Shown here: positions 1 to 64,000 of the stretch, in pieces
How positions within the stretch are numbered: the first letter of the stretch is position 1
Layout of the letters: each line of letters opens with the position of its first letter
DNA from: Hydrolagus colliei
Taxonomy: Eukaryota
Direction of reading: 5' to 3'
Length of the DNA: 64,000 nucleotides
Assembly: GCA_035084275.1 (NCBI GenBank)
Contig: CM068750.1
Location: forward strand, 7,192,001 to 7,256,000
Program-made: the position numbers and the translations under genes
The notes under the pieces: model-generated
What the model was told of the DNA's origin: nothing
The model's database searches: none
The model's input: only the letters and a program-made list of their open reading frames with translations

Positions 1-45
1 TTTAATATCAAGAAGCCAGCAAAGGAAAATACAGCTTATATTGGC

Positions 46-190
46 AGTGCAGAAGAGCAATTGCAGTAGAGTCCCTGAAGGCAGGAAGGGACAAACCAAG
101 TAACTATAGGCCAGTGAGTTTAAAGTCAGTAGTGGGAAATTTGTCAGAATCCATCATCAGGTTGGAGTAAGGAAGCACTTGAATAAGTAA
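46..190 (+). mobile_element. CR1-type LINE ORF2 (reverse transcriptase N-terminal) fragment
   Basis: 78-161 translates KAGRDKPSNYRPVSLKSVVGNLSESIIR, matching the CR1 motif KKG..D.PGNYRPVSLTSVVGKLLESII. Confidence 0.85.
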
Positions 191-427
191 AGGGCAACCC
201 TGTTATTAAGCTTCTCGCTTGAATAAAATATTGCTTGGAATACAGAGTTCCTATGGATACTGTATCCATGTTTGTAGAATACACTGAGCAATGGGCTATG
301 GGTAACAGCTGGCCATTTTACAAACCTGGTTCTTCAGATTTCATTGAATGGACCTTAAATGTTACCTAAAATTTTCCAAACCAGGGATTACCGACTTGAT
401 AGCTGCAAGTGGAGACCTGTAGCAGGT

Positions 428-795
428 GGAGTTCCCATAGCTCAGTGGTTAGAGCACTCGCCTCGCAAGCGAGAGACTTGCATTCTATTCCTGGGAGGGC
501 AAAATGTTGGGCACGTTTCTTACTCCACATGCCTCTGCTTACCCAGCAGTTACTAGGAACCCAGTTGGTAGTCGATTGGTTGATAGTTTTTCCGGAGATA
601 ATAATCCTTTTTAAAAAATTATAATTTGGTCACTGAATCTCTGACTATTTGTGGACACTGCTGTGCACAATTGGCTACCACTTTGTGCCCACAAATAAAC
701 AGTCAATTCACTTTACAGTATATTCTGCAAAGCTCTTTGAGACATCGAGAAGACTTGAAAAGCGCGATATCAAATGCAAAGATTATTATTATTAA
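428..795 (+). mobile_element. tRNA-derived SINE family A, full length, long variant
   Basis: A-box tagctcagtggttagagc, degenerate B-box, body shared with copies at 46429 and 55122, L2-like tail gagacatc...aaaagcgcgatatcaaatgca and (TTA)n end. Confidence 0.9.
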
Positions 796-1813
796 TTAAT
801 GCAGCAAATCTATACTATGAACAAACGAGACCCTGTTGTCTTGAATCATATTAAAACCAGTCAGGGAATAGCACTGCAATCCACCTAGCCCAGTGAATAG
901 ATTCATAAGAATTCCCCTTTTAATGCTCTTGTCTAAAATTTGCAACAAGTTTGAAATAAAAGAAACCCTATCAATCTAAGAACATTTGTACGATAACTCA
1001 CTTGTGGAAAGAAAATGTTTTAGAAATCCATGCAGTATCTTGCAATGTCACTATCATATAGATTCTTCGAAAGGCAGGTAACAAACTGGGTAATTTGTCA
1101 GAGAATGAGATACATTCTCTTTGGACTTAAGGTTAAAAAAAAATTGATCAAGTGTAACATCTGTAAAAATGGACTGTAAATTGTCGAGCTTCACAAGCAA
1201 AAGGTAACATCAAAATGTACACTATCTTTTGAACATTGGCATTGAATACATGGAAGTAAATCATTGTGGGAGCTGTTATTCAGTCAAGAATGTAATTACA
1301 TACCTTCAAATAAAACTTAAAAGGACACAACAAGTTATAAAATGTATGTTTTCAGCAGGAGGCATAAAGGAATGTCAAGAAGGTAAAAAAATGCTAACAT
1401 CCTCATGTTGGCTTCTATCTGAGGATTAAAAGCAAATACTTAAATTCCAAAGGAATATGTAGCTAAGTGCAGGTATGTAAATACAGTACCTCTCCGGTAG
1501 TCATTATAGTGTATACTCTGTGGTTAAAGTTTTAGTTTTATTATAACATAGAAAAGTTCAAGTTATTTGTTTATCATTTAGAAATATTTTTACTGTTTAC
1601 ACCTTCAACTAGAAGAGCTCAATGGCCTGGGCCCCAAACACCTTCACCTTTCTCCTCAATGCTGCTCTGACTTTGGTTGGCAGAAGCCTCTGGGAGGCAG
1701 GACTGATCATGTATGGTTATTCACTGTGTTGCCTCCAAAAGCCAAAATTGCTGAAGACAGAACTGGAATGTGCATGATCTGGTCAACCCCAACTGAGATC
1801 AGCTAATTCATCA

Positions 1814-1996
1814 TAACAACAAACAACAAAATTACATTTATAGAGTGTCTTTCACGTCGGGAGGGAGCTGAACGATGCTGAAAGCGCTGTACAGTCAGAT
1901 CGGGAATCGAGCACTGGGTAGGGGGAAGGGGAAGGAGAGTAAGAGAGGTGGAAGAGTTAGGAGGGAAGTGGAAGGCACGGTCGAAGAGGAAGGTCT
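1814..1996 (-). mobile_element. L2 LINE 3' end
   Basis: Reverse complement of cccgacgtgaaagacactctataaatgtaattttgttgtt with the pyrimidine-rich 3'UTR; matches the end of the ORF-bearing copy at 49584-50320. Confidence 0.85.
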
Positions 1997-2920
1997 TGAG
2001 ACTTTTCAACGGCCTGATAAGACGCTCTATCAACTGCACGGATTGTTTTTACTATGATAATCAAGGGATGAATAAACACCCGATTGAAAAATAAATTTCA
2101 CAGAAAAATAATAATGACTGAGGTCTGTAGATGGTTCACCTGGTAAATTCTGAGAAATTGGAAAACTGGAGATGTACTATCTGAACTCAAACTTATTAAA
2201 TGGTCACTTGGGTTTATTGTCAAACAGCAGGTGGCACCCATGGAACTAGACCCAAATATTAAAGAAATGGAAAGGAAAGACATTGAACCAAAGCAGTCAC
2301 ATTTGTATTGAAAATAATTCATAGTTTCAGATTTTTGTTTAAAAAAAAAGCTGTCTTTAGAAAAACCCTTCTCTGTTCTGCCCCTGCAAGGATATAAAGT
2401 ATTTTCTGATTCTCATGGAGTGGTTCTCTGAACAACTAAATGTTAAGTAAGGATTGTTCTAGCATACAATTGCTATCATATAACTAAATGAAACCAGCTG
2501 GTATTGAAAATTCACATTACAAAATGTGTTTGTATTAACAATGACATGTGTATGTTATTTCAAGGTATAAAACAGCACTTTGAATATTAAGTGCTGAATG
2601 TCAGAGGAGCATTGTTGTCAACAAAATGCTTTTCAGAACCCTTTATGTTTCAGGAGGAAGAGCAGCTCCGGTAAAGTTATGCCAGGTGAAGTGTTAGATT
2701 AGCGCAATGAAGTGTAAATGACAAGTGGTTGTGCAATGCAAAAAGATGATTAAAGTTTTGTTTTGTAAGTTACATTTATCAGCTTATCAAATTTAGTTGC
2801 TACAACCAATAAAAAGGCCGATGATAGCCAGTGAGGAGCAGGAACTTGTGAATAATAATTCCCGATGGTAATGGGATGGAAGGCATGGCAATCCATGGAA
2901 ACATCAGATAGTTCAATGCA

Positions 2921-3173
2921 TAATAATAATAATCCTTACATTTGATATGGTGCTTTTCACATCTTCTAGACGTCTCAAAGCACTTCATGGAATACACTGT
3001 AAAGTGAATTAACTGTGGACGAAATGCGGCAGCCAATTGCACACAGCAGTGTCCCACAAACAGTCGTGGATTGAAAATGACCCTTTTTTTTTGAGGGATT
3101 ATTATTAGGCATGTGGAGTACAGAAACTTGCCCAAGGTTTCGCCCTGCCTGGAATTGAACCCAGGTTTCTTGC
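2921..3173 (-). mobile_element. SINE family A, 5'-truncated, short variant
   Basis: (TAA)n tail at left, body colinear with 46429-46733, B-box gggttcaattcc at right; possible TSD tgcata. Confidence 0.9.
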
Positions 3174-3299
3174 ATAGATTATATTTGGCGTGGCAATCGT
3201 ACATATCAGCATGATGTACATCTGACTCTTGACAAAAAAGGCGGTATATAAATGCAAATTGTTGTTGTTGGTAACCAGCAGGAGTTGGTTTGCTGGATC

Positions 3300-3648
3300 G
3301 AGCTGGGTATGAGCTGGCTATATTCACCTCAGAAGGTTTGAGTACTACATTAGAACATTAAACTCATATAGTCCAGGCAGCCACTCCAATACAGTGTACG
3401 GAAAGAGATGCATTACATGGATATTAAACTGCGGTCCTTCTACCTGTTCTAAAGACCCATGGCACATACAAAATGATAAGAGAGTTTCTCCTGGTCCCCT
3501 GGCCAACAATTCCTCTAGTCAAATTTGATTATTCACTTCACATTTTGGGATAGTGCTGAGCCAGGTGGTTGCCTACAAAATGTACAATCATTATACTTTA
3601 CATGAATCCCATGAAGCTCTTTGAGATGTTTCAACAATATGCTATATT
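3300..3648 (+). mobile_element. Old Deu-domain SINE (SacSINE1/AmnSINE-like)
   Basis: aaagacccatggcac...gagtttctcctggtcccctggccaaca resembles the Deu core; L2-like tail gctctttgagatg. Confidence 0.7.
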
Positions 3649-5309
3649 ACTTGCGAAGGTGAACACTATTATCTTCCTGTTATAATCAGTATGATTAATC
3701 TTTGATTTAGGTTGGCCATTTTTGCGTTTTTCTGATACATCAAATCATTCTATGAGGTGAATAGGGTTGTAAGATGCAACTGAATTGAACTTGAAGTCCA
3801 AAGCAAGAGCTCATCAAGATAGATATTGGAAGGTATTCAGATACTGATGAACTCTGCATTGCGTGGAATTAATGTTACACTCAAATCCTCTGCACAGATG
3901 TGGTAATCTCAAAAAATGGCAACCCGCACAGTGTGCATGCTGTCACTTGTTTTAGGTTTAGCTTCAAACTTTAAAGGCAAGTTTTTTTAAAAAAAGGAAT
4001 AAAAATGTACTATTCATCCGAGGCAAAACCCATCTGTATATTAATTACAGGCTTTACCGATTTGGAGTAGTCATTTAAAACAGCTAACTCATACTGCCTA
4101 GATTCAATATCGACTATTAGAGTATTGTGCAAGGCATATTAGTGCCCGATTTACATTCCACCTCCTGTCTGGGTGTCTTCGACAATTCATGTGGTTTCAC
4201 ATTCCTATTTTGTAGTCAGCCAAGCCGAGCTTGCTCTTGGATTGTTCAAACCAATCCAGAGTTCAACTGCTGTCAAAACTGTGGGAAAATTATGTCAAAG
4301 TGGTAATTATCGGAAGTCAGCAAAGTCTTCAGTAACAACATTCGAAAGGAAAATACATTCCAAACTGAATTTGACCTGACCTTAAGCAGAATTACTATCC
4401 ATCTGGAATACCTACGAGGAGATTTTCCACCACAGTTACTGTATTAAGGTTAGTATGTCCTTTATCTTGCCTGCCCTTTCTATCCCTGTGCACTCAAAAG
4501 GTTACTCTTTGAACAATTTATTTGAGGAAGTACATTTCCTGTTGCAGTTAAAAGTTACAAAAACAACCTAGGAACATGGAAAGCACATTAGAGACAATCT
4601 ACAGTGATGTAAGACACAAGAGTAATTTTCATCAACAATCTTTTCACTCCTTGTGAAATGGTTAATATACTGTATTACAACCTCAACTAAATACAACAGC
4701 AATCAATACACTCACGGTTTATATTTGAAGAAAGTACACAATACCACGTCGCCAGTGTAAGAACGACTTACTGTCTGAACAATACTAATTAACTACATTA
4801 TGCTTCAGTGTAAGTTCAGCACAGAGGCAAGCTCTGGTTTGGTTTCTCAATAGTAAAGATGAAACAAAACTGCCAAACATCTATCTATGTTTCAACCTGC
4901 GGAGAGGCTTACCTCATTTATTTTGAATTTCATTTTTTTTATCCTTCCGGTGACACCTTTATGCAAAGGTTCTCCAAAGTAAGTCTTCCCCTGCTCAGCT
5001 GAACTCTACCTGTGTCTCTCAAAAATATTCCCATGGTTACTCATCGTTATTCCCACGACTTTTTGCACCAACACAGGTCTGCAAGACCGATTGCGTCATG
5101 TCAGTTTTTACCTTCACATAAACTAGATATTAAAAAACATGGCAAACTGCAATGCAAATATGGAAATAGTTGATCTAATCAAATATGTCTTATAACAACC
5201 AATATTGGATCAACTTGATTTTTTAGCTGGAGACAATTGAAAAATCACACCAGTTGAGAAATAACATAATTATAATCCGACTCCATTAGATAACACAGTT
5301 AGTAAAGAA

Positions 5310-5698
5310 TCTAAGGCATACAGACCAGGAAGGTTCCTTGTTGAATAATTTTTTTCTAGTACAGTAATTCTTCCATCAAACAAATGATTTGCTTACCCAA
5401 ACAGCAGTAAGGTTATTGCAGTAGGCCTATCAGCAGGGGTTAATCTGCTAGGTTTCCCATTCCTCATTTTTGTCAGTGATCCCTGCTGAAAAGTAGGTTT
5501 GTGTGGCTGTCAGTTGAATACAAGGATCAAGCTCCACTGTGACACCCATCAAATATGAATTGCCTGCCAACCCTTGTAACCTGGGCTGCCCTTACAACAT
5601 TAAGAATGGATGGAGTGAATGAGATACCAGAGGGTGACTAGCACCTATGGAACTGTACCCCGCATAAACACTGGGAATTCAGGAGAGGATTGGTGGGG
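5310..5698 (+). mobile_element. Old tRNA-headed interspersed repeat, family C
   Basis: cagaccaggaagg...cagtgatccctgctgaaaagt...aagaatgg...atggaactgtaccc shared with 24535-25055, 60055-60335 and the reverse of 35195-35540. Confidence 0.7.
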
Positions 5699-5870
5699 GG
5701 ACATCATTTTAAAAAAAAATAAAACAGAAAGGATTTGTTTAAAGCAGCCATGAATTGCATTTTCACATTTCGTTGATTCCTGAAACAAAAAGCACAACTG
5801 TTTTGACAACAGGAGGAAACATTTCTTCCATTTTCAGTAAACATATTTACATTTCCGGAGAGCTGTGTAC

Positions 5871-5916
5871 GTGGTGGGGTGGGGGTGTGGGGGTAGGGGT
5901 GGGGGGGGGGGGGGGG
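5871..5916 (+). repeat. G-rich simple repeat / potential G-quadruplex
   Basis: Several runs of 4 or more G ending in a long poly-G tract. Confidence 0.85.
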
Positions 5917-8359
5917 AATACTGGTTGATCAAAGAATCAACGCTCTGCTTGGATCTGGATTCCTGAAACCTCCAGTTACTGGACAGCAGAAATGTCTCGG
6001 TATTGCAGAGTTCTTAAGCTTACCTTATCTCCCATTATATTTTAATGATAGAAAATTGGAAGGATTGGACAATAGTTGTACAGATCCAGCTCACGAATTG
6101 TCCTTTATACTTTCACTCAAGGACAATTCTTTCCACAAGTCTTGTGCTAAGTGAATGTTTCTTCCTATATGTAGCCCTTCATGCCATGTAAACTACTTGA
6201 AGAACTTGGGTGATAACGTTGCCAGCAAGAGCTAAATGCAGGGCATAGAATGATATTCTAAAATGCTTGTTGGTGTTAATTCATAATTTAGGCTTAAGTC
6301 ACTAAATTATTAGACTCTAGAATTTTTCTGAGCTGTTTTGACTCCTCGTAAAAAATAATTTTATCTCACGATGACCTCCATGAAGAGGATAGCTTTAATC
6401 CAATTTATACTTCAATTTCAGAAATGTTTAAGTATACAAACACTGATGAAGTCTGAACCTGTGTCCAAATAAGTAGGAAAACCCACCCCTATTGAATGAT
6501 TCAATGTAAATTGCTACACAGAGTCAGTCTAATATGTTTATCCTGCTGGAGCTTGCAGTAGCCAGGCAACAGAGACCCTAATAGTGCCATCTGACATCAC
6601 CTCATTGGGAGAAACTCTACGTCTTAAAACTACGCAGGCATGTATAGTCTGTTATCTGTAAACTAGAGCTTTCCTGCCAAGAGGCCCACCTCTTATTTAT
6701 CCTGAGCGGGAACGCACATAGTCCCAGATTGATCTTAAGCAGAGTCATTCCAAGATACATCTCTTAACAGTGAATAAATGTAACACTTTTGAAGGAGAGC
6801 TATCTTCAATAGCTTATAAACACACGCAATAAGTCAATTCATTGCCATATTTCATAGAGACCCGTGTGGATTTTTTATTGTATCAATATATTTGACGTTC
6901 TGCATGATCAGAAACTCCAAACAAATAACTAATTTGAAGACTAGCTAGAACAGTAATCGAAATAAATATATTACAACATTGTTTCAATATACAGTACTGT
7001 ATGTTGTTTCCATTCTATTCATATCATCTACCCAGATTGTTTTTCAATCTAAAAAACTCATCCTATTCTTCCTCAACTCAATGAACTATACAGTAGTTGC
7101 ACCTGAGGCAACTTTCTCTTAGTACATCTACTCTCAGATGATTGCTCAATGATGCCTGGTGTTGTCTCTCTATGTTTTCTTTGCAAAGATCTGCCTAGCC
7201 TCCACTTAATGCATAGAAATTCTAAGATTTAGTCATGTTTTGGGAGCAAAAATACAAGAGCAGCAGATGGAAATGCAAAAAACACAACATTAACAACAAC
7301 TTGCACTTATATAGTGCCCTCCACATACAGAATTTTGACTTTTATAGACTTGCTGATACTGAGTAGGAACATATCAAATGCAAATGTTGCAGTTAACAAA
7401 CTATCACACATACACAATTGTTCAAGATTTGTAACTGACCTGTGCCTTTCCACAAACTAGATTGCTGGTCTGTGAGAAGGCTGATCACTTACATGCACAC
7501 AGCCAGAAATTATGGCAGCAGCGCATTTGGCAGCATCCATTTAGCGAAAAATAGACCAGTACCAAATGATGGTTTGCTGTTAAATATTAACCCATTCATG
7601 AGCTCACTTGGTGAATCACTATTAACCTAATTAGAAATGTTATAATGGCATTTAAATTTAATGTCATCCCAGCTATGCACTGCTCATTGATTGTTTATCA
7701 ATTTTCCCCTAGTGAAAGGGTTAAATAAAGAAATGTATGAATGCCCTTATAGATCATGTTAACAGCCATTGAAATTCCTCCAATAAACCTCTTCTTAATT
7801 TATGGATATTCGATTAGCTGTTGTTCCTAATAACCAAATTTACTTTCCAATTGATAAACTGTTTCCATGCGTCTCCCTCTCATATAGTCTGGAGAAGAGA
7901 TCAGTTATCTGTAGCAGGATCAGGAGGCAGTACTTGCTAATTCATCTGGAGAGACAGTATTTTGCACACTCCATCTTGCACGCTGGCTGACAGGTAATGC
8001 AGGCTACCGTGCAGCGCTGGGCACAGTGAAGAGTATGGAACGAAGCTGACTCATGCCTACAATCCCTAGAGGTAAGAAAAGAACATCATGACCACTGAGT
8101 TTGGAGGCCACTTTACAAAGTACGTCTTGTTCTCATGGTGTATGAATGGTTCGAAAACAATTTTGAGACAAAAAAACAATCTCGATAATGTAGCTGGAGG
8201 CTCTTTTTAATAGTTTTCATGGAAATATTTGTTCCAAAAAAAATCATTGTCTTTGCACTTTTGTTTCTGTGACTTTGCCTCCGCACTTTGGCAATCTTTC
8301 CAAACCAAGATGACTGATAGACATTGGCATTTTAACTCACTGAGAGATGCTTTATTATA

Positions 8360-8545
8360 GCTTAACTCCCCTTTCTCCCTACATCCCATCACCCCACTCC
8401 CTACTTGGGGCACTATGGATGATCTAAGAGGCCTTACTGTTGCCCAGGCTGAGATCAATGATTCAATGCAGATTACAATTCAAACATGCAATTGTGGTCT
8501 GTGTATCTCAGCACTGTACAGCTTTAACAACTAGGGACATTGGGG
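8360..8545 (-). mobile_element. Family C fragment (5' half)
   Basis: ggctgagatcaatgattca...tggtctgtgtatctcagcac is the reverse of the family C head. Confidence 0.6.
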
Positions 8546-9139
8546 ATATTTAGCAATTTTCTTTAAAATCCACTTCTCATTACCTCTAAAAGAAGATAGA
8601 TTCATAGATTCACCATTTTGGTAACATTTAATTGTTTTGTTAATCTCCGAAGTATCATAATATTTTGCAGTCATCCATTAAGCTTTTTAGTGAGATGGTT
8701 TAGCAGTTGAGAGCTTGTCATTGTGCTGTTAACACTGAGCACTGGAATCTGAGCAAGCTTTTCCCCAGCTAAAGAAACAGAAAATTCAGCTGTGATAGAA
8801 GTTTGCGAGTTCTGCTGACATAAATTAAGCTGATATCATCACCATCAGAGGCCTATAAAACTGATTTATTATAAATACTGTTCTCATTTGTTTACAGCTT
8901 AAATTCTTTGGTTCTGGGCAATTAGCACATCAGCCATCTCTCAAAGTGACAGGTGCTTAAAATGTAGGTTACAAAAGCTTTTGGAGGCAAAAAAAAGACT
9001 GAAGGAGGATGGGAAATCAAATACATTTTGAAAAAAAACCTGCTGATACCTCCACTGTTGAAACATTTATAGCACACGACTACACACACCTACATGCTTA
9101 CATATGTAGCTCAAGATCAGAAGTAAAGTCAAGGATGTA

Positions 9140-9330
9140 AAGTAGGTCATTTAGCCCATTGAAGGTCAGTCTTCTAGTACAGTAATTCTTCCATCAAACA
9201 AATGATTTGTACTTTGAGTAACCCCCAATATTTTTGCCATCGTCAATTTGCTTGTAGATTATTCTAAACACTTATCTCTCCTTGAGCAAACTTATTTTCC
9301 TGACATCTGTTCTAAATTGAGATTTCACTC
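9140..9330 (-). mobile_element. Degraded CR1 3' end
   Basis: agtaggtcatttagccc at the left end resembles the reverse of the CR1 terminal motif seen at 27920 and 31120. Confidence 0.45.
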
Positions 9331-10299
9331 ACTTCCTTTTTGTGCTCTGGCTCTCTGGAAGAAGCAAGTCCCTTACCATCTCTCTTTGTTTCAAAAAGAG
9401 TTTGTGTGTCTGTGTGTGGTTGTTGGGTGGGGGGTGAGAGGGGAGGAGCAGGATGGGAGAGGGGAATGTGGGACAAGTCAAAATGTAAAAGAACTGCCTT
9501 ACTTTTGAGGACTGTACCACTTTTAAAAAGATTTGTACATGCGCACACATATACAAACACTCCCTTTCCAGTTGTGCAAGGGCCGGCTGAGGTTGAACTC
9601 GAGAGATAAAGATCATTTGGTAACTGGTACTCAGCCCATAATGTTGTTTAAAATAAACTGAGTTTCAGTGGAGTTATGAAAGATTATTTTTTCATAAGAC
9701 AAAGGAATTTAGTGAAGGCTTGAAATCAGTCGGCTTTTCCTGTCACTTTGTTTTGATTGTGAGGCCACCTTATACTGTACCCCAAGTACATGCACATCTT
9801 ATTTATTCAGCTGGATCCATCGGGCCTGTGCTTCTTGTCTGATCCAACATATAAACAGATTTAGCAAGTGGTTGCTTTTTTTTTCTCCTCCCAGTGAGAT
9901 TGCCACTTAGGAAAGAGTGTGCGAGAATTAATGGAAGGGCAAAAATTCCACTTTAGAGCCAGCCCTGATGGGAACCACATTGCCATTCACTAAAAATGTG
10001 GAGAAAAAGGTGATGGATACTAAAAGAAGTTGACAGTTATTTGACCTCAGGTCTATTATCTCATTATCAAACCTATGAATATGAAACATCTGTGCTAAGA
10101 TTTGGAAATCATATTCCTTTCAATCAGAAACTAATCATATAACTAGTGTAGAATTGAATTGTGACCCAAATCTGAGACACATACCTTTCCCTCCCTCAGC
10201 TGTTTAAAACACAGTTTTGCTTTTTAACTGTTTTATGAAAGTGACAGGAGAAGCTGAAACAATCTTGAGCTGCGAAGAGAGGAACATTCATCATTGAAC

Positions 10300-10420
10300 A
10301 TGGGTGCAGTGTTGAACCACACAGATCAGCATGGTCTGAGACTGGGTCCACAGTTTTGGTTACATTAGTCATTCACAGTAAGTGCAGAAGTTGGTGCATT
10401 AATGGTCTCAGTATCTTTAG
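10300..10420 (+). mobile_element. Family C head fragment
   Basis: gaaccacacagatcagcatgg...ttagtcattcacagtaagtgcagaagttggtgc resembles 60055-60160. Confidence 0.45.
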
Positions 10421-12211
10421 GTTACAGATGGGGATTCCACCAAGGCTGTTCTCGATTACTGCTAGGTAAACTGTGCTGGATAATATGCATTTGAAGACAA
10501 CTGGATGATCTTACTCGGATGATGCCAGGAAGAATCTCGGCTGTGATACCATGCCTCTCGCATTCACTTGCTTTGAGACTCATCCTGTAAGTTAATACAT
10601 GAAGATTGGTCTCTTGAGCTACAACCCAGTTCTTTGCCTTCAGGAGAACAGAGCAAATAATACAAAGAAAATGCAACTTCGTTCACAGGTAGCAGACAAT
10701 TTCGAAAAGGAAGACTGACCATTGGTACTCTTCCTAAGATGAACTGCAGTATTAAAATTAATTATCTTTTGACAGCTTTTGCTTCTTCCTTCAGTATTTC
10801 TGTAGACCTTTATGAATACGTTTAAACATGAAAAGCTGATGACATTGCCGTGGAAACTGGATTGTGAGAGATTCTGAGTATGAAAGTGTGAGGGAGTGGA
10901 GCTGTCAAGTCTTTAAAGTCAGTTGCCGACGAACCTGCAAGTTAATGATTGTATGTTCACTGACATTAACTCAAATTCCCTCACGCTGTCAGCAGCTCCT
11001 CCAAATCAGGTCCCTACATGATATCATTAGCGCTCCCTGTTCAAATAAACCGATTCAGAAACACTCAGAAATGCACGGTGAAACAAAGGGAAAATTACAA
11101 TTAAGAATAATTCATTTTAAAGGCTTGATTCTTTAAAAGCCGCCCACCCCCACAACCCACATTCACACAAATAAAACCCCCTATTACCTAGATTAACCAT
11201 TTATGTTGATTTAGTGGGTATCTTGTTACTGCATGAAATACTCCAACATGTTTTGCGGAGTAAAACATTTTATCGGATCAAAATCATATTAACATTTACA
11301 TGACATTTTGGCAAAACAATGTGGAAACATCAGGTCGTATTTCTTCAACCACAATTCCTTTTTCAAAATTCTGTTTTTCATTTATTAAAATTGTCGAATG
11401 TGTACTGGAATACCCTTGAGACTGAGGTTCATTGTCTGACTTGGAAAAAAAATTGCAGAACTCATAAGCACAGCAAACAAGAGAAAATCAAAATACAAGT
11501 GCTTATCGTTGTTACATTACGACTTCAACATGTTTGAAGAGCACAGATAAATTAAACACAACTCAATCGGTTGCCTATCACATACTTTTGAATGCAGCAG
11601 ACTTTAACCCACCCACTCCCCATTTAATGTATTTCAGATGCTTATAGACCTTCCAGCATTTATTTCTGTGTATCTTCACATTTCAGATCTCCATCTCACT
11701 GTCTCGTATTGAAATACATTATTACACTGATCACTGGGCAAACAAATAACCTTGTGGCTATATTACATATTTGCACAGGTGAAATTTTTCCTCCTTTGAC
11801 CCCACACTTTCTGTGAAATGGGGCTACACAAAAAATCTAACCAAAACACATGACTTTGGCATTCTGCGCACATGTACTCAAAACCATTGCAAGATTGTTG
11901 CGCAACCCAGCAACATTAAAAAAATGTTCTGTTCAGTCTTTCAAGAGGCTGTCAGAGTGCTTTCAACAGACTTGGGCGAGCAAGCCTAGTGCAAATGCAC
12001 CCGCCAGATTTATATAACAATAAACTCTGGATAACTCAACCCTGGTTTCACTTGTAACTACCACTTAAGTTGCCATGTTCTCAGTATCCTGCCTTCTTTT
12101 CATGCAAACTGTTAGTAAGGGAGTTCACTTTACTGCTTAACTCGTAATCGATTGCATTCTGGAAATTCTTATAAGCATTTACAATATAAATTAATTGGAG
12201 AACTGGTCCTA

Positions 12212-12290
12212 TAACAACAACAAAATTACATTTGTATACCGACTTTCACGTTGGGAGGGAGGATCTCCCAAAGCACTGGCTGGACAGACA
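12212..12290 (-). mobile_element. L2 3' tail
   Basis: aacaacaacaaaattacatttgtataccgactttcacgttgggagg. Confidence 0.8.
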
Positions 12291-14349
12291 GTATTTTTGA
12301 ATAGTATTTTTTAATTAGTCAGTATTTTTTAATAAGATGATGTCTTGCGTTGCAGAGGCAATCTGGATATGTGCCCCCAACCTCTGCTGAGCAAACACAC
12401 AAAGTCACAGTGCCCCTTTATGCCCAGGAGGACCTATGCATAACTCGCAATTCCAGATAACTATTTGCTGAACTCTTTTCCATTGGAGGGACAAGTTAGT
12501 CCAGAATTTACTATATGTGAATGCAAATTGCATTGCTGCCGATATCATCTCCTGGTGGTGTTAGGGTAGGACTCCAGAGTGAATTATGTAGTTTGAACCT
12601 CACTTTATCCTGTACAAAAAAGGAGGGTAAATTGCTACCAAGCATGAATTGTAAACACACAACGTGAGAACGTATTCGAAATGAAAGCTCTACTTCCCTG
12701 TAGGTTATATTTTCATAAAATACCAGTGGATAAAATTTGAAGGTAATAATCTTAAATACAAGTTTAACTCCCAACAGTAGTCAGGTATGAACTTTCTGTT
12801 TTATTGTTCTTAGTCTCTAACAGTGGTACTATTGACTGAAACAAAAGACAGAAGGGGCGAAAGGAGATAAATGATGAAGCATTATACAAAAGCGGGATTA
12901 CAAATGACAAAGGAATTAAATGGTTTAGTTATTACCTTAATATAGACAGCTCCATTGTGCTGCTGCGGTTCATAGTCATCAAATTCCATACTTTTATTGA
13001 GTACTGATTGTAGAAACGTAATGCGAAGCTTATAAATATAGACTCTGATGTCTGCATCATTTTACAATTCAGTATTCGTGCCCAATATGTGTTCTTTTGT
13101 ATGAAAGAAAGCTTGCATTTATACTATGCTTTAACCCACAGTCGATTCAACACAAGCCTTTTATTTTCCCTTTGTGTTACAAAAAGATGATCACCCGAGT
13201 CAAGCTGGACTTTGGACATTTCCATTAAATTTGCTAAAAACATAGAACCTGTGGTCCTCTTCCTGATAGTTTCCTGCACTGGTTTAAAAGTAGTTACCTG
13301 CTTCAGGTGCCTCTTTGTTTCACATCAATGTCTACATTCCATCCAAAAAAACAGATGACCCAAAGTAAAAATGTTGTAACTGTATTACTCCACAACCCTT
13401 CACAGTGCTAGCACCAACACAGTCTCTTACAAGCTGCTGGCATGCACTCATTAACTGCAGCAAATACTGTACTATGTATGTTATGCATATGGAAGTCTTT
13501 AAATGAAAAGCAGCATCTTTCAGTGATGTAAACAAAGCAGTTTAGACTATGCCAAGAGGAGATAAATGCACATTTCAGTACTTAAACACAAATAGGTGAT
13601 CAAGATCATTGCAATTTATCTCAGCCTACAAGGTTTAGGATCAATTTAAGTTTTTCCATAGTTTGTATTTATATATTTAGAAATTTAAAAGCTATTATTT
13701 TGTCATTATGCTGCTTTGCTAGTTCCGTGAATCATTGAAACTGCAGACATATAAAGATTGTGAAGTTGGTGGTTCAATAACATTATTAAGACACCCAAAT
13801 AGGAGTTAATGTCTCCAATTCCCACTATATTACTGCAGTCCAATGTCAGCCTTATCCTCGTGAGGAAATTCAGGATTGAGCTTAAACCATTTTTTCCCCT
13901 TGGAAAATCAACTTTTACAAATTTTCTGGTAAGTTAATGTCTCCACAAACCTAACCCTCCACCACTACATTGGATTTCAAAATCCATACCATTAACTGAA
14001 TTATCAGCTGCCTTAGAAACCTATGATACTTATTGCAGGTGCATCAGCATAGATCATTGCCAATTCATTCATTCTAATAACATTGCACTTCTCACAATCT
14101 GGATTCAGTAATAAATGGATTGTGATCCCATTGGACTATAATTGGTTTCCTTGCTTTGCTCAGACCAATGCAAACAAGCTATTGTTTTTTCAGGTTTTTG
14201 TCATTAAAAGTGCGAGCGAAGAATGTTGAAAGAACATTTCAAAGAAATGGTATTAAAATCCACATGAGAGTCTTTCATTCCAAAGGAAGTACAGTAGTTC
14301 TGGCTTCTAAAGAGACTAACAATCCAATTGAATGGTATAAACTTTGAAA

Positions 14350-14578
14350 CATTCAATAAATAAAGAAATGGAGAGTCAGGTTCATGGAGGTACAAGCTCA
14401 TTAGAAAAATTCACAGAAGCCAGTTTTCAGAAGAGATCCTGCAAGCACTTGTGGACACTGTAATGGAGCAACGTTGGCAAGATATTTATTGGGAAGGGAT
14501 GCAATCTAACATGCAAAGGCAAGAAGTGTGGAACCATATGGTAGAAAAGGACAATGATGCTCCCCTTAGTACTTTGTG
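14350..14578 (+). mobile_element. Degraded CR1-like 3' region
   Basis: Weak similarity to CR1 ORF2 end and 3'UTR (catggaggtacaagctcattagaaaa...gggaagggat). Confidence 0.35.
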
Positions 14579-14584
14579 AGCATA

Positions 14585-14833
14585 GGGTAGGAAATCAGTT
14601 GTTAGTGGATTGGTTGATCGCTTTTCCGGGGGGGTAATAATTCCTACAAATAAATAATAAATTGGTCACTCAATCCATGACTATTTGTGGGACACTGCTA
14701 CGTGCAATTGGCTGCCACTTTTCGCCCACAAAATATACAGTCAATTCACTTTACAGTAAATTTTGTGAAGTGCTTTGAGACATCACAAAGACTTGTTAAG
14801 GCGTAATATAAAATGCAAAGGTTATTATTATTA
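14585..14833 (+). mobile_element. SINE family A, long variant, 5'-truncated
   Basis: gattggttgatcgcttttccgg segment shared with 428-795; standard body and (TTA)n tail. Confidence 0.85.
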
Positions 14834-17800
14834 TATTTATTATATTTATGCCCTCTGGGGGAAGAAACAAATCTTTGCACTATAGACTTCACTCGACTGT
14901 AATAGTGATACTTTAAAATCTTCCTCTTCATTCAGCTCACTACATTGGGAGTGACCTTTTGTTAAGCACGCATTTTCAATGAGCCTACTGAGCCACACAA
15001 TAGTCTTCACAGTCTAAATTGTCTCTTTTTCGAGTGCCTTGCATTCTAGCTTCCGAGGGATAAGAATGCTAAACGTGGACAATCAGTCCACGGGCGCAAT
15101 CTTCTGACATTCCATCTGGTTACGCACATCTGCATTGCTGCAAAAAAATTAGCAACCACAGGAATGTCTGGCTCCTTGTGCAAACAACAGATCTGCACAA
15201 GATATCAGCAACAGTTTGTATTTTAACTGATGAAACACTTGTTACCTGTACGCGAGCAGTGAGAATTTTAATCTCAATCTAAATTGCAGGTAGTGTGGAA
15301 GCAACAGCCAACTACTGTGAGTAGCTCTCGCTACCATATGAATTAGTGATTCCTTGACCAATAGGAGGTGTTTATATTTCTGTTCCCTTGTGCCAGTGGA
15401 TAAGCATATCAGTGCTCTTCATTACACTACATGAGTCACTCTATTATTAGTGCGCTTTATAATCAATCTTTATGGCTGCAAATTGCATACCTTAGTTGAT
15501 GGAAAATAACAAAGGCGCAAGTGTGTGTGACACTTTCTATCTTATCTTCTATAATTGATTCATTGTCTTTTAGCTGCACAAGAGCACAATCAGAGGCCCC
15601 AGATTTACCTCTGGGTGTCAGGATTCAAAACAAAACTATCATCTTGGCTTAGTATGCATCAGTGGTCAGTGGCAATGTGCCATTAATTTGACATATAAAA
15701 TGTACGCTGAGCTTGGTTATGTGGGGCAGAAATATATTCCAAGAATCTGTCAAGTAAAATTCAAACATTTCCTGGTGCAGGGCTGGAAATACTCCAGAAT
15801 TAACCATTCTTAAAGTGATAAGTGTCAGCAATAACTTTGCAGAATAGTACTGTATGTGTTATTGCTTACAACACATAGCTGAATTAATTTGTTTCTTGAA
15901 TTTTCACATACCAAACATAATTTTTGGTTCACATGGATGAACCAGGCCAAAGCATATTCCAACGATCCCCACACCATCTAAATTCAGATGGGACATCTTC
16001 TATCAAGGTACATCGTCTCTTTGCAGTGAAGCAGCTGAGACAGAAAATTCAACATAAATTATACCAACAAGCCCATAAATCCTCAACACCACCAGCCACA
16101 TGATTATTAGTGTATTGCAGCGCCAATTGCTTTGCCACTTTGCAAACATTACCTTTTTTTTAAAAAAGCATATTTTTCTACGCTTCACTTATTTATTGTG
16201 TGAGAAGGTGAGCAAGTAACTTTTGTCCTGGCTTCTGTAAATGCCATATCAATGACTGTCTGCTAAGAAGTGTGAAAACATTGGCCAACTGTTTCTCCCT
16301 TTGACGTTCTCTCCATTGCTGGTGGCAAATTCCTGACTTATGATCAATGCTCCCATGTCTCCTCACTGCACAACAGACAAGTATAACAATTCAGCATGTG
16401 AAGAATCCTGTTGCATGGACTATGTACTTGTACTACCATGTGATTTAATGCTCAACAATGGGCCTGGTTGTTTAGTAAGTCATTACGTGGCTGGTGGTGT
16501 TATGAGGAATATTAGACCCAGTTACAATACTGTGATAAAGATTCTTAACTCTAGTGGTTTAACGTGAGTCACAATGGTTTAATAAGTATTGCCCTTATAA
16601 TTTAAAATCACTTTGATTAAAGTGATCCCATGTTGTCTTCAAATCATTCCGCTCACCTGAATTTTTCACTCCTATTATAATGCCTTTTCAGATTGCTGGA
16701 CTTTTCTAAGCATATGTTCCAAATCTAGTGTATAACAACACTTTATAGATTACTGTCCAGTACTGGCATTTACAATATACGCATGTTAGTACTGTAAGGC
16801 AGTACATAAAATGTTGTCATCCACCGGCAGTTAGCATTAAACATCAGGACCAACAGTAAAATGTTATACAATACTTTGGGGAGCATTATGTGGTAATTTC
16901 AATCATACTTCATGAGACTTGTGTTATACCATTTCCCGCTGTTATGAAGTGGGTTTTGGCTGGTTTTCAAAAACACCAGATTAAAATTAGGGTTTTACTA
17001 TACACCCCCCGTTCTGAATTATTACATTTTGGCAAATTCTCGAACATCAGTTATGTTAGAAAATTTACTTCAGCAGTTAAAATACTGATGCATAATATGG
17101 TCATTGCAAACTTCCTGCAATTATTACATTGACTGCTATTGTATTTGGCCCTGAAATTCTGTCCAGTCCTGCTTTTAACAAAAGATTTCAGGCAAAACTA
17201 AATAATATCAAAATCGTGCATTTAGATTAGTTCAAAAACACTCTGAGTATGAAACATTATTGCAGACTAATGTTCATTTCTACTACAGTTTTTTTTTAGC
17301 TCAGACAACTGATATACCAGCTCCAGTATTTTATAAATTTGTCTTTCAATTCCTGAAGTGCAAGAGAAAGTAATCATAGGTCAGGTTTGTGACTTTCACA
17401 GATGTAATTGTACAAGAGTTCTTCTTTCAGGACTGAATTCCCCGGTGTTCAAATGTAAATATTGAATTACATATTTTTCTGCCACATTCAACTTTATTTA
17501 TTTGGATAGAAGTCATTTGCCACAACTATTGGCAGGCAATATACATTGACTAAACATTTTAGAACCATTATAATGCACAAATGACAGGATATAGCTCTGA
17601 ACTACGAAGAAACTGGCAGAATTTCACTTCATTAAGAAGAAGCTGAGAAAGGGCAAATGATGAAAGACACAGAAAGAGAAAAATGTGTTTCATATTATGT
17701 TTGTAGTCCTTTTATTAACATCTTTGGTAAATAAAATATCCATACCCCCTGAAAATCACATATGAAACCCTCGGTCTTCATCTTAGATGTACATATTCCA

Positions 17801-17914
17801 GCTTAGCTATAAATGGCATGATTCCCCAAAAGACTTAGGGCAGTTAAACATGTTTTGAACATGTACCCAATCTGTACAACCCACCTTGAGAAGGACAGTT
17901 GCTATAGATAACCT

Positions 17915-18135
17915 CTGCAACCCCTAGCCTTTGGAATTCTCTCCCTCGGTCCCACTGTCTCTCCCCCTTTACATCTTTCTTCACATCCAGCTCTAAAGCT
18001 TACCTCGATGGTGTCTATGGTCTCCTCCTTCCTACCTCGCCCTTCCCCACCTGCTCAGTGTCTACTTTTCCATTGTAAAGTATTCCGAGACCTTATTCTA
18101 CTATAAGGGGACTGTAATAAATGCAAGTTGTTGTC
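17915..18135 (+). mobile_element. Old L2 3' end
   Basis: ctttggaattctctccct (LWNSLP), aaagcttacctc, tail ataaatgcaagttgttg. Confidence 0.75.
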
Positions 18136-18885
18136 AGTGTTATTGTTGAGATTGTGGGATTGTTGAAAACCATGCTCACTCACCTGAAATTCAAGGTTAT
18201 GTTCGAACTAGTCGTTTGAAATGTGGCTTTCAAGTCAACTGAATCAAAACAGGCACAAGGAAAACTTAAACGTCATCTGTAGAAGCTTCAGCCTAGTTTC
18301 ACTCCCGCTGGGAGTGAAAAAGTAATTGCTTACTGAAGAACTGTTGGTGCTTCACCCCGCTCATCCATTTCAACATCTGCTGTGAACCAGTCTTCGCATG
18401 TAATACTGATACAAGTGTGAGGAATCCTGAAGAAATCAACAATCAATTATGAGTGCATAATTTCAATATTCCACACATCAAATGCACGTATAATGTTGCT
18501 CTTTTCAGCAGGTTCAAAAGTAAAGTAGTCTTTTGCTCCTGGACTCAGTAATGCTGGGAAGACAACTGGACTCGAAGACTCCATTCTTCTCAAGGCTGCC
18601 TATCTTCTCCACACTGGAGAAATGTAATCAGGCTGTCAGTCTGTTCAGAGGTTTTGAAAAGAGCGAGCAGCACCTTGAGAGTAGCTAATCCTTGAGCAGC
18701 ACTTTTCTGTTTTTGCTGGGAAAACAAAACCTTCTATCGGCTCGTCGATAGTTTAAATGGCATGTTCACAGCACAGGATAAAACAGAGCCGTACAGAACA
18801 GAATATCCTAGGTTTATTGCTTGATGGGAGTTTAGTATTTGAAGCTAATTTTGTACTACAAAGCCGTTTGCCAATCTAGGTGGCA

Positions 18886-19092
18886 TAATAATAATAATAA
18901 TCCTTGGCATTTTGCTACAGCGTTTTTCATGTCTTCTAGACGTCTCAAAGCACCTCACAGAATGTACTGTAAAGTGAATTGATTGTATATTTGTGGGCGA
19001 AACGCAGCAGCCGCTTGCACACAGCAGTGTCCCACAAACAGTAATGGATTGATACAACCAATTTTATTATTGTGTTTTTTGGGGGAGGAGTT
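18886..19092 (-). mobile_element. SINE family A, 3' half
   Basis: (TAA)n followed by tctagacgtctcaaagcac...gcacacagcagtgtcccacaaacag. Confidence 0.9.
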
Positions 19093-20314
19093 ATAATATA
19101 GTTGTGTGGAAGATATTGGGGTGTCAGTGTAGTTTCCCGGCTTGTAAAACATCAAAAAAGGTGACAGGCACATTTCAATGTATATTTTTAAAAAATCATG
19201 CATTGCCTACATTTATTAGTAAAGGTAGCTACTGTGTGAATCTAGTACTGAAGGTCTTGTTTTGACCTTTGTTAGCCTGCTAATAAATGACCTGAGCTAC
19301 AACCAAAGCATAAATTCAGTAGGGTTTTGACAACCACTGTAAGCTGAATTCGATAAGATGCAACAAGTATTTTAAGAGACTGAGGAATGTGACATACCCA
19401 GCACTTATGGAGATGTTCTCTCCTCTAAAGTCCTATCTAGGTGATAGGCGAGGTTGTGCCTGCTTTTATCTTTACTTAAGTGTACAAACTGCAGAAGATC
19501 AAGTGGCCCTCACAGTCACCACTCGTTAGAAGATTATGTTCCCGCGTGATAAGCAGAAAGTCGGAAATTAGTTATCAATTCGGAAGTGATAGCTGTGTTT
19601 ATCATGAGTGTTGGAAATCCTATCAGGGACACAATCTGAAAACAGTTGCGTTTTCCAATGGGGGAGAACCAAACCTTTTTGAAACCAAGGGAGCATTTCA
19701 TTATAAGACTATTCAAAGTCCCCTGCTCTTTGGCAAGGTGCCGTTATCTAGCTTAAGCATGTAATCATCTAGAAAAATGTATAATCACAGGGAAAAATGT
19801 ACAAGCATTTTCTTGAAATATAGTTTGTAAAGACCTAATTTATAACAGTGATTGTTTGTGTTACAGACTCTTGGCATGTAAGGTTAACAAGAACTTGCTG
19901 TTCCTTTGCCAGCCTAGTTAATCAACAGGGCCTTGTGTGCACTATGGCTGATGCAGTCTGCACAACAATGCAAGCCTTTTCTAACCAACAGTGCCATTAA
20001 GATAGCAGAGCAGCTTGCTATTTAATCTGTCATTGTTCTTATTGGCAGATTTTGTTGCTGTCACTGTACCACATCAAAACATTTTTTTGCTATCAGATTA
20101 TACAGCTCTACGTTGAGCTTGATTGCTCAGTCATATGACAATGCTGGCCACTATCGTAAAACTATGTTAAAAGCTCTCTGCTTGTGCACGAAGGAAACTA
20201 CTGCAGCTTCAAAACCATCAGGACAGGTGTACACACACACACACCACGTTACGTTTACTACCATTAGATTAGATAGAGCACTTATCGCAAGTAAAGAAGA
20301 AAAATATTTTTGTA

Positions 20315-20425
20315 TCTGGAAAAGCACACACTCTCCTGGCCAGCTGCTTTTATAGTTCCCCCAGCCCGCGGTGACCAGACCTTACGAACATTAAGCAGTG
20401 AGAGGCCGACGCGAAAGCCAATCTT
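20315..20425 (-). promoter_or_regulatory. Candidate Pol II core promoter (TATA + CCAAT)
   Basis: TATAAAAG at 20354-20347 (minus strand), AGCCAATC around 20416-20423, E-box CAGCTG at 20341-20346, six CpGs within 20367-20413 in CpG-depleted surroundings. Confidence 0.4.
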
Positions 20426-20814
20426 TAGAAAAAACGTTTTGACATATCCTGATGAGATACAGAGTAGCTTCATGTGTTTAGAATTCCATGCACCCTTTGT
20501 GAAAAGTTCTATAGATCTTTTCAAACTCCTACAAAATGATTTATAACTCTAAGTATAAATGCCTGTGGGGTTACACTTCAGGGAGAAACTTTAGGGCCAT
20601 TGTACTGCAGCACACCTGCAGATACTGTATACATGGAGGTATTGGCCACAGAAATGAAAGCTTTTTGGCATAAATGTCCCTTCCCTACATCTTTGGAAAC
20701 AGTTTAGCTTGTAATTGAAGTTACAGAGGCACACAAAGAGACAGTATCTCTTCTGTTGTTTGGAGCAACCTGGATTAAAAACATTTTTTTTAAATCGGGC
20801 GTAAGTATTTCAAC

Positions 20815-20888
20815 TTCAACGCTTACACGTTGGGCGTCCTCCCGACGTGAAAGGAGCTCTATAAATGTAATTTTGTTGTTGTTGTTAT
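20815..20888 (+). mobile_element. L2 3' tail, low divergence
   Basis: ttgggcgtcctcccgacgtgaaaggagctctataaatgtaattttgttgttgttgtt. Confidence 0.85.
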
Positions 20889-21706
20889 TATACGCAACAA
20901 CATCATGAAATGATCCAAAATTGAAAGAATAGAAAGTTAAAGATTCCCCCAAATATATTTATATGACGATTCGATTGATGTTTTTACAATTCAATGGACA
21001 TTTTGAGAATGAATGGACTTCACGAATGAGCTCAGGCTATTTTGAGTGGTTCAGCAAAAAGATCTCTCATTTAGGAGCCACAAGTATGAATCCAGATCAT
21101 TTAACTAATAACATGGTTATGGCTAACGGTCATCAGTGGTTTGAACCAGATTAAGATGTTTGTGTTAAACTAGATACAGTATATTGGAATTAGCTGTTGA
21201 ATGAGCCATCAAAATAATGCTTCTATTAGAATTTATTTTTGCTGATTTCACCTTCTGCCTTTTGAATGTTGCAAGTTAGAAATAGTCTGTACATTCTGCG
21301 GGTAATTTTCGCATATGTGGCAAATGTTACTATCTGCTTACTACAGAGCTGACTGTAGTCATTTTAGCAGTGAGCATGTTTTTGATACCAGCCTGCATTC
21401 TCCAACAATAATTTGACGCGCTGGATGATCACCACAGAAGCAGAATCACCAATTAAGCCAATCATTTAAGGGTTGATCTCATTTGAATTAGTCAGCTTTC
21501 TACACTCCACAGTCATGTGTCCTATCCTGGCTACACTTCCAGTCTGCAAATTGACCATGTTTTTAAAAATTATCCATCATTCATCTATTTATGAACATCA
21601 TATCAGGTTCTTTTATTGCTGGAAAACATTCCACTGCTTTGCTGTCTCCCCCTTCAGTGTCTTGGATGGGGGTTGATGAACAGATGTGCCTTTCTAGCTA
21701 CATATA

Positions 21707-22122
21707 GTGCCAGTTTGGCTCAGCTGGTCGTACTCTCGCTTCTAGGTCAATAGGTTGTGGGCTCAAGCCTCACACCAGGAATTGAGCTCATAATCTAGGC
21801 TGACACTGCATCACAGTCCTGCAGGAGTGTTGCATTGTTAGGCGTTCTGTTTTTCAGATGAGAATTTAACTAAATTCCCATCTGCCTATTGAATTCAACA
21901 ACACTATTTTTAAAGAATAGTAGCAATTCCTGGTCAATATTCTACCCTTGTCTAAATTCACTTTTTAAAAAAAAACAGATGAATGCTTGTGCGATGTTGC
22001 TGGTGCAAATTGACAGCTGTATTACACATAACAGCTCACACAACACTCAGAGTAACTCAGAATATGAAGTGTTTCAAGATGTTTAAACTGATATATCAAA
22101 TGCATGTATTAATATTATTATT
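21707..22122 (+). mobile_element. Old Deu-domain SINE, near full length
   Basis: tRNA head ttggctcagctggtcgtactctcgc...gggctcaagcc, then aatctaggctgacact, ttttcagatgag, cctggtcaatatt, gctggtgcaaattgacagc and an L2-like tail. Confidence 0.75.
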
Positions 22123-22754
22123 TTACATCCACCATTTGACATACCTCCCGTCTGCCTCAGTGAAATGAGACTACTGCATTAATTTTCTTTGTTATTTTCT
22201 GTGCTGTTCTAATGCTGGTAATAACACACAGCAAGTTGTACAATCAGCTGACTTGTTTCTGGCTCATTAATCTGGTTGAAGGTTTATTGCAATGCCTTTC
22301 TAATTGGATGGCTTGACTTCCCACTAGCAGTAAATTACTATGCAATATTGTGGACATGTAGAGTTATTGCAGAATTATTGTTCAAAGTATCTTGGCCCAA
22401 AGTACTTACCAGAAAAGAACCACACGTATTGTTTGAATCCTGTCTAGTCTTGAAATATAGTTGGGTAATTGAAAGACAGTGGGTAATTGTTACATTAGAT
22501 AAATATTAATCATATATGTTGATAATGAATTTCTGGATATATATTCAGAACTATATTTGGGAATGTTTAAACGCAAGTCTTTTCCAGCGATGTAGAATTT
22601 ACGTACATTTTTGCAATTAATTTTTCTAAAAGTGTGTAACGGTATACCGATGACAATATAATCTATTTAAAAAAAGAACACAAGCAGCTCACAATTATTA
22701 GCTAAAGATTCTGTTGGTAACTCATATTTCCAATGGTATGATATTTTGTATAGT

Positions 22755-22806
22755 GACAAGATGCTGACCTGCGTGAAGGGTGCTAAATAAATGCAAGTTG
22801 TTGTGG
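22755..22806 (+). mobile_element. L2 3' tail remnant
   Basis: gcgtgaagggtgctaaataaatgcaagttgttg. Confidence 0.6.
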
Positions 22807-23467
22807 TGGTGGTACCTACATTCACAAACCAGATTAATTTTGCCCTGGCTTTTGAACCTCACAAGACGTGTGATTTTGAATATTGGTAAACCAGTCGTTG
22901 CAATTAACACAACAAACATGGCTTGCCAATATCAATTATTTAAATCCAGCACAGACCACATTAAAAAAAATTCTAATCTTTCTTACTTTGAAGGCTTCCG
23001 AGAAATCCTGGTCTATAACAAGTCCCAGAATGTTTCTCTGAGCTCAGCCGATGACTCCACATGAGGAGGAGTGGTTGGTCCTGTCCTATTTATACTGCTG
23101 ACTCTCAGTGGGGTGCATAGCATAAAAAAATTAGCACTTTTTTTGTCGAACAAGCAACTGTACTGACCACCATGTACAAACAAAAACAATTTTCATTCCT
23201 GTCTATTTGGCAAGGCAGACGGAATGGATAAAGCGGATGTGGTAGGTGGAAGCAGCAGATGCTGCCGTCAGAACAGGGAGGATGTGGCCACAGATTTGCC
23301 CAGTAAGCATCGTTATTTTCAGATGATGTTCTGTGGTTTGTACTGCATTTTTTTTTCCCCTGGTGAGATTTGACCTTTGTACATCTTTTCATTTTCTCCC
23401 TTACCCCTTCCATTCATAAAGATCGCACAGGAGTATGGTCCTACTTTCTGATGGTTCCTCATCCAAG

Positions 23468-23830
23468 GATCTGCACCTCATCAGTAAGCCTAGATCTGCT
23501 CCTCATCAGTAAGCCTAGTTAATACACAGCGAGTGTATTAACTTGTGGATTGTCATCACAAGTAAACTTGAACTTATCCAAATATGTGTCCTTTCTAGCA
23601 AGTGGGTGGTGATGGTGGTGTGGGGGGTTGGGGTGGAAGGAAGTGTCATTGAATAATAATCAAAGAGGACAATGTTGCATTTTCCCTCTCCCAATCCAGA
23701 GGTGGTGACTCTAAGTTTCGCATCCTATCATTATCCTTGCCTCAGCGCAGAATCAAACATGGAATCATCCAAGTCTCTGTAGGGTTCAGTTTCACATCAA
23801 GCAATGGTTTTACCATTGGAAGAGTTCAGC
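23468..23830 (-). mobile_element. Family C copy with a local 25-bp tandem duplication
   Basis: agcctagttaatacacagcgagtgt...gtgtcctttctagcaagt...ctcagcgcagaatc is the reverse of family C; gatctgc(a/t)cctcatcagtaagccta occurs twice at the left end. Confidence 0.55.
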
Positions 23831-24534
23831 ATTCATCCATCTTCATATGGAAGGATTTTCTTTGCTGGTGTCTTGTTTTTGCAACTTAGGTATAAGAAAT
23901 GTCCGATTCATTTAATTCCTCTCCTCCACCAAAGTGAGAGGCTTGCACAGCTTGATGGGGGTGACAGAACTCGCCTAGAATCCATTAGTAAAGCATATCA
24001 GCAGCATGGGATCCCTAAATCCATCAACCAAGAATGTGACCAGTTAACAATAAGATTCCAAGATGGGACAATCAAACAAAAATACAGTAAATATCAGTTA
24101 AATTGTAATATGTTAATCCGATTATATTAAAAGGTTCTTCAGTTTATTTTAACAAAAAAAATTGAAATCTGGAAAAGATCTAAGTCGCATTTCTGAACAG
24201 AGACAGTGCTATATGCCAGCATTATTCCTCCACCCTCACTAAACTTTTTCAGGCATTGATCCAGATAGATCAGTTACCAAATCTGTCAAAATCTCCACTG
24301 AACTGTCATTCTGTTGAAGTACAGACCACAAGAAAAATGCACTGATCCACATGAACCCATGGCAGAAGCATCTGGTCTGTCAGCAAAATGATGGTGAATT
24401 TGTGACTAATGGCATCTGCATTTTTTTCAGGACTATTAGTATATTAGGATATGATTCTGTGTGTGGTCTCGTAAAATAACATTTGGCTGAAAAGAACGCA
24501 GAGATTCTAGTAGAGATTAAAGTGTAATAATTCC

Positions 24535-25055
24535 CCTGCTAGTTCAGTTAGCGAAGCTGCCGTATGCACACCCAAAAGGTCCCGGGTTCAATTCCTGATC
24601 TGCACTAAATTAATTGATTTGAGTGGGGACAGCTTTCGGTACACTGTAATTGTTTTCAGTGCCCCTTGGTCTGGTGAAAAGAAAAATCCTTCGCAGCTGT
24701 ACCCTAGGATGAGCAAACACCTCAGGAAACCGGAAGGGCTGGGGCAGGGGAGAAAAAATAAACATAGTACTGTACTGACTTTACAGAAATCTCTTAATAC
24801 TGGTCAACATTAGGCTCAGCACTGGGTTAGGGAGGCAAAAGTTCAGACAGGTTCAGATTACTATCCAGCAAACCTTGTTTGAAAGTGCATGTGTAAGTGT
24901 GTTAATGGACGTGATTGAGCTCTGATGCTATGTCCTTCCCAGTGGAATAATCCCTGATGCATGAATGCTAACCACTTGGATGAGGTGTTGGGAGAGGAAC
25001 CGTTGGCCATGGAACTATGTCCCAAAATACAAGGGGGGAAAGAAGTTGGATTGGG
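24535..25055 (+). mobile_element. Family C copy with tRNA-like head
   Basis: A-box-like tagttcagttagc, B-box gggttcaattcc, later atgaatgctaaccacttggatgagg...ccatggaactatg. Confidence 0.7.
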
Positions 25056-25869
25056 AATGTGCAAATCGAACATTCCTGATCTTTGTTCCTACTTCCAGAA
25101 TTTCAGTATCTCCATAGTGACCGACACTGGAAAGATCATTTCTACAGAAAACAGGTGGAATCCTTTAGTTCCCACCTATGTGTCGGAAAACATTTTATTT
25201 CGCAGAATTTGTGAGGAAGTCCTACTTTCAATGGACCTGTTGCGTGACTGTGAAACACATTAAAACCTCTGATCAGTACACTCTAAGAATGGCAAAATAG
25301 AACAGCACATGTTGCAATGGTATGAGTGCAAAACGCCAATATCCTTCTGCAAAACAACTTGCTCTCAGCAGAAACAGATTGAGCTGAATTACAGACAGCA
25401 TATGTCTGGTAATTGTTGCTGCTCCATTTACCACCACTTGTTTTTGATACTTGCTAAAATAACTTATTCATTTTCAACTTCATTGTTGTTTCTCTCCTTC
25501 CATGTTTTTCACTTACAAGTAGCCATAATCTCACATGTGACCCTTAACAGCGAGTGTGGGCACTCACTCTGTCAACCTGTGGGGGCATTACAGATGTGAC
25601 TGCTTTTGTCATTACTTGACTCCCGCACACTTAGCTCCATTTGGCCCATCTAACTATCTACTTCCACAACCACGCAAAACCTACACTACCGTGAACATTA
25701 CTACACCCACTCCATTTCCTGGGGGAAAAGTATTGCACAGATACTCTTTGAACCCAAAGGCAATGAAGCCAAGTTCCTGTATACCTTCCATCCTCACATC
25801 TTCACTATTCAGTCAACATCCTTCCCTCCTTCCATCGACAGCATTGGCCCCCAACCCTAATCAATTTCT

Positions 25870-26075
25870 ACAATCATATTATTCTCTTATTTTTACATTT
25901 TGTCTTATCCTTGCCAAGGTCAATTGACTACCAGTACATTAGAGCCCTTCACTGCAATCCTCAACCTCGACTCATTCAACTCTAGTCAATTGCAGGTTCC
26001 ACATTCCCTTCACTCCACTGTTCAAAAAACCTTTTAAACCTTTCACCACTAGCTCCCTGTCCTCTAAAAGCTCGG
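25870..26075 (-). mobile_element. Degraded CR1 3' region
   Basis: gttccacattcccttcactccactgttcaaaaaacc resembles the reverse of the CR1 ORF2 end (FFxQRVVxxWN). Confidence 0.45.
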
Positions 26076-26164
26076 CTCAAAAATATATGTCACTGCCTTC
26101 AAAACCTGCTAAAAACATATTTATTTCACTGCGTCAACATCTTTGAATGACTTGTTTCTGGATT

Positions 26165-26243
26165 GTTGTGCACCATTTATCAACCTCTTTGAGATGTTCT
26201 TTTACATGTAAAAGTACTGCAGAAATGTAAGCTGCTGTTGTTT
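26165..26243 (+). mobile_element. L2-type 3' tail remnant
   Basis: ctctttgagatgttc...catgtaaaag...aaatgtaagctgctgttgtt. Confidence 0.55.
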
Positions 26244-27919
26244 TGATCAAAGAGCTATGCCTTAATGTCACCGCATGGATAGATTTTAAAGTAGGGGTTC
26301 TGTAATGCTTACCATATCTACATGGGAATTAACTTAGCTTTTCAGGAATTTCAGAGGGAGCTTTACCAAAAATCATTTTTTTTGTTAGCTCAAGAAAACT
26401 AAATGTTTGTGATGAGCTGGTCAGGTGGGCACTATTAGTTGTAGTCGCCTCTGCTTTCTTTCTACAGAGACTTTTATGCTGTTATAACTTTGATGTTTTG
26501 ACCCAGCAATACACATCAGCTATATCTTTTTTATTTTTATTCTTCTTGTACAGTATCAAGAAAGGCAGAGAAGAAACTCACATGGCACATGCTCTGTCAA
26601 TGTATAAACAGGGCTCCGATAGGGAAGAGTGAAATTCAAATGTTTGGTTGGACACAAACCAAGATAATCTAGATTTCTTCCTCAAAAAATATCCCCAGGT
26701 TCTAAAACACAATTCCTGGCGGAAATAATTTCCTTGCTGGTATTTTCTGCAGGACTGAGCGATAGTAAGAAGCATTAATGAGTGCACTCCAAAAATCTAT
26801 GAAGCATACAACACCTAAAATTCAATAGATTGGGTTCGAGCAAGGTCACTCTGCCCTAAGGTCAGGTCAGGTTTGGACCAAGATGCTGACAGTCTCTGAC
26901 AGCCAAAACGGAAACCCAATCATTTCTGAGGAAAGACACCACTAATGAGCCACAAGCGATCTGTGGTTCCCTGATGCAGAAGTACCAAAACAACAGAGTT
27001 TATGAAGTGTGCTCTGCCTCCATCAGATTATACTCATGCCCGGTAATGAATGGAGTTCTTGAAAATGCTGATATTTTAGCTTATGATGGTGGGTTCAAGA
27101 CAATCAGGTCAGTTTTAGGCTGGTCTTGTTGATGATGTTAGCAGGTTGAGGATATGAGGCTCAGCCAATAATGGAATGGAGTAAAGAAACGTTACCACAG
27201 TTGGGTACAGATTAGTTCAGACCTCTCTTGGCAAAGACATTACTATCCATTTTAACCATTTGAAAAGACGGCAAAAATTGAAACCACAGCAGCTATAGTC
27301 AGATTGCCAAAAAGGGTGTTAAATAATATAAAGCCATATCTGGAACAATGTACAATGTACAATAACTACTCATGGGGCTAGCTTCCAACAAAAGGTCAAT
27401 GATATCAGTCGAAGGGTTGAAGGCAAAGGTAAAACATTTCATCTGCAGAACATTTACAGTTCATTCGACATAATTCAATGGCTTTTGGACTCCTTCATGC
27501 TTTTTAATCAAATGCACCAGTGCTAGCGAGTTTAAATGCTTGTTACTGACACCCCAATTTTAAGGAAATCAACACTTATACTATTTGATATACTTTCACA
27601 GAGGAAAATGACATCACAATTCCAGATCAAAAACAACAACTTTCATTTATATAGCAGGCTACACTACCCATTTGTCCATAGAACTACTATTTGTAGTATA
27701 TCTTGTAATATATCTTGAGGCATAATCAACCGCAGCCAGCTTTGCATGAAGGCTTTCAAGGATATTTGAAATTATAACCCCAGTTTTGAAAATTTGCATC
27801 TACGTTTATATAATGCAGCATATTCATTTTAATGTCACCAATTTGTAGTGAAGGTATTCAGGAATCAGAGCAGGGTAAATGACTCAGACCAGAGGTGTGA
27901 TTCTATGGGTTCTGTAAGA

Positions 27920-28175
27920 TGTTAGGAACATATGAACAGGAGTAGACCATTCAGCTCTTTGAGCCTGTTCTGCCATTCAATCAGATGATGGCCGATCTGT
28001 GCCTCAACTAATCCTGTCAATTCCAATTTCCCACTTTTTCTCCATATCCGTTCATTTCCTGACCTACCAAAAATCTATCAACCTCACTCCTAAAATTGTG
28101 GATGGATTCACAACATTTTTGGGGAGAAAGTTCCAGATTTCTATCACCGTTTAAGTGAAACAGTGCTTCCTGTTT
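27920..28175 (-). mobile_element. CR1 LINE 3' end
   Basis: gaacaggagtagaccattcagctctttgagcctgttctgccattcaat is the reverse of the terminus at 31120-31260; gttccagatttctatcacc encodes the ORF2 end. Confidence 0.85.
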
Positions 28176-31119
28176 TTAACATAAAAAGAAAGTCAAGTGT
28201 TTCTAATGGTTTTATTTCACCTTGAATAAAGCTTGAAGCTACAAAATCACCAGCATCATAAATTACTGCAATGTGATCTTCTTCAGCTGACTATTGAATA
28301 ATTCGGAATCCTGTAGTAGCCTCAATTTATTCATTTATTAACACTTCAATTCTCATCTCAGTATTTTGACTGGCCTACTCAACTACACAAAGCGATCATT
28401 TAAAAAACAGGGTTGAATTAATCCGCCACACAGGCTCATTGTTGCTTTCATTCCACGTTTTACCTTGATCTTATTGATTTCATGCATCTTGTACAATCAA
28501 TAGGAATCTAAGCGCTTAATTTGAATTACTGCATGGCTATTTTCTGTGTTGCAGCGCAATCTTACAGCCTACAACATGCTGTGATCAATTGGCCACTGTT
28601 CAGATGCAACATTTGATGGCATGAATTCGACCCAGTCAGAGCAGTAACTGGTTGATGAATCATCCACATGAGCTGAACAATTGTCCACATATTAAAACAG
28701 TCTTAATTGGAATCCCCTTTGATCTAAGAGAGTTCTATAAACCTCTAGCACAGAACGTCAGAAAAACAATTGAAGAATAATCGGCTATCCGAGTACATGT
28801 ATTTTGCTGATTAATTTAAATCACAAGCTGTGGCTCAAGATTTATACTTGTTAATACATGTGGGCATTTTGACTGTTCAACAAATTTGGCCTTTCACTTA
28901 CGCTTCACATTGTTGGTAATATTGCCACATTTCAGAAAGATGACACTTTTCTTTAACAATGGAGACGTACATGGGCAATTATGTCCAGTGTAAAATGTTA
29001 TCATCAGCATCACAGATGTTGCCAGCATACCAACCATTCATTCCAAAGATTTTGCAGATTGGATATAAACAACAACAAAATTAAATTTGGATAATTCCTA
29101 TGACAAAATAGTTGAGCTATCATTGAAAGATAGAAGCTCCCTTTCTGCTAGTAATGTTTTTAAATCAATATCTTGATGTAGATGTAGATGTAGGTTGGCC
29201 AGTGCACATGTTGGGACAGAGCTGGAGTTTTAAAAAAGCCAAAACCTCATCAATTGTCAATGTGGGCACTGTCTGACAAGCATTTCATTACTTATCCAGT
29301 TGGATCACTCTACCCTTTAGAGTGTGGGCTTGCTAAGGGTTATAGGAGACAAGTGGGGAGAATCCCTACCATTCCAGGTCCGCCAATGATTCAGGTTAGC
29401 TGGTTTGTCATCAATAGCGCATTGGAGTGCTGCAGACCTGCCTGGACAAGGAACCAACAACTAACACCATCATAACCTCTACCCCCACCAGTCCCCACCA
29501 TCACCTCCACCCATATAGTCACAACATGAACATTTCAACATGTAAACATTACAGATTTCATCCTTATCATATTTTTCTCAAAAGTGTTTTAATGACAGCC
29601 TGTTAAATCACTGGAAAGTATCCAGATCTTTAAATGACACCTAATATATCTAAAAAGCCTGCGTGAATGAGATAAAGCCTCACAGTCTCTCGCTGTTTCA
29701 CAGGGCACAAGTATTGGTCTATTTTCAGCATCACAATAGGGCAGCACCAAAATAGCAGCACTTGTGAATTATCAAAGCTTTATCATCCCTTAATTCAAAG
29801 AAAGTTTTCAAAATCTCACAGCAAAGTTTGAAACTCATTAGAAAGCATTACCTCTATCTCATATTTGATGAGAGAGACCCTGTCACTGGCTCAGGTCCAA
29901 ATATCTTCGCATAGGTAATGAAGTCAAAATTATATCCAGTCCTTGATTATCATTCTATAACACAGAAGGCTTCACAATGTTCCCCACTTCTTAAGAAACA
30001 AGCAACTAAACAATCAAAGAAAATACATTTTCTTAATGAATTTCCTAAGGACTTTATCTCATTAGCCTTGGCTGCCTTACAGATAAGAGACATACAGCAA
30101 ACTTTTTGTAAACTGCTTTGAAACCAAAATCCAAGTTCCCACACTTCAGAAAACAGTGTCCATTCCAGACACATGGTCACACTTTGCATGCAACAGTTAG
30201 ATGATGCAGTTCGCTAATATGTTTGAGAAAGGTAGTTAATTAAGAGTGGATACCATATCTTGCATTTTCCAGCAGTCCACCTCATCAAAGGAAAACGAGT
30301 GCATATTGAAGGAAGCAAGCAATTAAGTTGCACAAATAGTGAGCTCATTGAACTGCAGCTGACTTTTATCATGTCAAAGACCATCTAAACACAGAAGCAA
30401 TAAAATGATTGTTTCCATGGTTACCACTGAGAACTGACTGCAATAAAGATGGATTGCTTCCTAAATCAATGTTACTGATTCTATGTACCCAGAAACCATT
30501 AAAAAATATTTTTTGACATAAATGTAGCATCTAAACTATGTTGATGTCTCTTTGATGAATGTAAAATATTATTACTGTTTCAGAGGTTTAACATTGGATA
30601 TTGCTTCAGTTTGGAGATTAATGCCGTCCGTGCATTCTGTACGCGACTTGGGAGCCAGTTCTGAAGTAGTCTCTGGTGGCTGGGTGCTGCTGGGATCCAA
30701 GAACAAAGACTGGGAACTTACTGCGGTACACAGAACCACATGGGGACTGCTCAGGGCTCTTTTCGTCTGTTTTTAAATCTGTAGCTTCACTACCAGGGGG
30801 TTAAATGAGCTCACTGTTTTTGCAACTTTTGTTGTAACAGAACTGAATTCACGGCAATAACATGGAATCCACGCATGTGCAAGAGGTGTACCTACCCACC
30901 CCAATCAGGAATTGTAACTTCATTTCTAGCCATGAACTCTTCTCCAGTCTCCAGGGAAATTCTGAGCAGGTCACCAGTGATGAAACTCCACTGCTGGCCT
31001 GTGTGGGCATAAACCTGTGTGGTCATAAACCTGTGTGGGCGCTCAACCCTACCACAAGCAGAAAAATAAATACAACTAACATAGGTAGTGATCATGGAAG
31101 AATCATACTGCCTCTCCAT

Positions 31120-31260
31120 GGATAAAGGGATTAAGGGAAATCGGAATAAGGCGGGTAGGTGGAGTTAGATTAGAAGATCAGCCATGATCTTATTGAATGG
31201 CAGGGCAGGCTCGAGGGGCCGAATGGCCTACTCCTGCTCCTAATTCTCATATTCTTATGA
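31120..31260 (+). mobile_element. CR1 LINE 3' end
   Basis: gatcagccatgatcttattgaatggcagggcaggctcgaggggccgaatggcctactcctgctcctaattc with an attct(c/t)at tail. Confidence 0.9.
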
Positions 31261-31299
31261 TTTTGTTGCTCTAAAAATGGAATATACTGTATATAGTCA

Positions 31300-31406
31300 C
31301 CTTTTTCCCGCTCCCCTTGGCTCAGGTCCAGGCTCCGTTATTGTGAAGTGCTCTGAGATGCCGTCCGGCATGGAGTGCGCTTTATAAATCTAAGCTGTTG
31401 TTGTTA
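31300..31406 (+). mobile_element. L2 3' end
   Basis: gtgaagtgctctgagatg...gcgctttataaatctaagctgttgttgtt. Confidence 0.75.
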
Positions 31407-31587
31407 TGAGTTCAGGTAAATGAGTTTCATTTACATAGCAACTCTACCATTGGTGGGAATGGTATATACACATGATACAAGTCCTATTATGCTCAATAAT
31501 TTGAAAGGAGCAATGGATGATGTTTTTCTCACTTCATGGCTCTCTTTATATATTTCCCTACGAAATGTTACAGCAAAACATCCTATT

Positions 31588-31648
31588 AAGCACCTTCAGA
31601 CATTTCAAAGGTATGATAAGGCACTACATCAAATGCAAATAATAATAA
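31588..31648 (+). mobile_element. SINE tail remnant
   Basis: cagacatttcaaaggtatgataaggcactacatcaaatgcaa. Confidence 0.6.
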
Positions 31649-31899
31649 TAATCCTTGCATTTGATATAGCGCTTTTCACATCTGCTAGATGTTTCAAAGT
31701 GCTTTATAGAATATACTGTAAAGTGAACTGACTGTATATTTGTGGGTGAAATGCAGCAGCCAATTACGCACAGCAGAGTCCCACAAACAGTCGTAGATTG
31801 AGTGACCAAATTTTATTGGTTTTGTTTTGAGGGCTTATCATTAGGCTTGTGGAGTAAGGAAACTTGCCCAAGGTTTCGCCCTGCCTGGAATCTAACCCA
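31640..31899 (-). mobile_element. SINE family A, 5'-truncated, short variant
   Basis: Colinear with 2921-3173 and 46429-46733; ends just past the B-box. Confidence 0.9.
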
Positions 31900-32111
31900 T
31901 CGACATAAATGTTCACATACATAAACAATGTCTGTGAGCATGGTGAATTTGTGAGAGTCCCAAACTGTTTTCAGAGAACGGTGTACTGTACACCTCAAAA
32001 GTAGGTCACATCCTTCCGTAACAACATCCACTATAATTTTATTTCCCAACCAAACATATTTGTAATAAACTTTACAATTGTAAAGATCAGTATAAAAACT
32101 CAAAAGTATTG

Positions 32112-32210
32112 TGGACCCAGGCTGAGATCAATGAACTCAGCACAAACCTGACATCTTGGTCAATATCTCACCATTATACAAGTTATGTAATTAGCCTTTT
32201 AGGGAGCTCA
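32112..32210 (-). mobile_element. Family C head fragment
   Basis: ggctgagatcaatgaactcagcacaaacc. Confidence 0.55.
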
Positions 32211-32371
32211 ACTTCAGTGTCTTACTGTATATTCTAAATAACTGGTAATAGTGTACATAAACTTCTGACTTTTTTTGCGGAGTTGATCACTGGAATCAAT
32301 TAATTAAGGATCAATCCATCCTTAATCTTAATGAAAATTTTCTTTTCATTGTTCTCCCTATTCACAGAATT

Positions 32372-33660
32372 ACAACAACAAGAACAACAAAATTCCACTT
32401 GTATAGTGCCTTTCACGTTGGGAGAATGTCCCAAGCCGCTGGACAGTCAATGTTTCAGACCCAAGCTGGGTTGGGATTGGGGAGGTTGCAGGGAAAGGAG
32501 GGGTTGGGGTGACCGATGGAACCATCGAAGATGAGGTTCATGAGGTGGGACTTGAAGGAAGCTAGCAAAGGGATTTAAAGGTGAGGACCAGGATCTTGAA
32601 TTGAATTCTCTGAGTGATGGGGAGCGAATGGAGTTGTGCGAAAATGGAGGAGATGCTGTCACAGAGCTTGGTGTAGGAGAGGACACAGGCTTCAGAGTTC
32701 TGGATCATCTGCAGCTTATGGAAGGAGGAGTTGGGAAGGCTGACAAGCAGGGCATTGGCATAATCGAGCCTGGATGTGATGAAGGCATGAATGAGAGTTT
32801 CAGCGGCCAGAGGGGTGTCATAGTAGTGGAGTCGGGCAAGTGAGGTGAGGGAAAGCAGAGAGGTTCATGGCTTGGATGTGGGGGAGGAAAGCCAGTTGAA
32901 GATCATGAGGGCCTCAGTCCTGGACTTGATGTCTGACAAGCCTTAATGTCTGACCAGGACTTGATGTCTGACAGGCAGTCTGTGAGGACAGCAGTGGTCC
33001 TGGAATCGAGGGTAGAGGCAGAAAGATAGAATTGGGTATCATCCTCACACATGTGGAAGTTGACCCCATGTCTGCAGATGATGTCATCAAGATGGAGCAT
33101 GTAGATATTGAAAAGTAGGGGGGCCCAAAGACAGATCCCTGGGGGACGACCCAAGAACAGATCCCTGGGGGACGCCACAGGTAACAATGTGGAGGCTGGA
33201 GGAGAAGCCGGTGGTGGTGACAAAATGGAGACGGTGAGAGAGGTAAGAGTCGAACGCAAGGGCAGGGCCATGAAGATTGAGGAGGGAGGAGAGATGGTGC
33301 AGGAGGATGGAGTGGTCAACGTTGTCGAAGGCAGCAGAGAGGTCAAGGAGGACAAGGAGGCAGAGAAAGCCCTGATCACAGATGTTTAAAATGTCATTAG
33401 AGACTTTAACCGGGGCTGTCTCCATGCTATGAGCAGCATGGAAGCCGGATTGTAGGGGTTCAAAGAGGGAATGGCAAGAAAGGAAGGAGCGAAGCTGGGG
33501 CGCAACAACTCATTCCGAGGCTTTGTGTAGGAATGGAAGGTTGGAGATGGGGTAGTAACTGTAGAGTAGGGATGGGTCCAGGGAAGATTTTTTCAGGATG
33601 GGGGTGATGACAGCTGCTTTTACAGGAGTGGGAACAGTGCTGGTGGATAAGGAGAGCTTG
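32372..33660 (-). mobile_element. L2 LINE, 5'-truncated, with frameshifted RT pseudogene
   Basis: LLVLLDLSAAFDNVDHSILL, GVPQGSVLG, NFHMCEDDTQFY (YADD motif mutated), YYPISNLPFL; (TTG)n tail at 32372. Confidence 0.95.
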
Positions 33661-33663
33661 ATG

Positions 33664-33718
33664 AACAACAACAAATTACACTTGTATAGTGCCCTTCATA
33701 TCGGAAAGATGTCCCAAC
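33664..33718 (-). mobile_element. L2 3' tail
   Basis: aacaacaacaaattacacttgtatagtgcccttcatatcggaaagatgtcccaa. Confidence 0.75.
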
Positions 33719-33749
33719 AGAACAATGACATCGCGTTTTACAGCATGAA

Positions 33750-33955
33750 AACAGGCAATTTGGCCCAACTAGACTGTGCTGGGGTTTATATTCCACACAA
33801 GCCTCCACCCTTCCTAATCCCCTCTCCCACATCCCTCCATTCACTTCTCAAGTATGAATCAAGTTTCTTCTTAAATACATTGTTGTTTTCTGTTTCAGCC
33901 GCACCATCCGGCATTCTCACCACTCATCTACACAAAAGTTCCTTTTGAGTCTAAC
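33750..33955 (-). mobile_element. Degraded CR1 3' end
   Basis: aggcaatttggccc at left; tttcttcttaaat, attctcaccactc and aaaagttcc are typical of the reverse CR1 ORF2 end. Confidence 0.6.
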
Positions 33956-33989
33956 ATGGCAAATCTTTACCCAGCAGTGTGGGAGAATA

Positions 33990-34700
33990 GGATTCAGTGC
34001 CTCATGTAGAATCAAGATTAAGTTCAACTCCCGATCTAATTATAGTTTTAGCTGCAACAAACAACAGTTCATTTCTAGATGGCTTGGCTCAGGGATATTC
34101 ATCTACCAATTCACAAGTTTTGAAAAGTGTCATCGGATCTTCAATGTCCATCTCAAATCTTTCAACAAGTTATTAAATGTAGCTCATTCTGATAGGATTG
34201 CAGCACTTCTGTTTGTGGACAATATTGTAATGCGAGTGGACTCACCTGGGGACTTTTTACGCTGGAAACGCCATCTTGAACACTGGACCAACCAGTGGGA
34301 CATGGTGATGATGCCCCAAAGTGCAGAATTATGGCTCCAGAAAAGACATCAAGGTTATTGATTGGAAGATTCAAGGGCAATGGCAGCAGAAAGCGCTCAT
34401 CTCTCTTCAAGGATACCAAGACTTGGTTGTTGCCAATCTAAGCCTAATAATTTCCGGAATTAGGTAAGCAGGATATGACCTTCCAGGGAGAGAGTGCGTA
34501 CTCCATTCCAAAAATAAATTTCTGCAATTTCCATGTATAGGTGGGATACCTGGTTTGGACATTCTTAAGCATGGCGATGGGTTTCCAGATGTGTCCGACA
34601 ATGGGCTGACCCCCCCAAAATGCAACTTGTTTAGAGTTCTATTTTATAAGGTTTTGTGTGATTATATCCATGGTTGTGGTCCTGTTGAGTTCAATAAAAA
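33990..34700 (+). pseudogene. Degraded non-LTR reverse transcriptase, RTE-group-like, copy 1
   Basis: GLAQGYS (frameshifted), IFNVHL, RIAALLFVDNIVMRVDSPGDF...LEHWTNQWDMVMMP correspond to RT motifs B and C (FADD degenerated to FVDN) and the following helix. Confidence 0.7.
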
Positions 34701-34939
34701 TAGTTTTGATTGCAATAAGGGGCAGGGCAAGGGGGATGGGAGTGGACACAAGTCAGTGAGACTGCCAGTGTCCATGTGGTTTGGCCACTACAGACGCTTC
34801 TTCTCTCTCTTGCTAGTGAAGCCGCCCACAACATAAATGAACAGTTTCATCAGCAGGAAGGAAAAATCCCAAATCTTCAGAAGTGCTTTTCAAAGTGGCT
34901 CTTTACTGCATGCGAGGTATAAATGACATCACCCACAGC

Positions 34940-35150
34940 ATGAGCACAGTATTGCTCTTTGACCTTTGAGGCCTGGCCTTAATTTCAGTCCAGACAAATG
35001 GAATGAAAGTTTCTCTCCATCAGCTGTAATGGTTCTAAGTATAATGAGCTTGGGCAGTCTCAGCCCATTTCCTGATGGTCATGAGTCAACTACGCAAAAA
35101 AACTGGCCAAATGTTAGCATTTGATGACCCTCAAAGAGGCCTTACATGCC
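34940..35150 (+). mobile_element. LF-SINE-like ancient SINE fragment
   Basis: tttcagtccagac...atgaaagtttctctccatc...aatgagcttgggcagtctcagcccatttcctgatgg follows the motif order recalled for the LF-SINE consensus. Confidence 0.55.
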
Positions 35151-35194
35151 TCTGGTGGGAAGTACAAAGATGCCCTATTGGTACAGTAGTTAAT

Positions 35195-35540
35195 GTTCTT
35201 CTAAGGTTTGTTTTTTTCCAGCCAATTTTCTCCTCCGCTCACCAAGGTATTTACACACACTGGGATACTGGCCGCCCTCTAGTAACTCTTTAAAGAGCCT
35301 GATCCTCTCCTCGCCCAATGTCGGCACACGTGCATTTTCCAAATGGAATCACTGGTTTGCAATTAGGAGCAGGAAATCCCGAGACCAGGGGGCGTTGAAA
35401 CCAATTATAGCACTCCAACTGTTGCCCTTCTGAGAACAACTAACTCAGTACAGACTTTACACTTACAGTACAGATGTGAATCTAAAACCTTATGGTCTTT
35501 ATAGCTAAGTGATATCCCAGGGCTTTACTGGCCAGGTTGT
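35195..35540 (-). mobile_element. Family C copy
   Basis: gagcctgatcctctcctcgcccaatgtc...aggagcaggaa...ccaattatagcac...aactaactcagtacagac. Confidence 0.75.
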
Positions 35541-35736
35541 CAAGAAAGGATGCTACTCCCTCAACCCACCCCCCACTCTCTTCCCCCAAGGCTGTGGTTA
35601 AAATGTGTTGGGGTTTACTCAGCATTTAGCCGAGCAGGAAGGGCTTGATTTGATTGTGGGCTTGGAAAGTATCAAATGTTCCATTCTCCAACACAGACAT
35701 TTCTGACTGCTATGAAATATATATGTGAATCTTTTA

Positions 35737-35860
35737 GACAATAACAACAAATTATGTTTGTATAGCACCTTTCAGGTCAGGAGGACGTCCCAAGGCTCTG
35801 AAGAGTCAGGTGGTGGTTGGGATCAGGAGGGATTGACCGCGGAGAGGGCAGGGGCTAGCA
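35737..35860 (-). mobile_element. L2 3' end
   Basis: aacaacaaattatgtttgtatagcacctttcaggtcaggaggacgtcccaagg. Confidence 0.8.
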
Positions 35861-38800
35861 GGCAACAGAAGACACAAAGTTATAATAAAGAAAGTGCATA
35901 TGGTTTTAGATCCTGGTCAGTCCTCTTTGTTGATCACCCTAAAGGATTTGATTTTGCCTCCTTGCTGCTCCTCTTCAGTCTGTAAAGTGAATTGACTATA
36001 TTTTGTGCGTTACATGTCATTTTGTGCAACTTGTGTCTGACTTAGCAGATTCCAATCTCATACCTGCGCCCTCCTTCCCCAATTGGAGTCTTGGTGATTT
36101 CTGGAAATATTTATATTACAGTATATCTGAAAAATATGAAAGTTACAAAAGAAGTGCTATGAGTAGCAAATGATGAGAGTTGGCCAAAGAATGAATGTAT
36201 TTTTTTTAAAAACTAATTTTAAAAACATCGGGACCTGCAAGATGGTTAAAGTCCCCATCCAGTGGTTCATAAGCCACAGAGAAATGGCTTACAAGGCATG
36301 GAGACCTCGTTTGGGAATGTTTGGAATGTTCCTGGCTGTTTACAAACTCTATTTATTCACACCTGTGTGCTAGAATGCGGTGCTCTCAGGAGTGGCCCCG
36401 ATTACAAGAGGGTCAAGCACCAAGGAGACCTAATTAAAAGCTCATTACATGAGACAATCACCATTAGCATGCCAAAACTCTATGTTAATCCATTAGCACC
36501 ATGACTCTCTTCGGAAGCTTCAAATTCCAGCTCCACCTCCCACCCCTCCCCCACCCAAAGGGGCTAGAAACCACAGCCAGACATTGCCTTTTTCATTCAA
36601 TGAACATCAGGTATCCAAATCAGGCAAGCGGTTTCAGGATCACTTGTCTTTTTGGACAATCGTTTTGAGAATAAATGGATAAATCAGCCAAAGTGGCATA
36701 AGTCAAAATATTCAATCACCATTGAAGGGAAAATAACCCCAAAAAAGAAAGAAAGGAGAATTATGACGTACTAGATATTGATGACATACTGTGTGCTCTG
36801 GCTTTTTAAACAAATATTCACCCATATTGTGATGTTAGTTGATCTCAGCCAGGCCAATGTAATTGATTTGTGTTACATATTTTAACACTGGCAGCAGTGA
36901 GTCATTCAAACTTGGAACTTTAAAGGTTTTTGCATAATTTTTCTTTAGGATAGGTTTGAAGACACTAGAAAACAACAACAACAACAAAATGACAACTGTA
37001 TAAACATTCTCTCTTTTGTCTCAGTCGCTTTCTTCATATAAAAAATGTAAAAGACTGTTGTTTTATGGTTTACATGCAACATGCAACAATTCTCAGCGTT
37101 GTTGGCTCTGGACTTTATATATGTTTTGTTCAATGCCCTGTTACAAAAAAAGTTCAAGGCTAGCTAGATGCAAGTGTTTCTAGGTACCATAGCGCGTTAT
37201 CCTTGCAATGTTGTAGATTCTAACAGAGGACATTAAACCTTCTTATGCTTAAAGTCAGTAAACAGTACTATTGTTTGAGCCCCAGGAAAAAGCCAATTGA
37301 TGCAAAGGAAATTACATGCTGTATGTGCTCCTGCACTTTGCTTGGTGGACACTTGTACAAAGGGCTGATCTTTCGGTTTAGTTTGGCAGGATCTAACTAG
37401 TACTTAACTTGTTTTCTGTCCTACTCTTTTCAACCTTGGTGGCACGTTGCACTGTTAAAACGTACCACACACTTTTGTTCACCTAAGTCCTCAACAAAAA
37501 CAAAATCTGCAAAAGCCAAAAGCTTCCTGTCAGGACTCAACTGAGTTGAAATGGATCAAAGTAACCAGGGACAAGTTAAAAGTGGCTATCTGTTGCACGC
37601 CCTGCCTCATTAACTGCTGATAGATATATCAGCTTAGTCTTCTGGGATACCAAACACCCAAAGTCCGTAACAAAATGAACTCTGGGTTATTTCACCTCAC
37701 GGTTCCATGTCCAAGCTTAGCATTAAACACCTTCTTGACCTCAACCTTTTACATAATATCTGTGCTATTAACCAGTTGAAGGAATGATAGATGTATCCCT
37801 CAGAAGACCTGCCAAATGCTGGTCATCATCAGAGTTTCGGAAATCAATAAAAGCCATGAAGAGAAACGCTAAGCTATCAATGGCAAGTGCCGTCCCCTGG
37901 GTCTTCCTTTTCCCTTCCTTCTTTCTTTCGCGGCCTGAATAGAATGAGATGGAGATCTCGCCCCCCGTCCTCAGAAACAGTATCACTATCCCAGTGTGAT
38001 AGATCCATTCAATAGGGAAAGCGGTCTGAAACTGAGAGGCCTGTCTACCAGAGTTCCAATGCTGTTCCTTTGACTAGGACCAGAAGGATCTCAGTATAGT
38101 GTAATATTACAGCTCACTCAGACAGGCTGCAGGCCTGCTCCTAAAGAGCCCATCTGGCACAGCCAGAGAATAGCAATAATTACAAGCTGATGATGGACAT
38201 GGAAAAAAAAGAACCACTGAGTTATCTTTCAAGAACTACAGAGCAGGACTGTTGGGAAATTACAGGCTAAAGCTCTTTCTAGTTCAAGCCTTTTGGTGTT
38301 CTTAATCACAGACTTTAAACATTGCAATAAACACTGTTACATTTTATTGGCCAACTCTCATGACAGAATCCTTTTTTTATTGTCATTTCAGATGACCATT
38401 TTTATTGGTGTTTTAAAAGATCGACCTATCCTTTCATCAATGATGACAGAAACGTGAATTGGTTACAATAATGGATAGTGCAGGATTCCATAATAGTACT
38501 TTTACATACTCTGCACAGGCTACAGTTCAAAAGAGTCTATAAATTCTACTGAAGCTCTTTCAGAAATTATTTGTCTAAATTTTGTAGGTTAACCATCATT
38601 TTTTTATGAGCCCACAAATACAGATGGCGGTTATTAACTCCAGCATTTTTACTGCAGAGATTACCTCTTCGGTTCAGCTGAAAAAAAATCTTCACATTTT
38701 GTAGAAAGGAGATGTATGTGGGAACGAATGTCATGTCCATTTTGTTTTTATTGAGACATCCCAGATAGGCAACAAAGAAAGAGTACTGTCCTTTTAACTT

Positions 38801-39379
38801 TACAGTCAATAAAGTTTAGTTCTGTCTGGAACGTTGGGATTTCCTGTAATTAATTCTTATATTGGCCATCTCCATAACAAGTTAGGTTTTGTAGAAACAA
38901 CACAGATACATGACTGTCTTGCACAGTGCTTTTATTCATATCCTGCACTTACCAGTAAGCACGCTCAAAATGCAAGAAAGGCTAACTTCAAAATAAATCC
39001 ATACAAATTGTAGATTAACCATTGAATATGGAGGCTGAATCATACCTCAATGCCAATGGTAATTATACTTTCATGGAAACACAGCCCCCTTTAACAAAAG
39101 GAAGAATACACCTGCTGTGTTCGGACTTTGAAAGTCAGAATATTCCAAAAAGAGCTGCATTCAGGGAGACCATAGGAACTAAACTAATAACAATCAGCTG
39201 CTTTCAGGACCTTGTTGACTGAAAAGACTGAACTCATTTATTTTCCCAAGCTACTCAGATATCCATGATGTACATATGTTTCACACAGTTACCCAAACAG
39301 GCCTATTCACACTACAAGCATAACTTTAGGGTTTATTGGTCCAGGTTTGATCCAGCTGCTCACTGAAACTTTTTTGTCC

Positions 39380-39600
39380 AGTTTTTCTCCCTTCCTTTAC
39401 TGCAAATGGTGACTCTTAATGCGGCACAGTTCCCCTTGCAGCTTTCTGGGAACCTCACTCACTTCAGTGGTCATTCTGGATGTGTCCTACTCAATACTGT
39501 TCCCCTAGCTGAGATCAGTTAACTCTGAGGATCAAGCCAGATACCTTCCAAGTCTGTATGGATTTGTGTGGTTCACTAACACATTTGTATTCTGATTCAT
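39380..39600 (-). mobile_element. Family C copy, internally deleted
   Basis: gcacagttcc...gtggtcattct joined to gctgagatcagttaactc...accttcc...tctgtatgg. Confidence 0.6.
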
Positions 39601-40344
39601 TTGGTAAGCCCATAACAACATTAAGTCTGTGTAAGTCTCTGATAATACGTTTCATACTAGTGTGAGTCCACTACTGCTTCAGTGTAAAAACAGACCTGAA
39701 GTGACACTGCAGTCTGCCTTTGATGTGGTAGCTTGTCTCCGGCATTTAAGTGGAGCGAATTGTAACGTCAAACAGTGACCCAGTGAGTCCGAGTAGAAAC
39801 CTTAGTTCCTAAATGTGTTTATGTGGCTGTGTGTGTAAGCATGCATGTTGTTTACAGAGGTTAAATACAAGCAACACATCTTTGATTATTTGATCAATTT
39901 CTACTGACTGAGTTAACCTTTTCATGTTACAACGAGGAATTGTCAAGTGAAAGACGTGAACCAGAAAGTGTCTGAATCTTATCAAAATGCAGCCAGTCAG
40001 TGAGGCAACTGTAAAGCTAACCGCATTGTTCGCTAATAGTGAAACATAAAGCAGGTCGCTGCATTAAAATACTGTAAATACTTAAGATATATTGTACTGC
40101 AGGTGCTACCACATCCCTCTTTTCTCCCCATAAAGATGTTCAAATGAACACAAAACCTACATGTATAAACCCTGTTTTTAGCAAACTTCTTGCCATTCGA
40201 TTTAATGTAAATTGTTACCATATCACAGTTTTGTTTCTTATAATAAAATAATAAGCTTTGGATTTGACAGCCACTTATCACATTGAAATGTCTCAACGCA
40301 TTTGAGTGATTTGGGATTTTCAGGATGGATGAAGCAGCCAATAT

Positions 40345-40520
40345 TCACACAGTCACTAAGTGAATAACCAATTTTTACTGGAGGATTGTTGTCAGGATAT
40401 CAGGAGAAATTCCCTTCTCCTTTTGAATAGTGCCCTTGGATCTTCATCAGGCACCTAAACAGGCTAATGGGACCATGGCTTTACATTTAAAGAATGTCAC
40501 TCCAACAATGCAGTACTCTT
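40345..40520 (-). mobile_element. Deu-domain SINE fragment
   Basis: ttgttgtcaggatatcaggagaaattccc...ttttgaatagtgcccttggatctt is the reverse Deu core. Confidence 0.7.
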
Positions 40521-40996
40521 TCATCATATCACATTAGACTGTGATTTTATGTAATTCTGATGCAATTATGCCCACAGTTATCATAACATCACCCAACACA
40601 ACCTTCTCATTATCAATAATTCCACCATATTATGTCATACTATAATTCTATGAAATAATTTTAATTTAATAGAAACTTCATGAAATTGAGGGTTTTTCAA
40701 TGGCTCTAACTGCACTGGGTCACGGTTTGGTGCTAAAGTTTTTTTTTGTTGAATAACTGATCTAAGGTGAATTGTTGGTGGAGGAACTTCCATTGGCCTC
40801 TTTGCTCTAGAATAGGAAGAATGGGGAAACTAAAGGTTTTGCTAATTATTGCTATCCAGTGACCCCACTGGCTGGCTAATCAATGTGTAGGGCTTCACAT
40901 CTTAGCCAAAAATACTAATGAAAAAGAGAACTGTCCTATTTATGTTGGTGTTTAATTTCTTTCATCCAGAATTCATACTAACATTGTCCAGAATTT

Positions 40997-41110
40997 TTGC
41001 TCACAAAATATATAGTCAATTTATTTTACAGTTTATCCTGTGAAATACTTTGAAACGTCTTGAAGGCATGATAAGGCACTATATGAAAAGATGCCAGGAT
41101 TATTTATTTT
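40997..41110 (+). mobile_element. SINE 3' half
   Basis: cacaaaatatatagtcaatt...tgtgaaatactttgaaacgtc...gataaggcactatat. Confidence 0.75.
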
Positions 41111-41399
41111 AATAGGCATTACAACCAGGGAACTCCTCATCTATGTTTTCCCAGAAAACAGAAACAGTCGGAGATCCATATCAAACAAAATGGTTTCAGG
41201 CTCTGCAGAGAGATGGTTGAATAGTGAACAAATGAGAATTCTTCAGTTTTATTTTAATTACGTTCGGAGATTAGCAAGTATTTATACGAAAACGTTTTCC
41301 ATTTAATAAAGTGGGTAAGCAGAATACAATGAGGTAATCTTAGCATGGTCTGTAGGAGGAGTATGCTTAATGGCCAAATAATCTGACGTAGTCTACCAG

Positions 41400-41620
41400 A
41401 CCCACAACCCATGTTAGCATGGATGTCAGCAGACTATTCAATTATTCTGTCTTCACTTAATACATTAACTTTTCCAATCTCTGAACTGTTATTAGGGAAA
41501 GCAATTGTGGATGATGTTTCTTCCCTTTATCAGGGTCTCTGAGATCAATCATAAAACATCCATCTCCCAACCTTGCTGAGATCAGCAAATGTTGCAGAGA
41601 CAAGAAATTAACCATATGGC
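41400..41620 (-). mobile_element. Family C fragment
   Basis: ttgctgagatcagcaaat and cttccctttatcaggg match the reverse of family C. Confidence 0.4.
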
Positions 41621-41759
41621 ATATTAAGTATATATGTTCCTTTAACTATCCGAGCATCTGAAAACCTACCTGGATGCACCCCAATAATTCTTGCATATGA
41701 TACAATACTTATAGTGTCAAAACCTCTCAAAGAGCTATCTGGAAATTGCTATCTGGTAG

Positions 41760-41980
41760 ATTGTTGGGTAGGACAGTGGGAAAAACTCCCTTTTCTTTTT
41801 GAAAAAGTCATAGGATTTTTGGTGTTTACTTGAACAAGCAAATGGGATCTTGGTTTAACAACTCATCCAAAGAAAAGTATGGCACTGGAGTGTCAGCTTA
41901 GTCAGCGAGTCTGAGGCCTGATGTGGAGATCAAATGCATAATTCTCTGATCCCACATGTGAGAGTGCAAATGAGCCAAAA
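41760..41980 (-). mobile_element. Deu-domain SINE, 5' half with tRNA head
   Basis: aactcccttttctttttgaa...tggtttaac...ctcatcc...gcactggagtgtcagc...gagagtgc...gagccaa. Confidence 0.7.
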
Positions 41981-42049
41981 TTACATTTCTACTATCTTAC
42001 ACTTCAATATTATAAGTATCATTTTTAATGTGCTAATGCCCTAACTTGT

Positions 42050-42285
42050 TCTCCATTCCACAATCCCTTTGCCTTTCTCCCTCCCTTGCCTTCTTCAAGG
42101 CCCAACTCAAGACCCTCCCTTTCGACTGTGCATTCAGATATCTCCTACCTTTCTGCCCTCCCTCATCCCAACCCTAATACAATTTTGTTGTTAGCACACA
42201 GTATGCAGTCACTACTCTCTACATTATATTCTGTGAAGTTCTATTTGACATACCGCTGACTGAATTGCTCTGTATTAAATGTAAG
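42050..42285 (+). mobile_element. Old L2 3' end
   Basis: ccttcttcaaggcccaactcaagaccctccctttcgactgtgcattc (FKAQLKTLPFD) matches 50150-50190. Confidence 0.7.
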
Positions 42286-42489
42286 AATTATTTACAGTAT
42301 TACTACATACAGTAATTTGTCTAAAGATTCTGAAGTTAAAAATGGAAATCATCTCAGAGATGCAAAGCAGTTAGAATATATAGAAACAAGGAATTGAAAT
42401 AACATTCTGTATATTATCTACAACATGGTTAGACCATTTAATTTTCTTGCACTAATGAAAGGGCGATTAGATCACAGATATCTTGCTTG

Positions 42490-42537
42490 CAACAACAACA
42501 ACAAAATTACATTTATAGAGCACCTTTCACATCAGGA
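42490..42537 (-). mobile_element. L2 3' tail
   Basis: caacaacaacaacaaaattacatttatagagcacctttcacatcagga. Confidence 0.8.
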
Positions 42538-45500
42538 ATATTGTTGAACTATTATGAAATATTTATTTGTGATGGGTAGAACGAAAGGAAACATATAAAA
42601 GCAAAATGCATTCGGATTAGTTAAACAATACAAGTACAGTAATTACATTTTCTATGTTACTGCTACTTATAATAGTCTGGGTTATTTACAAATGTATAAG
42701 TTTTCTACATTAAAGCAAGATTCATCATTAATGCTTTATTTTTATCATTACCTCAGTGATTGACGTTTTCCATGCACAAACATACAGGCACATCAGGGAA
42801 TTTGCTGGATTGATCTGTAGGGATAAACACAAAAGTGAATGGTGACGAGCAAACTGGCAGGATGTATTCTATTTAGTTTCAAAGATCTCGCTGTAGATGG
42901 AACAATGCACGAGAATAGACTGGTTTCATTGATTTAGCTTTTCATAATCTCTTTGGGCTACGGTCTTGTGTGGTTGGACAGTACTGAAAAGATGTGAAAA
43001 AAGGCAAAAGCAACAGCCAATTGCAGTCATATCCTACATTGAAATGAACTCTAAGAGGGGCCTACTTTTACCTTAGCACTTAAATTCGTGGTAACGCACC
43101 ACCATGAACGTTCCCAAAGAGATACATTTACAAAGCCTAGTATCGGAGAGGCTTCTTTCGTCTCTTGAGATACATGTCATCTTGTTGTTTGGTACTGAGA
43201 CCACTGCTTCTCCCAACTATATACGTGTATAATTATCTTCCCTGATACCTGAGACAGTTTGCAGCAGTCTTATTACTGAACAATCTAAACTATCCCTCAA
43301 GGCAAGATTTAATACCAGAATACAGGTGGTTACATTTTTTTAAAAAGCTTTTGGAAACCAGAGTTGCAGTTACTTTTTTTAAAAGTCGATTGAATAATTT
43401 AATTCATTTCCTTTCTTGTAAGAAAGAGCTTGTTTATGTTTATATAAAATGAGGCCACAAGTGCAGTCCCCACCCCTCCATGCCACACTATTTCCAAATG
43501 GATTTACTCTCACAGAGCTAAGTATCACGCCTGGACATGGAAACTAAACCATACAGACTAGCAAAATGTCTTTCAAGCAAACCTGGTTCTAATTTGAAGT
43601 ATTTCGAGTCCTGGCAAGTAACGTATGTGTCATCGTGGATTCTCACTGAGCTTGATCAGATAAAATGCAATTTGTGTAAGTGTCTATTGCATACACACAC
43701 ACTCCAGAAATCTATGCCCTTAACTATTGGCATGCAGGCACGGTGATTGTTACATTTGCTGATAGCTTCTCTAACCTCGTTTGATCTTACAGCCTCTGCT
43801 CAGGAAATTGCATTCTATTTACCAATGCCTTCAGATAAATTAAGCAGAGTGGGTGCTGTGCATTGTCACCGATTTTGTTCCTTTTACTTAAAATGACGAG
43901 GCATCCAACTCTGCAAACCAGACCTTACTCTGCAAGCTGTTAGCATTTTACTTCAATAACAGAGTTCTTGAAACTCAATTTTATTTGCATGGACATGCAT
44001 TTCAAAGTTTGCCTGCCCTTTTCCTCCCCAACGCCCCTTTAAGCCCCCAGCTGAATTCGAGTAATGAGTGGCCATGGAACTCATTGCCCTTTATCTTGCT
44101 GGGCTATGTGCACCTTTTGAACTGCCATCTGCAAGTGTGCTGATGCACTAACTTGTTAACTATGCCATACTGTGAAGGAAATGGCATGATTTAGATCAAG
44201 TGCTCAGGACGGCTGTTCATAAGAAACACTTGAGCTGAGCTGTTGCAGTTCAGGATGTGCCCTGGGGAGAGAGGCTTCGTTTCGGGTCACGCTCTTGTCT
44301 TGTATGAGGGCAAGCGCAGAGTAAAGAAATCACAGTATTATGCCAAAGCTGTGAGAGGAAAAACATTAAGAACCCAGAGAAGTGAAGCTGCCAAATTAAC
44401 TTCTCACCTTTTCAATCACACTCCAGAGGGTAGACGCCCAAAATTTATGCTTCTGAAATAAGCTCAGTTTACATTAAGGAAGACGTTACTCCAATTTTAT
44501 AGATTATAACCAGCTTTTACTCAATCAATCCAAACTTTACAACTCATTAATACTTATTTAGTTACCTGCATTATTTAGGCATGATAATGTAATGACTTTC
44601 GTGTTCAGCAAAAGTCTGGAACCATTTTGAGGAAAACCATTAAAATTCTAATGTTACACAAAACACAGCTAAATTAAGAGTGAGCATTGAAACTGTTCCA
44701 AGTAAATAAAGAACTACAATCTATCTTGGGCTCAATCCAAAACAAGGACTACAAATCAGTTTAAACTTCAATATGTGATCTGAATAGTGTTTAAGTTACT
44801 AAACTGAAAGCAGTTCTTGAATTTCTTAGTCTCTTCATCTGCATTGTTGATCCTGGACATTCAAACATTCAATGTATTTGTCTTATGAGTACACAAATGG
44901 ATTATTAGAACCATTCTCTCAAACAAATTCACTTTCCCGCACACTCTAAATCTGTTTAGTCACATTTAATGGTGTCAATTATTGGAACAGGCTCAGGCTA
45001 TGAATTTCTTAGTAATGGCTTTAATAACATTAGTAAATGAAAAGCAGATGACTCTAAGTTGGCTTACTTTGAAAAGACATATGAGTACTTCTGTTTTTAA
45101 TTTATATACTATTCTACATCTGGAATTCCTTATAATTAAAACTAAAAGCTCAACTACTACTTCCACCTCTCAAACATTGAAAAGATGAATACAGTAATAG
45201 GTTTCTAAATAGTTGGAGTACACAAGAGTTCAGTTTTCTTTCTTATCGAGCAGTCAAGCAGATGATCCATGTTAACTCTTTTCCTCAAAACAGTTAAAGG
45301 CCTCAAGTAGCGACTCAAGATACTTTTAAGACCGAAAGGCTTCCATTAATTTTTAAAAATGGCCATGTGGTTGTGAAGAAAAACACTACTCCTACTAACA
45401 ATAATTGGGATTTCCTTTTTCTGAAAGTACAATTCCTAAGAAACAGTTTTTGATTGTGATCGTACATTAATGTAGATCAATGCAGCCCGGGAGAATCATT

Positions 45501-46428
45501 TGAGCTTTATTTTTATGGTAGTATTTGGGTAATTGATCCCTGCTTTTCTTGTACTTCCCCCCTCCTCCCCTGATGGCGCTGACTCATGCTGGTCTAAGGT
45601 TCCATCGTTGTCGAATGCCCTGCGGTATCTCTCCCTAGTGGCCTTCTTCACAAGTGAGCCCAGACAATGACTTGTCACAATAGGGCATAGGCAAGGTAAG
45701 GTATAGGCAATTCACCCTCCAGTTTCCATCTTTCACTCAGAGAAAGCATCTCATCACAAGTCTTCTTAATCTGCTGCCTCCGAAACAGAACAGGAGGAGA
45801 GGAACTTGCCAAACGGGCAAAGGATTTCACAGGAGCAACATGTCCTTGTGTAAAGCGACTCACATTGAACCAAAGCATTTTATTCTATAAGTCATCTTAT
45901 TGCATTCTATCTACAGTACCTCTTCCAGGCAGCTGTAGCTACACTGTACTATGACATGTAGGCTTTACTCAGAGATTCTTGCATAATCATAGCTACACAA
46001 TAATAATACTGAAACTATGAAAATAAGCTATTTCATTATTTCATTTTCTCCACCTGCATTCCCCACACCAACCCCCACAAAAGACAATCATACAGTTTTT
46101 TTCCAGCTGATCCCATCTGTACTTTGTTATAACTCTATTGACAATTTAGAGCCCCACCCCACAACACCACGACTATTCTATACCAAAACAAATTAGCCCA
46201 AGTAAATTGTGTTTAGGTTGTGGAATATAGTTTGGATGTGGTTTGGCAACTTCTCTTTAGTAATTTCTCTTTGTTAACCTAGGAGAAGTGCGGAGCTCTC
46301 TTTAACAGTTTGAACAGAGTCTAATGATGTTTTGGTAAATTATGTGTTTGCTTCCCTGTGCTGATTAATACATCATGCAGAGACATCTGAAACCTAAATC
46401 AGCTTGTATTCCTTAATACCCCTGCATT

Positions 46429-46733
46429 GTGGACTACTGTAGCACAGTGGTTAGAGCACTCGCCTTGAAGCGAGAGATCTGGGTTCAATTCCAGGCAGGG
46501 CGAAATCTTGGACCAGTTTCCTTACTCCGCACGATTAATAATAATCGCTAAAAAAAAAAAAATTTGGTCTCTCAGTCCATGATTGTTTGTAGAACACCGC
46601 TGTGCGCAATTGGCTGCTGCATTTTGCCCACAAATACAGTCAATTAACTTTATAGTATATTCTGTGAAGCTCTTTGAGACATCTAGAAGATGTGAAAAGC
46701 GCTATATCAAATGCAAGGATTATTATTATTATT
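46429..46733 (+). mobile_element. SINE family A, full length, short variant
   Basis: A-box tagcacagtggttagagc, B-box gggttcaattcc, (TTA)n tail, possible TSD attgt. Confidence 0.95.
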
Positions 46734-46989
46734 GTCTACACTTTTTACATCAGGAATACGTTAGGATACCATCTTTCTCAACAGAGATAAACATTACAAC
46801 AAAGAACTTTGTTTGGTTATGCATGCCTCACAACTCAAAACATCAGTAACACATTTTATTTAGCCATGAATACTGGTGGTTCCTTTGACAGTGGCTTAAA
46901 GCATCAAGCTTTACACCTTGGTGGGGGAAAGGAATACAGTATTGTATTTTCTCAACACCAACTTCTTTATCTAGGTCCTCACGTGAAGG

Positions 46990-47520
46990 AATTTGGCAAA
47001 GATTTATGCCTGCTGTGAAGCTAACTCTGGTGCCAAGGTGTTGAGTGAGAGGTAAATGTAGGCCTGGAGCCTTCCCTTCCCGATTTTACCACAAGCATTT
47101 TACCAATGCCCGCCCAATAGCACAGAACCATGAATTAGACACTCATCTTATATGCCACAAGCTTAACCTACATTGGAACTTTGCTTTCATTGAAGAGAGA
47201 TGAGAAAAATACAAGTGTCCTTCTCCCCTTTTACAGCTTGTTCACATAGGACAGTGTCCAAACAAACGTTGGTGTCCAACACATTCCCCAGAGACAGATA
47301 CGAATCACCAATTGGGACATATCCCAACAAAACCCTCAAGATCCCCTTACAAGCCTTCCAGAGCTGTAATGCTGCAACTGACCAACAAATCCCATAAATG
47401 GCCAATGTTCAAGAAAGATCATGAGTGCAGTGCACAAGATCCCCGTGAGAGTCTGCCAACAGCACAACATGACATGCAAACAGAAGTGCCGCAATTCCTT
47501 TGGAAATGCTTGGAACAGAC
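46990..47520 (-). pseudogene. Degraded non-LTR reverse transcriptase, RTE-group-like, copy 2
   Basis: GIAALLFACHVVLLADSHGDL from 47498 downward, later SSLFNESKVPM*VKLVAYKMSV; colinear DNA matches to 34194-34410. Confidence 0.7.
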
Positions 47521-49583
47521 GGACCAAACCTGTCTAAACAAGCCAATAGAGCAGCACAGAATTAGAAACGTCTATGTACTCAGTGATACTCAAAGGGAAA
47601 GCGACTGAGTGGCTTTGTCAGGAAAAGTATTTTCAGAGGATCCCCTGCAATCAGTAAACAAAGAGGCAATGGAACAACATTCGTCCATATTTAGTCACCT
47701 CTTCCCCAGTTGGCAGAAGAGGTTCCAAACTTAGAACTGTCCAACGGACAGCACTTGGAGGACAAGCAGGAAGGGCAGAATAAACATTAAAGGAAATCTC
47801 CAAGAATTCTGTTGTGCAGAATGGTAACAGGAAATCTATGCCGATAAGAGAAAGCTGGGAATTGTAAATGTGCTAAAGCAATGCTCTGAAAGAATGCTCG
47901 GAATAATTACCCATAACAGTCCTTACAAAGAATGATGATGAAGTGAGAAAGTAAGAGGCTTATGCAAATCCAATGAACTTGTCAAGAAAGCAAAATTAAT
48001 ATACTGCCAAAAAGGTTTTACATAGTGAAATCACTGTGTCTCCATCATCACTTCTAGGCCTAAAAAGCTTTGGGGCACCTGTATTGATTTTGTGGGCCTT
48101 CAGAGCAGAGGACACACCCAAGTCACCATTCTCCTGGCAAACGTCAGCCTCCTTATGCATTCCTTCTCATTCATGGTCCTTGTACTGTATTTGACTAAGA
48201 GATCCGCTTCCAGTCAAGAGCTTCCTCTGCAACCTTACTGCTGTTACCTTATACCGTTCTTCTCCTGCAGATGGAAAGATTTTTCAGCTAGAAAACTACA
48301 CTTTACATGAACTCATTGCCATTGCAATTCTTTTAAATTGTCCCTTCATTGAGCTGACTAACTCCAACTATGACCTGGAGGTACGCATTTTTCAGTGAAC
48401 CATTTCAAATGCACAATTCATCCATTGAGACCTTAACAAACTAAATTGTCCTTGCTAAGGAGTTTTACTCTGGTTTCCGAGCACCATAATACTGTGAGTT
48501 GCGCTAAACACAGAATAATTTTTACGTTGGCATTATGCCCCTGTTTACGCTGCTTGACATTGATGTTAAAAGTAGCAAGCACAGAAATATTGGGCCCTAG
48601 GTTTTTATTAAAGTTAGTAATTGATACCACAGTGAGCATGTTAAGAGCGTTTTGAAGTCTCTGGAGAGATCAATGTTTAAGCGGAAGCAATTTATTTTCC
48701 ACCTGCTTGTGTTTGTTGTCTGGCAGCGATTCAAACTCACCATAAAGTAAAATCTACGTTCAAAAATGTTGAGAAAAATTGCCCCTTTCCTGGCTGGTTA
48801 TTCAGTAGAATAAACACCTTGTTATGGAATTCCAATGGCATATTTAAATGCAGCAGGTATAGAATTTCTAACCACAACTAAAAGATTTTAATGGCTTTTA
48901 CAATTTGGATTAACACTTGAGGTATATTATTCTAGTGGATAATAGCAATAATTATCTGAATAAGATTCCTTAATTGGTAATATCAAATTAATTCATACAT
49001 TATATTCATTATAGCTTCGTTAACAAACGTATCATGCTGAGAGTGCTTACTTGGGGGCAATTGTGCCAGGTGAGAAGAAGTCTTGTTAAAATACGCATTC
49101 TTAATGATGTTCAGTATTTCATAAAGTTGTGACTGGCATCTAAAAACCCAGGAGGAAAATCCCAAACCGCTTCTAAATAAACTGCATTGTGCTAAAAAAA
49201 AATGCTATATGTTTAGGCATACATCCCAAAATCATTAAACTCATACCTATTTTTGGTATAAAATGTTATGGGGAATATTTTTGAAGATATACACTGGCAA
49301 GTATAATACTGTACACACATCAGTTAGATTTTAATGTTTCTTCAGTAGAACTATTCCAATCCAACTTTTTGGAGACAGGTTCAATGCAAAAAGTGTAACA
49401 TGCATAACTGGAACTCCCTAGAGCAGAGTAAGCCATACAGCAGCAACAACAACAAGATACAGACTGGAAGGTAGCAGATTCAAATCTCTAGCTCTGCACT
49501 GGCCTCATGCAGGGAGCATTTAGAATACTAGAACCATCCTCAATACTTTAGCTTCATTGTTACTCATGAAACCTCATGAAGCC

Positions 49584-50320
49584 AGTCAGGAATCTGGGTG
49601 TCTTGTTCGACCCTAGCTGTCCTTTCTCCCCTACATCTGCACCATGACCAGCAGTGCCTTCCACCACTTCTGTAACATTGTCAGAATCCGCCACTGCCTC
49701 ACCTCTCAGGCTGCCGAAATCCTCATCCATGCGTTCGTTACATCAAGACTTGAATATGGAAACTCCCTCCTCTTCAGCCATCTCAACTCTTCCCTTCACA
49801 AGCTGCAGATCATCCAAAACTCTGCAGCCCATGTCCTCTCTCACACCAAGCTCCTTGACCCCTTGACTCCTATCCTCACCCGGCTCCGTTGGCTCCCCAC
49901 CCCCCAGAGGATCGAATTCAAGATCCTCGTCCTCACTTTCAAGGCCATTCATGGCCTTGCTCCTTCCTATCTCACCAATCTGCTGACTCCCTATCAACCT
50001 GCATGCTCCCTCCATTCAGCGGGCTTTTATCTGCTCCATGTCCCACGCCCGACCCATCGTACCATCGGTGGATGGGCTTTCAGCCTCTCTGCCCCCACGA
50101 TCTGGAACTCCATCCCACAGACCTTTTGCCTCAATTCCTCCCTTGCCTCCTTCAAGGCGGTCTCAAGACTCTCCTTTTTGATTGTGCATTCTGCTGCCCT
50201 CCCCTCCTACCCTGCCCCTTCCCCATGCTCAGGTCCCAATCCCTGACTGTTCAGTGCCTTGGGACGTCTTCCCGACGTAAAAGGCACTCTATAAATGTGA
50301 TTCTGTTGTTTTTGTTGCTG
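49584..50320 (+). mobile_element. L2 LINE 3' portion (ORF2 C-terminus and 3'UTR)
   Basis: VRNLGVLFDP, LIHAFVTSRLEYGNSLL, LQIIQNSAA, LRWLP, IEFKILVLTFKAIHGLAPSYL, IWNSIP; tail cccgacgtaaaaggcactctataaatg and (TTG)n. Confidence 0.95.
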
Positions 50321-51239
50321 ACATACTATGTTTTGCTGTGGTAAAGTTGTGTTTAAAAAACGAGAATTCATTAAAATGCGTGAAAGTATCAGGGGAGGCT
50401 TTAACGTCAAATAACATATTTCCATTTTCAGCAGCCCTTTCTAAAGTGACAGATTTATTCACCTGAGATATTGCTGAAAACATCATGCACATTTTTATTG
50501 TACAGTATTTATGAGCAAATCATAGTGAGAATTTATCTACATTAATTTTGATTCCACATAGAGAATTTCTCAGACAATTAATTCCCATCTACAGCATGTT
50601 ACTTCACTTATAAACAACGTATTTTTTCAGCTCCAGTGCACCGCTATTGATCTTAGGTGACCTTCTACCCTTTGTCCTGTAGTCTGCACCATTAATCACC
50701 CATTAATGATCCAAAGGCACATAACAGAGTCTCAGAATGAGTTAATACCCTGTTTTGAAATGGTAAGAGGAAACTGATGTATCATCTTTCTGGCCAATGA
50801 TACCTAAAATCATCCCAATGAGGCATCTAACGGTTTAATAAATCTAATAAATCTTGCTTTGGCTTTGTCGTTGCTGATACTACTATGTTTTGCTCGCAGT
50901 ATATTTGTTACTTCAATTTATGGATTAACAGATTGGTGAATTCAGAACAAGAGCTGATTGTGTATATGGGTATATTTCTTGAACCAAAGAGGCTTCAGGT
51001 AGAAATCAAAATATCTGCCAAACTTAACACACACACAAAAAATGCTCTTTATCAAACGTAAGGATTATTATTATTATTATCAAGCGCAGAGGAAAGCTGG
51101 CCAAAGAACCGGAGAACATAGTCATAAAAGAAAGCAATAATATGGTACCTGAAAAGTATACACAACATTTTCTTCAAGTTTAAACAACTGACACATGAAC
51201 AATTCTGCAAGTTTCACCCAACACAGTGCCGGGTTCATA

Positions 51240-51510
51240 CTGGAACAACAGGGAAAGGTCACAAAACTGAAGTTCTTGGCAGATCAGAAATGGTTGGCAT
51301 TATTGGTCAGAGATTGTGCTCAAAGGGGTTTTATCCCCCCAACTGATGGAGGGGGTATGCTCTCTTAAGCCACTGAGGCAGATATAAAAACAACTTTAAG
51401 AAGAACTTGAAGGAGATTTGAAGGAATCTTTGTGTATTTTTCTTGGGAGACAGGAGCCAAAGACAGACATAATTGGGAATATTCTGTGGCCACTCTTTGA
51501 ATTTTTTGTC
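51240..51510 (+). mobile_element. Degraded CR1-like 3' region
   Basis: gaggcagatataaaaacaactttaagaagaacttg resembles EA.....FKKRLD at the CR1 ORF2 end. Confidence 0.35.
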
Positions 51511-54099
51511 ATTTATATTTTTGGCATTTTTATTTCCGCAATAGACCTTTGCACTGTATATTAATTTCCTTGAATTACCAATAGCACTTCTAACGGTCTT
51601 TAATTTTCAATCTAGTGAGGGAGCCCTGTGGTACAAAACAGTGGAGAAAGAGTTGGTAGGTGAAACTGTCATGCAGAGAACAGCCAGATCCAGGCTTTTC
51701 ATAACAAACCAGCTTCTACTGGATATCAATTGGCAAAACGCCGTCAGTTTTATGCTGAAAATAAAATTCGAGGGAAAAAATTGAGAGCGAAAAAGGGAGA
51801 GATAAAGAGAGCAGTCAGAGAGACTCAGATCAGCTAATCAAATCTCAAAGAAGCTTTTGGAAGAAATCTCAATGAGATTTATAAAAAGGAAGCATTGAAA
51901 TATTATTCTGAGGAAGTCATAAAAATTTCAAGCATCTATCCAGATTATACATATTTATATTTTAGTGACAACGACTTTCTACGTGCAAAGGTATTGTACT
52001 CAATAGGACCATTAATATAAGACCATTAAAACTTCTGCAGATGGCAAAACAAAGTTGCGGAGTTAGTCACAGTTCTCCTGCCTCTTTCCAGTAACTCATT
52101 TTGGAAAGTTTGCAAGCGTGGAGGTCAGGTGAGGACTGGATCAGACTGAGCGCGGAAGTGGCCCATGGTGAAATATCCTGCTGACACTCAACTCTGTTGG
52201 GAGTGTCTCGTCTCACAAGAGTCTCGCATGAACGACGATGATTTGGACGAGGTACAGGAGGGGAACCATACCATGCACGGTAGCCTCTTGTCTGCAACTT
52301 TAGGGGAATGCAATCAATGTTAGAAATTCTCAAGTAATAACATATTATTATTTTACTTTGACCACAACTAATACGTATTGCAGAATTTATCATTTCATTT
52401 AGCCATTATGCCATTTTCAATACAGCTGCTTTGGAGCTGTGGCACCTCACTGGTGCCAGCACTACTTACTGAGAGCCATCAGTCATTACCTCCATTACTT
52501 GTGTTGGACTGGAAGCAAAGACCCTTGGGTGGCAAAATATGAATAATGAGTGCATTTGCAGTAAAAAAAAATCATTTGAAATACTGCAATCTAAATCCAG
52601 GGTTTCTCAGTAAGTTAGGAATATCAGGTGTTTACTTATGCTTTTGTGTTCATGAGGAGAAAGAAATGTCCTTTCGATGTTTCTTATATACAGTAATAGA
52701 GTGAGAATTCATTCAAAATACCGGTCTGATTTACTTGTAATTTTTTTTAAAAGTCAAGGTTTTCAGAATGAGATACAGTGACACTTTATTGGATAATTCC
52801 TGTGATATATTGGTTAATACTGTGTGTTATATCCATTGTAGTAAAAGCTGTCTTTTCCTACATAAAAGGCATATTGTACTTAATGTAACAGTCAAAGAAT
52901 GTTTGAACAGATTAGTTCCTATCTGAACAATTCACTCAGAATGTTTGATTAATTTAAGTCTTGGATTGTAAGTTATTGTGTGTTAACAATCATTCAGCTC
53001 AGTTCTGTCAGGTTACAACACTATTCATAATGTTCCTTTATCCTTTTAAAAAAAATCATACAGGTAAATGAATTATTTAGTTTATACATATTTTTAAACA
53101 CAGTAACAAGCTTTTAATTCTTCAGAGCATTACACAAGCCAAAGCTTCATTTTCAGCGAGATTGTTGATACGTGTTTCAACAAGCGCAGAATCACAGCTG
53201 CACATAAAAAAAACTCCTTCAACTGTGCTTTGTTGTTTTGTTAGTGTTAACTGTGAGTTTGTTTTGTCAAAAGCCTTTTTATGGGTGTACAGAAATTTAA
53301 CAATATGCTTCTACCATTCTATGCCTGTACCATAAAACAGAGCCGATGGAATGTTGGATTCATCATTGGTTTAGATCTATGGGTTAAGAAAAACTGAAGG
53401 GAAAGAAATATGGAAGGAACACATGGCCTTGTTGTAAAAAAAAGTTCTCTTTCCAAAACTAAGTAAAGGAAAAAATCTAGAGCTATCATAAAGTAATGTT
53501 TCACTTCCTTGGGGGTGAAACAAAAACCTTTCTTCCTCATATATCAATCTGCAAGTATGTTTTGCCACTGAGGACAAACCTTGTACGAGGCTGATTACAT
53601 AATTCGAACAGGTCGACTTTCCTAACACTTTAGTCTTCAAGTGACACCAAGAAATCACACTCATCAAATTCGCACCTAGCTCGTCTGCCAAAGAAATCAC
53701 GGTTCCAGCAGATGGATTGTTGAGAAAAAAATATGCTCAAAAGAGCAGACTCGGAGCTCAGTCAACAAGCTCCTGATCTCTGCGGTTACTGCGTGATCTT
53801 ATTGGCCAAAGGTCTCTTGAACGTTTGTTTCTCATGTTTGACAGTAGAACTACAATTACTGCCTGGAGCTTCCAAAGACTGATGTTATGAGCTATACCTG
53901 TTGCAGATCCCAATCGATAAACATTGCCATTTTTTTTTAAATGAACAGCCTCCACTCTGTCAAATTCTTTCTACACTTCTGAAGCATTTCCACATACATT
54001 AGAAAGTGAGTTCAGCCTTGTAATATTGATGCAACTATGGCTCTCCCTGGGGTGTAAAGAAATGGGGACCTTTGAGATTGATGGCAGCAGTGATGGACA

Positions 54100-54335
54100 T
54101 AGTGACTATCTTGAACACTTACTTCCTGAGAAATGTAATCAGGTACTGAGGTCATGGATGGGGCTAAATATTTTCTTGGGTATCACAAAGCACCAGTATG
54201 AGAATGAAAGTAGTCACTGACCCTTTTGACCTTGAGGTGCCTCCTTGATGACTTGGGAACATAACAAGCATCCTGGGTCTTCTAATTACCACATTCCCCT
54301 ATGATGATGAATCCCCTACAACTAGTGACACAATG
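54100..54335 (-). pseudogene. CR1 ORF1 esterase (SGNH-like) domain remnant
   Basis: Minus strand reads LVVGDS, then RRPRMLVMFP, similar to VVGDSIIRG...SRMVCCLPG of CR1 ORF1. Confidence 0.5.
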
Positions 54336-54784
54336 TCTGAGAACTCGAGGTCTCTCAGATCCAAGCATCAGTGCTGAGCTCCTCTTAGCAAAAGAAAAAC
54401 CTGCTCAGATGGTCCTCTTAAAAACACTGCCAGAGCTGTATTGGATTGTTTTCCATTGGCTATTTTGATATCTAGAAGCGAAACTGACGATTATCGCGGG
54501 TGCTGTGGGATGGCTTACTGGCATATCCGTCATCTGGCATGAAACTGAGCAATTGGCAAATTATTCTGCTCCATTTATTAGGTTAGGCCACTCAGAGACA
54601 CAAGCCCACATGAAGGCCATATATAAATGCAAGTAGTTGTTATTGTGTGTAAGTGTATGGTTTAAATACATGATTTGACGTTGAAACTATCATATAATAG
54701 GAAAAAAAATACAAAATTAAAGCAAGAAGATAAATGTCACATACTGTATATATATTGCATTCCATCATTGACTTTCTGAACTTT

Positions 54785-54863
54785 ATAATAACAATCCTTG
54801 CATTTGATATAGTGCATTATCGTATTGTTGGGACATCTCAAAGAACTTCACAGGATATACTGT
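54785..54863 (-). mobile_element. SINE 3' tail
   Basis: aatccttgcatttgatatagtgc...gacatctcaaagaacttcacaggatatactgt. Confidence 0.8.
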
Positions 54864-55121
54864 TATTATATAATATTATTATTATATTATTATTGTTCCC
54901 CGGAAGCAAATCTGAGCTGTATTGAAGGCTCACATGGAGCTTTCTTGTTATTATATTATTATAGTATTATATTATCAATATATTATTATATATTATTAAT
55001 AATGAATAATAGTGATTTATAATAATTATTAATAAAGATTTATTATATTGTTGTTAATATAATCATTATTATATTATTATAATTAGTATTAATATTGTTA
55101 TATTTTTATTATATTATTATT
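54864..55121. repeat. AT-only low-complexity / degenerate (TAT)n repeat
   Basis: Almost entirely A/T trinucleotide-like units, interrupted by about 50 bp of mixed sequence at 54895-54946. Confidence 0.9.
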
Positions 55122-55425
55122 GTGGAGTACTGTAGCTCGGTGGTTAGAGCATTCGCCTGAGAAGCAAGAGACCAGGGTTCAATTCCAGGCAGGTCAGATT
55201 TCTTTACTCCACCAACACGCCTGATAATAATCCATCAAGAAATGATAATAAATTGGCCATTTTTCACGACTGTTTGTGACACAGTGCTGTGCGCAATTGG
55301 CTGCCACGTTTCGCTCACAATATATAGTCAATTCACTTTACGGTATATTCTCTGAAGTACTTTGAGACGTGTCTCGAAGATGTGAAAAGCACTATATCAA
55401 ATGCAAGGATTATTATTATTATTAC
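55122..55425 (+). mobile_element. SINE family A, full length, short variant
   Basis: tagctcggtggttagagc and gggttcaattcc boxes, standard body, (TTA)n tail; flanked by tattattatt on both sides. Confidence 0.95.
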
Positions 55426-55431
55426 TACTAC

Positions 55432-55610
55432 TGTAATGTGGTTTTGACTGTGTATTTTTGTGGGCAAAACTCATCAGCCAGTTTGCGCACAGCAATGTTC
55501 CACAAACATCTGTTGAGTGAATGACTAAGTTATTTTTATTTGGGTTGTTGGTCAGAACACTGGGTAGAGAAACTCCCTTTTCTTTTTGAATAGTGCCATG
55601 GGATCTTTAT
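55432..55610 (-). mobile_element. Deu-domain SINE fragment
   Basis: Reverse strand reads aaagatcccatggcactattcaaaaagaaaagggagtttctc...ctgaccaaca...gctgtgcgcaaactggctg. Confidence 0.8.
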
Positions 55611-56080
55611 AGGAGTGTTGCATGTGAATCCATATGCACTCATTCCTGTATCAATTGAAATGGCAGAAAAAATAAGCAGCATCATGGGCTGTACCTTGCT
55701 TCCTAATTTGTGAAATCCAGAAATATCTCCTTGTGTATCCAGAATGCTTGGGATTATCTTCAATGGTAAAGAATTTCTGAAATTCAAGATGAAAGGGGGA
55801 AAATTACATGTTTTTGTGCTAAACTATGTCTGGGTTTAAATTTTTAATATGTATTTTTTCCCCTCTTACGAGAAACTTAATGACCTAACCCATCCATGGT
55901 TGCCAACAACCCTGTGATACCATACAAGAGGAAATTGTGTGCATTAAGAGATGTATAATGTTGCCAGAATGGAAGAGAAAGAGAGAACGGGAACATTTCT
56001 GCAGTAAATTTTTACAATTTTCTGCTTGCAAGACTCACAATTCCTACTATAAATGCATAAAACTGCAAGTCAGCGAGGAT

Positions 56081-56262
56081 AATAAGTAATAGTAATCCTT
56101 GCATTTGATATAGAACTTTTCACATCTCCTAGACACCTCAAAGTGCTTCACAGGATATACTGTATAGTGAATTGACTGTATTTTGTTGGCGAAACGCTAC
56201 AGCCAATTGTGTACAGTGGTGTCCTACAAACAGTCGTTGATTGCTGTGACCAATTTATTAAT
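56081..56262 (-). mobile_element. SINE family A, 3' half
   Basis: aatccttgcatttgatatag...cagccaattg...aaacagtcgttgattg. Confidence 0.9.
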
Positions 56263-59204
56263 TTTTTCTTCATGTGAATTATGATTTCCCATCATATGTA
56301 TTCTAACTACAAAATACATAGACATTGGACTTCAAGGTAAAATTGTATGTATCCCTGATATGAAAAAGTGCGACACGAAATGCTAATATTATTATAAACG
56401 CACAATGAAATATACATTATTGTAGTAGAGCAGACTAAGTACCCTCATCTTTATGGTTTAAAAAACACACGGGAGAGTACAATTCACACTCGTCCATTCC
56501 ATTCATCCATCAGGGTAGCCCTGCCCAAAGTCTTTCCTTTAAGATGTTATAGCTAGTTTGCAACACTCTACATGGTATTTTAATTCTATCCAAGAGAGCT
56601 ACGGCAATAGAAAAACAACTCTAAGCCACTGGAAATGTGCAATGGTTTAGATTTGACATAGGCCTTCTCATTTTCAGTCAATACATGATTTTGTTTAATT
56701 GACTCACAGCAATCAAACACACTGTAGCAACCATTAAAGGTACCAAATAAAGTACAGTACGCTTTTACCCCTTCCCCACCCGCGAAATGCCGCATGCACA
56801 GATGTGGCAGTTGTGTTTTATTAAAAAGTCAGCATCTTGTGGTATATTTGTTTCTTCACCTGATGATGAATCACATGAAGGACATAACTGATTTTGACAT
56901 TTACAATGTTTTACTTATGAGCCAGAATATAAAATAGTGCACAGGAAACAAAGCCGCAGTGCCTCGTATTTTAATTGCGTGATTTAGTGAGGAGCAGAGT
57001 TATTCCCAAGCAACACGGCTGAGCACTGAAGATTTGAAGCACAGGCGACCAAAGCCAGCTTCATGGTTTCTTTGCTTGTTAACTGTACTGAATACTGAGA
57101 CTGACAAACAACAACTGTGGAAAGGAGAGCAAAGCCTGCTTCCATCTCTCCAGATGCTCACCACCCTGACTGTAGTTCATCAGAGAGACTCTTTGGAGCA
57201 TTCCAGCTGCTGTAATTAGCTATGCAGCTGCTTAATAAGTCAGAACATTTAATAGAAAAACAGGACATGAGCAATTAACTATTCAGAAAAAGTTCAGATC
57301 TTTCTCTTTTAACCCTTCTCATGCTTCGTGCTGTGGTTCCACAAGTACCACTTGGTATATTTATACAGCAATTTTCAGCTAAAAAAGACAGTTGCAATAT
57401 ATCAGTTCCTTTTTTCTAAGAGATTCCAATAATTCCACTGTTCACCCCACGGAAATAAAAACAGCCGACAGAATCTGAAACAGTTTGTTCACCTGAATTG
57501 AGGCAGTGTGTGCAATGCTTAAATAGTTCAGTGAAATGTCTGCCATTTGTACAAATATTCAGTGCATAGGAAGTATGTACTTGACAAAAGTACTAACATA
57601 TCGTTTTCTCATTTATGTATACCTTTGAAATTCAACACAAAGGAGTCCAAAGACTAGCAATTTCAACTGGGATTTCTTCATGTGGAAAGTATAACAAATG
57701 CTGTTTCCACCTCTCCATCCAATATATAAAGATATGTAGCTTGGAACTGGAGACTGGAAGCTGCAAAAGTTTTGATGAAGACTTCAATTGCAGGCATAAT
57801 CCATCTATTCATCACTGTATACCGTGTTACTTCTTGACTCCTTGTTGATTAGATTTTTGCATTCTGCATACTGTACATTGAATTCACAGAGGCAGATGAG
57901 CCGACAGAGTTTTAAACCGCACACAAAATCAACTGTAAAGCAGAAAGAAAGAGAAAAACAACCTTTTCAGCAAATGAGGCAGATTTATTTATTCTTACTG
58001 ATGTCAAAATCATTCATTTGCAATTCATTCATTTTGCTGACAGCGAAACTGCCTCCGGCAAATGAGTTGTGAGCCCAAACCGAACACAAATGAGAAGGGT
58101 TCATCAACTATTTGGTTAGGAGGTCAAGAAGGCAACATTGAGATAACTGGACAACACATAGGATAAAAAGGTAACATAACATAAACACTTATTAGTTAGG
58201 CATCTGAGATAACTCTGACTGTTCTCTTGGGATCCCACATATTTTTTCTGTTGAATATTATTGTATTGCTTATGTTGTACTGTACAAAATCTTTTTTACT
58301 CTTAAATGATGCTGGAGATTGAAATCATCGCATTACAGTTACAAAACTGTCACTCGTACGAAAGCTAAACAAACCATTTTCTTAGCTGTTAACACAGTCC
58401 AGCTATTTAATACTGATTAGTAAACATTGTCCATCATTAAACTGTTGTTGGAGACACAAATGCTTAGCTAAAGCCCCAAAGGGCTGAACTAATGTGTGGC
58501 ATTCAATTCCTCCATAAACTGAGATCAAACACAATTCAAGGAATGTTAATGGCTTCAGGTATCAATGAGGTGTATGACAATGGGGTGAAACTGGTAAGTT
58601 GAGGTAATTACCAGTATACTGTGCGGGAGGTCATCAGTTACAGTCTGACATCTGCTGATTCTACATCACTAGAGAGTAAAGGTGACATCATGTCTGAAAT
58701 ACTCAGACCAAGAGAAGGAGTAATACTGTAGTTCTGTATTTCCATTTCCCTCTTTTCCTCCCCCTGCCTAAACTACCAATGTTACATCCATAGAATTGAG
58801 GCATTCATGCTCCGAAGGTGATACTTGATTTAATGAACGGTTTGACCTAACCTGTCAAATCTAAATATTTTCTGGTTTTGTGACAGGACTTCAGCTTCAG
58901 GTTACCTGATGCTTTCTGGAGTGAATTTCACAGTCGATTCAACAAACCAATTTCAAATGCTTTTATTTTTCATTCAAAGAGAGAGAATTATGACAAAATA
59001 TTATACTTTCTTTCATTTCTTTCCCATTTCTCTTGCGTATTTTTCACTTACTGCTCAGAGGTCATTGTTTTAAAATATATGACCATAGAGATAGAGAGCA
59101 TCACAACAAATAGTATTTGTGAGCACACCAACAACTACACGTTTACATTCCAGCAGTGTTCACTACATAGAGATCAGGAGCAGAAACTCCAGCAGGGAAG
59201 CTCA

Positions 59205-59322
59205 GATCACACATCCCCACCACCACTGTCCTCCCCTCTCGTCCCCTCGGGTTCCAACCCTGTCTTTGTGAAGCGTTCTGAGATCATTATGTGATTGGGG
59301 TTAACTAAATGCAAGATGTTGG
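59205..59322 (+). mobile_element. Old L2 3' end
   Basis: Pyrimidine-rich UTR, gtgaagcgttctgagat, taaatgcaagatgttg. Confidence 0.55.
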
Positions 59323-59699
59323 AGTAACTGAGATCAGATAGCTCAGAACAGAGCAGGGATTAAATCTGAATAAACATGTTTTTATAGTAAATCCTGAGAC
59401 TGTTGTGCTCAGTGGATCACGCCCCCTGAGGTGGAATTCATGACATCAACACGGAAATGATTGTACATCCTCATTCTCAAAGCATGCCCGAGTCTTTCCA
59501 AGTTACAAATTATAGCTTTTTCTCCTGACTGTAGAGGTTCCCTGCAATTTCGGAAAACTCAGGATAAATGTGGCTTTGAAAAATATCAAGCATTTGCCAT
59601 GCACAGAATCGTAAAAAAGGACCTGACTCCTTCCTACCTTTCCTAGCACAACCAAGGAGTATGGCACCATACTCAAATGTGAGTGTAAAAACTGTAAGG

Positions 59700-59808
59700 T
59701 TCAGTTCTGACGAAGGGTTGTAGACCCGAAACGTTGACTCTTTTTCCTTTCTTCATGGATGCTGCCTGACCTGCTGAGTTTCCCCAGCAACTTCTGTTTT
59801 TGTTTCAG
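59700..59808 (+). mobile_element. Penelope-like element terminal repeat fragment
   Basis: tctgacgaaggg...cccgaaacgtt...gatgctgcctgacctgctgagtttccccagca...ttctgtttttgtttcag resembles the Penelope-associated segment common in chondrichthyan DNA. Confidence 0.7.
59703..59739 (+). ncRNA. Minimal type I hammerhead ribozyme motif
   Basis: Helix I AGUU/GACU, core CUGACGA, extra A, helix II GGGU-UGUAG-ACCC, GAAA, palindromic ACGU as helix III, GUU cleavage triplet ending at 59735. Confidence 0.7.
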
Positions 59809-59844
59809 GTTTGCCATTGCTTTCTTCACCTTTAACTGTGGCAC

Positions 59845-59906
59845 CAGACCTTGGGACATCCTCCCTACATGAAAGGCGCTATACAAATGTAATTTTGTTG
59901 TTGCTT
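59845..59906 (+). mobile_element. L2 3' tail
   Basis: cttgggacatcctccctacatgaaaggcgctatacaaatgtaattttgttgttg. Confidence 0.85.
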
Positions 59907-60054
59907 GTTGAGTACAATACTAAGCAAAAATGGCAGGTACAAGCAACCCTAATGCAGGATTTTCCAAACTTAATGCTTTGTGCTATGAGCGACAAAAATG
60001 CTCAGTGAAATTCTATGCAGATTACCCTGGAGCATGTTGCTTAATGTGAAAATG

Positions 60055-60335
60055 AACCACACAGAAGCAGAAAGTTCCAGGTTCGATCGTTGACCTGTGT
60101 TGAGTGAGTTATCTGATCTCAGGTGAATGAGCAGTAGAGGTGCTGCAATCTGCCTCAATGCCCCCTTTAACAAGAGAGAGTGAAAAGTAATCAGCCAAAC
60201 TTTCCATTCCCGATTACTACTTGGTGACTCCTTCTGGAAAGTAGAGAGATTTATGAACATTGGACGAGACAGGATGAGATTGGGGTTGAATTGCCCAATG
60301 ATGCAGAATTTTCTGGCTCATCTATGAAGATACTA
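60055..60335 (+). mobile_element. Family C copy
   Basis: ccaggttcgatc B-box, gagttatctgatctcagg, gcagtagaggtgctgcaat, tcagcca, gtgactccttctggaaagt, gacaggat. Confidence 0.75.
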
Positions 60336-60769
60336 CAGAATCAGAGGCTGTATATTACATATATTTTGGGTCTTTAAAGAACTTGTAACATCTCCGCGCT
60401 TTCCAAGTACCGGTAATCTTTTCCCACAGCTCATACCTCTACAGAAATGAAACATTTGATTAATGCACCAAATTCCAATTTTGATACATTTAGCTGTACA
60501 AATCCAATTTATGTGTCTATCCTTAGAAAAATAAATACTGTTTAACATATAATGTACCTTATTAGCATCAACTGCAGTTCTTGATAAGATGGTTTAATTA
60601 AAATCCAAATTTATCTGGTACCAATTTCTGCTGTCCAAGATAATACAATATAGGTAGGACAACAACAGAATATGTTAGGTATCTGTTGTTTCTGATTGCT
60701 CACCTGTTCCTGTTAAAGGTTCCTTGGTCAATTTCCTTCCCTTTGCTGTTCCTTTCTCTCCTGAAGATG

Positions 60770-60880
60770 ACTCTTGTTTCACAGATTCTGGCTGCCCTCC
60801 AATACTTTGTCCAAGTAGCCATTCTTGGACAAATGAGCTTACCTTCTTCACGTATGAGGTTACACTGCCCCCTATGCTCG
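60770..60880 (-). mobile_element. Family C 3' fragment
   Basis: Reverse strand reads aagaatggctacttggacaaagtattggagggcagcc. Confidence 0.55.
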
Positions 60881-60929
60881 GCTAACTTGGGTTTGTACGT
60901 GTCCCCCACCCTCCCATCGATGGCCAAGC

Positions 60930-61075
60930 TTTAAGTTTCCATGCCCCTAACCTCTGGAACTCCCTCCCTCAACCCCTCCCCCTTGCCCCCTTTCTATCCA
61001 TCGTCATGTCCCATCTTGAAACCTATCTCTTCAGCCAGCTATGATCACCTACCGCAGAACCTTCTCCCCTCCCTC
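60930..61075 (+). mobile_element. Old L2 ORF2 end
   Basis: gcccctaacctctggaactccctccct (APNLWNSLP), ttgaaacctatctcttc. Confidence 0.75.
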
Positions 61076-61142
61076 CAGTACATTTAAATAAGCACCAATG
61101 TCTTGTGCATTACTATTTAAATCAGTAAAACACATGTCTGGT

Positions 61143-61305
61143 GGACATCTCAAAGTGCTTCACAGGATTTACTCTAAGGTGTTGTGATTTTGTAGGCAAA
61201 TTCAACTACCAATTTGCCCACAGACATGTCCCACAAACAGACATGAATTAAATGACTAATTTTGTCAGGCGGATTGTTGGCCAAAACTTCAGGAGAAACT
61301 CCCAA
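61143..61305 (-). mobile_element. Deu-domain SINE 3' half
   Basis: gacatctcaaagtgcttcacag...ccaatttgc...tcccacaaacag...attgttggcca...ggagaaactccc. Confidence 0.75.
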
Positions 61306-61549
61306 AGTCTCATAAACAAAGTTTCAGTCTGTCAAAAGGAGTGCCCATCATTTTGGTGCCATGTGTAATGTTGAAAAATAGCAACAAAATATCAGAATTT
61401 TTTCCTCATGTTTTTGACCTCTCCCTTTTTACTGCTCTTCCTTCTCTTTCTCATTTAGTTTTTTCTGTACGTTCTCCATTTCATTGATTTCCAGCTGTCC
61501 CAGACAAGTTTTCCCCCAATTCGTTCCTGTCCTTTATTCTTAAACTCTC

Positions 61550-61750
61550 CAAAACGCAGTTGGCTGACATCCCAACCTAATACCCATTCTTTATGGCTGG
61601 GGAGTAGCTGGGGATGAGGAGCATCCCAGCTGATTCCAAACATGTTCTTTCTTAACTTGGTAGGTCAACAAGTAGTGATTTGGAGCAGAAACCCAGAATA
61701 CTAAGGCCAATTGTGAACCCCAAATATTGCTTCCACTAAGATCAAGTACT
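61550..61750 (-). mobile_element. Family C fragment
   Basis: ggagcagaaaccc...aaggccaattgtg...ctaagatca matches the reverse of family C. Confidence 0.45.
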
Positions 61751-62251
61751 GCCGAGTTTTACTGCATTCTTCCTAACCAGTCACAGGGATACATCTAAAA
61801 ATAATACAGCACACTCTGATAAACATGTATAAACAAGAATGCTACAAATCTCAATGCCAGCTAGCGGACACATTCCTGCCTGATGTAACTGGAGTGTGTC
61901 TGCATTGAATGTACTTGCATAAATGAGGGACTTCAGGGTTCTAAGGAGGAGCTCTTGAACTGGGGATAATTATAAAATGCCCTATCTTGTTTGAAATTGA
62001 CCATGGGCAAACATGTAGGACAAAGTATTTTACATGCAAAGTACTTACTGCGCCAATGCTTCCTCCTTTTACATCTTCCACTTCCACAAGGCCTGGTTCA
62101 CATATAGTAACTTTGTTCGAGTTGGCACCGATAATGTATTACACATATTAAAAACAGCATGTGAAGTAGTAACATCAGAATATACTGGAGGTGGTGAAAA
62201 GCCCAGTGTTTTATAATGCAGAATCGTTCTACCAGTGACATCGACCATTAT

Positions 62252-62310
62252 TGAGATGCCTCAAAGAAGTGATAAGGCGCAATATCAAATGCAAGGATTA
62301 TTATTATTAC
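62252..62310 (+). mobile_element. SINE 3' tail
   Basis: tgagatgcctc...gtgataaggcgcaatatcaaatgcaaggattattattatt. Confidence 0.8.
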
Positions 62311-63841
62311 TAGAATTGATTGTTGCACTTATCTGATGAGTTAACTGTCGCCATTTCTAATGACCCTAATTTATCCGAGGAGCCTTTCAGAAGTTGACAA
62401 AGGACATGATAACTGTAATCACCCTTGCAGAGCCTTGGGATTCTCCCATTCACTTACCAAACCACAGTGCCTATACTGTACAGAAACTCTGTGAAGCAAT
62501 TTGAGATATCAAACTGTAAAATAATGCAAGAAATATTATTATCCAACGATTTCTCAAACGAGTATGGCAGTGCATCTGAAACCAGCTTTAGAAAGTGTAA
62601 ATTAAAATACTAATGAAAAGTTTTTTAAAAAACCTGTTGAACTTGTGCATTTTAGCCTCTGTGGTAATGTTGGGTGCGAGTGGATGATAAAAGAAATCAC
62701 TGTTCATGGCAGATGGTTAGAGGAATCCATGAGTGGTCAGAGTTAGTGACAAATCCAATATTCCTTCTCAAAATCAAATCATAATACTGTAATAATAATA
62801 TTAAACAAGTAAAAAATATGCATTACTTTATATCATAATAGCTGGAACACACTCCCTATAGGTCAATGCGATGACAGTCACCAGGAATTTATCAACATCT
62901 GTGAATTCAGTTGAAATTGTCTTTGCGGTCTCATGAACAAATGATAGGCACGGTAGTATCTAAAGATATTACAACAATCTGAGCCAGAGCCACTGATACA
63001 AAGCAGAGTGGCACTGAGTTGATAATGTTTTAATAATTAACTTCTGATAGGTTTGAGACAATGGGCTGTTATCTCAGCTACTTGCTCTTTACACACTCAC
63101 ACATCCCTTGCTACAACCCTGTCCTTCATGTTCAGATAGCATGTGTAAACGGCTTGGGTTTTGCTCTCTTTGGTTTATAACATCATCTGAACCTTCAATT
63201 GTGTTACTGTCATGCAACTCATTCCTATTTGTCCATTTTGTTTGTAGCCGCAGGATGTGTTGACTTTGAAGGCTAAATATCTCCACTGCATAGTAAAACT
63301 GCACCACTTCAGGTCTCCATGAAGCGAATCTCCCAAATTTGTAATGACATTATTTATATTGTGGGAAATGTTTGTGCCATTTTAGATGGAACCAGCCGAG
63401 TAGTACTCTGAGATGGCTGATATTTGGGTACTGCCTGATTTGCAGTGTAGGTGCAATCCAAAACAATGAGGGCAACTGGAAATAACAAGGTAAATGCACT
63501 GGCCACCAACCACAGTTGTTTTGGTATTTGCCTTTGGTGCTTAATCACATATGGTAACAACCTCAGCGAACATGACTACACCTCAACCAAATCAATGGTG
63601 ATGGAGCAGTTGTAGCAGTTGTTGTTGCTTTGAAGACAGAATTTCACTGGATTCAGAGAGATAGACATTATCCAGATAGACATTTCATCAGCAATAGCTG
63701 AGAAAATTGAGACATGCTGATCTTACCCAGTTGGTGGGGGACTCAGAAAAAAATCTTAGGGCTCATCCCACATTTCAAGAGTGGCCACATTTGTACATAT
63801 ACAAATATGCAGTATATTCTGTGAAGTGCTTTGAGACGTCT

Positions 63842-63980
63842 ACAACAACAAAATTACACGTGTACCCTTCATGTCAGGAGGACATCCCAAGGTGCATTTT
63901 GGACAGTCAAATGTTTGAACAGTCAAATGTTTCAGACCCAAGATGGGGTCAGGATCGGGGAGGGTGGAGGGAAAGGGGAT
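63842..63980 (-). mobile_element. L2 3' end nested in a SINE tail
   Basis: acaacaacaaaattacac...ggaggacatcccaagg...ggacagtcaaatgtttcagacccaag matches 32372-32500. Confidence 0.85.
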
Positions 63981-64000
63981 CTGAAGAGCACTATATCAAA

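What the first reader, a model, noticed from the sequence alone, without database searches (positions are those of the whole stretch)
59703..59739. Self-cleaving hammerhead ribozyme core within a Penelope-type repeat
Seen: AGUU (59703-06) - CUGACGA (59707-13) - A - GGGU/UGUAG/ACCC (59715-27) - GAAA (59728-31) - CGUU - GACU (59736-39). All conserved core nucleotides are present, helices I and II pair, and the NUH triplet is GUU. Established: Penelope-like elements and retrozymes carry minimal type I hammerheads whose helix III is only a short palindrome (here ACGU) and which cleave mainly as dimers. Inference: this lone copy would need a partner in trans, so dispersed copies in host transcripts could form a trans-activated cleavage system or mark a non-autonomous retrozyme-like family.
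Basis: partly seen in the sequence, partly recalled or inferred. Interest (0 to 1): 0.7.

Follow-up and report, generated by a model that had tools for sequence, protein, structure and literature searches.

The report
Penelope retrotransposon end with minimal hammerhead
This motif matches a known kind of minimal self-cutting RNA (hammerhead) and sits in a 110-letter leftover end of a jumping gene with well over a thousand copies in this genome; the ends of those copies suggest they were copied from uncut RNA that likely begins right at the ribozyme.

Summary
The motif is real and fits the published consensus of minimal type I hammerheads in Penelope-like elements (PLEs). It opens a ~110-nt solo insertion (59702-59811, 5-nt flanking repeat) of an RT + GIY-YIG PLE family, probably Neptune-type. 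The genome holds 378 exact copies of the ribozyme 35-mer and 1,628 of the adjacent 35-mer. The retrozyme and trans-cleavage ideas are not supported: no arrays were found, and inserted cores decay at the same rate as flanking sequence. Copy ends are informative. 82 of 92 copies extend upstream of the cut site, so the template was uncut. 5' ends pile up at the ribozyme's 5' edge (28 of 61 within 3 nt in a second sample), in solo, inverted and chimeric insertions. This likely marks a transcript start with run-off cDNA. 54 of 59 inverted insertions pair one long with one short tail. Cleavage and expression are untested. The scan's notes record the same reading in other genomes. Verdict: new member of a known kind; modest interest.

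The parts
59697..59701 (+). Left copy of a 5-nt direct repeat flanking the insertion (probable target-site duplication)
   Evidence: Same 5 letters at 59807-59811; 7 nt with one mismatch. Short, so chance is not excluded.
59702..59811 (+). Solo, 5'-truncated, short-tail end (pseudo-LTR piece) of an RT + GIY-YIG Penelope-like element; starts at -34 relative to the cut site
   Evidence: 95-99% identical matches elsewhere in the genome; longer copies carry endonuclease and RT upstream; the same repeat precedes the ORF start in near-full copies.
59703..59739 (+). Minimal type I hammerhead ribozyme motif
   Evidence: Sequence; fits the consensus in Fig. S3 of PMC4209133; 0 hits in 100 random windows.
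59703..59706 (+). Helix I 5' strand; also where copy 5' ends pile up (candidate transcript start)
   Evidence: The start-site reading is inference.
59707..59714 (+). Catalytic core CUGACGA plus the extra A before helix II
   Evidence: the extra nucleotide is a described min-HHR trait.
59715..59727 (+). Helix II: 4 Watson-Crick pairs plus one U.G pair, 3-nt loop
59728..59735 (+). GAAA core strand, self-complementary helix III remnant (59730-59735) and GUU triplet; predicted cut after 59735
   Evidence: predicted self-duplex only -1.7 (4 nt) to -3.5 kcal/mol (6 nt).
59736..59739 (+). Helix I 3' strand
   Evidence: one pair changes on both sides in a distant PLE family.
59740..59806 (+). Downstream pLTR part, ending at the first (short-tail) of two 3'-end clusters; likely a reverse-transcription start region
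   Evidence: 3' ends cluster at +56..+76 and +91..+111; two internal RT start sites were shown in vitro for an anole PLE.
59807..59811 (+). Right copy of the 5-nt direct repeat, overlapping the element's 3' end (possible priming microhomology)
   Evidence: some family copies carry the same letters here.

Best explanation
This is a minimal hammerhead motif at the front of a 110-nt solo end fragment of a Penelope-like retrotransposon, likely made when the element's enzyme copied an uncut RNA from a start point ~70 nt past the cut site back to the RNA's likely 5' end at the ribozyme's edge, and it is predicted to be inactive on its own. SHOWN: the motif; the RT + GIY-YIG family; the repeat at both ends of near-full copies; most copies span the cut site; a 5'-end pile-up at -32 to -38; two 3'-end clusters; neutral decay after insertion. 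INFERRED: transcription starts at about -33; the endonuclease nicks the target and RT primes at one of two U-rich sites; run-off cDNA then joins the target (solo copy, as here), a second cDNA (inverted pair) or another element RNA (chimeras, longer copies). In the active element the ribozyme would cut only as a dimer or with protein help. A cut at the 5' repeat would remove the first ~33 nt; a cut at the 3' repeat would part the priming sites from the ORF. It would therefore likely act as a brake or processing switch, not as a required step.
For: Family: 378 and 1,628 exact 35-mers, reversed-pattern controls 0. Endonuclease frame directly upstream in L024 and L025 and in the long copies L031-L060, which were selected with that query. 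A 340-aa RT frame finds 241 homologues, best 64% identical. Homologue P0024 passes Pfam cut-offs for RVT_1 and GIY-YIG and aligns along the copies over residues 17-891. Uncut template: 82 of 92 copies chosen by a downstream 35-mer extend upstream of -2; 4 start within -2..+2. Pile-up: of 45 copies reaching -32, 23 end within 7 nt and 2 in the next 18 nt; in a second sample 28 of 61 end at -32..-34, 32 by -38, 10 in the next 18 nt. Of 16 loci spanning the ORF start, 9 are fused to a second hammerhead-tail copy, 6 of these starting at -33..-37. 54 of 59 inverted insertions pair a long with a short tail, none two long. Literature: internal RT starts, ribozyme mutants do not affect insertion, protein-assisted cleavage (PMC11167929); promoter inside the pLTR (PMC2377424).
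Against: No transcript start was mapped, so the pile-up is indirect evidence. The letters at -34..-27 form an imperfect palindrome that could itself focus junctions; a T that fits fold-back precedes 16 of 20 solo copies starting at -34. The cap-like extra G is weak (5 of 9 at -33, p=0.043). A minor second cluster lies at -40..-44 (9 of 61). 10 of 92 copies start at -1 or later and could come from cut RNA. In Drosophila virilis the start lies 46 nt upstream of a 75-nt intron that ends at helix I, not at the ribozyme. Arkhipova et al. 2013 argue for self-priming on an antisense template to explain head-to-head repeats. Pfam matches of this family's own broken frames are below cut-off. Arms of one inverted locus are not independent, so p-values are optimistic.
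Confidence: 0.8

Rival explanations
1. Same PLE origin, but the 5'-end pile-up reflects junction chemistry or an RT stop (fold-back or annealing at the imperfect palindrome at -34..-27, or a protein-bound block), not a transcript start.
For: Non-target T before -34 in 16 of 20 solo copies and short inverted pieces of the core at several junctions; palindromes at inverted junctions are described for rotifer PLEs.
Against: The perfect 6-nt palindrome in helix III draws only 5 of 92 ends. The same end appears in solo copies with clean target duplications, in both arms of several inverted pairs and in ORF chimeras. The sequence just upstream is predicted to be largely unpaired.
Confidence: 0.3
2. 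One reading: the short copies are a non-autonomous retrozyme-like family amplifying through tandem units, dimer cleavage and circular RNA.
For: Retrozymes derive from PLE pLTRs (bioRxiv 10.64898/2026.07.22.740005). Two loci on different contigs (L327, L331) share one junction joining two hammerhead units through ~137 nt of ORF start; L169 and L172 share another.
Against: Only 4 of 92 copies have a same-strand neighbour within 600 nt; 11 strict same-strand pairs within 400 nt genome-wide, none with more than two direct units. Copies are nested truncations of the autonomous element and do not begin at the cut site.
Confidence: 0.07
3. One reading: dispersed copies in host transcripts form a maintained trans-activated cleavage system.
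For: Many intact motifs exist (378 exact) and share one self-complementary helix III.
Against: Neutral decay of the core, including catalytic G8 and G12 at CpG rates; 13 of 45 fully intact. The predicted helix III duplex is weak. Min-HHRs cleave poorly even as cis dimers, and 8 of 9 natural frog dimers did not cleave. No host exon was recognised in the window.
Confidence: 0.04
4. The pile-up marks a splice acceptor (CAG ends at -32), as the D. virilis intron ends at helix I; short copies come from spliced RNA.
For: A pyrimidine-rich tract and CAG precede helix I in long copies; D. virilis precedent.
Against: No shared upstream exon among 120 short-type contexts; longest match to element sense sequence 12 nt. 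24 solo copies starting at -44..-28 have a target duplication within 8 nt of the start.
Confidence: 0.05

Closest known systems
Minimal type I hammerheads in pLTRs of metazoan PLEs (Cervera and de la Pena 2014, PMC4209133; read parts 1-2 of 4 of the text, part 2 of 3 of supplement file 2; file 1 not searchable)
   Same: CUGANGA-H core, G-C first pair of helix II, GAAA-C-G-U-U end as in several listed species, short helix I, most copies lone or in opposite-strand pairs.
   Different: No cartilaginous fish in the alignment part I read; copy-end distributions are not analysed in the parts read.
PAc (Poseidon from Anolis) studied in vitro (Frangieh et al. 2024, PMC11167929; read parts 1-2 of 4)
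   Same: Two internal RT start sites matching the 'tail'; uncut RNA as the main template; both target strands extended.
   Different: There the ORF starts inside the ribozyme; here the likely ATG lies ~140 nt past the cut site. This family has the CX4CxxC linker described for Neptune.
Neptune/Nematis-type EN+ PLEs (Craig et al. 2021, PMC8557442; 12 passages seen)
   Same: RT then C-terminal GIY-YIG, Zn-finger-like linker, partial tandems, 5' inverted copies, a 30-40 nt tail at one end.
   Different: No tree was built, so the clade is a motif-based call.
D. virilis Penelope promoter (Schostak et al. 2008, PMC2377424; 11 passages seen)
   Same: Transcript starts inside the pLTR.
   Different: Its start lies upstream of an intron ending at helix I; here the inferred start coincides with helix I.
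Non-LTR retrozymes (bioRxiv 10.64898/2026.07.22.740005, read parts 1-3 of 5; PMC7229834, search listing only)
   Same: Type I hammerhead derived from a PLE pLTR; no coding capacity in the short copy.
   Different: Defined by tandem units each with a ribozyme; not found here beyond rare pairs.

Membership tests
Minimal type I hammerhead (PLE type) | Core CUGANGA ... GAAA ... UH | tested here: met
Minimal type I hammerhead (PLE type) | Helices I and II, extra nucleotide before helix II, G10.1-C11.1 pair, palindromic helix III remnant | tested here: met
Minimal type I hammerhead (PLE type) | Covariation in helices across related elements | tested here: inconclusive
   6 sequences: 85% of cells paired, 2 pairs change on both sides, score reached by 17 of 500 shuffles. 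The two distant rows are one family; 3 of 5 metagenome loci were left out (one has helix II deleted, two gave no motif).
Minimal type I hammerhead (PLE type) | Self-cleavage, at least as a dimer or with protein | not testable with these tools
   Needs in vitro assay.
EN+ Penelope-like element | Single ORF with RT and C-terminal GIY-YIG | tested here: met
   all copies examined are broken, the domain order is read from fragments and a full-length homologue.
EN+ Penelope-like element | pLTR repeat at both ends, with optional 30-40 nt tail and inverted 5' copies | tested here: met
Neptune clade | CX2-5CxxC linker between RT and EN | tested here: met
   CX4CxxC in several frames; feature. Shared with Nematis, so not decisive.
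Neptune clade | RT phylogeny | not tested
   No named reference sequences at hand.
Non-LTR retrozyme | Tandem array of units each with a hammerhead | tested here: not met
   Lone at this locus; rare pairs only. The strict pattern could miss diverged arrays or units over 400 nt.
Non-LTR retrozyme | Circular RNA intermediates | not testable with these tools

The most novel reading that the evidence does not exclude
In this PLE family the transcript starts at the first base of the hammerhead. Most genomic copies are then 'strong-stop' cDNAs, primed at two fixed sites by a dimeric enzyme (one site per target strand) and run off the 5' end. A jump of that cDNA to another element RNA rebuilds the pseudo-LTR, as in LTR elements, while the ribozyme is a dimer-triggered switch that removes the capped leader.
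Probability: 0.4. Interest if true: 0.6.

Novelty: new member of a known kind. Interest (0 to 1): 0.3.

Why it matters
The motif itself is ordinary: PLE hammerheads were described in 2014. The copy-end pattern matters more. How PLEs regenerate their pseudo-LTRs and what their ribozyme is for remain open in the papers read. A base-level prediction of the RNA start, and the one-long-one-short rule for inverted insertions, make both questions testable with 5' RACE and the existing in vitro PLE assay.

Tried and rejected
Rfam scan: no hammerhead model matched. Loose core pattern: chance level. PDB sequence search with the RT frame: 0 matches. Relaxed patterns for other hammerhead families in the genome (100 of 197 and 100 of 153 matches listed) returned variants of the same family, with no compensatory signal by eye. 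One search had an indexing bug and was replaced. The ungapped conservation table included truncated copies and was replaced. ViennaRNA could not score the hammerhead dimer fold. Pfam scan of 149 of 192 window frames of 66+ aa found only a LINE RT piece and one sub-threshold DUF, which does not exclude an intron location. Lunse et al. (PMC5785218) is not held; only its title and a review's summary were seen. Paper searches for Penelope + shark + ribozyme, + pLTR/transcription start, + solo/truncated, + strong-stop/template switch and 2024+ structure papers listed no paper reporting 5' ends at the ribozyme edge; I saw listings only for most hits, and subscription papers and bioRxiv supplements were not visible.

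Full report
Observation. Helix I has four pairs, one of them U.G. Helix II has four Watson-Crick pairs plus a U.G pair. Helix III is reduced to a self-complementary 4-6-mer, and the cut would follow 59735. The loose core is common by chance (6 vs 6.05), but the full descriptor gives 1 hit in the window and 0 in 100 matched random windows. The motif fits the metazoan min-HHR consensus of Cervera and de la Pena. Rfam has no matching model. As a monomer it is predicted to misfold, with the core paired to the triplet region (-9.2 vs -6.6 kcal/mol).

What it belongs to. Positions below are relative to the cut site (0 = first base after it). Window 59702-59811 matches many places in the genome at 95-99% (40 of 1,187 candidates scored). 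Exact counts are 378 for the ribozyme 35-mer and 1,628 for the downstream 35-mer, with reversed controls at 0. Longer copies run upstream through a pyrimidine-rich 3' UTR into a GIY-YIG endonuclease frame, a CX4CxxC linker and an RT frame. The family's own frames are broken and score below Pfam cut-offs. The RT frame finds 241 homologues, best 64% identical to a shark protein. Homologue P0024 carries both domains above cut-off and aligns along the copies. Part or all of the same repeat stands 5' of the ORF in 7 of 30 loci fetched with an ORF-start query, and the likely ATG lies about 140 nt past the cut site. This is the pseudo-LTR organisation of an EN+ Penelope-like element. The linker suggests Neptune, without a tree. 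The window copy is a solo, short-tail piece from -34 to about +73, flanked by a 5-nt direct repeat.

Is the fold conserved? A distant PLE family from a metagenome (37-50% endonuclease identity) has the same core at the same place behind the endonuclease, with different helix letters. On six aligned sequences 85% of cells pair and two pairs change on both sides, but the signal is weak (17 of 500 shuffles). Within this genome inserted copies decay neutrally: 11 of 405 core non-CpG letters differ vs 17 of 585 downstream, and 13 of 90 at catalytic CpG guanines vs 31 of 180 at other CpG sites. 26 of 45 keep the core and 13 of 45 keep everything. Selection therefore appears to act on source elements, not on dispersed copies.

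What the copy ends show. Sample 1 is 92 of the first 100 listed matches to the downstream 35-mer on contig C1. 22 start upstream of -38, 48 at -38..-21, 12 at -20..-3, 4 at -2..+2 and 6 later. There is no peak at the cut site, so uncut RNA was the usual template, as found in vitro for the anole element. Sample 2 is 61 ribozyme matches from 60 other regions, intact from -32 by selection. 28 end at -32..-34, 32 by -38, 10 in the next 18 nt and 19 further up. The same boundary recurs in chimeras: of 16 loci spanning the ORF start, 9 join ORF sequence of varying length directly to a second ribozyme-tail copy, 6 of them at -33..-37. 3' ends form two clusters about 35 nt apart. Half of sample 1 (46 of 92) has a head-to-head inverted partner, and 54 of 59 inverted loci across both samples pair a long with a short tail, although solo copies use both tails about equally. 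The literature notes the one-sided tail qualitatively.

Mechanism (inferred). The simplest reading is an RNA whose 5' end lies at helix I. RT primes at one of two U-rich sites, runs off after 105-140 nt, and the cDNA end joins the target, a second cDNA or another RNA. The long copies read CCAGTTC across -35..-29, which fits the vertebrate initiator pattern as I recall it (not from a call). A cap-like extra G is only weakly seen (5 of 9, p=0.043; two with clean duplications). A fold-back at the imperfect palindrome at -34..-27 is a real rival (16 of 20 copies with a non-target T). A splice-acceptor origin found no support. On this layout a cut would remove the leader or separate the priming sites from the ORF, so the ribozyme would restrain rather than drive copying. 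None of this was tested on RNA.

A retrozyme needs tandem units. 4 of 92 copies have a same-strand neighbour within 600 nt, and a strict genome-wide pattern finds 11 pairs within 400 nt, none with more than two direct units. Two shared junctions (L327/L331, L169/L172) hint at rare two-ribozyme derivatives. A trans-cleavage system is argued against by neutral decay, a weak helix III duplex and low activity of such motifs even in cis. Whether the window copy is transcribed is unknown; no host exon was recognised among 149 of 192 frames scanned.

Novelty. PLE hammerheads are known, and this is one more family member. I reached the start-site reading before consulting the scan's notes. Those notes record the same reading in several other genomes and one opposite case with copies starting at the cut site; I took the term 'strong-stop' from one of them and then tested it with the chimeras. 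They are unchecked AI notes, not independent support. My paper searches listed no report of it, with the limits given under Tried and rejected. Score: interest 0.3; the novel reading has probability 0.4 and interest 0.6 if true.

Noticed in passing
window 55126-55197 (+) and repeat families D1-D20: tRNA-like head (Rfam 33.4 bits) next to one of several abundant SINE-like families in the window.
   Followed up: no
window 33090-33509 (-) and 49617-50246 (+): Fragments of a LINE-type element; RVT_1 above cut-off in the first; the two regions share a 272-nt inverted match.
   Followed up: no
L006, L007, L014, L026, L030: Several PLE end fragments are inserted into the same AT-rich segment of the abundant SINE-like family, suggesting a target preference.
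   Followed up: no
L327 and L331; L169 and L172: Pairs of loci sharing one junction that places two same-strand hammerheads about 280 nt or 1.1 kb apart: possible small non-autonomous derivatives able to form a cis dimer.
   Followed up: partly
L293-L295, near the end of contig C1: Three near-identical duplicated blocks each carrying a diverged hammerhead variant.
   Followed up: partly
G000:C3:71.07-71.16 Mb: Six identical hammerhead variants spaced about 17-19 kb apart, implying a large tandem segmental repeat.
   Followed up: no
window 59790-59808 (+): The short-tail end reads like a splice acceptor (pyrimidine tract plus CAG, CTGAC upstream); sense copies in introns could be exonised.
   Followed up: no
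L017 and L019: 1,500 nt of identical flank on a small contig and a large one: likely a duplicated haplotype in the assembly, so counts may be slightly inflated.
   Followed up: no
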